Source: Promethearchaeota archaeon
Lineage (GTDB): Archaea > Asgardarchaeota > Lokiarchaeia > Sigyniarchaeales > SOKP01
DNA: 64,000 nucleotides
NCBI GenBank assembly: GCA_030603385.1
Contig: JAUVXW010000007.1
Location: forward strand, 73,678 to 137,677
Reading direction: 5' to 3'
The notes under the pieces are model-generated. The model did not search any database. It saw only the letters and a list, made by a program, of their open reading frames with translations, and was not told where the DNA came from. Below are positions 1-64,000 of this stretch, piece after piece. Position 1 is the first letter of the stretch, and the number at the start of each line of letters is the position of its first letter. Position numbers and translations under genes: made by a program.

Positions 1-860
1 GGAATCATGAAATTAAAATAATTGGTAATTTAGAAAAATGGTTTTTCAAGCGAAAGAAGAAATTAGTAGAAGAATTAGAAAAATTCAACTTTAAATACAC
101 TAATATATTTAATCTGAAAAACATATGGCAATACTTTATTTTAACCGCAGACGAGGGGAAATGGAAGCTAGGTTTTTATGATTCAAAAAAAGAAATAATT
201 AACCAAAAGAAAGAAAATATTTACTCTTTCGATAAAGTTCAAACACACATTGATTCATATAACTGCTTAATGACACATGGAATTCAATTTGAAACTTGGT
301 TACGTAAATATGGGGGAGGGATACCTTGGTATTTAGGCTTAAAATCTCCAGATGCTATTAAAGAAGTAGGAAATCTTCTCTATAATAAGGTGATTAAGTT
401 AAGTATTAGGACAATAGATAAAGTATTCGATAGATGGCTATTTCAATCACGTAAATTTGTACAATACTTTTTAAAGATCTCACTCATCTCACCATTCCTA
501 ATTTTTCTTATGCTTTTTAACAAATTGCTTAAGATGGTTCAAAGAAAAAGAGAAAGAATAAAAAATGAGACCTATATTACCCAAATAAAAAAAAAATTCA
601 TCCCAAAATTAGGAAAAATGGGATATAATCGCAAATTTGATAATATAATATTTGGCCACACTCATAAAGATATAAAACTTAAAGAATATTTGAAATATAA
701 CGATAAAAGTAAACCCTGGAAAGCCACAATTGCCAATTCCGGTGCATGGCAACAAATAGACACACCTAGCTTAATTGAAATCAATGATAAAGGAGATCTC
801 AAAGTTGTTAAATATTTATTAAAAGAAAAGGAAATCGAGTTCGAAAAAATCCTTCTCTAA
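1..860 (+). CDS. Calcineurin-like metallophosphoesterase (5'-partial)
   Basis: Frame is open from the window start (..GG AAT CAT GAA = [G]NHE motif), followed by THG, IFGHTH and ANSGAW motifs and one hydrophobic helix. The ORF-track start at 270 is internal. Confidence 0.75.
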   Translation, partial: NHEIKIIGNLEKWFFKRKKKLVEELEKFNFKYTNIFNLKNIWQYFILTADEGKWKLGFYDSKKEIINQKKENIYSFDKVQTHIDSYNCLMTHGIQFETWLRKYGGGIPWYLGLKSPDAIKEVGNLLYNKVIKLSIRTIDKVFDRWLFQSRKFVQYFLKISLISPFLIFLMLFNKLLKMVQRKRERIKNETYITQIKKKFIPKLGKMGYNRKFDNIIFGHTHKDIKLKEYLKYNDKSKPWKATIANSGAWQQIDTPSLIEINDKGDLKVVKYLLKEKEIEFEKILL

Positions 861-1020
861 TTTTCATCAGTTATATTGAAATTTCATGGAAAAGATCTCC
901 CTTCATACCATATTAGTATTAATTTTAAAGCTTTAATTATCGTTGTTAATTTAGTAATATTTAAACTTAAGTTTATAATTTATGTCAAATTTAATAATCT
1001 ACAATTAAATAATCAGTTTC

Positions 1021-1689
1021 TTGATGAATATGAAGAAGTTAATTTTATTCGGACCACCTGGTGCTGGTAAAGGCACCTTTTCGGGCCAAATTAAAGATGT
1101 ATTACCAGAAATAATTCATATAAGCACTGGAGATATCTTTAGGGAAAATTTTAAAAACGAAACACCCTTAGGACTAAAAGCTAAATCTTATATGGATAAG
1201 GGAGAGTTAGTTCCAAATGATGTAACTATTGAAATGGTTAGAGATAGATTAAATAAGAAGGATGTTGAGAAAAATGGATTTATTCTTGATGGATTTCCTC
1301 GTAATATGTCTCAGGCAAAAGCATTAAGTGAAATTACTCAAGAAGATTTTTTTCTATTATTAGAAGTCAGCAGAGATATAATAACAAAGCGAATACTCGG
1401 AAGATTTAGCTGTAGTGAATGCAACGAGATTTATAATAAGTATACATTACAACCTAAGGTACAAAAAGAGGAAAATAAATGGATTTGTGATAAATGCGGA
1501 GCTGAAATAGAATTTAAGCAAAGAAGCGACGATACAGAAGAAACTCTGAAAAATCGATTAGATACATATGAAAAAAATGCAAAACCTATAATTAAATACT
1601 ATAAGAAAAGAGGAAAATTGAAAAAAGTGGATGCTACTGATACATTGAAGTATACTAAGGATGATATTAGAAATATAATAGGAATTTAA
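1021..1689 (+). CDS. adk: Adenylate kinase (bacterial/eukaryotic type, Zn-lid)
   Basis: GPPGAGKGT P-loop, HISTGDIFR, LDGFPR, CxxC..CxxC lid, RSDD. Confidence 0.95.
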   Translation: MMNMKKLILFGPPGAGKGTFSGQIKDVLPEIIHISTGDIFRENFKNETPLGLKAKSYMDKGELVPNDVTIEMVRDRLNKKDVEKNGFILDGFPRNMSQAKALSEITQEDFFLLLEVSRDIITKRILGRFSCSECNEIYNKYTLQPKVQKEENKWICDKCGAEIEFKQRSDDTEETLKNRLDTYEKNAKPIIKYYKKRGKLKKVDATDTLKYTKDDIRNIIGI

Positions 1690-1723
1690 ATCAATTTTTT
1701 TACCAATTTTTTATTAGTTTATT

Positions 1724-2476
1724 ATGAAATATAATATCTGTGTGCCGATACCGATTAAATTCGCAAATATCCTCGAGTTAAAATCAATAATAGCAAAATC
1801 ATTAAGATCCGATCCTAATCTAATTGAATTAAGATATGACTATATCGATGATGTTCAACAGATAACTCAAGGTTTTTTAAACGAATTGTTGGCTAAAGTT
1901 CAACTTAAAATTCCTGTCATCTTTACGTTTAGAAATCATAAAGAAGGTGGGAAAATGAAAATTGATGAAACAATACGTTTTGAAATTTTAAAAACGCTAG
2001 TTTTATCTCATCCTAACTATCTAGATATAGAAATGAACACAGAGAAAAGAATGTTAGGTGAAATAATTAATTTAGCCAATCAAAATGACGTAAACTTAAT
2101 TTTCTCATATCATAATTTTGATAAAACACCCTCTTATGAGATAGTTTCTGATCAAATCAAAAATTTTTTAGATAGATTAAGAGAAGAATATGGATTAGAT
2201 TCACAAAAAATGGAAAAAATCCTTTTAAAAATGATTTTTACAGCGCAAACTTTTGAAGACAATTTAATACCTTTAAAATTATGTAAAGAAATCTCAAAAG
2301 AGAATATAAAAGTAATTTCTTTTTGCATGGGTACTTTAGGGATCTTCTCAAGAATTTTATGTGTTTTAAATGGTTCATTTTTAACTTATGGTTCTATTGA
2401 TGAGAAGACGGCTCCAGGACAAATTGATATTACAAATTTAAGAGAAGCATTAAATGTGCTTCAAAAAATTGAGTAA
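1724..2476 (+). CDS. aroD: Type I 3-dehydroquinate dehydratase
   Basis: ELRYD, FTFR..EGG, SYHNF, FCMG..G..SR and TAPGQ motifs. Confidence 0.92.
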   Translation: MKYNICVPIPIKFANILELKSIIAKSLRSDPNLIELRYDYIDDVQQITQGFLNELLAKVQLKIPVIFTFRNHKEGGKMKIDETIRFEILKTLVLSHPNYLDIEMNTEKRMLGEIINLANQNDVNLIFSYHNFDKTPSYEIVSDQIKNFLDRLREEYGLDSQKMEKILLKMIFTAQTFEDNLIPLKLCKEISKENIKVISFCMGTLGIFSRILCVLNGSFLTYGSIDEKTAPGQIDITNLREALNVLQKIE

Positions 2477-2533
2477 ACTATTTTTGATTGACTATAAAAT
2501 TTAAAAAAATAAGAAAACAAAATAATTCTAATT

Positions 2534-2707
2534 TTAGTTTTTTTTAAAAAGATTACCGCAATCTCCACACTTCATTTTTCTTTTGTACACGGGAGTGCCT
2601 TGCATACTGTAGTAAAGCACGCTATTCCTATCTGCTTCTTCATGAAGCTTGCGTGGATTTTCATTGCCACATTGAGGACATTTAACTCTTTTCCAACTTT
2701 CAGTCAT
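2534..2707 (-). CDS. Small 57-aa zinc-ribbon protein (missed by the ORF track)
   Basis: Manual translation MTESWKRVKCPQCGNENPRKLHEEADRNSVLYYSMQGTPVYKRKMKCGDCGNLFKKN*. Two CxxCG knuckles, ATG start, more GC-rich than the flanking DNA. Confidence 0.8.
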   Translation of the reverse strand: MTESWKRVKCPQCGNENPRKLHEEADRNSVLYYSMQGTPVYKRKMKCGDCGNLFKKN

Positions 2708-2771
2708 TTTAAAAAACCTTAACCCTTTTATAAAATATTTTAAATAATTAGTAGGTTCAATAAATTTAAAT

Positions 2772-3302
2772 TTAGGTTTTTAATCGAGTTTTTGAAACAA
2801 TCTCTCTAACAATTACTTCAATATTCTTGCCGGTCGTTTCAATAATAATCTCTGCTGCCGTTTTATAATAAGATAATCGAAAATTTAGAACTTCTTCTAT
2901 TTCTTTTTTAGGATCTTCCTTATTGATAAGAGGTCTAGTTTCTTTCCCATTTTTTATAACTCTTTTATAAATTTCTTCTATTGTTGCCTCTAATAAAACA
3001 ATATGACAATTTTTTTTTAAGTTTTCAATATTTATCTGATTTAAAACTACTCCGCCTCCACATGACACTATTACGTTAGTAAGATTCGAAACTTTTTTAC
3101 AAGCTACAATTTCATATTCTCTGAATTTTTTCTCCCCCTCTTCTGAAAAGATTTTTGGAATTGATTTTCCTGCCATTTCGATTATGATTTGATCAGTTTC
3201 TATGAATTTATAAGCATCTCCTAAATATTCTACTAATGCTTTGCCTATAGTAGTTTTACCAGTTGCCATAAATCCAATGAGAGCAATAGAATTTTTTGTC
3301 AT
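2772..3302 (-). CDS. aroK: Shikimate kinase (NMP-kinase fold, bacterial AroK type)
   Basis: GFMATGKTT, GEKKFREYE, CGGGVV and RPL motifs. Confidence 0.92.
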   Translation of the reverse strand: MTKNSIALIGFMATGKTTIGKALVEYLGDAYKFIETDQIIIEMAGKSIPKIFSEEGEKKFREYEIVACKKVSNLTNVIVSCGGGVVLNQINIENLKKNCHIVLLEATIEEIYKRVIKNGKETRPLINKEDPKKEIEEVLNFRLSYYKTAAEIIIETTGKNIEVIVREIVSKTRLKT

Positions 3303-3354
3303 ATTTCTTCAGTTATTCTATTTAGATATATTATAAATAGGGAGATAATTCTTT

Positions 3355-3912
3355 TCATTTCTTCAATGAAAATCCATGCTTTCCAATAAATCCCTTTTCT
3401 AAACCAATATAATTACCTGATATATAGGCGAAAGTGTTAATTTTATCTGGATCGATATTGTCATTTTTAACGAATTTTGAATCAGAATGTACCGCAACCA
3501 CTTCACCAAAATAACAAACGTGTGATCCTAGTTCTGTTCTCTGTATAACTTTGCATTCCATATTCCAAGGGAATTCTTTTACTAATGGAACTTGAACGAC
3601 TGATCCTTTCTCTTTTGTCAAGTGTAACTCTTCCCATTTATTCACATCTCTCCCTGATCTTGTACCACAATAATCCATTTCTCGCATCTGGTTAATGGTC
3701 GGATAGTTAATAACAAATTCTCCATGATTTTCTATTAATTGATAAGAATGGCGTCTAGGTTGTATAGATATTGCAATAATTGGTGGTTTTAAGCAAACTT
3801 TTCCAACATAAGCTAGAGTGATTAAATTTGCATCATCTCCAATTCCTACAGATATAACTGCTGCTGGCATAGGAAAAGCAGCGATCCCAGTACTTAATCT
3901 AATTTTATCCAT
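3355..3912 (-). CDS. Flavin reductase-like family protein
   Basis: FPMPAAVIS, GEFVINYP, CGTRSGRDVNK, MECKV and GSH motifs. Confidence 0.88.
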   Translation of the reverse strand: MDKIRLSTGIAAFPMPAAVISVGIGDDANLITLAYVGKVCLKPPIIAISIQPRRHSYQLIENHGEFVINYPTINQMREMDYCGTRSGRDVNKWEELHLTKEKGSVVQVPLVKEFPWNMECKVIQRTELGSHVCYFGEVVAVHSDSKFVKNDNIDPDKINTFAYISGNYIGLEKGFIGKHGFSLKK

Positions 3913-4018
3913 ATTTAATACTTACCTCACATTTCTGCTTACTATTAGCTAAATAATTATATATTACAATTTTTCTTAAACATATTATTAAATAAAATTT
4001 AAAACTTCTGCTTGCAAG

Positions 4019-4888
4019 ATGTCTGTTGGAAAAAGAATAACTTCACATACTAAGATTTTATGTGTCATAGGACACCCCGTTGAACATAGTATGTCTCCTA
4101 CAATGTGGAATCCAGCTCTTCAAGAGCTTGAACTTGATTATATGTATGTAGCTTTTGATGTGCACCCAGATAGCCTTGAAAAAGCTATAAATGGCATACG
4201 ATCACTAGGTATAACAGGTGTGAATGTCACAATCCCTCATAAAAAAGCAGTTATTAAGTATATCGATGAGGTTGATCCAATTGCACTTAAAATAGGGGCT
4301 ATTAATACGATTAAAAATGAAAGGGGGATTTTAAAAGCAAGAAATACTGACGCTGGTGGAGCAAAGAAATCTCTTTTAGATATAGGTTTTGATATCTCTG
4401 GAAAAGATATACTCATTCTAGGTTCAGGGGGTGTTTCTAGATCCATAGCTTATATTTTAGCAGATGAAGCCAATAAAATTGTTTTGACTGATTTAATTGA
4501 AGAAAGGGCAACATCAGTTGCTAGTGAAATCAGGGATAATATGAAAGTAGATATTGAAGGTAAATTAAACAATAGGGATAATATTGAGGAATATATAAAG
4601 AAAGCAGATATTCTTATCAATGCAACACCTATTGGAATGTATCCAAAAGTTGATGAAACCCCAATATCAAAAGATTTACTTCATGATGATCTTTTCGTAT
4701 TCGATGTTATTTATAATCCTCTTGAAACCAGATTGATGAAAGAGGCAGCAGAGACGGGATGTGTCACACTAGGTGGTTTAGATATGCTCGTTAATCAAGG
4801 AATATTAGCATTTGAATGGTGGTTGAATAAAAAACCTAATAAAGATCTAATGAAGAATAAAATTATCGAATACCTTGGGTTGATATAA
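4019..4888 (+). CDS. aroE: Shikimate dehydrogenase
   Basis: HSMSP, NVTIPHK, GAINT, NTD, NATPIGM, YNPLET and GLDML motifs. Confidence 0.95.
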   Translation: MSVGKRITSHTKILCVIGHPVEHSMSPTMWNPALQELELDYMYVAFDVHPDSLEKAINGIRSLGITGVNVTIPHKKAVIKYIDEVDPIALKIGAINTIKNERGILKARNTDAGGAKKSLLDIGFDISGKDILILGSGGVSRSIAYILADEANKIVLTDLIEERATSVASEIRDNMKVDIEGKLNNRDNIEEYIKKADILINATPIGMYPKVDETPISKDLLHDDLFVFDVIYNPLETRLMKEAAETGCVTLGGLDMLVNQGILAFEWWLNKKPNKDLMKNKIIEYLGLI

Positions 4889-6102
4889 TGGGCGAGAAGA
4901 GAAAACCTATAGTTTCAGTTGCTCGTAATATAGATATTTCAAAAGCAGTTCATGTTGCTCTTGATAAAATTGAAATTCCAAACCTCTCTGGAAAAACAGT
5001 TTTATTGAAACCAAATGTCGGTAGAGAAGTTGATCCTAAGCTAGGGATTAATACTAACCCAGAAGTCGTAGAAGCAATCTTTAATTATCTGAGAGATCGC
5101 TATGAAGCAAATTACTTAATTGGTGATTCTCCAATAATTAACACAGATACACAAAAAGCTTTTGAGCAATCAGGCTATAATAATTTATTAAAAGATGATG
5201 ATCTTCAATTTATTGATTTAGATGAGCTCACTCCGGTGAAGAAAGAGATTCCAAATGGAAAAATTCTAAAAAGCATAAGAATAACAGGCTATTGGCATGA
5301 TTTTGATTATGTTATTTCTATACCTGTGTTAAAAATGCATATGCATTGTGGAGCCTCGCTAAGTTTTAAAAATATGAAGGGACTGATATATAGAAGAGAT
5401 AAAATCACCTTACACCACTTTCAAGCTCCAGAAATAATTAAAGAATTAAAAAAATCTATGAGTAAAATAAAAGAATTAGATATTGCTATAGCTGATCTTG
5501 GAAATATTATTTTTCCTGATTTGGCGATAATAGATGCTTCATACGCTCATGAAGGAATGGGGCCATCCTCAGGAAATCTTGTAAAATTAGATACTATTAT
5601 AGCTTCAACTAATTCTTTAGCAGCAGATATAATTGCTCTCGCAATTTCTCAACCAGAATGGTCTCTTAAAGATGTTCCTCATTTAAAATTACTTTCAGAA
5701 TTTATACTACCCTCAATTAACTCCTCTAGTGATATAAAAACAATTCCAGATGATATTAATGAATTTGTCGAACCTTTAGAACCCCCTCCAAAATCAATAA
5801 CAATTAAATATAAAAATGTTAATCTCATAGATATTGATTCTTGCTCTGCATGTTTATCAACAGTATTCAATTTATTGAAACATAATAAAGAATTTATTGA
5901 TGAACATTATACTTCTGAAAAACCTTTGAATTTAGCAATAGGAAATGGGATTAAAAAATCAGATCTTTATTCAGATACTTATCTTATTGGAAATTGTACA
6001 TCAAATCAAAAAGAAAATGGGACCTTTATACAAGGATGTACTCCTGTTGAATCAACAATCTTAAAAATGATTAAAGAAAAGTTAATGTCAGATCCTAAAT
6101 AA
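4888..6102 (+). CDS. DUF362 family Fe-S protein
   Basis: LLKPN, PVLKMH, SFKNMKG and GMGP motifs, with a C-terminal CSAC/GNC/GCTP Cys domain. Confidence 0.8.
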   Translation: MGEKRKPIVSVARNIDISKAVHVALDKIEIPNLSGKTVLLKPNVGREVDPKLGINTNPEVVEAIFNYLRDRYEANYLIGDSPIINTDTQKAFEQSGYNNLLKDDDLQFIDLDELTPVKKEIPNGKILKSIRITGYWHDFDYVISIPVLKMHMHCGASLSFKNMKGLIYRRDKITLHHFQAPEIIKELKKSMSKIKELDIAIADLGNIIFPDLAIIDASYAHEGMGPSSGNLVKLDTIIASTNSLAADIIALAISQPEWSLKDVPHLKLLSEFILPSINSSSDIKTIPDDINEFVEPLEPPPKSITIKYKNVNLIDIDSCSACLSTVFNLLKHNKEFIDEHYTSEKPLNLAIGNGIKKSDLYSDTYLIGNCTSNQKENGTFIQGCTPVESTILKMIKEKLMSDPK

Positions 6103-6252
6103 ACTGATTATTAAGAACAAAGATTTACATGGTTTTAAAAAGTTTTTCGCTGAAGGATTAGAATACTCTAAAGAAGTTGACTATTTCTATAATTTTTATA
6201 AATATTTCAATCAATTTGTCAAAATATTAAAAGAAGAAAAAGAAATTTAAAA

Positions 6253-6621
6253 TTATTCGGTACTAGTTCCACATAGAGGACAAAATCGAGCGGCTTCTCT
6301 TTGATTCAACTCAACCCCACAGTTATAACAGAATTTTGCTTTTTCCCCAACTTGTTGAGTTACTAAGACAGTTTTCTGATTCTGATTTTGGTTGGATGTA
6401 GTAATTAATTGATAATTTGAACTTGGATGAATATTATTTTGAGAATAGCAGACAGAATTACAATGAATACAACGAGGTCTCTTCTCTCTATCTAAATATA
6501 TCGCAACATAAATTAATAAGCCAATACCACCTGTAAATATAGCTAAGAAAATTGCTATTGCAACATTGAACTCCATCTTTTTTGTCTCTACATTCTTATT
6601 ACATTGAGTACAATACATCAT
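6253..6621 (-). CDS. LITAF-like membrane zinc-ribbon protein with C-terminal double zinc ribbon
   Basis: CTQC, hydrophobic hairpin, RCIHC, Q/N-rich linker, then CYNCG..CPLCG. Confidence 0.7.
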   Translation of the reverse strand: MMYCTQCNKNVETKKMEFNVAIAIFLAIFTGGIGLLIYVAIYLDREKRPRCIHCNSVCYSQNNIHPSSNYQLITTSNQNQNQKTVLVTQQVGEKAKFCYNCGVELNQREAARFCPLCGTSTE

Positions 6622-6635
6622 TTATCTTATCTCCA

Positions 6636-6688
6636 AATTTTTTTAGTTCTTTAATGATCTCTAATTTTTTTAGTTCTTTAATGATCTC
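6636..6688. repeat. Perfect 26-bp tandem direct repeat (2 copies)
   Basis: AATTTTTTTAGTTCTTTAATGATCTC at 6636-6661 and 6663-6688. Confidence 0.9.
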
Positions 6689-6761
6689 GAGACCAATTTT
6701 TGATAGGAATAAAATGCGAAATTAAATTAGAAAGGAGAATTTATCTATAGCTTAGATAAAT

Positions 6762-7145
6762 TTATTCTTCTGTAATTTTACTACCACAATTTGGACAAAA
6801 TTTTGTTCCAGATTCTAATTTTTCTCCACATAATGGGCAAAAATTTGGCATTACTCCCTTTATTTCCTCAGATATGTTTCCTGGCGTAGGAGATAATGTA
6901 GATTGAGTTTGTATTTGAGGTTTATATGCATATGATTTCTGAGATTGTGAGATTGTAATCTGAGTACCGCAATGTGCACACCTGTCTTCTTTTTTACTAT
7001 AATACACAGCTAGATAAATAATTAAACCGATGCCTGCTGTAAAAATTAATAATATTATTGCTAAACATGCATCAAAATCTTTACGGGTTAACAAAACATT
7101 TTGGTTACATCTTGGACAAAATCCTGTTGGATTACTAGTCGGCAT
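6762..7145 (-). CDS. LITAF-like membrane zinc-ribbon protein, paralog of 6253-6621
   Basis: CPRC, hydrophobic IFTAGIGLIIY, RCAHC, then CPLCG..CPNCG. ATG at 7145 is preferred over the track start at 7184. Confidence 0.7.
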   Translation of the reverse strand: MPTSNPTGFCPRCNQNVLLTRKDFDACLAIILLIFTAGIGLIIYLAVYYSKKEDRCAHCGTQITISQSQKSYAYKPQIQTQSTLSPTPGNISEEIKGVMPNFCPLCGEKLESGTKFCPNCGSKITEE

Positions 7146-7357
7146 TTTAAAAATTAATATTTTATTTTCTTTAGAAATATTCAATATTTTTAATGTTTTT
7201 GGAACTGCTTTATTCTTTATTTACAGTACAATGCTTTAGTTTGTTAAAAAATTAATAATCTAAGTTAATTAAGATTAAAACCAATAAGTCCTTATTGATT
7301 ATTTAATTATTAGATTCATTTAAAATATCAATTGAAAACTATATATCTTAAATTATT

Positions 7358-7966
7358 TTGACGAAAAAACCCCTCTTCATCGTTTTAGATGGTATCGATG
7401 GTTGTGGTAGCACCACCCACAGTCAACTTCTTGCAGCATTTTTAGAGTATAAAAAAGATTTCAAAGTTCATTTAACCCATGAACCATCTAAAAGCGATAT
7501 AGGAAAATTATTGAGAAAATTCTTGAAAAATGAGGAAATTCCCCCTACAACAGACGCGTTATTGTTTGCCGCAGACAGGGATCTTCATTACCATAACGAA
7601 ATTAAGAAAAGACTTGATGATGGATACATTGTAATCTCTGATCGTTATATAGAATCATCTATAATATACCAATCTATTCAATCTGATAGGATATCCATTG
7701 AGTGGATAAAACAGTTGAATAAATTTATAGGGCATCCTGATTTAACAATAATTTTAGATATTGAGGCTAAAACTGCTTTAGCTCGGAAAAAAGAAAAAGA
7801 TTTAGAGAAATTTGAAGATACTTCCTTTTTAGTTAAGGTGAGAAATCTTTATCTTTCTCGAGCCAAACAAGAAGGATATCATATAATTAGCTCAGATGAT
7901 ATTATCGAATTTGTCCAAGAAAAGATACAAAAAACGGTTTTGGACAAATTAAATACGCAAAATTAA
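7358..7966 (+). CDS. tmk: Thymidylate kinase
   Basis: DGIDGCGSTT, THEP, LLFAADR, SDRYIESSIIYQ and PDLTIILD motifs. Confidence 0.93.
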   Translation: MTKKPLFIVLDGIDGCGSTTHSQLLAAFLEYKKDFKVHLTHEPSKSDIGKLLRKFLKNEEIPPTTDALLFAADRDLHYHNEIKKRLDDGYIVISDRYIESSIIYQSIQSDRISIEWIKQLNKFIGHPDLTIILDIEAKTALARKKEKDLEKFEDTSFLVKVRNLYLSRAKQEGYHIISSDDIIEFVQEKIQKTVLDKLNTQN

Positions 7967-7992
7967 AATTTAAAATAATAAAACATAAATGA

Positions 7993-9255
7993 ATGATGAG
8001 TTATACAATTGCAGAAAAAATATTATTAAACCATTCAAACCTTAAAAAAGTTATTCCAGGACAATTTATTGAATGTGAAATTGATTTAATAATGGTTCAC
8101 GAGCAATTAGGAGGAAGAATTCACAAAGAGTATGAAAAATTAGATATAGATTATGTGTGGGATCCGAATAAAATCTTTTTTATACTAGATCACTGGGTTC
8201 CTGCCCCTACAATTTCTGCGGCAGAAATGCATCAAGATTGTCGAATATTTGCTAAAAAATATAAATTTATACATAATATTGGGATGAATAGAGGAATTTG
8301 TCACCAAGTTTTACCAGAAATGGGATTCTCTAGACCTGGAATGCTAATAGTGGGTTCTGATAGTCATACAACTACATATGGGGCTTTTAATTGCTTATCT
8401 ACGGGCATTGGTGCTACTGACGTATCAGTCGTATTCGCAACAGGAAATCTATGGTTTAAAGTGCCAGAATCTTTTAAAATAAACCTTAAAGGCATGTTAA
8501 ATAAAGGTATAATGTCGAAAGATTTTATATTGAAATTAATAGGCGATTTAACTACTAAAGGTGCAATTTATAAATCTTTAGAGTTTCACGGTGATGGTGT
8601 AAAGAATATTTCTATAGATGGAAGGATGACTATCACAAATATGGTAGTAGAAGCAGGAGCTAAATTTGGAGTATTTTTACCAGATGATAAATTAACGAAG
8701 TGGTTAGAAGAAAGAACCGACATACCCTATAAGTACGTATATCCTGATAGAGATGCAGATTATGAAAAAGAATTTAACTATAATCTTTCAGAGATTACTC
8801 CTGTTGTTGCAAAACCTTCTAATCCCGGTAATATAGCCAACGTTGAGGAAGAAGTGGGTATTGAGATTGATCAAGCATTTTTAGGTAGTTGTACTAATGG
8901 AAGAATGGAAGATTTCCGTATAGCTGCGAAAATTCTCAAAGGAAAAAAGATTGATCCAAACACACGATTAATTATAATCCCGGCTTCTACGGATATATAT
9001 AAAGAAGCTTTAAAGGAAGGATTGATTGAAATTTTCATAAACGCTGGGGCGATAGTTGGACATTCTACTTGTGGACCATGTATAGGTGGTCATATGGGGG
9101 TATTAGGCCCTGACGAAGTTTGTATAAGTAGTTCAAATCGTAATTTTGTGGGAAGAATGGGGGCCCCTAGCGCTCAAATTTATTTGGCTTCTCCTGCTAC
9201 TGTTGCTGCTTCTGCTATAAATGGAAAAATAACAGATCCAAGGGAGGTATTGTAA
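7993..9255 (+). CDS. leuC: 3-isopropylmalate dehydratase / homoaconitase family, large subunit
   Basis: DH, GICHQ, DSHTTTYGA, GSCTNGR, CGPCIG and NRNFVGRMG motifs. Substrate specificity is uncertain. Confidence 0.85.
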   Translation: MMSYTIAEKILLNHSNLKKVIPGQFIECEIDLIMVHEQLGGRIHKEYEKLDIDYVWDPNKIFFILDHWVPAPTISAAEMHQDCRIFAKKYKFIHNIGMNRGICHQVLPEMGFSRPGMLIVGSDSHTTTYGAFNCLSTGIGATDVSVVFATGNLWFKVPESFKINLKGMLNKGIMSKDFILKLIGDLTTKGAIYKSLEFHGDGVKNISIDGRMTITNMVVEAGAKFGVFLPDDKLTKWLEERTDIPYKYVYPDRDADYEKEFNYNLSEITPVVAKPSNPGNIANVEEEVGIEIDQAFLGSCTNGRMEDFRIAAKILKGKKIDPNTRLIIIPASTDIYKEALKEGLIEIFINAGAIVGHSTCGPCIGGHMGVLGPDEVCISSSNRNFVGRMGAPSAQIYLASPATVAASAINGKITDPREVL

Positions 9256-9759
9256 TTGATTGATAAAATTGAAGGTTATGCATATATTTTAGGAGATTAT
9301 ATCAACACAGATGATATTGTTCCAACTATTGCGTTAACCCTTAGAGATACCACTGAAATGGCTAAAAATACGCTGAAATACCTTCACCCGAACTTTGTAG
9401 GAATGGTAACAAAAAATAATATTATTGTCGCTGGTGAAAATTTTGGAACAGGTAGTTCTAGGGAAGAAGCTGTTAACGTATTTAAAATTCTTGGAGTAAA
9501 AGCGATTATCGCAAAATCATTTGCTCGAATTTATTTTAGAAATTTGATTAATCTGGGCATTCCAGGAATTCAATTAAATTGGGATAAAAAAGATTTTTCT
9601 CAGGATGATCATTTAAAAATTACATTAAATAAGGGTCTTATATTTAACAAAACTAAAAATAAAGAAATAAATTTTAAGAAATTACCAGATTTTCTAACTA
9701 AAATATTAGAAGATGAAGGAATTTTAAATCAGTTAAAGAAGAAATTATTCAAAGGATAA
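9256..9759 (+). CDS. leuD: 3-isopropylmalate dehydratase / homoaconitase family, small subunit
   Basis: INTDDI, NFGTGSSREEA and SFARIYFRN motifs. Confidence 0.85.
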   Translation: MIDKIEGYAYILGDYINTDDIVPTIALTLRDTTEMAKNTLKYLHPNFVGMVTKNNIIVAGENFGTGSSREEAVNVFKILGVKAIIAKSFARIYFRNLINLGIPGIQLNWDKKDFSQDDHLKITLNKGLIFNKTKNKEINFKKLPDFLTKILEDEGILNQLKKKLFKG

Positions 9760-9761
9760 TG

Positions 9762-10298
9762 TCACATTAAACTTTCTATTTCTTTTTGGATTTCTTCAAT
9801 ACGTTTTCTAGATTTCAATAAAATCTTACTTTTCCCATACTTTTGAAACCAACGATTAAATCTCTCTCTTATTGTAACTTCTCTTGTTCCAGCCATATGT
9901 TTATCTGCTAAACATATTATCTTTTCTTCTAATGATACTGGTAAAAAATCTTTTTCTGGCAGACCAAATCTCTTCGCATCTTCTACGTCTAAACCTCCCA
10001 AAATATGAGTTTCACAAATTTTAGCAAGTTTATCAGAAAAACCTCTGTCTCTTAAAATTTTTCCTCCGATTAGTGCATGTTTGAAGCCATGTGTTTTTGC
10101 TCTACCAATGTCATGTAGAAGTGCACCAATTTCAATTAGATTTTTATCTACTTCAACCTTAGTTATTTTATTTGCTATTTCTAAAGCTTTTTCTGCTACT
10201 TTTTCAGAATGCCGCCTAACTGAATGCGGGATCTTTAATTTTTTAAGCAGATCGATTGCGTATTCACGATCTGGTAAAATTTCTTCTTTCTTAACCAT
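9762..10298 (-). CDS. HD-domain phosphohydrolase (archaeal HDIG type)
   Basis: RHS, LLHDIG, H, and EEKIICLADK motifs. Confidence 0.88.
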   Translation of the reverse strand: MVKKEEILPDREYAIDLLKKLKIPHSVRRHSEKVAEKALEIANKITKVEVDKNLIEIGALLHDIGRAKTHGFKHALIGGKILRDRGFSDKLAKICETHILGGLDVEDAKRFGLPEKDFLPVSLEEKIICLADKHMAGTREVTIRERFNRWFQKYGKSKILLKSRKRIEEIQKEIESLM

Positions 10299-10448
10299 TA
10301 TTTTTTATAATTAATTAATTATCTTTAAATTTTAGTTATTAACAAAAATTAACGTTTCAATAATTATTATCCCTATACCAATAGAGAATGAGAATTTACG
10401 CAAGAACACTTTATGAAAGAATAATACTGAATTTTAATTAAGCATATC

Positions 10449-10937
10449 CTAATAGAATTCCTCAAAGGGCCCACTAATTAATCCTCCAATCGAACCTCCT
10501 ATAAACGCCCCTAACAGACCACTTATAATTCCACCTAAAGTTTCAGATAATTGTGTGCCTTGGAATAATGCCATCAAATCCTCACCAGAAACTATGCTTA
10601 AAATTATCCATAATAATATATCAACAACTACTACTAGTAAACCTGCTATTATCCCTCTTCGCAAACCTTTTGCAATTGTACCACTAATATATCCTATAAA
10701 AAGCCATGCTAAAAGTTGGGCTGCGAAGAAACCTGAGACAGTTAAAGATCCAGTAAAAAACGCTATTATATCAAATTTAAAATTTGCTCCTATCAATAGT
10801 GCAGTTGCTTTTAGCAAATCAGTATCAGCATAAATTTCGATTTGGTTAAAGATACTTTCCATATTAAAGAAAAACACACTTAAAAAGCTTAAAATAATTC
10901 CTATAAGAATCCCAAAAATCAAACGGTAGGAAGCCAT
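10449..10937 (-). CDS. Gly-rich multi-pass membrane protein of unknown function
   Basis: About 4 hydrophobic helices with GxxxG repeats. Confidence 0.7.
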   Translation of the reverse strand: MASYRLIFGILIGIILSFLSVFFFNMESIFNQIEIYADTDLLKATALLIGANFKFDIIAFFTGSLTVSGFFAAQLLAWLFIGYISGTIAKGLRRGIIAGLLVVVVDILLWIILSIVSGEDLMALFQGTQLSETLGGIISGLLGAFIGGSIGGLISGPFEEFY

Positions 10938-11160
10938 TGTTTAAATCAGCATAAATTTATTTATAATATTATAATTATGATTGAATAATAATTAAAATCA
11001 TTTTTGCTATATTAATTCTTAAGTTCTGAATTAATTAGAAAGTTTCTCTTAATAAAATATTAAAGTTAAGATGTATTTAATCAAATATTCATAACTTTTT
11101 GAGAATTTTGTTATGGATTAATAGATTTAATAAAAATATAAAATAAATAAGGCTACTATA

Positions 11161-11970
11161 TTGGCTAAGAAGAAGAAAAAGACTGAAGAAAAAAGTGAAA
11201 AGAAAGAAGAGACCTTAGAAGATTTTGAAGAAGAATTGGAAGTAGATTTTAAAGAAGATTTAGATCTTGAAGAAGAACTCGAGTTATTAGATACTGAAGA
11301 CATCGAAGCTGGAATTGAACTAAGAGAAGAATTAGTTGATAAAGATGAGGAAAGAAAACAACTTTATTTAAGTTGTGGTATACACATTGGTACAAAATTA
11401 TTAACCGGTGATGCTAGAAGATTTATTTATAGACAGACTAACTATGGGTTATACGTTATTGACTTAACTAAAACAGACGAAAGATTAAATATAGCAGCGA
11501 AGTTCTTAAGCAAGTATATTGAGGAAGGGAGTGACAGAGTGATAGTTACTTCTATTAGAAGATATGGAAAAGAACCAGTCAAAAAATTCTGTGAAGTTTT
11601 AGGGTGTAAATGTATTATTACTCGATTTATACCCGGAAGTTTAACCAATCCGCTTATAGACACGTATATAAAGGACGCGAGTGTCGTTGTAATTGTTGAT
11701 CCACATGCCGATAAAGTAATTTTAAGAGAAGCGAAATTAGCTCGAATTCCTGTAGTATCTCTTTTTGATACTGATGATACCCTTGATGGCATAGATCTAG
11801 CAATTCCTGCAAATAATCGTGGTAAAAAAGCACTGGGATTAGCCTTTTGGTTCTTAGCTAGACAAATATTGTTAGAATTAGGGAAAATCGCGAGTGAAGA
11901 AGAATTTCCTTATGCGCTCGAAGAGTTCACCTCAAAAATAGTGCCTGTATATAGGCAAGAACAAAAATAG
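11161..11970 (+). CDS. rps2: 30S ribosomal protein uS2 with long acidic N-terminal extension
   Basis: GIHIGTK, RFIPGSLTNP, DTD and IPANNRG motifs; TTG start. Confidence 0.95.
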   Translation: MAKKKKKTEEKSEKKEETLEDFEEELEVDFKEDLDLEEELELLDTEDIEAGIELREELVDKDEERKQLYLSCGIHIGTKLLTGDARRFIYRQTNYGLYVIDLTKTDERLNIAAKFLSKYIEEGSDRVIVTSIRRYGKEPVKKFCEVLGCKCIITRFIPGSLTNPLIDTYIKDASVVVIVDPHADKVILREAKLARIPVVSLFDTDDTLDGIDLAIPANNRGKKALGLAFWFLARQILLELGKIASEEEFPYALEEFTSKIVPVYRQEQK

Positions 11971-12224
11971 CCTGACCAATATATCTCATTTTTATTCCTT
12001 ATTTAACACCCAAAATGTTAGGAAGTTTAGAGATATTGTTAAGAAAATCTCTTACTTGAGATCGACTGAAAAATCAAAAATTCTATTAATTATTAATTTC
12101 CCTGTTAAACAAGTTAATTTTTCTTATTAGAAAACATTTTAATCTTTTTAATTATTTATAATAAATTTTTAATCTTAAATCAATTAACTAACATAGTAAT
12201 CAATTACAAATTTTAAGTGATTTA

Positions 12225-13001
12225 TTGAAAAAAATTATCTCATTTTCTGGAAAGGGTGGAGTTGGTAAATCTACTCTCCTCGTCTTAATGCTCAAATATC
12301 TACTTGAAAAATTTGATAATCTCGATATCTTAGTGATTGACGCCGATCCTGACGCAAACATCGGAGATCTCATCGGCAAAGAAATCCATTTTAAAGAAAC
12401 TGTCAGCGGAAAAATGACGATCCTAAAGGATAAAATTCAGAAACGACAAATACCCCTCGACGTCTCGAAAGATCAAATCATCGAATCTGAAGTGTTTGAA
12501 GCCTTAATCGAGATGGATGACTTCGATATTTTAGAAATGGGGCGGGGGGAGGGTAGTGGTTGTTATTGTAGCGTGAATAACACCCTGAAACGCATTATTG
12601 ACATATTATCCAAGAATTATGATATTGTCCTCATCGATTCCCCTGCAGGATTGGAACATTTCGCTCGAAAGACGGGTCGCAACGTTACTGATCTCATTAT
12701 TGTGACTGATCCAAGCAAAATGGGGTTCCATACTATGGAACGAATAATTGAAGTAAGCAAAGAAGTAAACCTTCTCTTCGAAAATATCCTTATTGTTGGA
12801 AATAGATTTCCAGAAGACCTGAAAAACCTCTTAACTGAACGTGTGGAAAATATTAAGGAAAGAAACGTAAGATTTTTAGGATTATTGCCGAATGATGATG
12901 AAATCAGTAAAATGAATCTTGTTGGGGAAAATTTGTTACAACTACCCAGTGAGAGCAAGACATATAAAACAGCAAAAGAGCTATTTTCTGCCATTATTTA
13001 G
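12225..13001 (+). CDS. cooC: CooC/AcsF-type nickel-insertion ATPase
   Basis: GKGGVGKST, IDADPDAN, GCYC metal site and AGLEHF motifs. Confidence 0.88.
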   Translation: MKKIISFSGKGGVGKSTLLVLMLKYLLEKFDNLDILVIDADPDANIGDLIGKEIHFKETVSGKMTILKDKIQKRQIPLDVSKDQIIESEVFEALIEMDDFDILEMGRGEGSGCYCSVNNTLKRIIDILSKNYDIVLIDSPAGLEHFARKTGRNVTDLIIVTDPSKMGFHTMERIIEVSKEVNLLFENILIVGNRFPEDLKNLLTERVENIKERNVRFLGLLPNDDEISKMNLVGENLLQLPSESKTYKTAKELFSAII

Positions 13002-13256
13002 GTTTAAAAAAAATTATGAAAAAGCAGTTAAATCTAAGTTTTCCTGCTTGAATGTTATCCAGTCGTATTTCTGTGAGTTTCTAACTTCCTTTCCTGTTAT
13101 TTTCTTGTAATTTATTCTGATATATTCCTGAAACTCATCGTAATCTATTGTATGAGGAATTTAATTAAATACGATTAAGTAGGAAATTGACAAAATATTC
13201 ATAGATCACTATTCTGAAATTGAATTAGAAAAATATGAATATATCAATTTCTCAAG

Positions 13257-13760
13257 TTAATACAAAATGAAATTATTTCTCTTCAAACAACGGATTAAGG
13301 AACTCTTGACCTCATCATTTTTATATAGACTGACAGCTTTTTGGGACTTTAAAATCGAATTGATACTTTTTTCTTTACATATCTGTTCAGAAATTCCTTC
13401 TATCCATAACTCAAGGATGTTGATATTATCCAAAATGTTATAAAGATACTCTTTTTTAGAAATGTTGATTTGTTTTTTAAAAAGAACAGAGATCATCAAA
13501 TCGTGACATCCCCCTCGAGCTTTTTTGTCTCCTATTGCAAAACAATGATTCAAAGAGACCGTTTTATCATGTTGTACATAACAATGGCTGAATGTGTCTC
13601 CATCTGTATGGAATTCCATCAAATTTGTAATCTCATTTTCTGGGATGCCAATTCCTTTTTCTGGGATTCCAATTCCAAATTTGATCAACACAATTGGTCC
13701 AATTTTGATGTCAAAATAAGAAATAACCATTTCATATGGTAAATCTATAATTTCAATCAC
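13257..13760 (-). CDS. Longin/uDENN-like domain protein (eukaryotic-signature type)
   Basis: N-terminal strand followed by FDIKIGP (FDxxxGP), and an ARGG..LMISVLF segment typical of uDENN/longin-like Asgard proteins. Confidence 0.6.
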   Translation of the reverse strand: MIEIIDLPYEMVISYFDIKIGPIVLIKFGIGIPEKGIGIPENEITNLMEFHTDGDTFSHCYVQHDKTVSLNHCFAIGDKKARGGCHDLMISVLFKKQINISKKEYLYNILDNINILELWIEGISEQICKEKSINSILKSQKAVSLYKNDEVKSSLIRCLKRNNFILY

Positions 13761-13923
13761 TTTTAACCTAATCTCGTTTTATTAATTATTTTCTAATAAG
13801 AAATACTTCATTTTTTTATATTTTTAATTAATTTTTGTAAAAATTCGTAAAGGATAATTTGAGCAGAAAAAATGGCATCTTTACTCATATTTTTTTCTAT
13901 ATGGTTTCTTTAGAGGAGCTTAA

Positions 13924-14457
13924 TCAATGAACAAAAGTTCCTATAATTTCCCGAATTCTGTCGATATAATAGAAACTTTGATTAATAATATGTTTTAAAT
14001 CAACAGAATCATAAAATGCAATTGTTAAAATAGCTGCTTTTCCTGCCCATACACAAATTATTTTACCTTTTGCAGAATTGACAAAAATTGATTGTAAATC
14101 TCCATGTTCACATTCAATTCCAACACGTTCACTTAGTGATATTATTGCTGTTGTCATTGCCGCAACATGCATTTCATCCCAATCAGCTTCTGGATTAAAA
14201 ACAATTGGAATACCGCCAACACCTATTAAGGATACATTTCTTACTCCTTCAATCAACTTCAGCATCTTTAAACAGGGGTAAATTTGTTCTTCTAATTTCT
14301 TATCAGTGTTAGTAGAAACTTCTTTAGACCACCTTGCTAGTGTTGTTTGACTCACATTAAACTTATTTTCGGTTTCATAATATGTATGATCTTTTAAAAA
14401 TTCCAATATATTTTGCTTTTCTTCATTTGAATATCGTTTTCCTTGCATTTTGATCAC
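13924..14457 (-). CDS. N-terminal HTH fused to a Roadblock/LAMTOR (MglB-like) domain
   Basis: RYSNEEK..KFNVSQTTLARW HTH, then a GVRNVSLIGVGGIPI..VAAMTTAIISLSERVGIE..GDLQSIFV..G..AILT Roadblock pattern. Start may be the ATG at 14448. Confidence 0.8.
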   Translation of the reverse strand: MIKMQGKRYSNEEKQNILEFLKDHTYYETENKFNVSQTTLARWSKEVSTNTDKKLEEQIYPCLKMLKLIEGVRNVSLIGVGGIPIVFNPEADWDEMHVAAMTTAIISLSERVGIECEHGDLQSIFVNSAKGKIICVWAGKAAILTIAFYDSVDLKHIINQSFYYIDRIREIIGTFVH

Positions 14458-14472
14458 TATGAATAATAAAGA

Positions 14473-14567
14473 AGTATTAGTATATAAATCTATCTAAGTG
14501 TAGTTTAGAGATAGAGTGTTAGTAAGTATTAGTAAACCGATTTAAAAAATTAAAAATAGTGTTAGTC
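14473..14567 (-). promoter_or_regulatory. TATA box plus four AGT(A/G)TTAGT direct repeats upstream of the HTH-Roadblock gene
   Basis: TTTATATA on the minus strand at 14481-14488. Repeats at 14473, 14515, 14525 and 14558, with a fifth copy inside the gene at 14305. Confidence 0.5.
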
Positions 14568-14711
14568 ATTAACAATTTACGCTTAAAAAATCTAGACATT
14601 GTATCTACACAAAAATTTTGATTCCTTAACTGAAGAAAATATGTTAGATCTACAAAAAGATAATTCTTCTTATAAGGAAGCAAGAGAAATATTCGTAAAA
14701 ATTATATGAAA

Positions 14712-15374
14712 TTAAATAAAATCACTAATCCTTTTATTTCGAAAGCGTTTTTCTACTCCGCCTCTCATCCCAGGTAATTCAAAACACTTATCTGGAATCA
14801 TCTTTTTATAGTAAGGTTGGTTCTCTCGTTCAGAAATAAACTGTGAATTATATAATGTCTCGAAGATTTGTTCACCAGAAAATTGGATATCATCGAAATA
14901 TGGAATAAGAGGATGATTTTTACTTACTTCTTCGACTACTGTTTTTAAAGGACTGTCAATCTCACGAATTTTCCCTCCTTCATCCATTGTCGAAGTTTTA
15001 TGGTTATGTTCATTATATAGACAGACTATACAATCTGGCCATCTCTTATGGAAATAACCCAAGACACGGTCCATCACCTTATGTTTGAGGGATACTATTC
15101 CAAATAAAACCCCCCTATTATTGATTTCTGTACGAGTAAATTGTATCGCTCGATAGGTTTCTTTAGAAATCTCACGCATCATACGATTAATCTTTTTTGC
15201 GATTAGAGTACCAGAATTACGTAAGATTACCTCTGGAATTTTATTAATCTGTTGGATAAGAGCAGGATAAAAGTTACAATGGCGGGGAAGATTATGAATT
15301 AATTCCTCACGTGAATGACCTCTAGCACACCCAACGACTTCCAGTGGATCTTTCTCCTTAATTAATTTTCTCAA
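14712..15374 (-). CDS. DUF4130-like protein, partner of the putative DNA-repair radical SAM protein
   Basis: Overlaps the radical SAM gene by 4 bp. E.YR...FTR, H.V...YF..RW and LY.SQFI.EREN....KMIP patterns. Confidence 0.7.
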   Translation of the reverse strand: MRKLIKEKDPLEVVGCARGHSREELIHNLPRHCNFYPALIQQINKIPEVILRNSGTLIAKKINRMMREISKETYRAIQFTRTEINNRGVLFGIVSLKHKVMDRVLGYFHKRWPDCIVCLYNEHNHKTSTMDEGGKIREIDSPLKTVVEEVSKNHPLIPYFDDIQFSGEQIFETLYNSQFISERENQPYYKKMIPDKCFELPGMRGGVEKRFRNKRISDFI

Positions 15375-16699
15375 ACGATTTCCCTCTGTGAAACATTATC
15401 ATTAATTATGTCGAAATACTTATTTAAAGTCGTTTGATTATGTCCATTTATCAGGAGGTAAGGTTCAGCTCGTTTTAATACCACACCAACAGATTTAAGA
15501 TCTTGCCGACGTTTAAATACAAATTTCTTTGCTCGTAAATTTATTATACGTTTAGCAGATATAGGTCCAATTCCAGGAACAAGTAACAACTCTCGGTAAG
15601 AGGCCTGATTGGGATCTACAGGATTACGATCTTTAAAATATTCACTTGCTAAATGCATTTTCGGGTCTCCTTTAGGTAAATTACCTTCTTCGTTAAATAT
15701 TTCTTCCAAATCTTTTAATTTATAATGGTAAATTCTTAATAGCCAATCACTTTGATATAGCCGATGTTCTCTTGCTAGTGAGGCTGCTTGTTTACCGGCT
15801 AGCGGTGTTCCTTCGATTGGAATAAATGAAGAGAAATAAGCTCGCCTTAAATCAATTTCTCGGTATCCCCAATCGATTCTCTTAAGTAGGTCATAATCAC
15901 TTTCATTTTCTGCAGCTCCCACTACAAATTGGGTTGTCTGTCCACTATTGAGAATTGGAGCCTCATCCCATCGAAATTTTTTATAGCCATTTTCTCTTCG
16001 ATCCTTAATCATTTTTTCTTGGTATCTCAATTTGTAGTCTTGCTCAATATCTCTCAGTTCTTTAAGAGCTTGGTCATTATGTTTGATCCTAATCTGTTTT
16101 AACCAGCGTTGACGTGTTATAATGTCATTATTAAAATCTTTTTGTTCTGCAATTTCTGCAAGATAATCTTTAGAAGAAGCTTCTGTATTGATTGAAATAC
16201 GATCGGAAAGAGATATTGCTTCTTTAAGGAGATATTGACTTACACCAGGTAAACACTTAAAATGTACATATCCTCGAAAATTATATTTAAATCGAAGTAA
16301 TCGAATTGCTTCTAACATTTCTTCGGTAGTTTTATCAGCACTACCACAAACAGCTGATGAAATAAATACTCCTTCTACAACATTCATCGAATAAAGTTTC
16401 ATAAATGTACGAGCGTATTCTTCTGGAGTAAAACTCATCTTTCGCTTACAACTATGTGTAAAACAGTACTTACAATTATAAATACATTTGTTAGTATATA
16501 GAGTCTTGAAAAGACTCATACACCGTCCATCAGGAGTATAACTGTGGCAAATTCCAGCGCTTGCTGTATTCCCAATCCAACTTTTTGTATCTCCAAAAAG
16601 TTTTGGATATTTATCGGTACGACTAGAAGCCGTACTAGCACAAATATCATATTTAGAATTTTCTCCCAAAACACGAATCTTTTCTAAAGTTGACGGCAC
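15371..16699 (-). CDS. Putative DNA modification/repair radical SAM protein with HhH motif
   Basis: SKYDICAS, GICHSYTPDGRC, CIYNCKYC, GQTTQFVVG, REHRLYQSDWLLRIY and VPGIGPISA motifs. Confidence 0.92.
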   Translation of the reverse strand: MPSTLEKIRVLGENSKYDICASTASSRTDKYPKLFGDTKSWIGNTASAGICHSYTPDGRCMSLFKTLYTNKCIYNCKYCFTHSCKRKMSFTPEEYARTFMKLYSMNVVEGVFISSAVCGSADKTTEEMLEAIRLLRFKYNFRGYVHFKCLPGVSQYLLKEAISLSDRISINTEASSKDYLAEIAEQKDFNNDIITRQRWLKQIRIKHNDQALKELRDIEQDYKLRYQEKMIKDRRENGYKKFRWDEAPILNSGQTTQFVVGAAENESDYDLLKRIDWGYREIDLRRAYFSSFIPIEGTPLAGKQAASLAREHRLYQSDWLLRIYHYKLKDLEEIFNEEGNLPKGDPKMHLASEYFKDRNPVDPNQASYRELLLVPGIGPISAKRIINLRAKKFVFKRRQDLKSVGVVLKRAEPYLLINGHNQTTLNKYFDIINDNVSQREIV

Positions 16700-16901
16700 T
16701 TCTCTGTCAGCTAAATGGAATAGTATTCATTAATTTTGTTATAAGTCAATTTTTGATGATTACTTTATAAAAAGGAGGGGGCATATGGAATTTTCAAAAT
16801 AACTTTAATGATCAATGTTTTGTTTATAAACAAACTTAAATCTATTTTTAGTTTATTCAAATTATATTCAATAAAAACTTATAAATAAGTCGGAATTAAG
16901 G

Positions 16902-18728
16902 ATGCAGAAGTATACGGGTGGAGAAATAATCTCCAAATATCTGATCAAAGAAGGAGTAAAATATGTTATCGGAATTTCGGGGCATGGAAACCTCCCTCTC
17001 GTCGATGCTTTCTTCAAAGATCAAGATAAGCTTACTTTAATTCAGCCGAAACAAGAAATGAGTGGTGTACATATAGCTATAGGTTATTATAGAATCACAG
17101 GGAAACCTTTAACAGTTTTTACTTCAATAGGACCAGGAGCAATTAATACTGCCATCGGAATTGCAGATGCATACGTGGATAGTATGCCTGTTTTAGTTCT
17201 TACAGGCGATACACACGTACATATGAGAGGTAAAGGTGTTTTACAAGAAATTGAACGGAAAAGGGACTCAGATATGCTAAGAATTCTTGAACCAATCGTT
17301 AAACGAAGTTTTCAGGTTGATACAGTAGGTCAATTACCCTCAATAATGCAACGAGCATTTAATCAAATGATGACGGGACGAAAAGGTCCAATTCATATAG
17401 ATCTCCCTATAGATGTTCAATCATATGCTATAAGTACTGAAATCCCTAATCCTATTAAACACAAATCTCAAGGGAGAATTTTCGGTGATCCTGAATTAAT
17501 TACTAATGTTGCTATCCTCTTAAAAGAAGCTAAAAGACCTGTTTTACTATTAGGCGGTGGAGTTGTTTCGTCTGAAGCATTTAAAGAGGTTAAGAGCTTA
17601 GCTGAAAAGATTGGAGCTGGTGTCGTAGCTACGATGATGGCGAAAGATGCATTTCCAAATGATCATCCTCTTTTTTGTTGGGCTACTGGAAGCAAAGGAA
17701 CTACTATTGGTTTAAAGATCACATCCACTGCAGATTTAATACTTGCGATTGGTTGTAGATTTGCTGACGAAACAGCAAGTTCCTATAAAGATGGAGTAAG
17801 TTTTTCAATTCCACCCACAAAATTAATACAGATTGATATTGATCAACATGAGATAGGTAAAAATTATCCTGTTGAACTTGGAATAACAGGTGATGCTAAA
17901 GCATGTTTAAGGCAAATTATTGACGAACTAGGTGATTACAAAGAAGAATATGAAAAAACCGATTATTTCAAAGAAATCCAAGAAGAAAAGAAAAAATGGT
18001 TCGAAATTTTAAAAGAACATAGAAATAATAATAATAATAATCTCCCAAATCTTATGATTTCAACAGTTTTACAAGAAATTCGGCAGTTTTTCGATAGAGA
18101 TACGATTTTTATTACTAGTTCTGGAAACGTTCAAGCTCAAATGATACAAGAATTGGAATTCTACGAACCAAAAACATGTATCACGGCGGGTGGTTTTTCA
18201 ACTATGGGATATAGTGTCCCAGCGGGAATAGGAGCAAAATTAGGGTCAATTGATGTTGGAAAACCTGATCGTCAAGTGGTATCTCTTGTAGGTGATGGAG
18301 ACTTTATGATGACAATTTCAGAGTTATCGGTTGCTGTCCAATTAGGATTGAAAAATATATTCTTTATTGTATTGAATAATTATGGGTGGATTGCAATCAA
18401 AGACCTTCAACAAGCCGCATTTGGTGAAGATCGAGGTTATGGTACAGCATTTGAAGATAAAGATGGAAATCCTTATTCACCTGATTTTGCCAAAATCGCT
18501 GAAGGTTTTGGTTGTTATGCTGAAAAAATCTTTGAGAAAAAAGAAATTATACCAGCTTTAGAGAGGGCAAGTAAATCAAACAAACCGGCGGTTATAGAGA
18601 TTTTAGTTAATAGAACTTTTCCTTTTACAGGTTCACCAGCATTTGGTTGGTGGGACGTTCCAATACCCGAATATTTAGAAGATAGAAGAAGGAAATACGA
18701 AGAGGAGATTAAAGGAGAAAAACTATGA
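16902..18728 (+). CDS. Thiamine-diphosphate-dependent enzyme (IolD / acetolactate-synthase-like)
   Basis: GISGHGN, TSIGPGA, GFSTMGY and the GDGDF..NN ThDP motif. Confidence 0.85.
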   Translation: MQKYTGGEIISKYLIKEGVKYVIGISGHGNLPLVDAFFKDQDKLTLIQPKQEMSGVHIAIGYYRITGKPLTVFTSIGPGAINTAIGIADAYVDSMPVLVLTGDTHVHMRGKGVLQEIERKRDSDMLRILEPIVKRSFQVDTVGQLPSIMQRAFNQMMTGRKGPIHIDLPIDVQSYAISTEIPNPIKHKSQGRIFGDPELITNVAILLKEAKRPVLLLGGGVVSSEAFKEVKSLAEKIGAGVVATMMAKDAFPNDHPLFCWATGSKGTTIGLKITSTADLILAIGCRFADETASSYKDGVSFSIPPTKLIQIDIDQHEIGKNYPVELGITGDAKACLRQIIDELGDYKEEYEKTDYFKEIQEEKKKWFEILKEHRNNNNNNLPNLMISTVLQEIRQFFDRDTIFITSSGNVQAQMIQELEFYEPKTCITAGGFSTMGYSVPAGIGAKLGSIDVGKPDRQVVSLVGDGDFMMTISELSVAVQLGLKNIFFIVLNNYGWIAIKDLQQAAFGEDRGYGTAFEDKDGNPYSPDFAKIAEGFGCYAEKIFEKKEIIPALERASKSNKPAVIEILVNRTFPFTGSPAFGWWDVPIPEYLEDRRRKYEEEIKGEKL

Positions 18729-18752
18729 TGGTCAATTCGGAGAATAATATCA

Positions 18753-19595
18753 TTATAAATTTATGAATTCTAAAAAGATATCAATTAAATCTTGAAGAAC
18801 TAAAGCCTTTGCGATATCTCCTTCTATAATTATCTTTCCCTCCATATAGGCAGACACAGGATTACCATTTATTAGTAATTCTGCAGAAGTTTTAAGGTTC
18901 ATTTCTAAAATTAAATTAGGATTAGGTGCCTCTCCTTTGGACCATCCCATTCTATTATTGGCTATACGGATAATATAATTATCAAGATCAGTGATTTTCA
19001 TTTGAATACTTAAATCTTCTTCTGAGATTATTTCTTTAGCTTCAGGATTGTTATTTACAAAAACTGTTAAAACCTCAAAAAAGAGGGGAACTTGTGATGG
19101 TTTGACATTAGATGGTCCCTTTAAATACACATTTATGAGATCTTTCATTGAATTGGCATCAATCACTCCTTTTTTATCTTGGTTGTCATTAACTTCTAAT
19201 AATTCAAAAGCCAACTCTAAGATTTCAATAAATATAATTACCTTAAGTATTTCCCCTTCAATTTTAAAAAATTCAGAGAAATAGGCGTCTAGAGGATCTA
19301 CATGGCCAAGTAATAAATTAGAAATCGTTTTTAGATTTGATTTTATAATAAAATCTGGAGATTTTAAAGTACCTTTATTAAATTCGGCATTTTTATCTTC
19401 TATAATAAGATGATATGGTTCAGCATCTTTAATTTTCACTATCATCTTTAGTTTATATCCTTCAATAAGTTTTTGAGCCTCCGGATTAGTATTGATAAAA
19501 TCACAGAGTGTTTGAAATATAACAGGAATATCGTCAATGCTAACGGCTTCAGCGCCTTTTTGTCTAATCTCAATTAACCTTTTAATGTTTTCCAT
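18753..19595 (-). CDS. Tandem SCP2 (sterol-carrier-like) lipid-binding protein
   Basis: Two internal repeats ending in G..DP..AY....KIEG and G.P..AYM.GKI.IEGD. Confidence 0.82.
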   Translation of the reverse strand: MENIKRLIEIRQKGAEAVSIDDIPVIFQTLCDFINTNPEAQKLIEGYKLKMIVKIKDAEPYHLIIEDKNAEFNKGTLKSPDFIIKSNLKTISNLLLGHVDPLDAYFSEFFKIEGEILKVIIFIEILELAFELLEVNDNQDKKGVIDANSMKDLINVYLKGPSNVKPSQVPLFFEVLTVFVNNNPEAKEIISEEDLSIQMKITDLDNYIIRIANNRMGWSKGEAPNPNLILEMNLKTSAELLINGNPVSAYMEGKIIIEGDIAKALVLQDLIDIFLEFINL

Positions 19596-19633
19596 TTTAT
19601 ATTGTTTTCAAATTTTTTAATTTATTACATTAA

Positions 19634-21172
19634 TCAATATCTATAAATTGAAAATTCTTTATCTAATTTTTTTTTCAGACTTAATGGAAAATTAAATCTA
19701 TTTGAATACAAGTCAAAAATCAAATCATCAATTTTCTTTTGATGGTCTGTGTAATCATAATTTGGATTATATTCTTTATTTCTGATAATCTCATTGACTA
19801 ATTTTTCAACAATTATTTTTGTTTCATTATCTGTTGAAATAATAGGTAAAGCCTGGATTCCTGTTATTTGAATACTATTGGTATTATTGATAATTCCTTT
19901 AGCTAGGTAATTATATAAAGAACTATTCAACAATCCTAACATATATGGGGTTGTAATAGTTTTATCCCTAATTATAAATCCAATAGCTTTATTTGAGTCC
20001 CAATAGCATCCTTTTGGCATATAACGTGCTGCTAATCTTGAACTTACACCACTAATTATAATACCCTCCTGTTCAAACGGTACATTCACGGGGATATCAT
20101 AATTTTTTTTAGATTCTTCATCCCAATCTAATGCTTCTATAATTGGTCTATAATATTGTTCTGCTCCTCCTCTCTTTAAATAAGGCTTCCACCTTATTGA
20201 TTCAAGGTCTTTTTTTAAAATAATTTTATATTTTCGATTTGGATCAGATATTCTCTTATTTCTTCTCTTAAAAACCTCTGCTAATTCTGTTTCTTCAATA
20301 GCTGCTATGTATTTCCTATTATTATGGGTATGCATTCCAATATATCCTTTCAGATAATTATCTAATTTAGGTGCATTTTCAAATAATTCAATAATTTCTT
20401 CTTCAACACCAATAAAAAATATGTTAAATGGTAAGGAATTATATTTCTTTTGTTCTGTTTCATTGACAATCTTTGGATCTCTGTAATCTTCCTCGCTATT
20501 TACTCTAGGAATTATCCTCATTATATTTTTTTCCCTGATCTTTTTATTTTTTTGACCTGAGCATTTTGTTAAGATAATAATAGCTGCACTTGTGCTTACA
20601 TTTTGACTAGAAAACAAATTTTTTGGTGCTAAAAGAATTTCATTAATCACACAGTTATTGAGAATAAATCTCCTTAGATTTTTATGGGTACTTAGAGTTA
20701 AAAATGAATCACTAGTTATAAAACCCAATTTTCCACCCTCTTTTAAGCGCCAAATGCTATTTACAATAAACATAGCATATGTTTCATGAGCATTTATTTT
20801 CCCGTAAATTTTTCTTAGTTTTACTTTGTTTTTACGAACATACGCACTTGCTTTATTTAGATATGGTGGGTTTCCAACAATAAAATCGAACTCATTATAC
20901 GAATCAGGGTATAAAGCGATAAGTGTATCCTGTGCTTTAAAGGAAACTCCGAATTTTTCTATCTCTCCTTTAATACTTGCATTTATATCATACGTAAATA
21001 TCTGGTAACTGTCAATCCCAAACTCTATTAATTTATTTACGAAAATACCAGGTCCGACGCAAGGATCCAAAATTTTCTGATATTCTTTAATCTTCCCTAA
21101 TCTTGAAATTATATATTCTACTGTTAGAGGAGGAGTAGTAACTACTCCTAAATCCTTCCTATTAAACTTGAT
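19634..21172 (-). CDS. Orphan N6-adenine DNA methyltransferase (TaqI/Eco57I-like gamma class)
   Basis: LDPCVGPGIF motif I, GNPPY motif IV, TaqI-C-like GLLNSSL. The frame extends upstream of the track start (IKFNRKDLGVVTTPP..) to an ATC at 21172. Confidence 0.85.
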   Translation of the reverse strand: MKFNRKDLGVVTTPPLTVEYIISRLGKIKEYQKILDPCVGPGIFVNKLIEFGIDSYQIFTYDINASIKGEIEKFGVSFKAQDTLIALYPDSYNEFDFIVGNPPYLNKASAYVRKNKVKLRKIYGKINAHETYAMFIVNSIWRLKEGGKLGFITSDSFLTLSTHKNLRRFILNNCVINEILLAPKNLFSSQNVSTSAAIIILTKCSGQKNKKIREKNIMRIIPRVNSEEDYRDPKIVNETEQKKYNSLPFNIFFIGVEEEIIELFENAPKLDNYLKGYIGMHTHNNRKYIAAIEETELAEVFKRRNKRISDPNRKYKIILKKDLESIRWKPYLKRGGAEQYYRPIIEALDWDEESKKNYDIPVNVPFEQEGIIISGVSSRLAARYMPKGCYWDSNKAIGFIIRDKTITTPYMLGLLNSSLYNYLAKGIINNTNSIQITGIQALPIISTDNETKIIVEKLVNEIIRNKEYNPNYDYTDHQKKIDDLIFDLYSNRFNFPLSLKKKLDKEFSIYRY

Positions 21173-21174
21173 TC

Positions 21175-22347
21175 CTAATCAGCACTCTTAGATTGTTTAT
21201 TTAAATTAATATCAACTTCATTTAATAGAATTATATAAAACTGGGAGAGTTTTCTCAAAAGTGTTAAATCTATTTTATCCACATCATCATTAACAGAATG
21301 GATATAATTATAAGAGCTCTTATCACCATTACCAACTCCTTGGAATTTCTTATTTGCAAGAAATAACCCGTCAGTATATGTACCAATGTAGAACCTTCGT
21401 GTTTTTTCTAAACTCATTATATCTTTATTTTCTAAAATATAATTGTTAGATTTAAAATATTTATTATTAAGGAGACCATGATCCCATAAGACTACTCTTT
21501 TAGCAATTGAATCAAAGTTGATTATAAAAGTCTTATTTCTATCATAATGCTTAATATTTTTATAAAAATTTCTTATTCCCATAGTACCGGATTCTTCTGC
21601 ACCCGTAAAAACGAAACATAAATCATAATTTTTAAGCCTATTTTCTGGATCCGAATAATATTGTAGAATTTCTAACACGCAGGATATCCCAGAAGCGTTA
21701 TCTATTGCACCTTTAGATTTATTATTAGTGGTATTCAACCAGATTATTACAGTCGTTACACAATTAATAATTAAGATCAAAATAGCAAAAATATACAATA
21801 ATAAAATATCTTCAAAAAAGACAAAATAATTGAGTATATTAATTAATAGGCATAAAGGAAAAGAAATTATCCAGATATAATATAATTGGATACGAATTTT
21901 TATTGAGAAAGCTTGTCCTTTTGAGTCTAAATGTGAAAATAAAAAAATATTATTGTCAGAGGTTCTATTCTTAAATTGAGATGGTATATTTACAAATAAA
22001 TTTTGAGAATGATATTGCCGTCCTATTTTAAGTTTCTCTGGATTCCTTGTAAGTAAAATTAGAATTAAAATTAATATAAAAATTAGAAACAGATTAACTA
22101 TCGTAAAAATCGGTTGAATATTTAAAAATATGACTACAAGGAGCCAACTTAATAATGATAAAGAAATTTTTGGATAGATTCTTGAATAGAATGTACTAAA
22201 TGAGAATTCTTGAATTTTTGGAGTAAGATTTAGATCTTCTACTTTCTGTTTAGCTATGTTGAAACTTATTTTTTCAAATTTAGTTCCAGATAATCTTGGA
22301 AAAGAGAATTCTTTTAAATTTTTTAATATACGTGTTTCATCAATCAT
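21175..22347 (-). CDS. Membrane-embedded M28 family metallopeptidase
   Basis: SHLDS, GAIDNASG, GAEESG, NFDS and HS..DD motifs; 4 TM helices. Confidence 0.85.
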   Translation of the reverse strand: MIDETRILKNLKEFSFPRLSGTKFEKISFNIAKQKVEDLNLTPKIQEFSFSTFYSRIYPKISLSLLSWLLVVIFLNIQPIFTIVNLFLIFILILILILLTRNPEKLKIGRQYHSQNLFVNIPSQFKNRTSDNNIFLFSHLDSKGQAFSIKIRIQLYYIWIISFPLCLLINILNYFVFFEDILLLYIFAILILIINCVTTVIIWLNTTNNKSKGAIDNASGISCVLEILQYYSDPENRLKNYDLCFVFTGAEESGTMGIRNFYKNIKHYDRNKTFIINFDSIAKRVVLWDHGLLNNKYFKSNNYILENKDIMSLEKTRRFYIGTYTDGLFLANKKFQGVGNGDKSSYNYIHSVNDDVDKIDLTLLRKLSQFYIILLNEVDINLNKQSKSAD

Positions 22348-22358
22348 GGTTCAAATAA

Positions 22359-24026
22359 TTATTGTAAATATGCTCCATTTTTCGCAGAGCTTACTATTTT
22401 TCTATAAATGTTTAAGTAACCAGTTTTAAACCTTGGGTCAGGTCTTTCCCATTCTTTTAACCTTTTTTTTATTTCTTTGGGAGGGATTAATAAGTCTAAT
22501 TTTCGATTATCAATATCAATTTCAATCTCATCCCCATCTTCTACAATAGCTATAGGACCCCCTTCAAATGCTTCAGGACATACATGTCCTATACAGGGCC
22601 CTCGCGTAGCCCCCGAATACCGACCATCAGTAATCATGGCTACAGAATCACCTAATCCCATTCCTACGAGCATGGCGGCGGGTATAGATAATTCTCTCAT
22701 TCCTGGAGATCCTTTCGGTCCCTCATAACGAATCACTAAAACTTCACCTGGTTCTACTAGATTAAATATTAACGCGTCTCTAAGTTGCTCCTCACATTCA
22801 AATACTCGTGCAGGTCCTTTATGATGTCTCATTTTAGTATTTACAGCACTTTGTTTTATGATAGCACCCTCTGGGGCTAAATTTCCTTTTAAAACTGCTA
22901 TACCTCCTTCACTAGCTATTGGATCTTCAAAATTTCGAATTATATGGTAATCATGGATCTCAACGATGTCTAAATAATCTTTTAATGTAATTCCAAAAAC
23001 ATTTTTTGTAGATAAATCTAATACACTTGATAACTTTTTCATTAAAACTCCAACACCACCTGCTCCATGAAATTCTGTGAGGTTATATTCTGAGGCTGGT
23101 TTGAATTTTGCCAGTAATGGAACGGACTTACTTAAACTATCAAAATCAAAATGGTTTATGGATCCTCCAATCTCATGGGATAACGCACACATATGCAAAA
23201 CCATATTTGTAGAACCTCCAAAAGATAAGGCGACTTTGATAGCATTTTCGATAGATTCAGGAGTGATGAGATCTAATGCTTTAACATCCTCCTCAACTAA
23301 TTTCATAATGATTCTGCCGGATAATTTTGATAAATTTTCTCGGTCCTCACTAATAGCACTCATTGTAGCACAACCAGGCAATGTAAGTCCCATAGCTTCT
23401 ACAATACATGCCATTGTATTTGCAGTACCCATCATATTACATTCGCCAGGAGAACAGCATGTTTGAGATTCTATTAAAAAAAGCTCATCTTTAGTTAATT
23501 TACCTGCCATAAATTGACCAATTGCTTCTTTTATATCAGAGGTTACATAGGTTTTTCCTTTAAGAGGTCCATTTTCAAAAAATTTTGCTTCCATTATCCC
23601 TCCAGTTAAAAATACTGTAGGAATATTACATCTAGCTGCTGCTAAAAGCATCCCTGGAATAATTTTATCGCAAGAACACAACATTACCATTCCATCAAAA
23701 TTATATGCTTTAATAGTGCATTCAACTGAAGCTGCTATTACTTCTCTCGAGGGTAAAATAAATTTAGAAAAGTTACCTGAATTAGCGATTCCATCACAAG
23801 ACGCTATTGTATTAAATTCCATAGGAGTGCCCCCCGCTTCTTTAACACCCTTTTTAACAAATTCAGCTAATTTCCGTAAGTGAATATGCCCCGGATTAAT
23901 TTCATTCCATGAATTAACTATTGCGATTCTAGGTTTCTTTAGATCATCCGAAGAATAACCGCATCCATAATATAATGCTCTCTCATATACCTTTCTTGAA
24001 TCTAATTCGTCTTGGTTTGCTGACAT
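22359..24026 (-). CDS. ilvD: Dihydroxy-acid dehydratase
   Basis: CDG, CDKIIPG, C..MGTANTM, GGSTN, YEGPKG.PGM and TDGRYSG motifs. Confidence 0.93.
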
Positions 24027-24152
24027 TGAGAATAATAAATTTAATTAATTAATGAAATTTGCTATGATATTCAATTTGCGAACTTTAATTTAAACATTTA
24101 TAATGTTGATAATCATATTTTATTTAATCTTTAAAAGACATCTTAATAATTC

Positions 24153-24914
24153 CTAAAATCTTAAAGATAAACAAGAAAGTCCCCCATCCATCTTTCTAAA
24201 TTCAGTTATATCAAGTTTAAGTACCTTACATCCTAGACTTGAAATTGAGTTTATTAACTTCTCATAACCATTTGCAAGTAAAACATAATTATTTACTCTT
24301 ATACAATTAGCAGCATAACTCTCATCTTCATCAACTTTGATTATATTATAATTTTGAAAAAGAGGATTATCTATAAATTCCCCTGAAACAATCAAGTTCT
24401 TGTCTCCAATATAAACTAATCCAGTTTTTAGGTGAATTACCTCTTTTAATTTAACTAATATACAAGAATATCCATATTTCTTTAAGATTTCTTTCAATTG
24501 TAATGCTCCTACTTTATTTGTTCGCTGAGAGATCCCAATGAAATATTGATCCTCTACTCTAAGAACATCGCCACCATCTAAAGTTCCCGGTTTTTCTATT
24601 GATTCTACATTTTCATAAAATTTATCCAGAACTTTCCTTATTTCTATTTCTTCGCCTTTCCTGCTTGTTGCGCCTAAATTAGCAATAATGGCTAAATCCT
24701 CGTTGACAACTGCTGTATCTTCAACAAACGTTGAATCTGGAAATCTATCATCTGTTTCTAATGTTAAAACCTTCAGTCCACATTTCCTTAATGCTTTAAT
24801 GTAATCTGAATGCTGAATAAGAGCCTTATTATAATCAGGTTTTCCTAATTTTGATGAGGTTAAACCATATTGAAAGTTTTTTGAGACAGTTCTCACAATA
24901 GCATGCTTAAACAT
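24153..24914 (-). CDS. ddah: N(G),N(G)-dimethylarginine dimethylaminohydrolase (amidinotransferase fold)
   Basis: FPDSTFVEDTA, LDGGDVL, HLKTG and DGGLSCLS motifs. Confidence 0.88.
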   Translation of the reverse strand: MFKHAIVRTVSKNFQYGLTSSKLGKPDYNKALIQHSDYIKALRKCGLKVLTLETDDRFPDSTFVEDTAVVNEDLAIIANLGATSRKGEEIEIRKVLDKFYENVESIEKPGTLDGGDVLRVEDQYFIGISQRTNKVGALQLKEILKKYGYSCILVKLKEVIHLKTGLVYIGDKNLIVSGEFIDNPLFQNYNIIKVDEDESYAANCIRVNNYVLLANGYEKLINSISSLGCKVLKLDITEFRKMDGGLSCLSLRF

Positions 24915-25055
24915 AAGACCATTAAGAACTAAGTAATTTCTGCTAACTATAACTATATTTACCAGATTTTATTAATTTGAAAAGTCGGCTTAAAATTATA
25001 AATCTTCATAAATTCAAAATATTATTGAGAAAATTATTTTTTAGGAGAAAGTCAT

Positions 25056-26831
25056 ATGAAAGTAATATTTATTCTATTTGATACATTAAATAGGCGTTTT
25101 TTGCCCCCTTATGGGAATAATTGGGTTCATGCACCAAATTTTAAAAGGTTAGCAGAAAAAACGGTGATTTTTGACAATTGTTATTGTGGGAGTTTAATGT
25201 GTATCCCTGCTAGAAGAGAGCTTCATACAGGGAGACATAACTTTTTGCACAGAAGTTGGGGACCTTTAGAACCATTTGATGATTCAATGCCAGAAATTTT
25301 AAAGAATAATGGTGTTTATTCCCATCTTGTAAGTGATCATTACCATTATTGGGAAGATGGAGGTGCAACATACCATAATAGGTACAATTCATGGGAAATT
25401 GCTCGAGGTCATGAAGGTGATCCTTGGAAAGGAGAAGTAAGTGACCCTGACATACCTGAATCCGTACCTAATATGCGACAAAATTGGCCTCATTGGCGTC
25501 AAGATTGGGTAAATAGAAAATATATGCAAAGAGAAGAAGACCAGCCTCAGGCAGTAACTTTTAAACTAGGATTGGAGTTTATTGAAAAGAATCATACGGA
25601 AGATAATTGGGTCCTACATATCGAAACATTTGACCCACACGAGCCCTTTTTTACACAACAGAAATATAAAGATTTATATAAACATGAATATAACGGTCCT
25701 CATTTCGATTGGCCTAATTATAGTATAGTAACAGAAACTGAAGAGCAAGTACAACATATTAAAAAAGAATATGCTGCCTCGATAAGTATGTGTGATACTT
25801 ATCTTGGCAAGATTCTCGATACAATGGATGAGAAAAATATGTGGAAAGATACAATGCTTGTTGTTACAACTGATCATGGTTTTTTTTTAGGTGAAAAAGG
25901 TTGGTGGGCAAAGGCAGTACAACCTATCTATAATGAAATTGCTCAAATACCATTATTTATATGGGATCCAAGATCAAATAAGAAAAATGAAAGAAGAAAT
26001 GCTCTTGTACAAACCACAGATATTGTTCCTACAATTCTTGAGTTTTTTGGGATAAAACGAACAAAAGATATGCAGGGTAAAGTTTTAAAAGAAACTATTA
26101 ATTCAGATGCAAAAATAAGGGAATTTGCGTTATTTGGAACTCATGGAGCTCATGTAAACATAACTGATGGTCGATATGTTTACATGAGAGGACCTACAAA
26201 TCTTTTAAATAAACCACTTTATGAATATACACTTATACCTACCCACATGCGTGGATTTTTTTCAATTAATGAGTTGAAAACTATGGAATTGGCTGAAGCT
26301 TTTAATTTTACTAAAGGATGTAAGCTTATAAGAACTAACTCAAGATATAGATATGTAAATCCATATATTTTTGGGAGTTTACTTTTCGATCTTCAAATTG
26401 ACCCTTACCAAGAAAATCCAATAGTTGACTCTAAAATTGAAAAAAAGATGATTAAGGCAATGGTTGAAGAAATGAAGAATAATGATTCCCCAATTGAACA
26501 ATTCGAACGTCTTGGAATTCCTTATGAGGGTGAAATTACAAATGATAATCTAGATTTAATGGAAAGTCGATCAGGGATGAAAGATAAGATCGGAGATACC
26601 GAATTTGTATGGATTAACAAAGGAAAAAGCATGTATTCTCTTATTTTGGGTTATCTTCCAAAACCTCTACAAAAGCAAATTAACTTACAACTAGAACAAG
26701 AGATTAAGAATAAAACTACTACTGAAATAGATGAAGATTTATTAGTGCAAATGTTCGAAAAATTCCTTCCTAAAAATTTTCTTCCACTATTTAGAACCAT
26801 GGTAAAATTAGTTAAAGTTAAGGCAAAGTAA
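25056..26831 (+). CDS. Cys-type sulfatase
   Basis: DTL, CIPARRELHTGR (CxPxR), DPHEP and TTDHG motifs. Confidence 0.92.
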   Translation: MKVIFILFDTLNRRFLPPYGNNWVHAPNFKRLAEKTVIFDNCYCGSLMCIPARRELHTGRHNFLHRSWGPLEPFDDSMPEILKNNGVYSHLVSDHYHYWEDGGATYHNRYNSWEIARGHEGDPWKGEVSDPDIPESVPNMRQNWPHWRQDWVNRKYMQREEDQPQAVTFKLGLEFIEKNHTEDNWVLHIETFDPHEPFFTQQKYKDLYKHEYNGPHFDWPNYSIVTETEEQVQHIKKEYAASISMCDTYLGKILDTMDEKNMWKDTMLVVTTDHGFFLGEKGWWAKAVQPIYNEIAQIPLFIWDPRSNKKNERRNALVQTTDIVPTILEFFGIKRTKDMQGKVLKETINSDAKIREFALFGTHGAHVNITDGRYVYMRGPTNLLNKPLYEYTLIPTHMRGFFSINELKTMELAEAFNFTKGCKLIRTNSRYRYVNPYIFGSLLFDLQIDPYQENPIVDSKIEKKMIKAMVEEMKNNDSPIEQFERLGIPYEGEITNDNLDLMESRSGMKDKIGDTEFVWINKGKSMYSLILGYLPKPLQKQINLQLEQEIKNKTTTEIDEDLLVQMFEKFLPKNFLPLFRTMVKLVKVKAK

Positions 26832-26864
26832 ATCAAAATGGAAGTTGCGTAGAATAATAAAAAA

Positions 26865-28073
26865 ATGAAATCTTTCTCATTATTGATAAAGCCAGTTTCA
26901 GCGGATTGCAACTTAAGATGCGAATATTGTTTTTATATAGATCATCTAGATACTGTAGAAAAAAAACCTAGAATGTCAGAAAGTACATTAGAAACCATGA
27001 TTGCAAGTTATATGCAGACCGATCAAAACAACCAATATGCTTTTGGCTGGCAAGGAGGTGAACCCACATTATTAGGAATAAAATTTTGGGAAAAAGTTGT
27101 AGAACTTCAAACAAAATATGCACCGCCCGGAGCAGTAATAAGTAATGGGCTTCAAACAAATGGAACTCTTATTACAGATGAATTAGCTAAATTTTTTGCG
27201 GAATATAGGTTTCTTCTTGGTGTGAGTCTTGATGGTCCCCGTTACCTCCATGACTTTTATAGAAAGACGATAGGTAATACACCTACACATAACTTAGTTA
27301 TGCGTGGAATAGAACATTTGAAAAAGAATAAAGTTGAATTAAATATCCTTTCTTTAGTTAATAATAAAACTGTAAAGAAACCCTCCGAAATTTATCGATA
27401 TTTGAAAGAACATGAATTCTATTATCATCAATATATACCATGTGTTGAATTTGATGGAAATAGAAATCTAAAACCCTATTCAATTACGGGAGAAGACTGG
27501 GGAACATTTCTTTGTGAATTATTTGAACTTTGGATAAAAACTGATATAAATAAAGTCTCAATCCGTCTATTTGATTCAATTATCAATTATTTAGTACATG
27601 GGAATTATAGTGTTTGCTATATGGGAACTAATTGTTGTCAATATTTCGTAGTTGAATATGATGGTAGCGTTTATCCATGTGATTTTTTTGTACGGAAAGA
27701 TTTGCTGTTAGGTAATGTGAAAACAAATAGTTGGGATGATTTTGTAAATTCTTCAAAATATCATGATTTTGGTGCCCAAAAAGCAGAATGGAATGATACA
27801 TGTAAAGATTGTCTATTTATTAACATGTGCAATGGAGATTGCCAAATATTTCGATTTAGTAGATCTTTATCATCACATTCTTTAAGTATTTTATGTAAAG
27901 GATGGAAAAAATTTTATGTTAATACCCTACCTCGTTTTAAGATTATAGCTAATGCAATAAAAAACAATAAGGAAGTTAGTTCACCAATTCAGATTAAAGC
28001 AAAGAAAATCGGTAGAAATTCACCATGCCCCTGTGGAAGTTTAAAGAAGTATAAAGATTGTTGCTTAAGATAA
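26865..28073 (+). CDS. Anaerobic sulfatase-maturating radical SAM enzyme (SPASM) with C-terminal SEC-C motif
   Basis: CNLRCEYC, WQGGEP, YPCD, SPASM cysteines and GRNSPCPCGS.KKYK.CC. Confidence 0.93.
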   Translation: MKSFSLLIKPVSADCNLRCEYCFYIDHLDTVEKKPRMSESTLETMIASYMQTDQNNQYAFGWQGGEPTLLGIKFWEKVVELQTKYAPPGAVISNGLQTNGTLITDELAKFFAEYRFLLGVSLDGPRYLHDFYRKTIGNTPTHNLVMRGIEHLKKNKVELNILSLVNNKTVKKPSEIYRYLKEHEFYYHQYIPCVEFDGNRNLKPYSITGEDWGTFLCELFELWIKTDINKVSIRLFDSIINYLVHGNYSVCYMGTNCCQYFVVEYDGSVYPCDFFVRKDLLLGNVKTNSWDDFVNSSKYHDFGAQKAEWNDTCKDCLFINMCNGDCQIFRFSRSLSSHSLSILCKGWKKFYVNTLPRFKIIANAIKNNKEVSSPIQIKAKKIGRNSPCPCGSLKKYKDCCLR

Positions 28074-28217
28074 AAATATTTTACTGAGTTCCTTAAATGC
28101 TCACTTAATTTATTTTACCTATATGTAAATTTTAAAATAAAATTTTAAAAGTAGATGACATTGCATTCTGTAACTAAATGTTTTAAAAAAAAAAAAAAAA
28201 TTAGGTTGATTAACAAA

Positions 28218-28643
28218 ATGGTTGACGAAAATTTAATAAAAGAATTAAAAGAAATGAGAGAAAAAGGTCCAAGCGCACCTTCTGATGCCCTTAAAATGTT
28301 CGAATTCATGAAGCAACTCGCAGCAGAAAACGATGAATTAAAAGAAGAATTAGAAGATATTGATACTGTGATTGTCCAAATGGAAGTAACTGATATAGAT
28401 TTTAAATATTGGGTTAAATTTGGTGAAGGAATAGTTGATTATGGTGAAGGGGCGAGTGATGAAGTGAGTGTTACTATGAAAGCAACACAAGCAACTTGGA
28501 CTGGATTGAGTGCAGGCGAGATTGATTCAACAAGCGCATATATGTCTGGAGACCTCGTCATTGAGGGAAATCTTCAGGATGCAATCGCCTTCGGTGAGAT
28601 TCAAAGTCTCGCAACGGAACTTGGTGCAGAACTTTTAGAATAA
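28218..28643 (+). CDS. SCP2 lipid-binding domain protein
   Basis: GEIDSTSAYMSGDLVIEGN motif. ATG at 28218 is preferred because the track start runs through a poly-A tract. Confidence 0.85.
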   Translation: MVDENLIKELKEMREKGPSAPSDALKMFEFMKQLAAENDELKEELEDIDTVIVQMEVTDIDFKYWVKFGEGIVDYGEGASDEVSVTMKATQATWTGLSAGEIDSTSAYMSGDLVIEGNLQDAIAFGEIQSLATELGAELLE

Positions 28644-29011
28644 ATCTTTTACTTTAGAAAAATACATTCTATAATTTTCTTTTTTTTTATTTCATTTAAT
28701 CCTTGCATAGATTGTTAAAATTAAGGGAACTCACTGCTAAACCTTAAATTAATTAATATTTTCAATATTATCAGATATGCCTAATCTTATTTTTATTTTG
28801 TCGTGGTTTTTTAAAAATGTTAAAAAGTTTGATTGAAAATTGGGTGATATAGTAATTTTCCACTTTAAAGGCTTATTTAATTCACTTTTTCCTTCTAAAT
28901 TAAATTGAAATTTGGTATAACATAAAAGTTTTAAGAAATATTCTGATTTAATATAATAATCTTTTTGTAAGTGAAAGTAAGATCATTAACATCAATATAT
29001 TTATTTAGATC

Positions 29012-30199
29012 ATGAAATCAGTTGAACGTGTAAAAGCAGCTCTTAATTTCTCAGGACCAGATAAGGCTCCAATTTGGAAGTTTAGCAGTGGAAGTGATGT
29101 ATATTTTATGGTTAATATGCCCTCTAAACATTGGCGACCTGGACATTACGAAAATGAGAAAGGTTTATTTCCACATACCGGGAGTGATTTAATAATCAAA
29201 TCAGGTGTGTGGAAATGGGATAAACCTGAATGGGCAAAAGATCCAAAATATAAAGATTGGCTGAATATGCCAAGAGAAGAAATTGATGAATTTGGAACTA
29301 TTTGGGTACGTGCGGGTATTAACACTATGGGACATCCTGGCAGACCTTCACTTACGGACTACGGCAATTTAGATGAATATTTTCAAAAAAATACCCCAAA
29401 TTTCGATGAAGAAAGTAGGTATTCATTTTTTATTAAATTAAGTAAGGGTAGAGCACGTGAGAAATATCGCATGTGCTCTCTTAATCTTGGACCATTTCAA
29501 ATTGCCAGTCAGATGAGAGGTTTTAATAGTTTTTTATTGGATCATTATAAGAATATAAATGAACTCAAGAAACTTTTAAAATATCTAACAGATATTTATG
29601 TAAACTATGAAAAAATGTGGGTTAAATATGGTGCAAATCCCCATGGATTTATATTATATGATGATTTAGGTGAACAGAAAGGACCTTTCTTCAGTCCAAA
29701 ATTGTTTAAAGCGTTCTATGAGCCAGTATATAGACGTTTAATTGAAACTGCACATGAATTGGATTGTGATTTTCATTTACATTGTTGCGGAAAAATCGAT
29801 GCAATAATACCATTATTAATTGAGTGGGGTCTAGATGCACTAGAACTAGATAGTCCTCGAATGACAGGGTACCCCGAATTGCATGAATTCAGAGGAAAAA
29901 TCATGATGTGGGCTTGTGTAAATATTCAATCAACTTATACACTAGGTACACCAGAAGAATGTGAAAGAGAAGTCTGGCATATGGTCCGAAATCTTGGAAC
30001 TCCAGAAGGAGGTTTTGGTGCTTATTTCTATCCCCAGGCAGATCATATTCAAGCACCTAAGGTGAATATTGATGCTTTCACTAAAGGTTTAGAAAAATAT
30101 GGTGTGTATGAAACCATACCCGAACATTGGTGGACATATCCAATAGTAGATGAATGGAAATATAATAAAGTACCTCCATTACCTCCAGCCAAGCCATAA
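29012..30199 (+). CDS. Uroporphyrinogen decarboxylase / MtaA-CmuA family protein
   Basis: ERV, DEFGTIW, MRGF, DDLG.Q, FSP and HCCG motifs. Confidence 0.85.
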   Translation: MKSVERVKAALNFSGPDKAPIWKFSSGSDVYFMVNMPSKHWRPGHYENEKGLFPHTGSDLIIKSGVWKWDKPEWAKDPKYKDWLNMPREEIDEFGTIWVRAGINTMGHPGRPSLTDYGNLDEYFQKNTPNFDEESRYSFFIKLSKGRAREKYRMCSLNLGPFQIASQMRGFNSFLLDHYKNINELKKLLKYLTDIYVNYEKMWVKYGANPHGFILYDDLGEQKGPFFSPKLFKAFYEPVYRRLIETAHELDCDFHLHCCGKIDAIIPLLIEWGLDALELDSPRMTGYPELHEFRGKIMMWACVNIQSTYTLGTPEECEREVWHMVRNLGTPEGGFGAYFYPQADHIQAPKVNIDAFTKGLEKYGVYETIPEHWWTYPIVDEWKYNKVPPLPPAKP

Positions 30200-30320
30200 A
30201 GATTTGATTTTATTTATATTTTATTTATGATATTAATCATACTCTTTAAAGTAATAAAATCCCTTCGATTAGTAAGATTTTATTGGTAAGAATTCTTTTT
30301 TGGTTTATTAATAAATCAAA

Positions 30321-31082
30321 TTGTTCATTATGGCTAACAATCTCTTATGGGACTTATTTGTAGTATTAATTGCATATATTTACGTACTTCTAACAATCCT
30401 TATACCATTAACTCTATATAAAAAAGAAAAAATTTCCAAATTCTCCGCACGTAAAGCAATTCACATGTTCACAGGATTAGCAATTTTAAGTTCACCGTTT
30501 TACTTTTGGCCATTTTGGCCAACTATTATTGCAGGAACTCTAATGTTATTTGTTTATTTTAGTTCAAAAGAATCAAAAGTAAAACAATTAAAAGATTTAT
30601 ATGATGCAATATCTGAAGAACAAGAAGAAGGTTTAAAGAGAGCTTTTCTTCAAGGTCCGTTTTTTTACTGTCTTTCAATTACATCTTTAGTTTTTATTTT
30701 TGGGCTTGTTGCTCCTGATAACTTTTATTTTCCTATCGCTGGAATATTGATAATGATCGTTGCTGATACTCTAGCTTCAGTTATAGGAAAACGTTGGGGA
30801 AAGATAGGAATAAGTTTACCTTGGACAAATTCAAAGAGAACTCTTGAAGGATCCGTGACTTTCTTTGTGACTGCTTTTTTGGTTTGTTTTATAGCTTTTT
30901 TCTTATTTGGTTTACTAATTCCTACTCTTCAAGAACCATTATCTCTTGCTGCTATCGTAATATTTTCTTTAATCACTAGTGCACTTGCAACAATAATTGA
31001 ATTAATCTCTCCCAGCACTCTTGACGATTTAACAGTTCCCTTAGGCAGTACATTAATTATATATTTGTTAACTCTGCTGTAA
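30321..31082 (+). CDS. CTP-dependent polyprenol/diacylglycerol kinase family (SEC59/DGK1/VTE5-like)
   Basis: RKAIHM, ADTLASVIGKRWG, KRTLEGS and DDLTVP motifs; multiple TM helices. Confidence 0.82.
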   Translation: MFIMANNLLWDLFVVLIAYIYVLLTILIPLTLYKKEKISKFSARKAIHMFTGLAILSSPFYFWPFWPTIIAGTLMLFVYFSSKESKVKQLKDLYDAISEEQEEGLKRAFLQGPFFYCLSITSLVFIFGLVAPDNFYFPIAGILIMIVADTLASVIGKRWGKIGISLPWTNSKRTLEGSVTFFVTAFLVCFIAFFLFGLLIPTLQEPLSLAAIVIFSLITSALATIIELISPSTLDDLTVPLGSTLIIYLLTLL

Positions 31083-31151
31083 TTTTTATAAAGCTTCTTT
31101 AATTTTATTAAAGTAATCATTAAAAAAAGTAAGGAATCAAACCTATCTGTC

Positions 31152-32546
31152 ATGGAAAACATACAAAAGTCGTTTGACGTTATTGTGGTTGGAGCTGGTA
31201 CAGGAGGTACCACTGCTGCGAGGTTCATTGCTAAAAAAGGTTTAGAGGTATGTTTAATTGATAGAAAACCAAGGGATAGAATAGGGGATAAAATATGTGG
31301 CGATGCTGTAGGAAACGAAATTTTCGGTCTTTTAAACATTAACCACCCTAAAAGTGAGGAACTATCTTGCCATATTAAGGGGATAAAACTATATTCACCA
31401 AATCTTAAGAAATGTCTAACTTTAATTGATCCAAAACAAGCAGGATATATTGTTAATAGATTGGAATTTGGTCAACGATTATTAAACGAAGCTATTGATG
31501 TAGGAATAAAACAGTTTTTAGATAAAACTATGGCTTTAGATTTAATATATAATAATGGTACTGTTAATGGTTTAAAAGTTAAATTAGAAAATGGAGAAAA
31601 AAGTGAATTAAAAGCAAAACTAGTAATTGATGCTAGTGGTTTTTATTCTCCTATAAGAAAAACTATAAAGAGTTCTCTAATTGAAAAAAATATCTCTAAA
31701 GAAGATAGTTTATTATGTTATCGAGAAATAATTAAATTTTCACCAAAAGATCAAGAAGTACAAGATCCTGAATATATATCAATTATTCTTGATCAAGAAA
31801 AGGCTCCAGGAGGATACATATGGTATTTTCCAAAAAATGAATCCTCGGTTAACATTGGATTAGGAGCTTTTATGGCATACAAAGGAAAAGTAAAAGATTT
31901 TTACCAAAGAAATGTGTTTCAAGAATATATCAAAGCATCAAAATTTGAAACCATTTCTTCTGGTGGTGGTGTGGTTCCAGTAAGAAGACCATTATGGTCT
32001 TGTGCCGATAATGGTATTATGTTTGTCGGGGATTCGGCTTGCCAAGTGAATCCTCTTCATGGAGGTGGAATTGATCCATCAATGAGAGCTGGATACTATG
32101 CAGCTAATTCAGCAGTTAGTGCTATTGAAAAAGAAGATTATTCAATAAATATGTTATGGGATTATAATCATTCCGTTATGACTAGCTTTGGTGCTGAATT
32201 TGCTGCTTTAGATTTACTAAGAATAGTTCTTCAACACCTCTCGAATGATGACATAAATTTTGGTTTAGAACGCGATTTACTTAGCGGAGAGGAAATCTTA
32301 GAAATATCATCTAAAGGCGGATTAAACTTATCCTTAGTAAATATGGCAATTAAAGCATTTAAAGGAATTTCCCGTCCAAATTTATTATTAGATTTAAATT
32401 ATCTTAGAATAAAAATGAATGAAATATATAGACTTTATAAAACTTTTCCAGAAAATATAGCTAAATTTCCGGAATGGAAGGAAGATGTTATTGGAATTTA
32501 TGATAAAATAAAAAGAATGATTGTTAATACTAAAAAAAGCAAATAA
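31152..32546 (+). CDS. Digeranylgeranylglycerophospholipid (geranylgeranyl) reductase
   Basis: GAGTGG, KICGD, PGGYIWYFP and GDSA..VNPLHGGGI motifs; lipid gene context. Confidence 0.88.
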   Translation: MENIQKSFDVIVVGAGTGGTTAARFIAKKGLEVCLIDRKPRDRIGDKICGDAVGNEIFGLLNINHPKSEELSCHIKGIKLYSPNLKKCLTLIDPKQAGYIVNRLEFGQRLLNEAIDVGIKQFLDKTMALDLIYNNGTVNGLKVKLENGEKSELKAKLVIDASGFYSPIRKTIKSSLIEKNISKEDSLLCYREIIKFSPKDQEVQDPEYISIILDQEKAPGGYIWYFPKNESSVNIGLGAFMAYKGKVKDFYQRNVFQEYIKASKFETISSGGGVVPVRRPLWSCADNGIMFVGDSACQVNPLHGGGIDPSMRAGYYAANSAVSAIEKEDYSINMLWDYNHSVMTSFGAEFAALDLLRIVLQHLSNDDINFGLERDLLSGEEILEISSKGGLNLSLVNMAIKAFKGISRPNLLLDLNYLRIKMNEIYRLYKTFPENIAKFPEWKEDVIGIYDKIKRMIVNTKKSK

Positions 32547-32565
32547 ATATAAAGATGTGATATAT

Positions 32566-33384
32566 ATGGTCGATATTGTAATTGATGAATATATTGAAAA
32601 AAGCACTTATGAATATGTCCTTAAGAAAATTAATAATGAGGGTGCTTTACATTTCTCCTTAATTGATCCAGACCCTTTAAGACAAAGTCCAATGAAAGCC
32701 GCAAAAATGGCTAAATATGCTGAAGAAGCTGGTACTGATGCCATTTTAATTGGGGGAAGTACCGTTTTTGATCAGGCTTTTGTGGATAAGACAATATTAG
32801 CAATAAAAGAGAGAGTTAATGTCCCTTTAATCATTTTTCCAGGAGGAATAAGTAATATTTCTCAACATGCAGATGCTATTTTCTTCATGTCTTTATTAAA
32901 TTCGTTAGATCCTTATTTTATTATAGGCCAACAAGCTTTAGCTTCATATACAATAAAATCCTCTAATCTAGAATCCATATCGATGGCTTATTTAATTGTA
33001 GAACCAGGTGCAAGTGCGGGATGGATTGGTAATGCCAAACTATTACCGAGAAATAAACCTAAATTAACCACCGCTTATGCTTTAGCAGCAGAAATGATTG
33101 GATTTAAAATTATTTATTTAGAAGCAGGTTCAGGCAGTGAAAGAATTCCAAAAGAACATATTGAAATGTGTTCTAAGATTCTAAATATCCCAATAATTGT
33201 AGGTGGAGGAGTTAGTAATAAAGATGATGCAAGATGTTTAGTTGAAGCAGGAGCTGATGTAGTTGTAATGGGAACATTTCTTGAGAATAATCTTTTAAGA
33301 GATAACGGAACATCGTTAAAGGGTATCATAGAGGAAATAAAAAATGCTGGAAAAACACAAAAGAAGAATTATCTTATAAAGTGA
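32566..33384 (+). CDS. Geranylgeranylglyceryl phosphate synthase
   Basis: LIDPD, IGGS, FPG, SLLNS, YLEAGSG and VGGG motifs. ATG at 32566 is preferred over the track start at 32521. Confidence 0.93.
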   Translation: MVDIVIDEYIEKSTYEYVLKKINNEGALHFSLIDPDPLRQSPMKAAKMAKYAEEAGTDAILIGGSTVFDQAFVDKTILAIKERVNVPLIIFPGGISNISQHADAIFFMSLLNSLDPYFIIGQQALASYTIKSSNLESISMAYLIVEPGASAGWIGNAKLLPRNKPKLTTAYALAAEMIGFKIIYLEAGSGSERIPKEHIEMCSKILNIPIIVGGGVSNKDDARCLVEAGADVVVMGTFLENNLLRDNGTSLKGIIEEIKNAGKTQKKNYLIK

Positions 33385-33411
33385 AATTCTTGTTTCGGGA
33401 GGAATTAATAA

Positions 33412-34287
33412 ATGAAAGTTAAAGACGCAATTGAAATACTCCGACCTCTTAACTGTCTTATGGGAAGTTTAACTGTTATCATTGGAATTTTAAATACAAG
33501 AATTGGAATCAACACATCTACTCTTATATTTAATATAATTTTAGGTATTCTGACGTACTTTTTTTTAGCAGGTTCAGGAAATGTTATAAATGATTATTAT
33601 GATGTAGAAATTGACAAAATAAATCGCCCTGAAAGACCAATTCCAAGAGGGTCAATAACTTTAAAACAAGCTAAGACTATATGGATAACCACAGCTCTTG
33701 TTGGTATAGTTATAGTGATTCTTCATAGTTTTCTATTTAATATTGGTTATCTAAATATAATCATGGCAATATTTATGGTATTTATTGGATGGTTATATGC
33801 TGCTTGGGGTAAAAAGAGTGGATTTATCGGAAATATAATTGTTAGTATATCATTTTCTATTGGACTTATCTACGGAGCCATCTTAAATAATTCGGATGTG
33901 CCTTTTTATATATATTTCTTCTTTTTAACGTCATTCTTCCTTTTGCTTTCTCGAGAAATTATTAAGGGGTGTGAGGATATTGAAGGTGACAAAAATGAAG
34001 GAGTTAAAACTCTAGCTATAAAGATTGGTATCAAGAAATCTACAAAAATTTCTATGATTTTTGCAATTTTAGCAATAGCATTCTTTACATTACCTTATTT
34101 TACTAATATTCTAAATCCTATATTCTTCTTAATTTCTATGGTTTTCGGTCTAGGAGTTGTTCTTTATGCTGTAATTATAATGGCAAAACGTAATTTAGTA
34201 AGAAAGCATTTTAAAAAAGTTAGTTTAATCTTAAAATTAGGTGCATACCTTGGATTAATTGCTTTCCTCTTTGCAAGTTTTTATTAA
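33412..34287 (+). CDS. Digeranylgeranylglyceryl phosphate synthase (UbiA family)
   Basis: RPLN, NDYYDVEIDKINRPERPIP and REIIK..EDIEGD motifs. Confidence 0.9.
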   Translation: MKVKDAIEILRPLNCLMGSLTVIIGILNTRIGINTSTLIFNIILGILTYFFLAGSGNVINDYYDVEIDKINRPERPIPRGSITLKQAKTIWITTALVGIVIVILHSFLFNIGYLNIIMAIFMVFIGWLYAAWGKKSGFIGNIIVSISFSIGLIYGAILNNSDVPFYIYFFFLTSFFLLLSREIIKGCEDIEGDKNEGVKTLAIKIGIKKSTKISMIFAILAIAFFTLPYFTNILNPIFFLISMVFGLGVVLYAVIIMAKRNLVRKHFKKVSLILKLGAYLGLIAFLFASFY

Positions 34288-35694
34288 TTCTAATACTCTA
34301 TCAAAATTCTTCTTTTTGATTAAATTAAACAAATTTTCCTTAACCTCTTGATTTATTTTGTTATAGGGGTATGTTTGAATTAATTTTCTAGTCTGAGTTA
34401 AACCTAAATATTTTCTAGTATACTCAGCTTTGGAATATTTATACGTTGTGAGAAATCCACTATCTAACTTCTCCCTAAAAGTTTCTAATACAAAATTAAA
34501 ATAATCTCTTAACAACTTCTGTTCATTTGGTATGATAACAGGTTCAAAAAATATTTGAATTGGATGAGTTCTATAAGTATTACCAGAAACATAAATTCCA
34601 TTCACATTAAAATCTTCTGAAACTATTCCTAACCCAACTCTTCCATTATAAGAGCCTGTATCAACTGTTCGAACATATAATATATTAGATTCTACTATAC
34701 TTTTCATTTTATCATTTATTTGAAGTTTTAATTTAATGTATTGATTATTACGATAGTCATTTGCATCAATAACGTCTAATTTATTATTTCCTTTATTATT
34801 CAACACATCTTTCTTTAATAGATAATACTTAACTATTAACGGTTTTAAAGCCTGATATTCTTCAAGAAACTCATCAAATTCTGAACCCGCACGATAATTA
34901 AATTCTGGTTTAAGTATATAACTCTTCTCTACTATCTTATCTTTTTTTCTAATTTTTATTCCACTAAATTCTATGATTTCAGATTTAGGGATTGGTTTCT
35001 TCTTGAAAAACCCAATACAGATATTAGTTCCAGTATATTCGAAAATTTTTGTTTCAAAGATAAACATCTTATTAATATTATAGTATTTTAATAAATCCAA
35101 ACGAAATTTATTCGAAACTGAAGCCCCAAATAGAAAATTGGAAGGGATAATATATATTAAATTTTCAATATTATTTCTTAAATCATTTATCATAGCAATT
35201 TGATAAAGATCCTGATACCCTTCGTTCTTTCCTTTAAAAAGTTTTAAATACCCCTGAGTCTCTTTATGCTTTCTGATATACCCTAAATATAAATATGGAG
35301 GATTTGTGATATGATATAATGGCAAGTGTTCATTTTTTAAAAAGATAGGGAAACTTTCTAAATTATTTCGAAGTTTTATGTTGTTAGAAGCGACCTCTGA
35401 AGGGATTCCATAATTTTTCGCATTTTCTATGCATTTATCTACCATTTCTGGGTGAATATCAAATAGAAAAATATGTTCTTCAAAAAATTTTATCCGATTT
35501 TCAGAAGGAATTAAGTTCAATACTGGTAAAATTAAATTCCCTTCCCCTGCATACAAATCAATCCATCTAAATTTCCATAATTTTTCTTTTATTTCAGGAT
35601 ATATATAATTTAAGGAAATATCACTTGAAGTTAAATGGATACCATAAGATCTTCTATACATATTTTCCTCAAGTTCGTTTTTAGTATTTCCCAT
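34255..35694 (-). CDS. Orphan N6-adenine (or N4-cytosine) DNA methyltransferase
   Basis: GIHLT, DLYAGEGNL, TNPPY and IIPSNFL motifs. Confidence 0.8.
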   Translation of the reverse strand: MGNTKNELEENMYRRSYGIHLTSSDISLNYIYPEIKEKLWKFRWIDLYAGEGNLILPVLNLIPSENRIKFFEEHIFLFDIHPEMVDKCIENAKNYGIPSEVASNNIKLRNNLESFPIFLKNEHLPLYHITNPPYLYLGYIRKHKETQGYLKLFKGKNEGYQDLYQIAMINDLRNNIENLIYIIPSNFLFGASVSNKFRLDLLKYYNINKMFIFETKIFEYTGTNICIGFFKKKPIPKSEIIEFSGIKIRKKDKIVEKSYILKPEFNYRAGSEFDEFLEEYQALKPLIVKYYLLKKDVLNNKGNNKLDVIDANDYRNNQYIKLKLQINDKMKSIVESNILYVRTVDTGSYNGRVGLGIVSEDFNVNGIYVSGNTYRTHPIQIFFEPVIIPNEQKLLRDYFNFVLETFREKLDSGFLTTYKYSKAEYTRKYLGLTQTRKLIQTYPYNKINQEVKENLFNLIKKKNFDRVLELIKTCKEESN

Positions 35695-35808
35695 ATTTCA
35701 ATATAAGCAGTACACATACTTCTTATTAATTTTATCAAATTTTTTCTTTTAGAAAACTAATATGATTCATTTGCTTGAAAAATAAAAAAGAAAAAAATAG
35801 AATTGAAC

Positions 35809-36858
35809 TTAAATTTTGTATTTCTGTAGCTTATAAATATTATAGAAATTTTCTATAGTTAAGAGAGCCATACCTGTAATCACTAAGGTCATTATAGCTC
35901 TAAAAGTACCATAAAATTCTGGTGCAACTCCTATATTTTGAAATGTATCAGAAGGCTCGTCAACTACAATTATTGGAAATATTTCTGGGCGCATCATCAT
36001 AATTACTGCGATCGAGATTGAGCTTAATTTGACAATTATAGTTATAACATGAATAATTTGATGAGTGTTAATTTGCCTATTTCCTATTAATCCACGTGTC
36101 ATATCAAGAAAACCTTCCGTTATTACAAATAAACTTCCAAATCGCACCAATAATAGAAACTCTGGATCTATTAATTTACTCAGACCCGGAATAGGCTGAA
36201 TAAATAGAAATAGACCGATTGTTATAAGAATTACGCCACCTATAATTTCTCCAACAGGTTTGATAAATGGTTTTAATGGCTTACCATTTTTAGTTTCATA
36301 TGCTAAATCCCTTTCCTTTGCGAATTCAACTTGCTTTTCTTGCTCTTTGAGTGATTTCTTCGATTTAAAATCTTCAGGGAAATATCCTTGCATTGATAAT
36401 GCGACGAATATAATAGTAATTACTGCAAAAGCACCAAGAAGCCCTGCTTGTAACCCTGTAGCAAGACTTTCAACAACCTCCTCCGCACTTACATTTTCAA
36501 AAATAACATTGATTATCGGAGTAATGATATTGATTGCGATTATAACCAAAAATCCAATTATCAATACCTTTATATAAAGTGGCCAGAGTTCTTCTGTTAT
36601 ATATATTTTTGGCGTTCCTCGTCGTTTATATTCTTTTGCGATATTCTCTGGTGTTCCCATATGATCAATTGCTACCTGAACTGTTTCTAAAGTGGGCTGA
36701 CCTGTTTTTGATAATTCTTCTGCCTTACTCCAGATGTGATCTTCAAATTCAGCCAAAATTTCCTTATGTTCCTTCTTTTCTTTTAACCAATCAGGTAATT
36801 TTGTTTTTACATTTTTTAAAAATTCTTTTATTAAGCTTTCCATCTCTTTTTCACTCAT
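35809..36858 (-). CDS. Membrane protein with N-terminal HAAS signalling domain
   Basis: EILAEFEDHI..A..HMGTPENIAKEY, then about 6 TM helices; 4-bp overlap with PadR. Confidence 0.8.
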   Translation of the reverse strand: MSEKEMESLIKEFLKNVKTKLPDWLKEKKEHKEILAEFEDHIWSKAEELSKTGQPTLETVQVAIDHMGTPENIAKEYKRRGTPKIYITEELWPLYIKVLIIGFLVIIAINIITPIINVIFENVSAEEVVESLATGLQAGLLGAFAVITIIFVALSMQGYFPEDFKSKKSLKEQEKQVEFAKERDLAYETKNGKPLKPFIKPVGEIIGGVILITIGLFLFIQPIPGLSKLIDPEFLLLVRFGSLFVITEGFLDMTRGLIGNRQINTHQIIHVITIIVKLSSISIAVIMMMRPEIFPIIVVDEPSDTFQNIGVAPEFYGTFRAIMTLVITGMALLTIENFYNIYKLQKYKI

Positions 36859-37403
36859 TTTCTTAAACCTCTTGTGTTTAATTCTTGTTCAATATTAAAT
36901 CCACAAATTGTACAAAATTTTAATTCTAAATTAGAAAGATCGATTTTATTAGCACACATAGGGCAGTATAGATATTTATCCTGCTTCAAATTAACTTTAA
37001 CATCAAATAGCGGAGCAATAGCTTCAGTTAACTTCGAATAAAAACCTACTAGATGGTTAAAGACTCTTTCGCCATATTCAGTCATACTATAAAATTTCTT
37101 TTTTCTCCCTGTTTCTTCTCTTCGAGATTTTATTATTTTTTCTCCTTCAAGCTTTCTTAATATTGGATAGAGTGTTCCTTCTTCAATAATTAACATCTCA
37201 TTTGTTTGGTTTGTCAAATCTTTCAGAATTTTATATCCATGGAGTTCCTTTTCTTCTGATCGCATAATAATTGATAAGATGCAAAGAGAACTAATACCTC
37301 GGTTAATTTCTGTTTCTTGTTTTTCAACGTATTCCCTAAACTCTTGTGATGCAATTAAAACGTTTGAACCGTATTCTTTTACTCGTTTAATAATCGCTAT
37401 CAA
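36855..37403 (-). CDS. PadR-family transcriptional regulator with C-terminal zinc ribbon
   Basis: HGYKI, EEGTLYPILRKLE, KKKFYSMTEYG and CPMC..CTICG motifs. Exact start is uncertain. Confidence 0.9.
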   Translation of the reverse strand: MIAIIKRVKEYGSNVLIASQEFREYVEKQETEINRGISSLCILSIIMRSEEKELHGYKILKDLTNQTNEMLIIEEGTLYPILRKLEGEKIIKSRREETGRKKKFYSMTEYGERVFNHLVGFYSKLTEAIAPLFDVKVNLKQDKYLYCPMCANKIDLSNLELKFCTICGFNIEQELNTRGLRK

Positions 37404-37424
37404 CTCATTTTGTGTTTTTATACA

Positions 37425-37466
37425 ATATAGTATTTTATGAATACTATATCACGTATAGTATATAAA
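37425..37466 (-). promoter_or_regulatory. Putative PadR operator (overlapping inverted repeats) adjoining a TATA box
   Basis: ATATAGTATT-N5-AATACTATAT (37425-37449), ATACTATA-N5-TATAGTAT (37441-37461), and minus-strand TTTATATA at 37459-37466. Confidence 0.65.
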
Positions 37467-37637
37467 TCTTTAGATTTTTAATACAGATTGTTAACTTATT
37501 GAGATCAAAACAAATATATAGATATAATATATAAATTAAATAAGAAAAACGGGTTAAGAATAACCTATATTCCGTTTTAACGTTGGAATAACTTTATTAC
37601 TGATTGGATATTAATAAAACTAGAATAGAGGAATAAA

Positions 37638-38441
37638 ATGAGCGAAAAAGAATCTCATTTGCAGCGATTTAATAAATTCTATGTTAATTTTGTGAATCCG
37701 AAATTCATGAAAGTTAAACAAAACAGTAAAAAGTTTTATGATAAGATAACTGAACCGAAAATTGTCAAAATTTCAATTTATGTGAGTTTAGCCACATTTT
37801 TACCAGGAATAATAATAGGCTTGATCGTTGCCATAAATTATGGTCACCTTCCATATAGTGTATGGTTAAATTATATAAGTGATTTAGGGGCATTAAAGCA
37901 TACTCCAGCACCATATATTTTAGATGTAACTTGCGCTCTATCAGCAATTTTCATTGTTCCTTTAATTTTAAATTTAAGTCGGTTATATAGTTCAAATATG
38001 AGTGAGAATATAGATAATTCTAAACGTACCCATTATATAAATAAATTTAGAAGAATTTTTGGGTATATGGGTGTATCATTTCTTTTTGTAGGAGTATTCG
38101 GGATGTTTTTTGTGGGAATATTTAGTTTAGATCGTTCTCCATTAAATGCTCATTATTTCTTTTCCACATTAACATTCGGGGGTTTTACATTCGGTGCTTT
38201 TTTCACAGGATTAGCAATTGTGCTTAAGAAAAAATTATTTCCTAAAGCAATTGGCTATTTTATGATATTAGGACCATCAATAGCAAGCATAATCTTTTTA
38301 ATATGTCCAGAACCATTAACAAGACAGTTTCTTGAATGGATTATGCTGTTTAGTGCGCTTGGATGGTACTATATTATCGTTTTTATCACTTTACAGAAAC
38401 TTAATTCCTTACTATTCTTCAATCCTAACTTTAAATGGTAA
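37638..38441 (+). CDS. DUF998/Frag1-like multi-pass membrane protein
   Basis: NYISDLG, VGIF..D...H and FLEW motifs; 6 TM helices. Confidence 0.7.
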   Translation: MSEKESHLQRFNKFYVNFVNPKFMKVKQNSKKFYDKITEPKIVKISIYVSLATFLPGIIIGLIVAINYGHLPYSVWLNYISDLGALKHTPAPYILDVTCALSAIFIVPLILNLSRLYSSNMSENIDNSKRTHYINKFRRIFGYMGVSFLFVGVFGMFFVGIFSLDRSPLNAHYFFSTLTFGGFTFGAFFTGLAIVLKKKLFPKAIGYFMILGPSIASIIFLICPEPLTRQFLEWIMLFSALGWYYIIVFITLQKLNSLLFFNPNFKW

Positions 38442-38527
38442 TGAATTTCTTTCTAGATTTTACTTTATAATCGTAATTTTTATTTTATTATGTTATATAC
38501 CTAGTTAAAAGGAGTCACAAATAAACT

Positions 38528-39358
38528 ATGGAGCTATCAAATAGTTTAGAAAAGAAGTTAGACAATATAATTTCGTTTTTAAGAGGAAAAAAGGTATTAG
38601 TAGCTTTTTCTGGAGGAGTTGATAGCTCATTATTAGCTTTTCTTTCAAGTAAATATGCTAAAGAAACACTACTTATAACTGAAAAATCGATTCTCTATCC
38701 TGATGATGAAATTGAAGAAGCTAGTCAATTTGCTATGAAACATGACATTCAACATGTAATTATTACAAGGGATCCATTGAAAAATATTGATTTTCAATGC
38801 AACCCTTCAAATCGTTGTTATCTCTGTAAGACTGGTTTATATAATGAGATTCTTGAAATAAAAAGTTCTAGAAATTTTGATGTAGTTTTGGATGGCTCTA
38901 ATATGGATGATCTTTCAGATTTTAGGCCAGGTATGCAAGCTTTAAAAGAATTAGAAATTTCCACACCCTATATAGATAACAACATAATTAAAGAAGAAAT
39001 TAGGGAGATTTCTAAATTTTATGATTTAGATGTTCAAGCAAAGCCATCAATGGCTTGTTTTTCTTCTCGAATTCCATATGGGCAAGTGATAAATGAAGAA
39101 AAATTAATTATGATAAGAGAAGCAGAAAGATTCCTAAAGAATACTTTCAATGTAAAACAATTAAGGGTTAGGTTACATGAAAATAACCTTGGACGAATTG
39201 AATTCTTACCAGCTGATCTTCCCAAAGTTTTAACAAGAGAAAATATGATAACAATTAAAAATAAGTTAAAAAAGCTTGGATTTACTTATGTTACAGTAGA
39301 TATTGAGGGTTTTCGCTCTGGTTCTATGAATGAAGCTCTAAATTTAGACAAAAACTAA
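38528..39358 (+). CDS. larE: LarE-like ATP-dependent sulfur transferase (PP-loop)
   Basis: AFSGGVDS, RCYLCK, DDLSDFRPG, ACFSSRIPYG and GFRSGSMN motifs. Confidence 0.9.
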   Translation: MELSNSLEKKLDNIISFLRGKKVLVAFSGGVDSSLLAFLSSKYAKETLLITEKSILYPDDEIEEASQFAMKHDIQHVIITRDPLKNIDFQCNPSNRCYLCKTGLYNEILEIKSSRNFDVVLDGSNMDDLSDFRPGMQALKELEISTPYIDNNIIKEEIREISKFYDLDVQAKPSMACFSSRIPYGQVINEEKLIMIREAERFLKNTFNVKQLRVRLHENNLGRIEFLPADLPKVLTRENMITIKNKLKKLGFTYVTVDIEGFRSGSMNEALNLDKN

Positions 39359-39361
39359 GGT

Positions 39362-40762
39362 TTAGTTTTGCTTTTTTATAAATTCAATTATTCTATTTCG
39401 TTTATTTATTGCACTTAAAGCAGCATTTTCGATACTATTTTCCATTTCTTCCTTTAACTCTGGTATTTCTTCTCCTACTTTTTGTTTTATTTTTGTATAT
39501 GCTGACTCTCGAAATCTAGGTAAAATACTTTCTTGCTTATCTTCGGTATACACCATTTTAACTTGACTTGAATCGTCAACATGACCTATCTCAGCACAAT
39601 TAATATTTATTTGTCTTAAGTCTGAAATAATGTTATTGGACACTTCTTTAGAGCAATAAATAAGTAGTGCATCTAATGATACCCCTAAATAATCAACATT
39701 TACTTTTTTGAGTAATTTCAGAACATTAGGATTAACAAGTTTTCTCACTTCTTGTTCGTAAATGGTTACCCCACAATTTGCCTCATAGTTTATTTCATAA
39801 AGATCTCCTCTAAGACCTCCGTTTGTTACATCACACATAGCATGAATTTCATCAAGATAATCAGAACGTAATATTTTTTCACAAGCTTCAAGAAATTTAA
39901 TATTCAAAGTCTCCTTTACAACATGATGATTACCTGAATATATTGCTGTTGTCGTTATTGTTCCCCCTCCTGCACCTTCTGTCATTAATATTTTATCCCC
40001 AACTTCAATATTCCTCCTAGCTAAAACTCGATTACAAATTCCAACAGCACTAACGCCCCCAACCAAGCGGTTTCCAATAACCATATCACCTCCAATACGT
40101 AGTGTTGAACCTGCGGTAATTGGAACTTTTGCTAATTCTGAAATTGCTGAAATCCCCGCCATAAAATCGAATAACTTTCCTACATCAGCATCATCACCTA
40201 GATGTGTATCAATCATAATCGAAATCGGTTTTGCACCTTTAACGTATAAATCTCTAAGGCATGCTCGAGTTACATGGAATCCACATATAAACGGGAAATC
40301 ACTTAAACGAGAATGGATGCCTTCCATTTTTGAAACGATGATTAAATTTTTCTCGTCAAATTGAGTGTTTTTAAATCCCTGAACATCTTGTAGACGAACT
40401 GCTCCTGCATCATCTAAAGATTTAGGTGATAGATATGCTTTAGATTCTGTTTCTGATAAATCGGCTATTAATTTATGAACAAAAAAATCTCCGGAGCCCC
40501 TACAACCTACACCTTGATTGCCAACTGAAACATTAGCATTATTTATATCTAAAAGCTCTCTAATAAATTGGTTGGAAACTCTACTAATATCACTGTTATA
40601 GCATTCTTCTAATATAGCTTTAGCATAGTTTAATGCTGAGATATCATCTATTGCTTTGAAATCTTGATATTCTTGTACAATCCTTTCAAGAATTTTTCTC
40701 TCAGAATATCCTTTTTTTATTAAATTTCTCGTCAATCCTTCTAAATCGCTCAAATTGTTCAA
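39362..40762 (-). CDS. AIR-synthase (PurM/HypE/SelD superfamily)-related archaeal protein
   Basis: GVGCRGSGDF, DDAG, GIHSRLS and DVTNGG motifs. Confidence 0.82.
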   Translation of the reverse strand: MNNLSDLEGLTRNLIKKGYSERKILERIVQEYQDFKAIDDISALNYAKAILEECYNSDISRVSNQFIRELLDINNANVSVGNQGVGCRGSGDFFVHKLIADLSETESKAYLSPKSLDDAGAVRLQDVQGFKNTQFDEKNLIIVSKMEGIHSRLSDFPFICGFHVTRACLRDLYVKGAKPISIMIDTHLGDDADVGKLFDFMAGISAISELAKVPITAGSTLRIGGDMVIGNRLVGGVSAVGICNRVLARRNIEVGDKILMTEGAGGGTITTTAIYSGNHHVVKETLNIKFLEACEKILRSDYLDEIHAMCDVTNGGLRGDLYEINYEANCGVTIYEQEVRKLVNPNVLKLLKKVNVDYLGVSLDALLIYCSKEVSNNIISDLRQININCAEIGHVDDSSQVKMVYTEDKQESILPRFRESAYTKIKQKVGEEIPELKEEMENSIENAALSAINKRNRIIEFIKKQN

Positions 40763-40866
40763 ATCCTTCTAAATTATTAAAAACTATGAATAAAAGTATA
40801 TAATATATTTAAATTATTTTGAAAATTCTTATTTATAGTTGAAAGTTCTTTTATAAAAAAAGTAAT

Positions 40867-41877
40867 ATGACTTCTTTAAGAATTACAACACCTTGTCGGA
40901 TACATCTTTCTTTAATAGATGAGAATGGCTATACTGGTAGAGTTGATGGGGGAATTGGTCTTATGTTAGACCGTCCTAATGTAGTATTTGAAGCTTCAAA
41001 CAGTGCAAAAGAATTTAAAATTGAAGCTCATAAATATTATCGAGAATCGATTGAAGTAATAAATGAAATTGCTTCTAAAGTTTTTAAAACATTTAATATT
41101 AGTAATAAAAATTTTCACTTCAAACTTAGAAGATATTTTCCTTCACATGTAGGATTAGGCTCAAAAACTCAATTATCTTTGGCAATAGCTTGTGCAATAA
41201 CAAAATTAAAGAATCTTAATCGTTTAACTACTGAACAGTTAACCCAATTAGTAGAAAGAGGAGGCACTTCTGGAATTGGATGGAGGGGTTTTGAAACTGG
41301 AGGTTTTATTTTAGATGGTGGACATGATTTTGGAAAAGGTAAAGAGAAGGAAACTTTTTTACCATCATCAGCCACGTCTTCAGTTAATCCCGCATTGACT
41401 ATTTCAAGACATAATATTCCTGAAAATTGGAGATTTGTTTTAGTAATACCTAATATAAGAAAAGGGGCATATGGGGATGAGGAAATAAGAGTTTTCCAAA
41501 ATTATGCCCCAATTCCCAGAAGCGAGGTAAATGAGGTATCTCATCAGATATTAATGAAGATTATTCCAAATTTAATCAAAAACAATCTAAAGGGCTTTGG
41601 AGAAGGTTTAAAAAGAATTCAGAGCTTAGGTTTTAAAAGAATTGAAATTGAACTTCAACATGATATTGTTAAAAATCTTTTAAAATTTTTTGATAATTAT
41701 GGTTTAAAAGCATATGGAATGACCTCATTTGGACCTAGCGTTGTTGGAATCGTAGAATCCGATACAGAAGCAGATGATCTCTTAAAAGCAGTTCAAAAAA
41801 ATCAAAAAAATCGAGGAGGTCATATCTATATCTGTAAACCGAATAATACTGGAGCAAAAATTGAATATATTGATTGA
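40867..41877 (+). CDS. mptG: Beta-ribofuranosylaminobenzene 5'-phosphate (RFAP) synthase
   Basis: TPCRIHLSLID, RVDGGIG, HVGLGSKTQ, RGGTSGIG, GGFILDGGH and SFGP motifs. Confidence 0.92.
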   Translation: MTSLRITTPCRIHLSLIDENGYTGRVDGGIGLMLDRPNVVFEASNSAKEFKIEAHKYYRESIEVINEIASKVFKTFNISNKNFHFKLRRYFPSHVGLGSKTQLSLAIACAITKLKNLNRLTTEQLTQLVERGGTSGIGWRGFETGGFILDGGHDFGKGKEKETFLPSSATSSVNPALTISRHNIPENWRFVLVIPNIRKGAYGDEEIRVFQNYAPIPRSEVNEVSHQILMKIIPNLIKNNLKGFGEGLKRIQSLGFKRIEIELQHDIVKNLLKFFDNYGLKAYGMTSFGPSVVGIVESDTEADDLLKAVQKNQKNRGGHIYICKPNNTGAKIEYID

Positions 41878-42269
41878 TTCGAATGCCTAATGATAAAATA
41901 TATTTTTCACCTGATTTAAGCGCAAGAGAGAGGGCGTGCTTTGAAACCGGTATTAAACTAGGTGCTCTTTATCATATTTTATCTGGAATTCCTATAAATT
42001 CAGATGAAAAGACCATTAGTTCCATAGAAAGAGGATTTGAAGCAGCTATCTCATGTCAACCATTCGTTAAATCTGTTAGAATTGTTTTAGATAGAGACAA
42101 AATTATTGGTACCAAATTCACAGAATTTGATTATGACGAAATTACAGGAAAAATTATCCGCGCAGAAGTAGTTCTTAAATATGAGAATATTGAAGTAAGC
42201 GCAAAAATAGATTGGATTGAAGAAATGCAGTATCCTCTCATGTTTATTGAAAAGATTCAAGAAACGTAA
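41874..42269 (+). CDS. mptD: Archaeal dihydroneopterin aldolase
   Basis: RERACFETGIKLGALYH, QPFV and YPLM motifs. Confidence 0.88.
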   Translation: MIRMPNDKIYFSPDLSARERACFETGIKLGALYHILSGIPINSDEKTISSIERGFEAAISCQPFVKSVRIVLDRDKIIGTKFTEFDYDEITGKIIRAEVVLKYENIEVSAKIDWIEEMQYPLMFIEKIQET

Positions 42270-42285
42270 TAGTCAAATAATAAGA

Positions 42286-42990
42286 TTAATCCATTAATTT
42301 ACTTATATATTTATTTACTAATTCTATAGTTTTTAGTGCATTTTCATTTTTTCCAAATCTTTCAATATTTTCCACATGATCGATTATTTTTTCATGGACT
42401 TTAGAAAGAAGAGGTTGGTTTTTGTTTTCTTTGGCAATTTTTAAACGGGTTGCTAAAATAATTGTTTCTAAAGCTAGATTTTCTGCTCTGTTGAATAATT
42501 TACTCGATTCTTGAAATTTTTCAGAATAAATAACATCTAATTTAAACACTGGTATTGTAGTTTCTCCGAACTCATCTGACTTAGTTTTTTGAAATTCACG
42601 TGAAACCTCACCTATTAGAATTCCCCATGCCTTCTTTATATAAGGCACATCCAACACATGAGATTCTAAATATTTAAAATCATAATAATTTGAAGGAAAA
42701 TCTATCAAACCAATAGGAGAATTTGGCTCTTTTAAAGCTGCTAGAGCATATAAATAAACATTATCAACGAAGTTAATAGCGATCGTACCGTATTCTTTAA
42801 GATTCTTATAGGTAGTCGTGCTATAGAAAGGCGATATCTGAATTTGATCTCCCTCTATCATCCTAATACCCATACAGGAAGCATTAGGCTTAATATCTTT
42901 ATCTTCTGCTGTTGTAGAATAAGTTGTAGCAATAATTTCATATAAATTATCTTTCTTCAACCCAAAATCTTGATAATCAAACATTTTCAT
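42286..42990 (-). CDS. DUF447 family protein
   Basis: YEIIATT, PNASCMG, TYKNL and FNRA....E..I.ATR motifs. Confidence 0.8.
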   Translation of the reverse strand: MKMFDYQDFGLKKDNLYEIIATTYSTTAEDKDIKPNASCMGIRMIEGDQIQISPFYSTTTYKNLKEYGTIAINFVDNVYLYALAALKEPNSPIGLIDFPSNYYDFKYLESHVLDVPYIKKAWGILIGEVSREFQKTKSDEFGETTIPVFKLDVIYSEKFQESSKLFNRAENLALETIILATRLKIAKENKNQPLLSKVHEKIIDHVENIERFGKNENALKTIELVNKYISKLMD

Positions 42991-43058
42991 TTAATACTAT
43001 TACTATTGTTATTTTCTTCATTTTGTCATTTTTAATTTCTCTATGGAAGAGTAAGAAG

Positions 43059-43937
43059 TTAAAGAATAAATTTGGTCACCTTAGGCCTTGTTTCAATTTC
43101 AGGGTAAATTTTCCCAGTAATAGGGGGAGAACTGTTGTATATTTCTTCAATATCTATTAATCCAAATTCAATATCTTCGACTTTTTGAATACTGGTAAAG
43201 GTTCCTTTTACAACTTGACTGGCCATATCGAAATTAGCACCAATTACAGCGACTTTTGAATTAACGGGAATCTGTAATAAATCTTCCTTCGAAGCTGCTA
43301 ATGGGAAATATAGTCTATTATAATCAACAGTATTTATTTGAAGATTTGGTATAATTAAAGGATAACCATCAGAAGAATCAATATATGCAATCGCTCTAAC
43401 ACCTATTGGATCTGAAAATAACTTATATCCTATAACATTTAATCGTTTCTCCTCTAGTCCGGTTTTTGCTTCTTTTCTAATAGTTCTAATAATTTTTCGT
43501 GGTATACTACTAGGTGGTAAATTTCTAATGGGAGTTACAGCAATAACCTTATTATAAAAGACTTTATAGACGTTAATATACGTAAAATAACGAAAAAACT
43601 CTGATCGATTAAAATAATCAAGGTCTTCTCCTTTGGTTTTAGTATGAGTAAAATCAGCTTTTACTTGAATAAATTTAAATGGAGGTTGTGCAGTCATATA
43701 AAAAATTCCTTGCTTTGGATTTTTTTGTACATTTTCCTTACTAGTACCAGCAAAAAATTGTCCCCATACTATTTGATCCCTACTTATCGCCCGATTTGAT
43801 GTAATAATAGTAATATGGGGCCATCCCCGTGAATCTATAGTTGAGACTAATTTTACCATTACATCTGGTTGAGTAAAATCAATAAGTTTATCTGAAAATT
43901 CAGGAACCCAACCTAATTTATTATTATTTTCCCTCAT
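43059..43937 (-). CDS. Tandem pyridoxamine-5'-phosphate-oxidase-like (split-barrel) protein
   Basis: Two repeats, VKLVSTIDSRGWPHI and VRAIAYIDSSDGYPLI. Confidence 0.65.
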   Translation of the reverse strand: MRENNNKLGWVPEFSDKLIDFTQPDVMVKLVSTIDSRGWPHITIITSNRAISRDQIVWGQFFAGTSKENVQKNPKQGIFYMTAQPPFKFIQVKADFTHTKTKGEDLDYFNRSEFFRYFTYINVYKVFYNKVIAVTPIRNLPPSSIPRKIIRTIRKEAKTGLEEKRLNVIGYKLFSDPIGVRAIAYIDSSDGYPLIIPNLQINTVDYNRLYFPLAASKEDLLQIPVNSKVAVIGANFDMASQVVKGTFTSIQKVEDIEFGLIDIEEIYNSSPPITGKIYPEIETRPKVTKFIL

Positions 43938-43964
43938 AATTCATCAATTTATTTAATATTATTT

Positions 43965-44969
43965 TTAATCTACATTATCAACAAGATGGTGATCTTGATT
44001 TTTCATTATGTTTTCATTGCTTTCTATACTCCTTATCAGTCCAGACCAATGAGGATTTTTAACACCAGTAGATTCGGCAATATTGAGAAAATGTTCCATT
44101 TCTTCCTTTTTCATTAATAAAACGTCTTTTAACGACCAATCTATATTTAATCTCTCATACTTTGAGACACAAAGGTTATTAAAAGAAAGAAGATCCCATC
44201 TTTCAGGAAAATTATTTAATTTATTTACAATGAACTCTCCTATTCCTTTAAGATTTTCCTCAATAGCAGTATAAAGGGGGATAATTGGAGTTCTTATCCA
44301 CATTTTTTTACCATTTCCTTTTAAATAATTAGAAATCCAAATAGCGTTTTCCAATATTGCTTCATTAGGTACTCCTGTAAATTCCTTATGCTTATCAGAA
44401 TCTATATGTTTGATATCTAAAAGCACTAAATCTACATAGGGTAAAATTTGTTTATAAACCTTTTTAGAAGCATATCCACATGTGTCTACAGCAGTAGATA
44501 TGCCATTTTCTTTACATTTTTTCAAAAAATCAGCTACAAAATCAGGTTGTTGTGTGGGTTCACCCCCTGAAACAGTTATTCCTCCATTAGATTCAGTGTA
44601 ATAAACCTTATCTTTTTCAATTTCATAGAAAAGATCCTCTAACTTCCACCATCTACCTAACATATTTAATGCGGTAGAAGGGCATTCCACAACGCACTCT
44701 CCGCATTCAGTACATTTTTCTCGATCAATATTCAGTCCATTCTTATCAAAGGATAATGCTTTTTGTTGACATGTTTCTATGCATGTCTTGCATCCAATAC
44801 ATTTATGCTTAAACCATTCAAGTTGAGGAATTTTAAGTATAGATTCAGGATTATGACACCATATGCATTTTAATGGACAATGCTTAAAAAACACAGTTGT
44901 TCTGATGCCTGGACCATCCTCAGTTGAAAATTTCTGAATTTGAAAAATTAAAGCTTCAGATGCAGCCAT
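43965..44969 (-). CDS. Glycyl-radical enzyme activating enzyme with ferredoxin insertion
   Basis: DGPGIRTTVF, CPLKCIWCHNPES, two CxxCxxCxxxC motifs and SGGEP. ATG at 44969 is preferred. Confidence 0.93.
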   Translation of the reverse strand: MAASEALIFQIQKFSTEDGPGIRTTVFFKHCPLKCIWCHNPESILKIPQLEWFKHKCIGCKTCIETCQQKALSFDKNGLNIDREKCTECGECVVECPSTALNMLGRWWKLEDLFYEIEKDKVYYTESNGGITVSGGEPTQQPDFVADFLKKCKENGISTAVDTCGYASKKVYKQILPYVDLVLLDIKHIDSDKHKEFTGVPNEAILENAIWISNYLKGNGKKMWIRTPIIPLYTAIEENLKGIGEFIVNKLNNFPERWDLLSFNNLCVSKYERLNIDWSLKDVLLMKKEEMEHFLNIAESTGVKNPHWSGLIRSIESNENIMKNQDHHLVDNVD

Positions 44970-45021
44970 TATCTTAAATTTTTTTAGTTTTAATAATAAT
45001 TGTAAAATTAATAAAAAATTT

Positions 45022-47526
45022 CTACATTCTATGAGATTCTCTTGCGATAATCTCATTTTGTAATTCTCTTCCAATAGCAGTAAAGTATGCGTTATAACCT
45101 GTTACTCTAACTAGAAGATTAGTATAATTTTCAGGGTGTTTTTGGGCATCTTTTAACATCTCGACATCGAGTATATTGATTTGTAGAGCAGTACCTCCGT
45201 TTTCTACATAACCTCTTAAATAAGCTTTAAATTTTTCTTTATGCTCCGGATCTCTAATTATAGATGGATTAAATGTAATTGTATGACTTGCCCCATTAGG
45301 TAAATAATTAATATATTCTCCAGATTCAATTTTACCTCCTAATGTCTTACCAACAGAATTAGTAACCGCAGTAGGTCCCTTCATATCAGCTCCATCGGTA
45401 GGACAAATAGCATTTGACAGAAATGATCCATTATTTCGTCCATTTGGAGTAGCTATTGTATGACTAGCATCAGCTCCTGCCCAATAGTTCCATGATAACA
45501 TTCCTGGACGATATCGATGGTTAGTTGGTGTTTTATAAATCCAACATTCTTCTGCCCATGTTTCCATTACCATTCTAGCTAGTTCATCAGCATCATCTTC
45601 ATCATTTCCATATTTTAGAGCCTTATTCCTTAAGTATGTTTGCATTATCTCATTTCCTTTAAAGTCACTCATAATAGCATCCTTAATCTGCGCTATTGTA
45701 TATTTCTTATCTTCATAAACTAGCTTTTTAATTGCTAATAATGAATCTACTGTTGTAGCAAAACCCACTCCTTCAACAGTAATAAATCTCAATTCAGGAC
45801 CGCCATTTGTAATATCTAAACCTTGCTCTATACATCCCCGAACCATCGATGATAAGTATGGAGTACGAATAAAACCTCCTCGAAGTTCTTCGCACATATT
45901 ATTCAAATCTACAGTATATTTAATTATAAATCTGACTTGTTCTTTCCAAGCGTTATAAAATTCCTCCCATGTTTGAAATTTTTCAGTATCTCCCCTTTCT
46001 GGTCCGATTTGCTCGCCAAGTTTAGTAATAATATTATCCCCAGGCATATTTTGTCCATTCCACAATGTTAACTCTATAGATTTAGTTAAATTAGGATTGC
46101 AATTTACAGTTCCACTTCTATCATTGCCTTGCATTGTGTTTTCCAAACAACCTACTACTCCATAATTCCAAGCTTCTTCTTTAGGTATGCCTTCTTTAAT
46201 CATTCCAGCAATACTCCTCTCATCAAAATTTAGAATGAATGGAGAACCCTGAGCTCTAGCAATCATATCTACTAAAATATCTAAAAGTTTATCAGGAGAA
46301 TTTCTATGAATCCTTACATTCGGTTTAGGCTCAAGACTAGGGTACCACGAATCTATAACTTCAAGCATAGTATATGTAAGTTCATTTGTTAAATCCTCTC
46401 CATTTGGACCACACCCTGAGAGCGTTATAATTTGACCAAATGCTGATGTTATTCCCTGTTTACCAGCCTTGATCATTGCATCATATGTTGTATTACAATG
46501 AAACCAGAAACTACCTAAAATGTCTTTTGCAAACTCTTTAGTGATTTTTTTTTGCTCAATAACGTCTTTTTTGTACAAATCCCATAGGTATTGATCAAGT
46601 CTCCCAAAAGAAAGGCCTGCTCCAGGGTAAGATTCTTCAGCCATTACTAACATATGAATGAGCCAAACTGTTTGAACCCCCTGCCAAAAAGTCTCAGCAG
46701 GTTCCCATGGCACTCTTTCTAAATTTCTTGACATTTGTTCAAGTTCTTGTATTCTTTCAGGTTTAAATGTATCTTCTTTTAATTTTCGACATTCTTCAGC
46801 GTACTTTTTTGCTAATTTCCTTGGAATTTCTGCTGAGATCATCATTGCCCTAAGTTCTTCTCCTTTTGAACCCCTTTTTTCCTCTTCGCTAAGGTTATCG
46901 TATGTCTTTCTAGCTTTTTCATAAATATGTTTAAATCCTTCTTTAACTACTGTTTCATAATCAGGTATAATATGACCTGATGTTGCTCCTAGATTTCCGA
47001 AACCAGATTTATGATATTTAAAAACAGCTTCTCGATTTTTTATATTTTTTTTCCAATATTCTTTCGCTTCTTCTTCATTAAAACATTTACTTAATTGTGT
47101 ATTAAATCTCCCACCTGCAATTAAATCATTTTCAGAAATAATTTCCTGAGGAATATAGTCAAGCATAACTTTTTCGAAAAATATTACTCTTCGTTCGGGT
47201 AATGATAATTCCCAAAAATCATCTGGTAATTCTATTGGTATAGCCATTGATCTAAAAGATGAAGCAAATACACCTTTATCATTTTTTCCCAAAATTTGGA
47301 TATAACTATATACATCAGGAGACACATAAAAATCTCCCTCATGAAAAACAATATCCCAATCTGTTCCTGTTGTAAATGGCATATATTGGTTATTCCAACC
47401 TCGTTTTAATCCCTTAAAGTAATAATTTCTAAGCCATTTAGAACGAGGAGAAAGATCATGAGGTTCAGCAATAGTAAATTTAGGCTCTTCTTTTCGATTA
47501 TCTTGATTTCTATTAATGTTAATCAT
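45022..47526 (-). CDS. Glycyl radical enzyme (PFL2/dehydratase-like), substrate unknown
   Basis: GHIIPDY, GRLDQY, single-Cys loop VGCLE and glycyl motif RVTGYNAYF. Confidence 0.9.
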   Translation of the reverse strand: MININRNQDNRKEEPKFTIAEPHDLSPRSKWLRNYYFKGLKRGWNNQYMPFTTGTDWDIVFHEGDFYVSPDVYSYIQILGKNDKGVFASSFRSMAIPIELPDDFWELSLPERRVIFFEKVMLDYIPQEIISENDLIAGGRFNTQLSKCFNEEEAKEYWKKNIKNREAVFKYHKSGFGNLGATSGHIIPDYETVVKEGFKHIYEKARKTYDNLSEEEKRGSKGEELRAMMISAEIPRKLAKKYAEECRKLKEDTFKPERIQELEQMSRNLERVPWEPAETFWQGVQTVWLIHMLVMAEESYPGAGLSFGRLDQYLWDLYKKDVIEQKKITKEFAKDILGSFWFHCNTTYDAMIKAGKQGITSAFGQIITLSGCGPNGEDLTNELTYTMLEVIDSWYPSLEPKPNVRIHRNSPDKLLDILVDMIARAQGSPFILNFDERSIAGMIKEGIPKEEAWNYGVVGCLENTMQGNDRSGTVNCNPNLTKSIELTLWNGQNMPGDNIITKLGEQIGPERGDTEKFQTWEEFYNAWKEQVRFIIKYTVDLNNMCEELRGGFIRTPYLSSMVRGCIEQGLDITNGGPELRFITVEGVGFATTVDSLLAIKKLVYEDKKYTIAQIKDAIMSDFKGNEIMQTYLRNKALKYGNDEDDADELARMVMETWAEECWIYKTPTNHRYRPGMLSWNYWAGADASHTIATPNGRNNGSFLSNAICPTDGADMKGPTAVTNSVGKTLGGKIESGEYINYLPNGASHTITFNPSIIRDPEHKEKFKAYLRGYVENGGTALQINILDVEMLKDAQKHPENYTNLLVRVTGYNAYFTAIGRELQNEIIARESHRM

Positions 47527-47653
47527 TTAAAAGATCACAAATTGATATTTCCACTTGAAAATATATTTTAATATTTAATCTAACTAAAATAAAGCAAATT
47601 CAATTATAAAATTTTAAATTTATAATTATTAGAAATTATTAGAAATTCTAATT

Positions 47654-48184
47654 TTACTTAAGTCTTGCTTCAGAAAGATGTAAATGATCGGTCTCTACTT
47701 CTACAAAAGCTTGGAATATTTCTTTTACTCGTTCATTTTTAGCCTCTGCTGCCGCCTGACCGTAAAATTTTATAGCTCTATCCTCTCTGCTATGGGATTC
47801 TTCTAGGTTTGGTTTATATTCAGAAGCACATTTGTCGTACTTTGGATATTTAACATTTTCCAGTTTTAAAATTTTCTTCCAAACTGAAGCATGTTCAGCT
47901 TCTACTTTAGCAAGAATTTTGAATATTTTTTGACCATCTAATTCAGGAGTCTTTTTACTCGCACATTTATAAAAGATATTATTAGAAACTTCCACTTCTA
48001 AAGCTTTTTCAGCATTCGCTTTATCTTTTTCATTTAATTCAACATCCCAAGCACCTGTATCATCATATTCTGTTGATTCTACAAAATATTTTTCGAAAGC
48101 TCCACAAAATGGACATCGACTTGGTGCTTCCTCGCCAATATACGCTTCTCCACATATTTTACAAACATAAACTTTTACAAAAAT
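47654..48184 (-). CDS. Rubrerythrin-like protein (N-terminal rubredoxin-like + ferritin-like di-iron domain)
   Basis: The frame extends upstream of the track start to include YVCKICGE..CPFCGA; EAEH and ETDH motifs; probable ATT start. Confidence 0.85.
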   Translation of the reverse strand: MFVKVYVCKICGEAYIGEEAPSRCPFCGAFEKYFVESTEYDDTGAWDVELNEKDKANAEKALEVEVSNNIFYKCASKKTPELDGQKIFKILAKVEAEHASVWKKILKLENVKYPKYDKCASEYKPNLEESHSREDRAIKFYGQAAAEAKNERVKEIFQAFVEVETDHLHLSEARLK

Positions 48185-48390
48185 CTCTATCCACCCCTTT
48201 TACAAGAAATTTAAAATATATATTAAGGTATTAAAAATTCCACAGTTTTTATATTTTTAACTTAATTTCTAAAAACAGATATTGTTAATTGTAAACTAAA
48301 AATAATAAACTTTCGACATATAGAAATATAAAAAAAAATAGGATAAAGAAATATTAATTTCTTATAACACATTAAAAAACTTGTCTGAAT

Positions 48391-49494
48391 TTGCCTGAAA
48401 AAAAACTGACTTGTCTTGGAATAGATCCAGGGTCGAAGAGTTGGGATTTCTTCGGTTTGGAGAATAAAAAAATAATCCTAGACACATCTTTACCCACTAA
48501 AGAATTGATAAATGATCCTCAAAAAGTAATTACTATCATTGATTCTGTCAAAAATCTTGATATGATGGTTGCTCCAAGTGGGTTTGGACTCCCTTTAAAA
48601 GATGTAAATGAAATAACTGAACAAGATATCTTTTTCACATTATTAAAATTTAACCAGAAAGCAAAAAACAAACTTATTGGTCTTGGAGAAGTTTTACGAT
48701 TGATCAAAGCCCAAAATATACATGGAGTTATTGTTCCTGGAGTCAAACATCTCCCTACTGTTCCTAGATATCGTAAAATTAATAAAATTGATATGGGTAC
48801 TGCTGATAAAATATGTACAGCAGTAACAGGGATTAAAGATCAAATGGAACGGTTAAGTATTCCTCCTGAAAGTACAAATTTTATTATGGTTGAAATCGGT
48901 TATGGATTTACCGCTGTTTTAGCAATTGAAAACGGGCAAATAATTGATGGTATTGGTGGATCCAATATAATGGGTTTTAGAGCTTGTGGATCTCTTGATG
49001 GAGAATTAGCTTATCTAATAAAAAATATTCATAAAGATAATATTTATAAAGGTGGGGTTGCCTTCATTTCAGGTTATTCTGATTTAAGTTTAAAAGAAAT
49101 TACATTATTAGCTGAGAAGGATGAACAAACTAAAACTGCCCTTAAAGCTTATATGTCAAGTGTAAAAAAAGCTGTTTTTGGCATTTCTTCATCTTTTTCA
49201 CAAAAAAACAAAATAACAGAAGTTTTATTGGCTGGTAGAGGTTCAAATTTATCATTTTTAAAGGACAAAATGATCCACGGTTTGAGAGACGTTGCACCTG
49301 TAAAAATAATGAATTCATATAGTCAAATAGCAAAACGTGCTGCTCAAGGTGCTGCTTTCATTGCTAACGGGATTCTTGGTGGTGATTTTGAGCCAATAAT
49401 TAACAACCTAAAAATTAAACAAGCTTCTGGCTCAATATTAGATGATATTTATATTCCATTTGAAAAAGAAAAGTGGATACGTGATTTAGATTAA
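48391..49494 (+). CDS. DUF1464 family ASKHA (acetate/butyrate-kinase-like) protein
   Basis: GIDPGSKSWD, PSGFGLP, DMGTADK, DGIGG, DGELAY and AAQGAA motifs. Confidence 0.85.
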   Translation: MPEKKLTCLGIDPGSKSWDFFGLENKKIILDTSLPTKELINDPQKVITIIDSVKNLDMMVAPSGFGLPLKDVNEITEQDIFFTLLKFNQKAKNKLIGLGEVLRLIKAQNIHGVIVPGVKHLPTVPRYRKINKIDMGTADKICTAVTGIKDQMERLSIPPESTNFIMVEIGYGFTAVLAIENGQIIDGIGGSNIMGFRACGSLDGELAYLIKNIHKDNIYKGGVAFISGYSDLSLKEITLLAEKDEQTKTALKAYMSSVKKAVFGISSSFSQKNKITEVLLAGRGSNLSFLKDKMIHGLRDVAPVKIMNSYSQIAKRAAQGAAFIANGILGGDFEPIINNLKIKQASGSILDDIYIPFEKEKWIRDLD

Positions 49495-51070
49495 AATTTT
49501 AATAATCACCGGGCAAAATAGCTATAACATAATAGAAAAGATAGTTGTTTCTGTAAAAGAACATAGAATAAATATAATTAAAGCACCTACATCAATTTCG
49601 GCGTTTCTAACAGAGCAAGAAACATCTTCAATTTTAGAAAAGACACAAATTTTTAACTATGATTTGGTCTTATTACCTGGTTTTGTCCAATGGGATTCAT
49701 CGAAATTAGAAGAAAATTTTTTTATTAAAATTAGAAAAGGACCTGAATTTGCTTCTGATTTACCAGTTATCTTAAAAAATCTAGATCAAATTGAGTTGTC
49801 AACCAACCTTCCAGCAAATAGATTATTAGAGGTTTCTGGAGAAAGTGAATACCATGATTTTGTAAAAAAACAACTAATAATTGCAAAGGAAGAGCTAGGG
49901 TATCATACATTTTATATCAATAAAGAAAAATCCAATCTAATAATAGGTAGGTATTTACCACCACCAATAATAGCTGAAATAGTAAATTGTACAAATAAAG
50001 ACAATGATAATATTCTCAAAAAAGTAAAGCATTATATCGATTCAGGGACAGACATTATAGATATTGGATGTATATCTAATAAACCTAATCCAGAAAGAAT
50101 TAAGGAAATAATCGACTTAATCAGGTCTAAATATAATGTTTTAATAAGTATTGATTCTATGGATAGTAAAGAAATCAATGCAGCAATAGATCAAGATATT
50201 GATCTTATTCTAAGTCTAGATTTAGGTAATTACAAAGAATTCTTGAATCTCCCTAAGAATATTCCCATCGTTATTCTCCCTACTAATATGAAACAAGCAT
50301 ATTTTCCTAAAGAACCTGATGTACGGGTTAAAAATTTGTTCAAATTGACTGAAATATTACAGAATAGCGGATTTCAAAAATTAATTGCTGATCCCTTATT
50401 AGAAACGCCTATCAGCCCGGGAATATGTAATTCCTTAGAGACTTATTTTCTTTATAAAAAACAAATTACCCTTGAGAATTATAAAGGGTTTGAACTTCCC
50501 CTATTCTTTGGAATTTCAAATGTTGTTGAACTTATGGATATAGATTCGGTGGGAATAAATGGCCTTTTAGCTAGCATCGCTACGGAGCTAGATATTGGCA
50601 TTCTTTTTACTGTTGAACACAGTACAAAATTAATGGGAGGAGTAAGGGAGTTAAAAGAGAGTTTGAAATTGAATTATATTGCAAAATATAAAGAAACACC
50701 ACCGATAAATCAAGGATTATCCGTTTTTAAGGCGAAAGGAAAAACTAGTCAAGAGACACCACATATAAATAAAAAAGGAGCGATCATAGTTGATTCTTTA
50801 AATCCTCAATATGATCCAGATGAGAAAGGGTATTTTAAAATTTATGTAAATCATTATTCTAAACAAATCTACATTTTACATTTTTCAAATACGCATAAAC
50901 TATTAAATACAATGGTAGGAACGAATGCTGAAACGATAAGTAAAAAAATAGTAGAATTAAATATAACTGATCATGTACAGCATGTAAATTATCTTGGAAG
51001 GGAGTTAAGTAAAGCAGAAATATGTTTGCAAACAGGAAAACCATACATTCAAGATGAAAAAATAAAATAA
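49490..51070 (+). CDS. Dihydropteroate synthase-like protein with C-terminal DUF4346-like domain (methanopterin pathway)
   Basis: Pterin-binding TIM barrel (IIDIG, SIDS, ADP, NVVELMDIDSVGIN) and a H..YLGREL.KAE tail. The frame extends to an ATT at 49490, giving (M)KILIITG. Confidence 0.88.
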   Translation: MKILIITGQNSYNIIEKIVVSVKEHRINIIKAPTSISAFLTEQETSSILEKTQIFNYDLVLLPGFVQWDSSKLEENFFIKIRKGPEFASDLPVILKNLDQIELSTNLPANRLLEVSGESEYHDFVKKQLIIAKEELGYHTFYINKEKSNLIIGRYLPPPIIAEIVNCTNKDNDNILKKVKHYIDSGTDIIDIGCISNKPNPERIKEIIDLIRSKYNVLISIDSMDSKEINAAIDQDIDLILSLDLGNYKEFLNLPKNIPIVILPTNMKQAYFPKEPDVRVKNLFKLTEILQNSGFQKLIADPLLETPISPGICNSLETYFLYKKQITLENYKGFELPLFFGISNVVELMDIDSVGINGLLASIATELDIGILFTVEHSTKLMGGVRELKESLKLNYIAKYKETPPINQGLSVFKAKGKTSQETPHINKKGAIIVDSLNPQYDPDEKGYFKIYVNHYSKQIYILHFSNTHKLLNTMVGTNAETISKKIVELNITDHVQHVNYLGRELSKAEICLQTGKPYIQDEKIK

Positions 51071-51098
51071 AATAGTTGTTGGCTATACTTTAATCCAT

Positions 51099-51386
51099 TT
51101 ATACTATTTCAAAACAAGTTTTGAGATCCATACCTTTTTCCAATAAAGGTTGTAATTTCGTCATATTTTTTCCTAAATTAGCCATATGTGCCTTTATCGC
51201 ATCTCCGTCTTTATATTTCTCATACCATACTATTGTATTTTCTTGATCTTTTACCGTGTGAGGAATATAAGCTAATAAACCTGGCTCGGATGCTCTTACT
51301 TTTGGCACAATTTCTTTCAAAACTTCTTTTGCTTCTTCCATTTTACCTTCTTTAACGTGAATGGTCGCAATAATTGAAATTGTCAA
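51099..51386 (-). CDS. Antibiotic-biosynthesis-monooxygenase (ABM) family protein
   Basis: VKEGK, EPG...Y and YEKY...A...H motifs; GGAGGT Shine-Dalgarno site. Confidence 0.85.
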   Translation of the reverse strand: MTISIIATIHVKEGKMEEAKEVLKEIVPKVRASEPGLLAYIPHTVKDQENTIVWYEKYKDGDAIKAHMANLGKNMTKLQPLLEKGMDLKTCFEIV

Positions 51387-51612
51387 ATACTTTATACCTC
51401 CAAATTAATGATGAAATTTATAATGATAATTCAAATTTAAATGATTTCTAAAGTAAAATTGTAGCAGAGGTCAATTATAGTTTAAAAAAATTCAAGTAAG
51501 TTAATTTCACAAAAGGGAAAAAATATATTTAAGAATGAAATCTTTAAAAAAATTGCTAAGTTAAATAATCCTATTGTTATAGTAATATAACTAAATTAAA
51601 AGGAAGGAAATT

Positions 51613-53469
51613 ATGATTCCAAAAAAAATGGAAAAGTTTCTTAACGAACGGTTACCGGAAGCTACTCTTAAAACCCATCTTAAAAAAGATAATGGAAAGT
51701 GTTATTTAGAATTTAGTAATGTAGATGAACATCTTTTATCCAGACTTGGAATAATTGTTGATAAATTAGGACCCTACCTCGTTTCATGCATTTGGGATGA
51801 AAAATCACCAATAGAAATTGGGGGTTATCTTGTAGTCGACAATCTAAGTATGGGTCAACCGAGTATGGGGGGAATTAGGATGCTACCTAATATAATACCT
51901 TCAGATATTCATAATTTAGCTAGAGGTATGACATTAAAAAATGCAGCAGCTAATCTTCCCTATGGTGGAGGGAAGTCTGGGATCGTTGCTGAGAGAGATA
52001 TCACTATAGAGCATCGGAATGAAATTATTCGTGGTTTTGCTAAATTAATACACAGATATATCGACATTTATTTGCCCGGACCAGATGTTGGCACTAATGA
52101 TGCTGATATGAAGACTATTGCAACAGAAAATGGTATAGATTGCGTTCTATCGAAACCTGCTGAGATGGGAGGTAATCGAATTGATGAGCTCGGTGCTGCT
52201 GCTGGAGGTGTGGTTATTGCATTACAAACATTATTACAAATCATGCCTAGATTAAGAGTACTCTCTCAATTTGCTAATTTAGAAATTCCAGAATCTAATG
52301 ATCTTAAAGTCTTAATTCAGGGTTTTGGTGCTGTTGGAGCGCATGTTGCTCGTATAATGAAAGAAAGAATTCCTGAAGCTAAGGTAATAGGCATAAGCGA
52401 TTTAGAAGGTTACTTATTTAATGAATCTGGTTTGCCGATTAATGATCTTTTCAAATTATGGGAAGAAAAACGCCTAGTAACTAATAATTATTTTCAAGAA
52501 AAAATAATATCAGAAGGTTACAAACACCCTACCAAATTTTCCACGAATAGAAATAATTTACTTCTTGAGAATGCTTTTTGTTTAATGCCTGCCGCACCTG
52601 TTTTTAATTATTTAGGCGTACGCCTATCTGAATCTCCCTCAATAACAGTTGACCGTATGGGTGACTGGGCGTTAATTGTAGAAGGAGCTAACACATACAG
52701 CCCAGACCCAAACAGAAAGGCTGCACGAACTCGAATGGAACAAATGGTATATAGAGAGAAAGGTGTAATGATCGCCAATGATTACTTAGTTAATTCTGGT
52801 GGCGTAATCTTTGCTGCTCAAGAACATATTATTAAATCACCAGATTATTTACAAATACCTGAAGAAATGTTAGGTGATAGTAAAGCTGTAGAAAAATGGT
52901 TGAAAGATCATGCAAAAGATTTTTCTGAGCTGTCAAAACGACGCTTAAAAGCTGGAGAGGAATATAGAGAAGATGTTATTCATCACAATATGATTGAATT
53001 AGTTGATTTACTAGCAGCGAATCCAGATATGCTCCCTTCAACAGCAGCTGAACGCATTAGTCTTCAACGTTTAACCGCAAAGGAAAGTGAACGTACGGCA
53101 AAAGATATTATGATTTCAATACCAACTATTGATGTAAATAGCAGGATCCAAGACGCTGCTGCCCTAATGATTGAAAAAAATAGTGGAATAATCGCTGTAC
53201 TTTCTCAAAATAAACTTGTAGGAGTAGTAACAGATTGGGATGTAACTTCTGCCGTAGCTTCTGATAGTTGTGATGTCGAACTTGAAAAAGTAATGACTAA
53301 GGATGTCATTTTGGCATCTCCAGATTTTTCTATTCTAGATATTGTTCGAGAACTAGAGCAATATCAAATTTCTGCGATGCCTGTAGTGGAACAAGGAAAG
53401 GTTTTAGGTATGGTTAATTCGGATCTGATAACACAACGCTATTTCTTAGAATATTTACAAACTCACTAA
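51613..53469 (+). CDS. Glu/Leu/Phe/Val dehydrogenase fused to a C-terminal CBS pair
   Basis: GGIR, MTLKNA, GGGKSG, GPDVGT, QGFGAVG, EGAN and NSGGV motifs, followed by two CBS repeats. Confidence 0.88.
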   Translation: MIPKKMEKFLNERLPEATLKTHLKKDNGKCYLEFSNVDEHLLSRLGIIVDKLGPYLVSCIWDEKSPIEIGGYLVVDNLSMGQPSMGGIRMLPNIIPSDIHNLARGMTLKNAAANLPYGGGKSGIVAERDITIEHRNEIIRGFAKLIHRYIDIYLPGPDVGTNDADMKTIATENGIDCVLSKPAEMGGNRIDELGAAAGGVVIALQTLLQIMPRLRVLSQFANLEIPESNDLKVLIQGFGAVGAHVARIMKERIPEAKVIGISDLEGYLFNESGLPINDLFKLWEEKRLVTNNYFQEKIISEGYKHPTKFSTNRNNLLLENAFCLMPAAPVFNYLGVRLSESPSITVDRMGDWALIVEGANTYSPDPNRKAARTRMEQMVYREKGVMIANDYLVNSGGVIFAAQEHIIKSPDYLQIPEEMLGDSKAVEKWLKDHAKDFSELSKRRLKAGEEYREDVIHHNMIELVDLLAANPDMLPSTAAERISLQRLTAKESERTAKDIMISIPTIDVNSRIQDAAALMIEKNSGIIAVLSQNKLVGVVTDWDVTSAVASDSCDVELEKVMTKDVILASPDFSILDIVRELEQYQISAMPVVEQGKVLGMVNSDLITQRYFLEYLQTH

Positions 53470-53472
53470 TGA

Positions 53473-54603
53473 TTAATAAAATTTCAGAATTTTATATAAA
53501 GTATCTCTCTGAGCTGGTTTCTTGCCAGCTGCTTTAATTATTTTGATAATTTCTTCTGGAGCCAAATACTGACCAAATTCCGCTCCAGCACTTCTTGATA
53601 TATTTTCCTCCATTAAGGTTCCCGAAAAATCGTTTACACCATAATTTAAAGAGATTTGAGCAAGACGAGGTCCAAGCTTTACCCAAGAGCATTGTAGATT
53701 ATCAATGTAATTATTTAGAAATATTCGAGACAAACAAAATAATTTTAAATCTGCTATCCCATAACTTGGTTTTAAGGGATGATCTTCTAATCTAGATAAA
53801 ATGGGATTTTCTTTTACAAATGGTAAAGGTACGAACTCTGTAAATCCATTAGTCTCCTTCTGAATACTTTTCAAAACTTCTAAATGTTTAATCCTATCCT
53901 CCAGAGATTCAATATGTCCATACATTATAGTTGAAGTTGTTGGGATTTTCAGGTTATGTGCCATAGTGATAATATCAATCCATTGCTGAGTGGAAACTTT
54001 ATTAGGGCATACAATTTTCCTAATTTCATCAACTAAAATCTCTGCTGCCGTTCCTGGAATTGAATCTAATCCTGCTTTTTTTAGCTCTTTTAAGGTATTT
54101 TCTATTGAACTTCCATATAATTCCGACATGAAGTAGATTTCTTGTGGAGAAAATGCATGAGTATGCATATTTCTATCAATATTTTTAACCACTTTGAGAA
54201 TATCTAAATAAAAATCAAATTTTAATTCAGGATTTATTCCACCTTGAATACACACTTCTGAGCAATTTGAATTTTTCGCTTCAAATACCCTATCTCTAAT
54301 TTCATCTAAAGATAATAAAAATGCATCTTTGTGATTAGCTGGTAAACTAAATGAGCAAAATTTACATCCTTGAAAACATATATTTGTAAAATTTATATTT
54401 CGATTAATCACAAAAGTTACGATATCTTCTTTCTTTTCAAAACAAATTTTATTTGCTACATATTGTAATGCAAAAAATTCTTTTCCACTAACTTTTAATA
54501 ATTTTAACGCTTCCTTAGAGGAAATTTCCTCATTTTTCAACGCTTTTTCTAGGATTTCCTTTATATCTGTTTTTATTTGACTGAACATCTGAGAAGCTAA
54601 CAT
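53473..54603 (-). CDS. cofH: FO synthase subunit CofH
   Basis: NRNINFTNICFQGCKFCSF, PGTAAEIL, FTEFVPL, SWVKLG and GTLMEENIS motifs. Confidence 0.92.
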   Translation of the reverse strand: MLASQMFSQIKTDIKEILEKALKNEEISSKEALKLLKVSGKEFFALQYVANKICFEKKEDIVTFVINRNINFTNICFQGCKFCSFSLPANHKDAFLLSLDEIRDRVFEAKNSNCSEVCIQGGINPELKFDFYLDILKVVKNIDRNMHTHAFSPQEIYFMSELYGSSIENTLKELKKAGLDSIPGTAAEILVDEIRKIVCPNKVSTQQWIDIITMAHNLKIPTTSTIMYGHIESLEDRIKHLEVLKSIQKETNGFTEFVPLPFVKENPILSRLEDHPLKPSYGIADLKLFCLSRIFLNNYIDNLQCSWVKLGPRLAQISLNYGVNDFSGTLMEENISRSAGAEFGQYLAPEEIIKIIKAAGKKPAQRDTLYKILKFY

Positions 54604-55706
54604 TAATAATTTATATTATCTATAGTTTTTTTAATACTTTTTGGGCAAAAGTCCTTTTTATTTATAAACTTATCATAGATTGGGAGCCTCTCTTTAAGTG
54701 TATAACCTTTAGATCCACAGATCTTTTTTAATTCATCAATTTGAGGCCACTTATTTTCTGGATTAATATAATCTAAAGTAACTGGAGATATCCCGCCAAA
54801 ATCATTTATTCCCATTTCAATTAATTCTTTTTCATATCCAGATATTAGATTAGGTGGAACTTGGATGGAAATATCATTTTCAAAAATAATTTTCGCAATT
54901 CCTACAATTCTTAAAATATCTTCAATTTTAATTGCTATTTTTGGTTTATACAAAATTCCTGGTTTTTCTACAAAGTTTTGGATTATTACCTCTTGTATAT
55001 GACCATAAGTTTCGTAAATGCTTTTAATTAATAACAAATCTCTTATTCTATCATCGAAAGATTCCCCAATCCCTAATAATAATCCTGTGGTAAAGGGTAT
55101 TCTTAATTTTCCTGCATTATTTATATGCTCAATCCGTTTAGAAGGGATTTTTCCTGGTGATTGTTCATGTACCTCACCTTTCTCGAATAGTTTCATACTA
55201 GTACTCTCAAGCATCAAACCCATACTAGCGTTATAATCTTTTAATAGTTTCAATTCATCAAAAGTAAGTATTCCTAAATTAGTGTGAGGTAATAGATTAA
55301 AATCTAATAAATATGCAGATATATCCTTCACAAATTCAATAAAATCACTACAATCTCTTTTTTTTAGTTCATCCTTCACTTCCTTAAAACTATCTGGTTT
55401 TTCTCCAGATATTATTAAAGCCTCTTTACAATTGAAACTAATTCCTCTCTGAATTATAGTTCGCATTTGCTCGTTTCCAAGTAATATGATATTTCGTTCT
55501 CCATCTATTTTAGGGATTTTATGGTTATAAAAACAATAACTACAGAAATTTTGACAATAATTTGATAATGAGAGTGTAAAATTTTTTGAATAAGTAATCA
55601 CAAATCTTTTTTCTTTAGGTACTGCGGATTTTATATCTTTGACTTTCTCTCTTAATCTTTTAATGGAAAGACTTTTTAGCAGTTCAATTTTTTCTTCATT
55701 CATCAT
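54603..55706 (-). CDS. cofG: FO synthase subunit CofG
   Basis: ITYSKN, CQNFCSYC, LPHTN, SMGLMLE, FTTGLL, QVPPNL and GGISPVT motifs. Confidence 0.92.
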   Translation of the reverse strand: MMNEEKIELLKSLSIKRLREKVKDIKSAVPKEKRFVITYSKNFTLSLSNYCQNFCSYCFYNHKIPKIDGERNIILLGNEQMRTIIQRGISFNCKEALIISGEKPDSFKEVKDELKKRDCSDFIEFVKDISAYLLDFNLLPHTNLGILTFDELKLLKDYNASMGLMLESTSMKLFEKGEVHEQSPGKIPSKRIEHINNAGKLRIPFTTGLLLGIGESFDDRIRDLLLIKSIYETYGHIQEVIIQNFVEKPGILYKPKIAIKIEDILRIVGIAKIIFENDISIQVPPNLISGYEKELIEMGINDFGGISPVTLDYINPENKWPQIDELKKICGSKGYTLKERLPIYDKFINKKDFCPKSIKKTIDNINY

Positions 55707-56380
55707 TGCTTCCTACGATATCTTAAAATTACATAATTATTCCTGTTATTTATTTCGATTAAATCAAATCTTAATGCATCAGTCATTTTATCAAAACCTA
55801 TTCCCTCCACTAAACTAATTGCTTCTTTCCCCCCTACAATCCAAGGTGCTACAGTAAGTCTTATTTCATCAATTAAATCTTCTTCTATAAAACTCCAATT
55901 CAAATTTCCTCCACCTTCTAGTAAAATAGAATTTATTCCACAATCCTTTAAAATTGGCATGAGTTTTTTTAAATCCACACATTCTCTCGTTCCCGCTTTG
56001 ATAACTTTAACTTTTTTCTCTTCATATTTTTTTATCTCATTGAGAGATACGTTTTCAGTTGTGCAAATTATTGTAGGATAAATCTCTGGTTGAAAAGAAA
56101 TGACATTGGATTCAATTGGGATAGCAAGGTTGCTATCTACAACAATTCTATAGTAGCCAGTATGGTCATAAAATTTAATATGCAATTTTGGATTGTCTTT
56201 CAAAATTGTACCTTTCCCAACCATTATAGCATCAACCTGTGTTCTTAATTTATGAACTTCTTTCCAATCAACCTCATCAGATAACTCCGGATCTCCCGTT
56301 TTAGAAGCAATTTTTCCATCGATCGTCATCGCTGAGCTTAATATGATATATGGTTTTTCAGTTTCTCTCAAATACCACAT
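55703..56380 (-). CDS. arfC: 2,5-diamino-6-ribosylamino-4(3H)-pyrimidinone 5'-phosphate reductase
   Basis: AMTIDGKIA, VHKLR, DAIMVG, DNPKL and LEGGG motifs. Confidence 0.9.
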   Translation of the reverse strand: MWYLRETEKPYIILSSAMTIDGKIASKTGDPELSDEVDWKEVHKLRTQVDAIMVGKGTILKDNPKLHIKFYDHTGYYRIVVDSNLAIPIESNVISFQPEIYPTIICTTENVSLNEIKKYEEKKVKVIKAGTRECVDLKKLMPILKDCGINSILLEGGGNLNWSFIEEDLIDEIRLTVAPWIVGGKEAISLVEGIGFDKMTDALRFDLIEINNRNNYVILRYRRKQ

Positions 56381-57527
56381 CTCCTTTTATATAGGTTTTT
56401 ATAATATTTTCTGATCTTGTTCTTTGAACAATTATATCAAGGATATTGCTTTCATCTAGCTCATTTACGTAAAGGTTTGAATCATTTAAGTTTATCACGA
56501 AGAAATCTGCGTATCTTCCTACTGATATAGCACCACGTTTAGTCTCCAAATGAAAGTTTTTAGCTGCATTAATTGTCACCATTTTTAATAATTCTTTAGA
56601 GGTTAATTGTATTGTTTTATCATAACTCCCTAAAACCCTTGAAATTCGATATAAATAACGCATTTCTTCAAATAAATCAGAATTATTAGCCATTAAATTA
56701 TCTGTTCCTAAAGATATAGGAATTTTTAATCTTAGAATTTCTGTAATAGGTGGAAATCCCACTCCAAAATATCCATTACATCGAGGACATAAAATTAATG
56801 ATTTCTTTTCTTTTTGAATTCTTTCTAAATCTTCTTTAATAAATTTTGTTCCATGAACGATTATATCAACTAAATTATCGTTAAACAAATCACTTATTAA
56901 TCTTAAATTGCGATTTCTTTCAGCGCAATGGCAAGAAATTAGTTTTTTAGTATTTTGTTTTGATTTGGCAATAAATTTCTTATTGTTGGCAGAAATTTTG
57001 TCATAACTAGCCAATCCAAGGCCATCCGCTAATTCAAAAATTAAATCTATTTCGCTCTCATCCATAAATCGACCGAAAATTAAACAATTTATTGGAAATT
57101 GTTCTATAGATTTTTTTAAAAGTTTTACACCATCAATGCCCCCTTCCCTGAAATCAATAAAACAAGTTATTCCATTTGAAAGCATTTCTAAGGTTGCATT
57201 TTTAATACCTTTAATTATGATCTCTTCAGAAGTTTGCCTAAGCAGTTTATGCTTGAGACCAAACGGTGGTGCTACAACTTCAGCTAAGTCTTTATTAAAT
57301 CCTAATTCTTTCGCAAAATTATCTCCAATATGGGTATGAGAATTAATTAAACCTGGTAATAATAAATGATTTTGCATGTTTTCCGCAATTTCGATAGATG
57401 TTTCTGGATTTTTATGATTAATTTCTAAAATAATTCCATTTTCATCTATTTCTATAAAAACATCTCTCTTAAGCACTAAATCCTCTCCGATTAGTGCAAA
57501 TTTCGTGAAAATTCTTTTGTTGGGCAT
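56358..57527 (-). CDS. Metal-dependent amidohydrolase/deaminase
   Basis: PGLINSHTHIGD, DFREGG, HCAE, VHGT, CPR.N and LGTDN motifs. Confidence 0.85.
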   Translation of the reverse strand: MPNKRIFTKFALIGEDLVLKRDVFIEIDENGIILEINHKNPETSIEIAENMQNHLLLPGLINSHTHIGDNFAKELGFNKDLAEVVAPPFGLKHKLLRQTSEEIIIKGIKNATLEMLSNGITCFIDFREGGIDGVKLLKKSIEQFPINCLIFGRFMDESEIDLIFELADGLGLASYDKISANNKKFIAKSKQNTKKLISCHCAERNRNLRLISDLFNDNLVDIIVHGTKFIKEDLERIQKEKKSLILCPRCNGYFGVGFPPITEILRLKIPISLGTDNLMANNSDLFEEMRYLYRISRVLGSYDKTIQLTSKELLKMVTINAAKNFHLETKRGAISVGRYADFFVINLNDSNLYVNELDESNILDIIVQRTRSENIIKTYIKGDVVFERN

Positions 57528-57647
57528 ATACTTGAAAAAATCAAATTATTTGAAAGATATAATATAAAATATATCTAATCTTTTTTAAGAATAGAGAAAA
57601 TAAAAATAAATATTTAAAACTGGTGTTTCAAAATTCATAAATTTAAA

Positions 57648-58592
57648 ATGGATTTACAGGATTCTGGTTCAGCAATAGATATTGCTATAGATAAAGTCGG
57701 AATAGTTGAAATGGAGAAAAAAGTTGAAATCGTACAAGAGAACAAAAATTACTCTTTTTATCCTAAGATTTCAGCATTAATCGATCTTCCTGCCCAACAG
57801 CGTGGTATCCATATGTCGCGAACTACTGAAACTATAGAGGAAGTTATAAATGAAGTAATATATAAACCAACCCCTACAATTGAATTGGTAGGTGATAGAA
57901 TTGTTAAAAGGTTACTAGAACAACATCCATACACTTCAAAAGCAGAAGTAAAATTAGAGGGAAAGATTATCGTACAAGTAAGAGAAAATAATACTAGGAA
58001 CATCCAAAAATCTTACAGTATTAGTTCCTACGTCAATGCTAACAGAAAATCGTCTGATGAAATTGAATATCTCTACTTCATTGGAGCAAGTGCTGTGGGG
58101 ATGACTGTATGTCCCTGTGCAAAAGAAATGTCTCAAGAATACGCCACAGAAATTATTAAAACTAGAAAAGATATAAAAATCAATGATGAAGATCTTAAGA
58201 AATTAATAAATATACTACCCTTTTCCTCACATAATCAAAGATCCATTGGTACTATTATGGTTCAAATAAAAGACTTAACTGGTCAAAAGATTGATGTTTT
58301 AGATATCATTGATGTAATTGAAGAATCTATGAGTGGCAAGATACAATCTGTATTAAAAAGACCTGAAGAAGCCGAATTAATAAGAAGTGCTCATTTAAAA
58401 CCTTTATTCTCAGAAGATGTTATCAGGGAAATGGCAAAAAATTTCATTTTGAGAGACTTTCCAAACATAGAAGATAATTATGAAATAATATTTAAAATTG
58501 AAAGTTTTGAATCTATTCACCCTCATAATGTTTATGCTGAATTAAAAACTAGCATTGGAGAGTTAAAAAAAAAATTAAAAATAGAAAAATAA
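57648..58592 (+). CDS. mptA: GTP cyclohydrolase MptA (FolE2 family)
   Basis: RGIHMSR, TVCPCA, HNQR, LKRPEE, EDVIR and ESIHPHN motifs. Confidence 0.92.
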   Translation: MDLQDSGSAIDIAIDKVGIVEMEKKVEIVQENKNYSFYPKISALIDLPAQQRGIHMSRTTETIEEVINEVIYKPTPTIELVGDRIVKRLLEQHPYTSKAEVKLEGKIIVQVRENNTRNIQKSYSISSYVNANRKSSDEIEYLYFIGASAVGMTVCPCAKEMSQEYATEIIKTRKDIKINDEDLKKLINILPFSSHNQRSIGTIMVQIKDLTGQKIDVLDIIDVIEESMSGKIQSVLKRPEEAELIRSAHLKPLFSEDVIREMAKNFILRDFPNIEDNYEIIFKIESFESIHPHNVYAELKTSIGELKKKLKIEK

Positions 58593-58615
58593 TTATCTCA
58601 AATTTTCCTTGTATC

Positions 58616-59815
58616 TCATTTTTTATTATTTACAAAATGCTTTAAGACAACTATATAATTTTTTACAGTCAATATTTTGGGATTTTTTCTATAATTTGCT
58701 GGAATTGGGGCATTACATCGAGAACAGAGGTTTGAACTTCGCAACCAATCCTTAAATTCATCTGCATGAGCAGGATATCGACATTTAGGGCATAAAATTA
58801 TTCCTCTACCTCTGTCTTCAGGAAATTTCGGCAATTTAAAACAAAAGATACATTTAAAATCCTCTGTTGATAAACGTCCTGCTTTTGGTTTATATAAATT
58901 AAAATTACTTATTTTTCTGGTGCTTTGTTTACTTCTTACTTGTGTTCCTGCTGGTCCTCTACTTACAGATCGAGTAGATGTTTTGGACCTTGTAGATCGC
59001 CTGTTTGCTGTTGGTGTTGATCTCGATGAATGACTAACTGATCTTGATCTATTAGTTACAGTTCTGGTTGAGGGTGTTGGAGATGATCTTGTTGTTGTAC
59101 GAAGACTTTCTCTATATCTTCTAGGACTTATATTTCTTCTAGGTGATGCTAATTGATTTAATCTATTTGTACGTTGTGTTATGTAATCTCTTGTTAATTG
59201 GGGTAATTGTGATCGCGTCCCAAATAATCCTGGGATAATAATTATTAATATAGTACTGATAAGCAATGCTAAAAGATTAAGATCTATTAAAAAATGAAGA
59301 GGTATTAAATGGAGTTCATAGAAGTCGATAAGTGAATAAAAGCTTATCCAATAAATAATTATGAAAAACAGAATTGAGATACCTAAAATATATCCAAATT
59401 TACGTGCATTTACGGATTTCGTTCCAAAATAAATTACATTATATTTTTTGAAACAACGATATAGAGAAATTGAACCATATAATATATAAGGAAATCCAAA
59501 TAGAATACCCCACCAGCTTAAATACAAATCTGAATCTTCTAGAAGATTTTCTCCCAATAAACCTGTAAAATTTCCCCAGATTGAATAAAAAATTCCAATA
59601 AAAACAGGAGCAATTGTAAAAAATGCAGTATTATGAGGTGAATTATATTCGCGATATTGTTTAATATTTTTTAAAACCTTAAATGAAAAAATTAGCCAGA
59701 TTCCAATTAACAACCAACTTACAAATACATTAACAGAATTTAGAATAGCACCATGTATTATGCCGATAATTGAAAATGCAATTAATAGTAGAGCTATTGA
59801 TTTAGTTTTCACCAC
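58616..59815 (-). CDS. Roughly six-TM membrane protein with R/S/T-rich linker and C-terminal RING-like finger (putative membrane E3 ligase)
   Basis: Six hydrophobic segments in the N-terminal half, then CIFC..CPKC..H..E...W..CSRC; last gene of the ubiquitin cluster. Confidence 0.7.
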   Translation of the reverse strand: MVKTKSIALLLIAFSIIGIIHGAILNSVNVFVSWLLIGIWLIFSFKVLKNIKQYREYNSPHNTAFFTIAPVFIGIFYSIWGNFTGLLGENLLEDSDLYLSWWGILFGFPYILYGSISLYRCFKKYNVIYFGTKSVNARKFGYILGISILFFIIIYWISFYSLIDFYELHLIPLHFLIDLNLLALLISTILIIIIPGLFGTRSQLPQLTRDYITQRTNRLNQLASPRRNISPRRYRESLRTTTRSSPTPSTRTVTNRSRSVSHSSRSTPTANRRSTRSKTSTRSVSRGPAGTQVRSKQSTRKISNFNLYKPKAGRLSTEDFKCIFCFKLPKFPEDRGRGIILCPKCRYPAHADEFKDWLRSSNLCSRCNAPIPANYRKNPKILTVKNYIVVLKHFVNNKK

Positions 59816-59844
59816 GGCTTAATAACCCCCTTCTATATCATAAT

Positions 59845-60657
59845 TTAATCTTCGTCATATTCTAAATAAATAGGTTTCCCCTGAATAATAGGATTCATAA
59901 ATGCTAAGATATCTGGTAACATTCGTATGTCTAATGACCCTTTAATTCCATATAATAATGGATACCACGTTTTTGTCTTCAGATTTGCTCGATAAATCTC
60001 AAAACCCGCTGAAGTTCCATCAATAAGGTAAGGATCAATAACAAGCGCAACGGCTTTATCCCAGAGTTTTTGATATCTTTCTTGAGTGCCTATATCTTCA
60101 CTAGACATGAAACAGCCAAAAGTTGGATGTGAATGATACCATCCACACAAGAATAATTTTTGTTTTTTAATATCTCTATAAGCTCTCACATAATTCTTAT
60201 AATCTTTAATTTCTGCATAAACTGCGGTTCCATGCCCCATTGGGTAAACATCTTCGATATGTAGTATTTCATTTTTATCTAATTTTCCTCCAAGAAGCCC
60301 TATAACTTCCACCCAATTTACTTTTGGAATCTTATTATTAGCATATTTAAGCGCATGGCTTGCTATTTTAAGGATTGCTTTTATTGAAATATAGATTTCT
60401 TTTTGGATTTCCAGTTCAATTTGAGTTTCAACATTTTTTTTCTCTACTATTTTAGCAGTAGGTTCTTTTGAATGTTTTATGATTGGTTTAGTATTTGATT
60501 TCTGTGTAAGCATAGAAGTAATTTCTTCTGTTATTTCTTCTTCTTCTAATTTAAGCTCTTCACATATTTCATCTAATAATTCTTTTTTTATTTTTTCCTT
60601 AATTTTCCTCTTAATTTTATCTTTTATTGAATTATTAGATAATTGTTTTTCTTCCAT
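59845..60657 (-). CDS. JAMM/MPN+ metalloprotease (Rpn11/CSN5-like deubiquitinase)
   Basis: EVIGLL, GWYHSHPTFGCFMSSEDIGTQ and ALVIDP motifs; charged N-terminal extension. Confidence 0.92.
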   Translation of the reverse strand: MEEKQLSNNSIKDKIKRKIKEKIKKELLDEICEELKLEEEEITEEITSMLTQKSNTKPIIKHSKEPTAKIVEKKNVETQIELEIQKEIYISIKAILKIASHALKYANNKIPKVNWVEVIGLLGGKLDKNEILHIEDVYPMGHGTAVYAEIKDYKNYVRAYRDIKKQKLFLCGWYHSHPTFGCFMSSEDIGTQERYQKLWDKAVALVIDPYLIDGTSAGFEIYRANLKTKTWYPLLYGIKGSLDIRMLPDILAFMNPIIQGKPIYLEYDED

Positions 60658-60663
60658 TAGGAA

Positions 60664-61191
60664 TCACCACTTCTTATTTGCATACTTTTTTACTAGGTTT
60701 TTAACTTTTTTCTCGAAAAACTTAGGATTTTTCATCATTTCTATTGCTGCTTTTTTATTAAAAACATCCGTTGGATTTACATATTTACCACGGGTGTTTA
60801 ACATAGCAATTATTGCTTGAACAACTGTTACTGCTTTTTTTGATGGACTCCATCCACCTTTTTTACCAATAAAAGAGGGATCTACTAAAGCTAGACAAAT
60901 ATTCCTCTGTCCTTTATATTCAGTAGGTTTTGGCCAAAAATTTGGATGCCATATTGGAGTATGCATTCTTACAAAAGGCGGTTGTTTAGGATACTGAGTA
61001 GGAAATTTCATTTCCAATTTAAAGACACCACCCCCATATGCAGTACCTTTAGGACCTTTAATAGTTAGAGCTAAATGGTCAATACTCTTTCTTTTTGGAT
61101 TGAATGGTTTTAATTGAACAATGGCTCCTTCTTTAAGCATTTTTTTTAATCCTGCAAAATCTTGGGAAATACGACTACTTCTTATACTCAT
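60664..61191 (-). CDS. Ubiquitin-conjugating enzyme E2
   Basis: GPKGTAYGGGVF, FP.QYP..PP, HPN, catalytic ICL and WSP motifs. Confidence 0.95.
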   Translation of the reverse strand: MSIRSSRISQDFAGLKKMLKEGAIVQLKPFNPKRKSIDHLALTIKGPKGTAYGGGVFKLEMKFPTQYPKQPPFVRMHTPIWHPNFWPKPTEYKGQRNICLALVDPSFIGKKGGWSPSKKAVTVVQAIIAMLNTRGKYVNPTDVFNKKAAIEMMKNPKFFEKKVKNLVKKYANKKW

Positions 61192-61293
61192 TTTTTCATA
61201 CCTTTTTATTATTTATTCTAATTCTTTATTATTATATTTTTTTTTAATGTGTTTTTTGTTAAATTTTATATAAAATATTTTTTGGTTAAATTC

Positions 61294-62529
61294 TTATCTC
61301 AATTTTAAGGTTACAAAAATTTCTCCATCCTTAAACCCTGCAGCTGTAATTAATTCATAATTTCTCAAATCATTTTCATCAGGGGTCTGTTCTAAATCTA
61401 TAATCTTTATATCATTGAAATCTAATAAAGTTAGGATTGGCTCAGAATCTTTATCCAGTTCAAAACCATTATTTTTCAATATCTCAATTAATCTTCCACA
61501 GGGTGATTGAGATCTCAATTTTATAGAAACTCTTCTAACATGTTTACCACATTGAGAACATTCTGGATTTCTCTTTTTTTCAATATGATAAAATTTCATG
61601 GTCATTGCATTAAAGATTATATAACTTTGAACAGGCTCACCTAATCCTTTATGTCCCTTTCTCCAATGAAGAATTTTTACTACTTCATGTGATTGTAATG
61701 CTGAAATAACTGCGTTTATTGTTATTATTCCAGGATCATGTCTATCAATAATTTTTACAATATCATCTTCTGTATATTCAGGTAAGAAATTATGTTTATT
61801 AGCTAATTCATTTGCAACCTTTTGAATGAATTTAATATCATTTAAATTCTTTGGATTTGGTTCTTTATCAAATTTTTCTTTAAATGCCATATCTCCTTTG
61901 AAAACGCAATGAATTCTTTTTCGGGGGACTCCTACAACTGTACAAGCTGCCATCTCATCATTTTCCCCGACAGGTAATGGATTGCATTCATAACAAGCAT
62001 TTTGGTAAGGAAATATTGTATATACATGGCCATGATAACCAGATACACCTCCATCCACTAGAGGTTTTTTGAATCTTATACATTGAGCATTTAAGTTTAA
62101 ACGTGCATTCATCGAATCAAGGCCACCTATGATAACATCAGCAGCTTGATATATCGCAGGATTCAATCGTTCTAATGAAGTATGATATCCTTTGACAATG
62201 ATATTAGGATTAATTTCCCTTAGTTTTTTAGCCGCAACAACTGCCTTAGGCTCTCCGATCTTTGCTCCAGTGAAAAGAATTTGTCGGTTCAAATTAGAGT
62301 GTTCAATGATATCTAAATCGACGAGATCTAAATAACCAACTCCAAGCATAGCTAAGTTCTTAGCAATTTCACAACCTAAACCACCAACACCTGCTATTAA
62401 CACTCTCGAATTTTTTACCAATTTTTGAGACCAACCCTCAAAACGAAACTGGCGGTCATATAAATCTCTCTCTTCCTCTGATAGTTCTTTTCCGAAAAAT
62501 TCTGAACCCTTATCCAATATTATCACCAT
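61294..62529 (-). CDS. Ubiquitin-activating enzyme E1 (Uba3/Uba2-like)
   Basis: YDRQ, GVGGLGCE, SNLNRQ, CYEC, catalytic-Cys segment ACTVVGVPRKRIHC, and C..CG. Confidence 0.93.
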   Translation of the reverse strand: MVIILDKGSEFFGKELSEEERDLYDRQFRFEGWSQKLVKNSRVLIAGVGGLGCEIAKNLAMLGVGYLDLVDLDIIEHSNLNRQILFTGAKIGEPKAVVAAKKLREINPNIIVKGYHTSLERLNPAIYQAADVIIGGLDSMNARLNLNAQCIRFKKPLVDGGVSGYHGHVYTIFPYQNACYECNPLPVGENDEMAACTVVGVPRKRIHCVFKGDMAFKEKFDKEPNPKNLNDIKFIQKVANELANKHNFLPEYTEDDIVKIIDRHDPGIITINAVISALQSHEVVKILHWRKGHKGLGEPVQSYIIFNAMTMKFYHIEKKRNPECSQCGKHVRRVSIKLRSQSPCGRLIEILKNNGFELDKDSEPILTLLDFNDIKIIDLEQTPDENDLRNYELITAAGFKDGEIFVTLKLR

Positions 62530-62609
62530 TAATATTAATAAAAAAAATAAAAAAAAGTTGAAGGTCTAAACGCCCTTATGTTATAATTTATGAAGAACAT
62601 TATATAAGT

Positions 62610-62945
62610 TTACCCAGCAGTACTAGCAGGGATCAAAAGAATATCATCTCCATCATTTATATGATATTCTTTTAATGAGCTATTTTCATCCATTGTCACT
62701 CCACCAGATGATAAATGAAAGTCATTAGGATCAAGTCCATATAAATTTCCTAATGTTTGCTTAATGTCATCAACGCAATTTCCGTCATTCACAGTTAATT
62801 TTTCCTTCTTTTCACCAGGACCAATAGTTGACATGAAATATAAAGTTAATTTCTTTCCTGCTGAAGGGATTTTAGTCATGGGTGTTTTAGATTTCATAGG
62901 TTCTTCCCCAACTAAATCCTCATCAAATTTTTCTTCAAAACTCAT
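62610..62945 (-). CDS. Ubiquitin-like modifier with N-terminal extension
   Basis: Beta-grasp pattern (VDDIK..L...YGL.P..FHL..GG..MDE..SL.EY.I.DGD.ILLIP) ending in Gly; directly upstream of E1. Confidence 0.88.
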   Translation of the reverse strand: MSFEEKFDEDLVGEEPMKSKTPMTKIPSAGKKLTLYFMSTIGPGEKKEKLTVNDGNCVDDIKQTLGNLYGLDPNDFHLSSGGVTMDENSSLKEYHINDGDDILLIPASTAG

Positions 62946-63118
62946 TCACATCACTTCCAATTTTTTTTATTTTTAATTTTTTTTTTTTATTAACTTAATA
63001 AAATCGGATTAAAATGATATTATAAAACCCTTTGGCATGATTTTGAAGTTTTTCAAGCAATTTTTAAAAACTATAAAAAATATGGTTGTAGTTAACATTT
63101 ATACATTTATTGTACTTA

Positions 63119-64000
63119 TCATGGCATGAAGGAAAATAGTTCCTCAATCTCATCAATAGGTAATCTTGAAATAATTGAAGTCGTGGGAGTTATAATCTGC
63201 CTTGATAATTTTCTTTTTTCCTCTAGCAGTTTATCAATCTTTTCTTCTATTGTTCCTGTAGCAACAAATTTATAAACATTAACATTCTGATCTTGACCAA
63301 TCCGATAAGCTCTATCAGTGGCTTGTGACTCCGTGCTAGGATTCCACCACCGATCTACATGTATTACAGTTGTTCCTTGGGTTAAATTTAAGCCAAAACC
63401 ACCAGCTTTTAGGGAAACAATTAGAATTTTTGAACTTACCTCTTTACTTGATTGAAAATCCTTTACAATCTTATCTCTTTGATTGGGATTCAAGCTACCA
63501 TGAAAAAATGATACTATTTTCCCAAATTTAGCGTTAAAAGCCATTAGTAAAATATCCCCCAACGTTTTATACTGTGAAAATATGAGAACCTTTTGGTCAT
63601 TTTCAAGAATGTTCTCAATAATATCAAAAATCCTCGAGATTTTAGGAGATTGTACTAGAAAATCCTTGAGGTTTTTCTTAAAATCATATTTAGCTGGATC
63701 AATTTTAAGATATTGTAATGGGTGATTGCAAAGTTGTTTTAGCTTAGTTAATAGTTTAAGTACAAGTCCACTTCGCATTTGTGCACTATTATAATTCTCT
63801 CTTATATCCTTAATGACGTCATTCACGATTTTTTTGTATAGGCTTATTTGGGAGGCAGACAGGTTAATATATATCGTTATTTCATTTTTTTCCGGTAAAT
63901 CTTTAATCACTTTTTTGTCTGCTTTTAAACGTCTCAATATGAAGGGATCTATAATTGATTTTAGTTTTTTGATTTTTTCAGCATTTTGGTAATTCTCAAT
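63119..64000 (-). CDS. SNF2-family helicase, C-terminal part (5'-partial)
   Basis: PFILRRLK, LKQLCNHP, KVLIFSQY, SLKAGGFGLNL, DRWWNP and QATDRAYRIGQ motifs; frame open to the window end. Confidence 0.93.
   Translation of the reverse strand: MENYQNAEKIKKLKSIIDPFILRRLKADKKVIKDLPEKNEITIYINLSASQISLYKKIVNDVIKDIRENYNSAQMRSGLVLKLLTKLKQLCNHPLQYLKIDPAKYDFKKNLKDFLVQSPKISRIFDIIENILENDQKVLIFSQYKTLGDILLMAFNAKFGKIVSFFHGSLNPNQRDKIVKDFQSSKEVSSKILIVSLKAGGFGLNLTQGTTVIHVDRWWNPSTESQATDRAYRIGQDQNVNVYKFVATGTIEEKIDKLLEEKRKLSRQIITPTTSIISRLPIDEIEELFSFMP

Follow-up and report, generated by a model that had tools for sequence, protein, structure and literature searches.

A ubiquitin-like (Ubl) conjugation cascade raises the question of which protein acts as the ligase, and here the candidate is a polytopic membrane protein. 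The window, a 64,000-nucleotide stretch of a single contig, contains a cluster that begins with a Ubl gene and ends with a gene for a transmembrane protein bearing a C-terminal zinc finger (TM-RING). Is this protein the E3 of the cascade, and what would it do at the membrane?

A probable Ubl-conjugation operon with a membrane protein encoded by its last gene

The cluster is best read as a five-gene ubiquitin-like protein-conjugation operon, and its gene arrangement is far from chance (Table 1). The initial annotation described five co-oriented genes, and all open reading frames lie as it placed them, with gaps of 80, 102, 6 and 29 bp between successive genes. The Ubl-E1-E2-JAMM set that it called complete is indeed so: Pfam identifies all four proteins, and the catalytic motifs of E2 and JAMM are legible.

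Table 1. Features of the conjugation cluster, numbered from the first nucleotide of the window
Feature	Position	Strand	Length or residues	Description
Five-gene cluster	58616-62945	minus		Promethearchaeota archaeon, Lokiarchaeia-type Asgard; order Ubl, E1, E2, JAMM, TM-RING
Ubl	62610-62945	minus	111 aa	Pfam ubiquitin 3e-06
E1-like Ubl-activating enzyme	61294-62529	minus	411 aa	Pfam ThiF 2.5e-60, residues 24-325
E2 Ubl-conjugating enzyme	60664-61191	minus	175 aa	UBC fold; Pfam UQ_con 2.5e-25
JAMM/MPN metalloprotease	59845-60657	minus	270 aa	Rpn11-like; Pfam JAB 2.9e-17
TM-RING protein	58616-59815	minus	399 aa	GTG start
TM-RING membrane domain	59222-59815	minus	aa 1-198	AlphaFold2 model, K+R charge bias
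TM-RING linker	58895-59221	minus	aa ~199-307, ~110 aa	Basic low-complexity Ser/Thr/Arg-rich composition
RING-like domain	58616-58894	minus	aa 308-399 + stop codon	C-terminal helix aa ~384-398
Finger core	58715-58852	minus		C322-x2-C325...C342-P-x-C345-x4-H350-x2-E353-x3-W357-x6-C364-x-R-C367

The Ubl consists of an N-terminal extension of ~30 aa followed by a beta-grasp domain. Its translation ends in ...LLIPASTAG, giving an Ala-Gly terminus with no pro-peptide in the host genome. An LLIP[AVHS]STAG C-terminus is kept in nearly all Ubl copies found among relatives, some of which bear an extra C-terminal tail of 1-7 aa. The E1 combines a ThiF/MoeB-type adenylation domain with a C-terminal extension and shows 43-87% identity across syntenic loci; every one of its matches to the NCBIfam MoeB/ThiF and Ube1 models falls under the equivalog cut-off. 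The E2 possesses an HPN motif (82-84), a catalytic Cys99 and a W-S-P-S loop 7, all invariant among 20 orthologues, and it is the sole above-cut-off UQ_con match in the host genome (94% complete). It also carries a Lys at the position of UbcH5 Phe62, a point against the E3 reading given below. The JAMM protein has a Lys/Glu-rich N-terminal extension of ~85 aa, and its catalytic residues, Glu117 and the HSHPTFGCFMSSED motif (pattern E...HSHx7SxxD), can be read in the translation; it is presumed to be the Ubl-processing and deconjugating enzyme.

A variant RING-like finger

All 28 diverse orthologues compared share every residue named in the finger pattern, C-x2-C-x16-C-P-x-C-x4-H-x2-E-x3-W-x6-C-x2-C. 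The ligand set reads C4-H-E-C2, the Cys of RING-H2 domains being replaced by a Glu that never varies; since Glu at ligand 6 is a non-canonical RING ligand, zinc site 1 is putative. A RING fold of the finger had been set beforehand as a test, and the modelling points to one. The AlphaFold2 model (pLDDT 87.2) contains a beta-hairpin and a helix, and in a Foldseek search each of its 50 best matches is a RING or U-box E3 domain (best E 1.5e-03, probability ~1.0), many of them from structures solved with bound E2; VIA Z values run from 8.2 to 6.3 over 59-78 residues. The family profile matches RING-H2 domains in the PDB, namely RNF24 (1.4e-05), RNF4 (8e-05) and EL5 (1.3e-03), as well as Arkadia, RNF38 and RNF165 (about 1e-03 to 1e-02), and in the alignment with RNF24, H350 corresponds to RING ligand 5 and E353 to ligand 6. 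Among Pfam families, 27 of the 28 members match Prok-RING_1 (best 1.3e-06) and 17 match zf-RING_2 (best 1e-06); the host's own finger lies under every Pfam RING gathering cut-off (Prok-RING_1, 12.8 versus 29.1 bits; zf-RING_2, 11 versus 27.3).

At the E2-contact positions, Ile follows Cys1 in 25/28 members (otherwise Met/Ala), the Trp is invariant, and Ser, Pro or Ala follows Cys7. Directly behind the last Cys, where an Arg or Lys usually serves as linchpin, the members have Asn, Asp, Ser or Ala. Binding of the finger to the E2, which the initial annotation supposed, is weakly indicated by complex prediction: E2, RING and two Zn score 0.34 against 0.01 for the best control. Of 80 solved complexes 58 attain this mark, as do 2 of 110 mismatched pairs, but scores of at most 0.60 come from just 7 of the 80 solved complexes and from both mismatches. 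The runs show 100% contact agreement with a partner pLDDT of at least 79, and the pass may reflect likeness to solved RING-E2 complexes. The host genome encodes no other strong RING of this type; a second C4HC3 finger protein is encoded elsewhere in it, so TM-RING need not be the only E3.

Could the finger be something other than a ligase module? TM-RING might instead hold Ubl or its conjugates at the membrane, as a receptor or anchor with a UBZ-like finger, or be the main substrate, with the E2 conjugating without an E3. Weak zf_UBZ matches in 24/28 members (best 4.7e-04) would allow for a finger that binds the Ubl instead of the E2, and a double zinc ribbon (DZR) is weakly matched in 27/28. 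The Glu at ligand 6, the missing Arg/Lys linchpin and the weak E2-RING prediction would fit as well, and archaeal SAMP systems (haloarchaeal sampylation) are known to function without E2 or E3. However, the UBZ matches span the last C-x2-C knuckle only (residues 55-67 of 92), whereas whole-domain fold matches are solely to RING/U-box E3s, many of them E2-bound. Both E2-contact residues, Ile and Trp, are conserved, and the Trp never varies; a partner of the E2 would be expected to show just such tight, universal linkage to the E2 gene. We consider a non-ligase finger unlikely.

Membrane domain, linker and the comparison with Hrd1

The initial description of the last gene as about six TM helices, a linker and a C-terminal finger agrees with the AlphaFold2 model, the composition and the finger residues. 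Orthologues of TM-RING begin at the same aligned position, but with ATG. The membrane domain is modelled as six helices (pLDDT 87.9, pTM 0.83), with a short beta-hairpin within the predicted cytoplasmic TM4-TM5 loop; hydropathy of the protein reveals four hydrophobic stretches. Mean K+R counts per loop alternate strongly (2.1/0.2/3.2/0.6/5.0/0.1/2.2; n = 28 orthologues). Together, six modelled helices and this charge bias indicate, by the positive-inside rule, an N-in/C-in topology that would place the linker and the RING in the cytoplasm. The linker contains 22 R, 21 S and 18 T per 120 residues; orthologues keep this composition and about the same length but not the sequence. Presumably it forms a disordered tether in the cytoplasm.

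No Pfam family was found for the membrane domain, its best Foldseek match among known folds is not significant (E 3.2), and TM-scores against the Atlas are all <0.5. No charged or polar residue inside the TM helices is invariant among orthologues. A profile of the domain retrieves 93 clusters among 1.84 billion proteins, 74 of which have the full finger (Glu in 68, Trp in 69); most of the others are <200 residues or miss the finger region and are apparently truncated. The same search returned no relatives of other architecture and no match outside the TM-RING family.

These results bear on a further proposal of the initial annotation, a proto-ERAD-like function with an architecture like that of Hrd1 and gp78; neither the function nor any relation to these ligases finds backing here. 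Under such a proto-ERAD or retrotranslocon scheme the six-TM domain would be a homologue or functional analogue of Hrd1/gp78 or of the peroxisomal Pex2/10/12 ligase, and misfolded membrane or exported proteins would be recognized, tagged and then extracted (Cdc48/proteasome) or sorted (ESCRT). The architecture is shared, with a polytopic domain preceding a cytoplasmic C-terminal RING-H2-like finger, and the RINGs of synoviolin, gp78 and yeast Hrd1 are among the weak PDB profile matches (E 0.2-0.7). Asgard ubiquitin has also been tied to ESCRT (PMC9192718; bioRxiv 10.1101/2023.07.25.550441). Elsewhere among Asgard families, the gene directly downstream encodes a stand-alone paralogue of the TM domain that has no RING (hhalign probability 81%, E 1.1e-05). 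Such a pair would be consistent with a hetero-oligomeric complex in the membrane, but a single-query search did not find the paralogue in the host genome. Hrd1 (9z0e_C) itself ranks 31st against the membrane domain (Z 5.3, rmsd 6.7 A), within a noise in which unrelated designed helical proteins reach Z 7.5 and which is stated to extend to Z 13 for helical models; the annotation's own caution that the resemblance may be architectural only was well placed. In the loci examined, the cluster has no Cdc48, Der1-like, proteasome or ESCRT gene as a neighbour; its flanks in the host genus are cofactor-biosynthesis genes. Given also the lack of a significant fold match, of outside profile matches and of an invariant charged or polar TM residue, a proto-ERAD role appears improbable.

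Conservation and expression of the gene order

Forty loci, drawn from at least seven GTDB families, retain the E2-JAMM-TM-RING order. The 20 more divergent Asgard loci show it too, bar two that are cut at a contig end. In 80 further species-representative loci, JAMM lies directly upstream of TM-RING in 75 and E2 is next upstream in 71; the five loci without JAMM are attributed to contig ends, which is clear from coordinates for some of the five. The order survives protein divergence to 24-40% identity and a shift of Ubl-E1 to the other side of the cluster. Synteny of TM-RING with the cascade, anticipated at the outset, holds throughout the Asgard genomes examined, and a literature search found no paper describing the TM-RING family.

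Co-transcription, also anticipated, is suggested by RNA data. A 2221-nt RNA-library contig spans TM-RING/JAMM/E2, and other contigs bridge JAMM-E2 and E2-E1, but such contigs neither prove a single transcript nor exclude DNA carry-over. The genes flanking the cluster are uncovered in that study's two RNA-seq runs. An already disfavoured reading, in which the adjacency is genomic only and TM-RING serves an unrelated membrane process, could draw on the lack of a known family for the TM domain but is very improbable given the persistent gene order, the 29-bp same-strand gap and the bridged junctions.

A candidate membrane-embedded E3 and its relatives

TM-RING, the product of the last gene of the Ubl operon, is probably the E3 of this cascade and would act as a RING-type ligase from within the cytoplasmic membrane. 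By analogy with its family, the E1 would adenylate and thioesterify the Ubl through the Ala-Gly end, which needs no pro-peptide removal, and hand it to Cys99 of the single UBC-fold E2, whose catalytic residues are present. The six-helix protein, with both termini predicted to be cytoplasmic from the model and charge bias, would carry the variant finger on its basic, flexible tether. To recruit E2~Ubl, the finger may use the conserved Ile behind Cys1, the Trp of its helix and the residue that follows Cys7; Ubl would then be transferred to lysines of membrane or near-membrane proteins or of the ligase itself. The membrane domain would provide localization and probably substrate selection. Finally, JAMM may trim the tailed Ubl precursors of relatives and remove the tag, following the precedent of Caldiarchaeum Rpn11. 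A conserved operon with a membrane RING suggests that tagging at the membrane predates eukaryotes.

Four known systems come closest, the first of them archaeal. Nunoura in 2011 reportedly described the Caldiarchaeum operon as including a small RING finger protein (srfp). The Ub/E1-like/E2-like/srfp/Rpn11 operon of Candidatus Caldiarchaeum subterraneum has been reconstituted (Hennell James 2017, PMC5654768), its Rpn11 has been studied (Fuchs 2018, PMC6043591), and a Helarchaeial E1/E2/RING E3 cascade has been described (bioRxiv 10.1101/2023.07.25.550441). These cascades share with the host the gene set (Ubl, ThiF-type E1, UBC-fold E2, RING-type finger, Rpn11-like JAMM), the operon arrangement and the RING-helix Trp that contacts E2. 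Unlike the small soluble Caldiarchaeum protein, the putative host E3, 399 aa long, is integral to the membrane and joins a new six-TM domain to a long basic linker; its ligand 6 is an invariant Glu, and the host Ubl ends in Ala-Gly rather than Gly-Gly, with no processing needed in the host genome.

Prok-RING_1 (Pfam PF14446), reportedly described by Burroughs, Iyer and Aravind in 2011 (Mol Biosyst 7:2261), is a C4HC3 prokaryotic RING near Ub, E1, E2 and JAB genes, and its bacterial versions presumably carry TM helices. It is the best Pfam family across the orthologues and resembles them in C4-H-x-C2 ligand order and gene neighbourhood, but the host match is below the gathering cut-off, position 6 is Glu rather than Cys, and the six-TM domain belongs to no Pfam family.

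Hrd1/synoviolin and gp78/AMFR have the same domain order, with an N-terminal multi-TM region, a disordered cytoplasmic region and a cytoplasm-facing RING-H2-type finger. However, no membrane-domain homology is detectable by sequence or structure, no Hrd3, Der1 or Cdc48 partner lies near the host cluster, and the host presumably lacks an ER.

A weaker similarity links the finger to the C-terminal zinc fingers of IFT144/WDR19 (IFT-A/protocoatomer), which form the ends of beta-propeller/solenoid proteins and are not known to act as ligases. The two have a C-P-x-C-[KR]-[FY]-P-A motif in common (profile E 1.3e-04 to 7e-04), and Pfam Zf_2nd_IFT121 matches 13/28 finger members (best 9.8e-04).

Organization of the operon

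TM-RING, the product of the last gene in the Ubl-E1-E2-JAMM operon, combines a six-TM domain, a linker, and a C-terminal finger, and is probably a membrane-anchored E3. The ORF listing reproduces exactly the arrangement described in the initial annotation, five co-oriented genes separated by gaps of 80, 102, 6, and 29 bp, and Pfam confirms the four identities (Ubl, E1, E2, and JAMM) assigned there. For TM-RING, the only NCBIfam match is AuxB, a chance match (E 0.033). E2 carries HPN at residues 82-84, Cys99, and a W-S-P-S loop, all invariant across 20 orthologues, and the JAMM translation contains Glu117 together with H-S-H-x7-S-x2-D. As in Caldiarchaeum-type operons, a Ubl, an E1, an E2, a RING protein, and an Rpn11-like JAMM are co-located. 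Unrelated genes flank the operon, namely a folE2/MptA-type GTP cyclohydrolase on the opposite strand, an amidohydrolase downstream, and an SNF2-family helicase fragment upstream. The window has a G+C content of ~30%, and the DNA runs that contain it derive from metagenomes of marine sediment, cold seep, hydrothermal vent, and subsurface origin. Homologue records are named as Promethearchaeota or Promethearchaeia MAGs in NCBI, some of the Asgard labels being evidently inconsistent, and on this basis the host is placed among Loki-type Asgard archaea.

Clusters of Ub, E1, E2, RING, and JAMM genes, with small soluble RING proteins, are established in Caldiarchaeum and Asgard archaea (PMC5654768, PMC6043591). 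The Caldiarchaeum-type E3 is such a protein, whereas here a six-TM protein of 399 aa carries the RING at its C-terminus. A full-text search of the literature on Asgard ubiquitin and ESCRT returned soluble RING E3s only, and no membrane-embedded RING in Asgard ubiquitin operons. Judged from sequence, the novelty would lie in a known cascade that has an undescribed, membrane-embedded candidate ligase, in which the set of ligands is unusual and the modifier ends in Ala-Gly.

Coordinates of operon genes and related features (window positions unless a locus is named; L, separate loci examined; G000:C, contigs of the window's own genome)
Feature	Position	Strand	Basis
Ubl	62610-62945	minus	ORF listing of 54-64 kb; Pfam ubiquitin 3e-06
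E1	61294-62529	minus	ORF listing; Pfam ThiF 2.5e-60
E2	60664-61191	minus	ORF listing; Pfam UQ_con 2.5e-25
JAMM	59845-60657	minus	ORF listing; Pfam JAB 2.9e-17
JAMM N-terminal extension	60403-60657		
TM-RING, 399 aa	58616-59815	minus	ORF listing; whole protein without Pfam match
TM-RING finger	58715-58852		Finger profile
Stand-alone Ubl, 110 aa	L125:1501-1833 (G000:C58)	plus	86% identical to operon Ubl
Another Ubl copy	L126/L127 (G000:C34, about 191168-191799)		63% identical to operon Ubl
C4HC3 protein, 380 aa	L043:823-1962 (G000:C36, about 115642-116781)	plus	Prok-RING_1 1.2e-04
Long ORF with terminal Ubl domain	L021:14075-14317	minus	
Long ORF with terminal Ubl domain	L022:1835-2116	plus	
Long ORFs with terminal Ubl domain	L030:9704-9952 and 10766-11134	plus	
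RING-less paralogue	L024:9206-9790	plus	
RING-less paralogue	L027:7474-8055	minus	
RING-less paralogue	L026:6733-7314	plus	
RING-less paralogue	L035:8641-9225	plus	
RING-less paralogue	L040:3618-4202	minus	
Two-TM RING-H2 protein	L024:9901-10491	plus	zf-RING_2 1e-07

The JAMM also bears a Lys/Glu-rich N-terminal extension of ~85 aa. In relatives, this extension is variable in length or absent, with tblastn matches beginning between residues 1 and 93.

A RING fold with glutamate at ligand position 6

RING domains are defined by eight conserved metal-ligand positions with cross-brace spacing, in the order C-x2-C ... C-x-H/C ... H/C-x2-C ... C-x2-C. The C-terminal 92 residues of TM-RING align cleanly in all 28 orthologous sequences, and Pro3, Cys15, Cys18, Cys35, Cys38, Pro41, His43, Glu46, Trp50, Cys57, Arg59, Cys60, and Tyr80 are invariant (28/28; domain numbering, to which 307 is added for protein numbering). 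Seven Cys/His ligand positions are thus invariant with RING-like spacing, while position 6 is occupied in the 28 orthologues by an invariant glutamate instead of Cys/His. The TM-domain profile, run against 1.84 billion representative proteins, retrieves 93 clusters; the finger is complete in 74, and among these family representatives ligand position 6 is Glu in 68 and the tryptophan is present in 69. The remaining clusters are mostly shorter than 200 residues or without the finger region and are apparently truncated.

Because profile matches to the PDB, Pfam, an AlphaFold2 model, and fold searches all agree, the finger is assigned as a RING-fold domain with the ligand order C4-H-E-C2, in which Glu stands where RING-H2 domains have Cys. 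The family profile matches RNF24 (1.4e-05), RNF4 (8e-05), and EL5 (1.3e-03) in the PDB, followed by Arkadia, RNF165, and RNF38 (RING-H2); in the same search, the RINGs of synoviolin, gp78, and yeast Hrd1 reach E values of 0.2-0.7. In the RNF24 alignment, His43 corresponds to RING ligand 5, Glu46 to ligand 6, where it may bind zinc, and Trp50 to the E2-contact tryptophan. Searched member by member in Pfam, 27 of the 28 sequences match Prok-RING_1 (best 1.3e-06) and 17 match zf-RING_2 (best 1e-06); the isolated finger of the window itself falls under the Pfam cut-offs for both (12.8 vs 29.1 bits and 11 vs 27.3 bits, respectively). Prok-RING_1, the best-matching Pfam family, is a C4HC3 prokaryotic RING that adjoins Ub/E1/E2/JAB genes and whose bacterial members have TM helices; the family was reportedly defined by Burroughs et al. 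in 2011.

The AlphaFold2 model of the finger (pLDDT 87.2) consists of a hairpin-helix core and a C-terminal helix. Every one of its 50 top Foldseek matches is an E3 domain of the RING or U-box type, and VIA, a structure-alignment search, gives Z scores from 8.2 (3lrq_A, rmsd 4.1 Å, 75 residues aligned) to 6.3 at rank 50, over 59-78 residues. The RING-type finger proposed in the initial annotation therefore stands as a three-dimensional RING/U-box fold, with Glu at ligand position 6. Many of the VIA-matched chains were solved with bound E2, and many are RING/U-box domains whose flanking helices form dimers, such as RING1B/BMI1, TRIMs, CHIP, Rad18, and RNF4.

Residues at the E2-contact positions are also retained: Cys1 is followed by Ile in 25 of 28 sequences and by Met or Ala in the others, the tryptophan is invariant, and Ser, Pro, or Ala follows Cys7. 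The linchpin position after the last Cys is Asn, Asp, Ser, or Ala, not the usual Arg/Lys, and an invariant Arg lies between the last two Cys residues. When E2 is predicted in complex with the RING domain and two zinc ions, the score is 0.34, against 0.01 for the best control; 58 of 80 solved complexes attain this mark, as do 2 of 110 mismatched pairs, although scores of 0.60 or less are wrong more often than right unless the guess is likely beforehand. Contact agreement is 100% and partner pLDDT at least 79; a single run of the three gave a score of 0.01, and the output contained no interface. The prediction weakly supports E2-RING binding, and since RING-E2 complexes have already been solved, its score may reflect likeness instead of binding. 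From the altered linchpin and ligand 6, the finger might be read as having a Ubl-binding or substrate role and no ligase activity; set beside the retained E2-contact residues and the E2-bound structural matches, this reading is unlikely, and a membrane-anchored E3 is preferred.

Zinc fingers at the C-terminus of IFT144/WDR19 are matched by the finger profile as well (E 1.3e-04 to 7e-04), the motif C-P-x-C-[KR]-[FY]-P-A being common to both, and Pfam Zf_2nd_IFT121 matches 13 of the 28 finger members. A distant link to the RING-like fingers that end protocoatomer-type proteins is possible on these sequence matches.

Membrane domain, linker, and topology

The AlphaFold2 model of TM-RING residues 2-208, derived from the alignment of 28 orthologues (pLDDT 87.9, pTM 0.83), contains six long helices, the approximate number of TM helices first read from the sequence, and a short beta-hairpin after helix 4. 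Across the 28 sequences, the mean number of K+R residues per segment alternates from the N-terminus to the segment after TM6 (2.1, 0.2, 3.2, 0.6, 5.0, 0.1, and 2.2), with acidic residues located in the low-K+R loops. By the positive-inside rule, this alternation places TM-RING in an N-in/C-in orientation, so that the linker and finger are cytoplasmic. The linker spans ~110 aa and is of low complexity (R 22, S 21, and T 18 of 120 residues); its composition is kept among orthologues, but its sequence is not. None of the charged or polar residues inside the TM helices is invariant in the 28 orthologues, and the best-conserved positions of the TM domain are one Phe, two Pro, and the basic cytoplasmic loops. 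Pfam searches of all 28 TM domains gave scattered chance matches only, each in 1-2 members, an ESM Atlas feature search with the TM domain gave no usable match, and the sequence profile of the domain retrieves only the TM-RING family.

Resemblance to Hrd1 and gp78

The parallel to Hrd1 and gp78 drawn in the initial annotation holds for the order of domains, six helices in an N-in/C-in arrangement with a finger at the cytoplasmic C-terminus, and for architecture alone. Homology of the TM part finds no support, in keeping with the caution expressed there that the resemblance may be architectural only: Foldseek, VIA, and ESM Atlas structures yield no match of the TM domain above noise. The best Foldseek match in the PDB has an E value of 3.2, structures in the ESM Atlas remain at TM < 0.5, and among 48,161 chains the best VIA match (Z 7.5) is an unrelated Plasmodium MSP1 chain. 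Yeast Hrd1 (9z0e_C) appears at rank 31 (Z 5.3, rmsd 6.7 Å, 158 residues aligned), below unrelated designed proteins with Z up to 7.5, where the chance level stated by VIA for helical models is Z 13-14. Pex2/10/12, Doa10, MARCH, and RNF145 are not among the matches listed, which excludes nothing. As Foldseek, VIA, the Atlas, and Pfam give no consistent match and no polar TM residue is invariant, the likeness to Hrd1/gp78 is, as far as these searches show, one of domain order only.

No gene for Hrd3/Der1/Usa1, another ERAD partner, Cdc48, the proteasome, or ESCRT adjoins the operon in the window and the loci examined, and the suggestion of a proto-ERAD-like system is not sustained. An ERAD-like or retrotranslocon function, which has the shared domain order in its favor, is accordingly improbable. 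It is doubtful, too, that the six-TM domain is a substrate-recognizing or protein-conducting module and the operon a dedicated system for tagging membrane proteins for extraction or ESCRT-type sorting. Such a module could act alone, as a RING-dimerized pair, or, in other Asgard families, with a RING-less paralogue and a two-TM RING-H2 protein; if this were true, the membrane RING ligase complexes of eukaryotes (Hrd1, Pex2/10/12) would have in the operon either a prokaryotic forerunner or an independently invented counterpart.

Linkage of TM-RING to the cascade

Among 201 genomes searched in the phylum, full-length TM-RING relatives occur in 32 of the 40 from the window's family, and members of no fewer than six further GTDB families have them too. 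In 40 loci from those genomes, the order E2-JAMM-TM-RING is always kept, even where TM-RING is only 24-40% identical and Ubl-E1 lies on the far side of the cluster. In 80 further species-representative loci, JAMM immediately precedes TM-RING in 75, with E2 ahead of JAMM in 71; the five loci without JAMM are attributed to contig ends, as is clear from the locus coordinates for some of the five. Synteny across Asgard genomes, named in the initial annotation as a check, is thus retained, and the reading of TM-RING as an unrelated neighbor of the cascade is very improbable.

The window's genome (94% complete, 7% contamination) encodes one E2 above the Pfam cut-off, and the finger profile finds TM-RING as its sole strong match, with one other C4HC3 finger protein scoring weakly. 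Contigs from X16 and X17, two metatranscriptome runs of one study, bridge operon gene junctions: a 2221-nt contig covers TM-RING, JAMM, and E2 (59068-61290), and others bridge JAMM-E2 and E2-E1. Together (59068-62395), they are 93-99% identical to E1, E2, JAMM, and, for TM-RING, the first two-thirds of the gene from its 5' end. On the flanks, the cyclohydrolase gene is uncovered and the helicase gene has no or next to no cover; the 3' part of TM-RING (58616-59067) and the Ubl gene are likewise without cover, which is no evidence of absence. These contigs are compatible with expression as an operon; contigs do not demonstrate a single transcript, and RNA libraries may contain DNA.

A second RING-like protein of 380 aa in this genome pairs a C4HC3 finger of canonical form (C-x2-C...C-x2-C...H-x2-C-x3-W) with a double zinc ribbon at the C-terminus, with no obvious TM helices on reading the sequence by eye. 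Its finger makes it a possible additional E3.

Ubl modifier and proposed mechanism

Caldiarchaeum-type modifiers have a C-terminal Gly-Gly exposed by Rpn11; the window's Ubl ends instead in Ala-Gly (...STAG). The ending LLIP[A/V/H/S]STAG is near-invariant in the Ubl family (the window and relatives L021-L040), and in several relatives the Gly is followed by a tail of 1-7 residues (F, M, K, WR, ITM, SIN, AFYFG, or IHSITSR). The tailed copies appear to be precursors, and the window's copy is by the same reading already mature; as it ends without a tail, it could be activated without processing.

The operon would constitute a self-contained Ubl conjugation system, with E1 and E2 working as in the Caldiarchaeum and Helarchaeial cascades, both of which have been reconstituted (PMC5654768; bioRxiv 10.1101/2023.07.25.550441). 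JAMM may mature the tailed precursors of relatives, as Caldiarchaeum Rpn11 matures a ubiquitin precursor (PMC6043591). TM-RING, acting as the E3, would keep its RING tethered by the long basic linker to the cytoplasmic side of the cell membrane, recruit E2~Ubl, and steer Ubl transfer either to itself or to proteins located within the membrane or close to it, a modification that JAMM would reverse.

Membrane ubiquitin tagging underlies eukaryotic ERAD, endocytic sorting, and organelle quality control, all of which are presumed to date from the origin of the endomembrane system. Should the ligase that accompanies the one E2 identified in this lineage be an integral membrane protein, membrane-directed tagging would have been available to archaeal relatives of eukaryotes before the ER; descent of Hrd1 or of any ERAD function does not follow. 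The operon also offers a concrete, small, conserved system for reconstitution (five genes, one E2, and a RING domain of ~90 residues) with two biochemical oddities, the Ala-Gly end of the modifier and a RING with Glu at a zinc-ligand position.

Related genes in this genome and other Asgard families

In other Asgard families, two more membrane-protein genes follow the TM-RING gene. Directly downstream, on the same strand, lies a gene for a multi-TM protein of ~194 aa that belongs to no Pfam family and looks like a paralogue of the six-TM domain without the RING (hhalign probability 81%, E 1.1e-05; TM-domain profile match P0215). In the third membrane protein, seen in one family, a zinc ribbon at the N-terminus is followed by two TM helices and, at the C-terminus, a canonical RING-H2. 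Single queries of the window's 94%-complete genome found neither protein, which does not imply absence. RING matches of ~190-200 aa in other Asgard genomes may be of the two-TM RING-H2 type and hence membrane-anchored too. The presence of the RING-less paralogue and the two-TM RING-H2 protein in clusters of other families points to membrane-anchored ligases as a general feature of such clusters.

The window's genome holds an additional stand-alone Ubl gene, whose product also ends in STAG, and another, more divergent Ubl copy. The latter adjoins a divergently oriented ORF of ~265 aa that is 33% identical to Ubl and whose counterparts in the relatives L038/L039 are without a terminal Gly. In those two loci, the Ubl and the ~265-aa ORF form a pair ~2 kb upstream of the operon; the window has the SNF2 helicase gene on that side. 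Long ORFs near relatives' operons, 255-602 aa when called from the first start, have a Ubl domain at their end, with an S[T/R]AG terminus, and may be large proteins that are themselves conjugatable or the product of mis-called starts.
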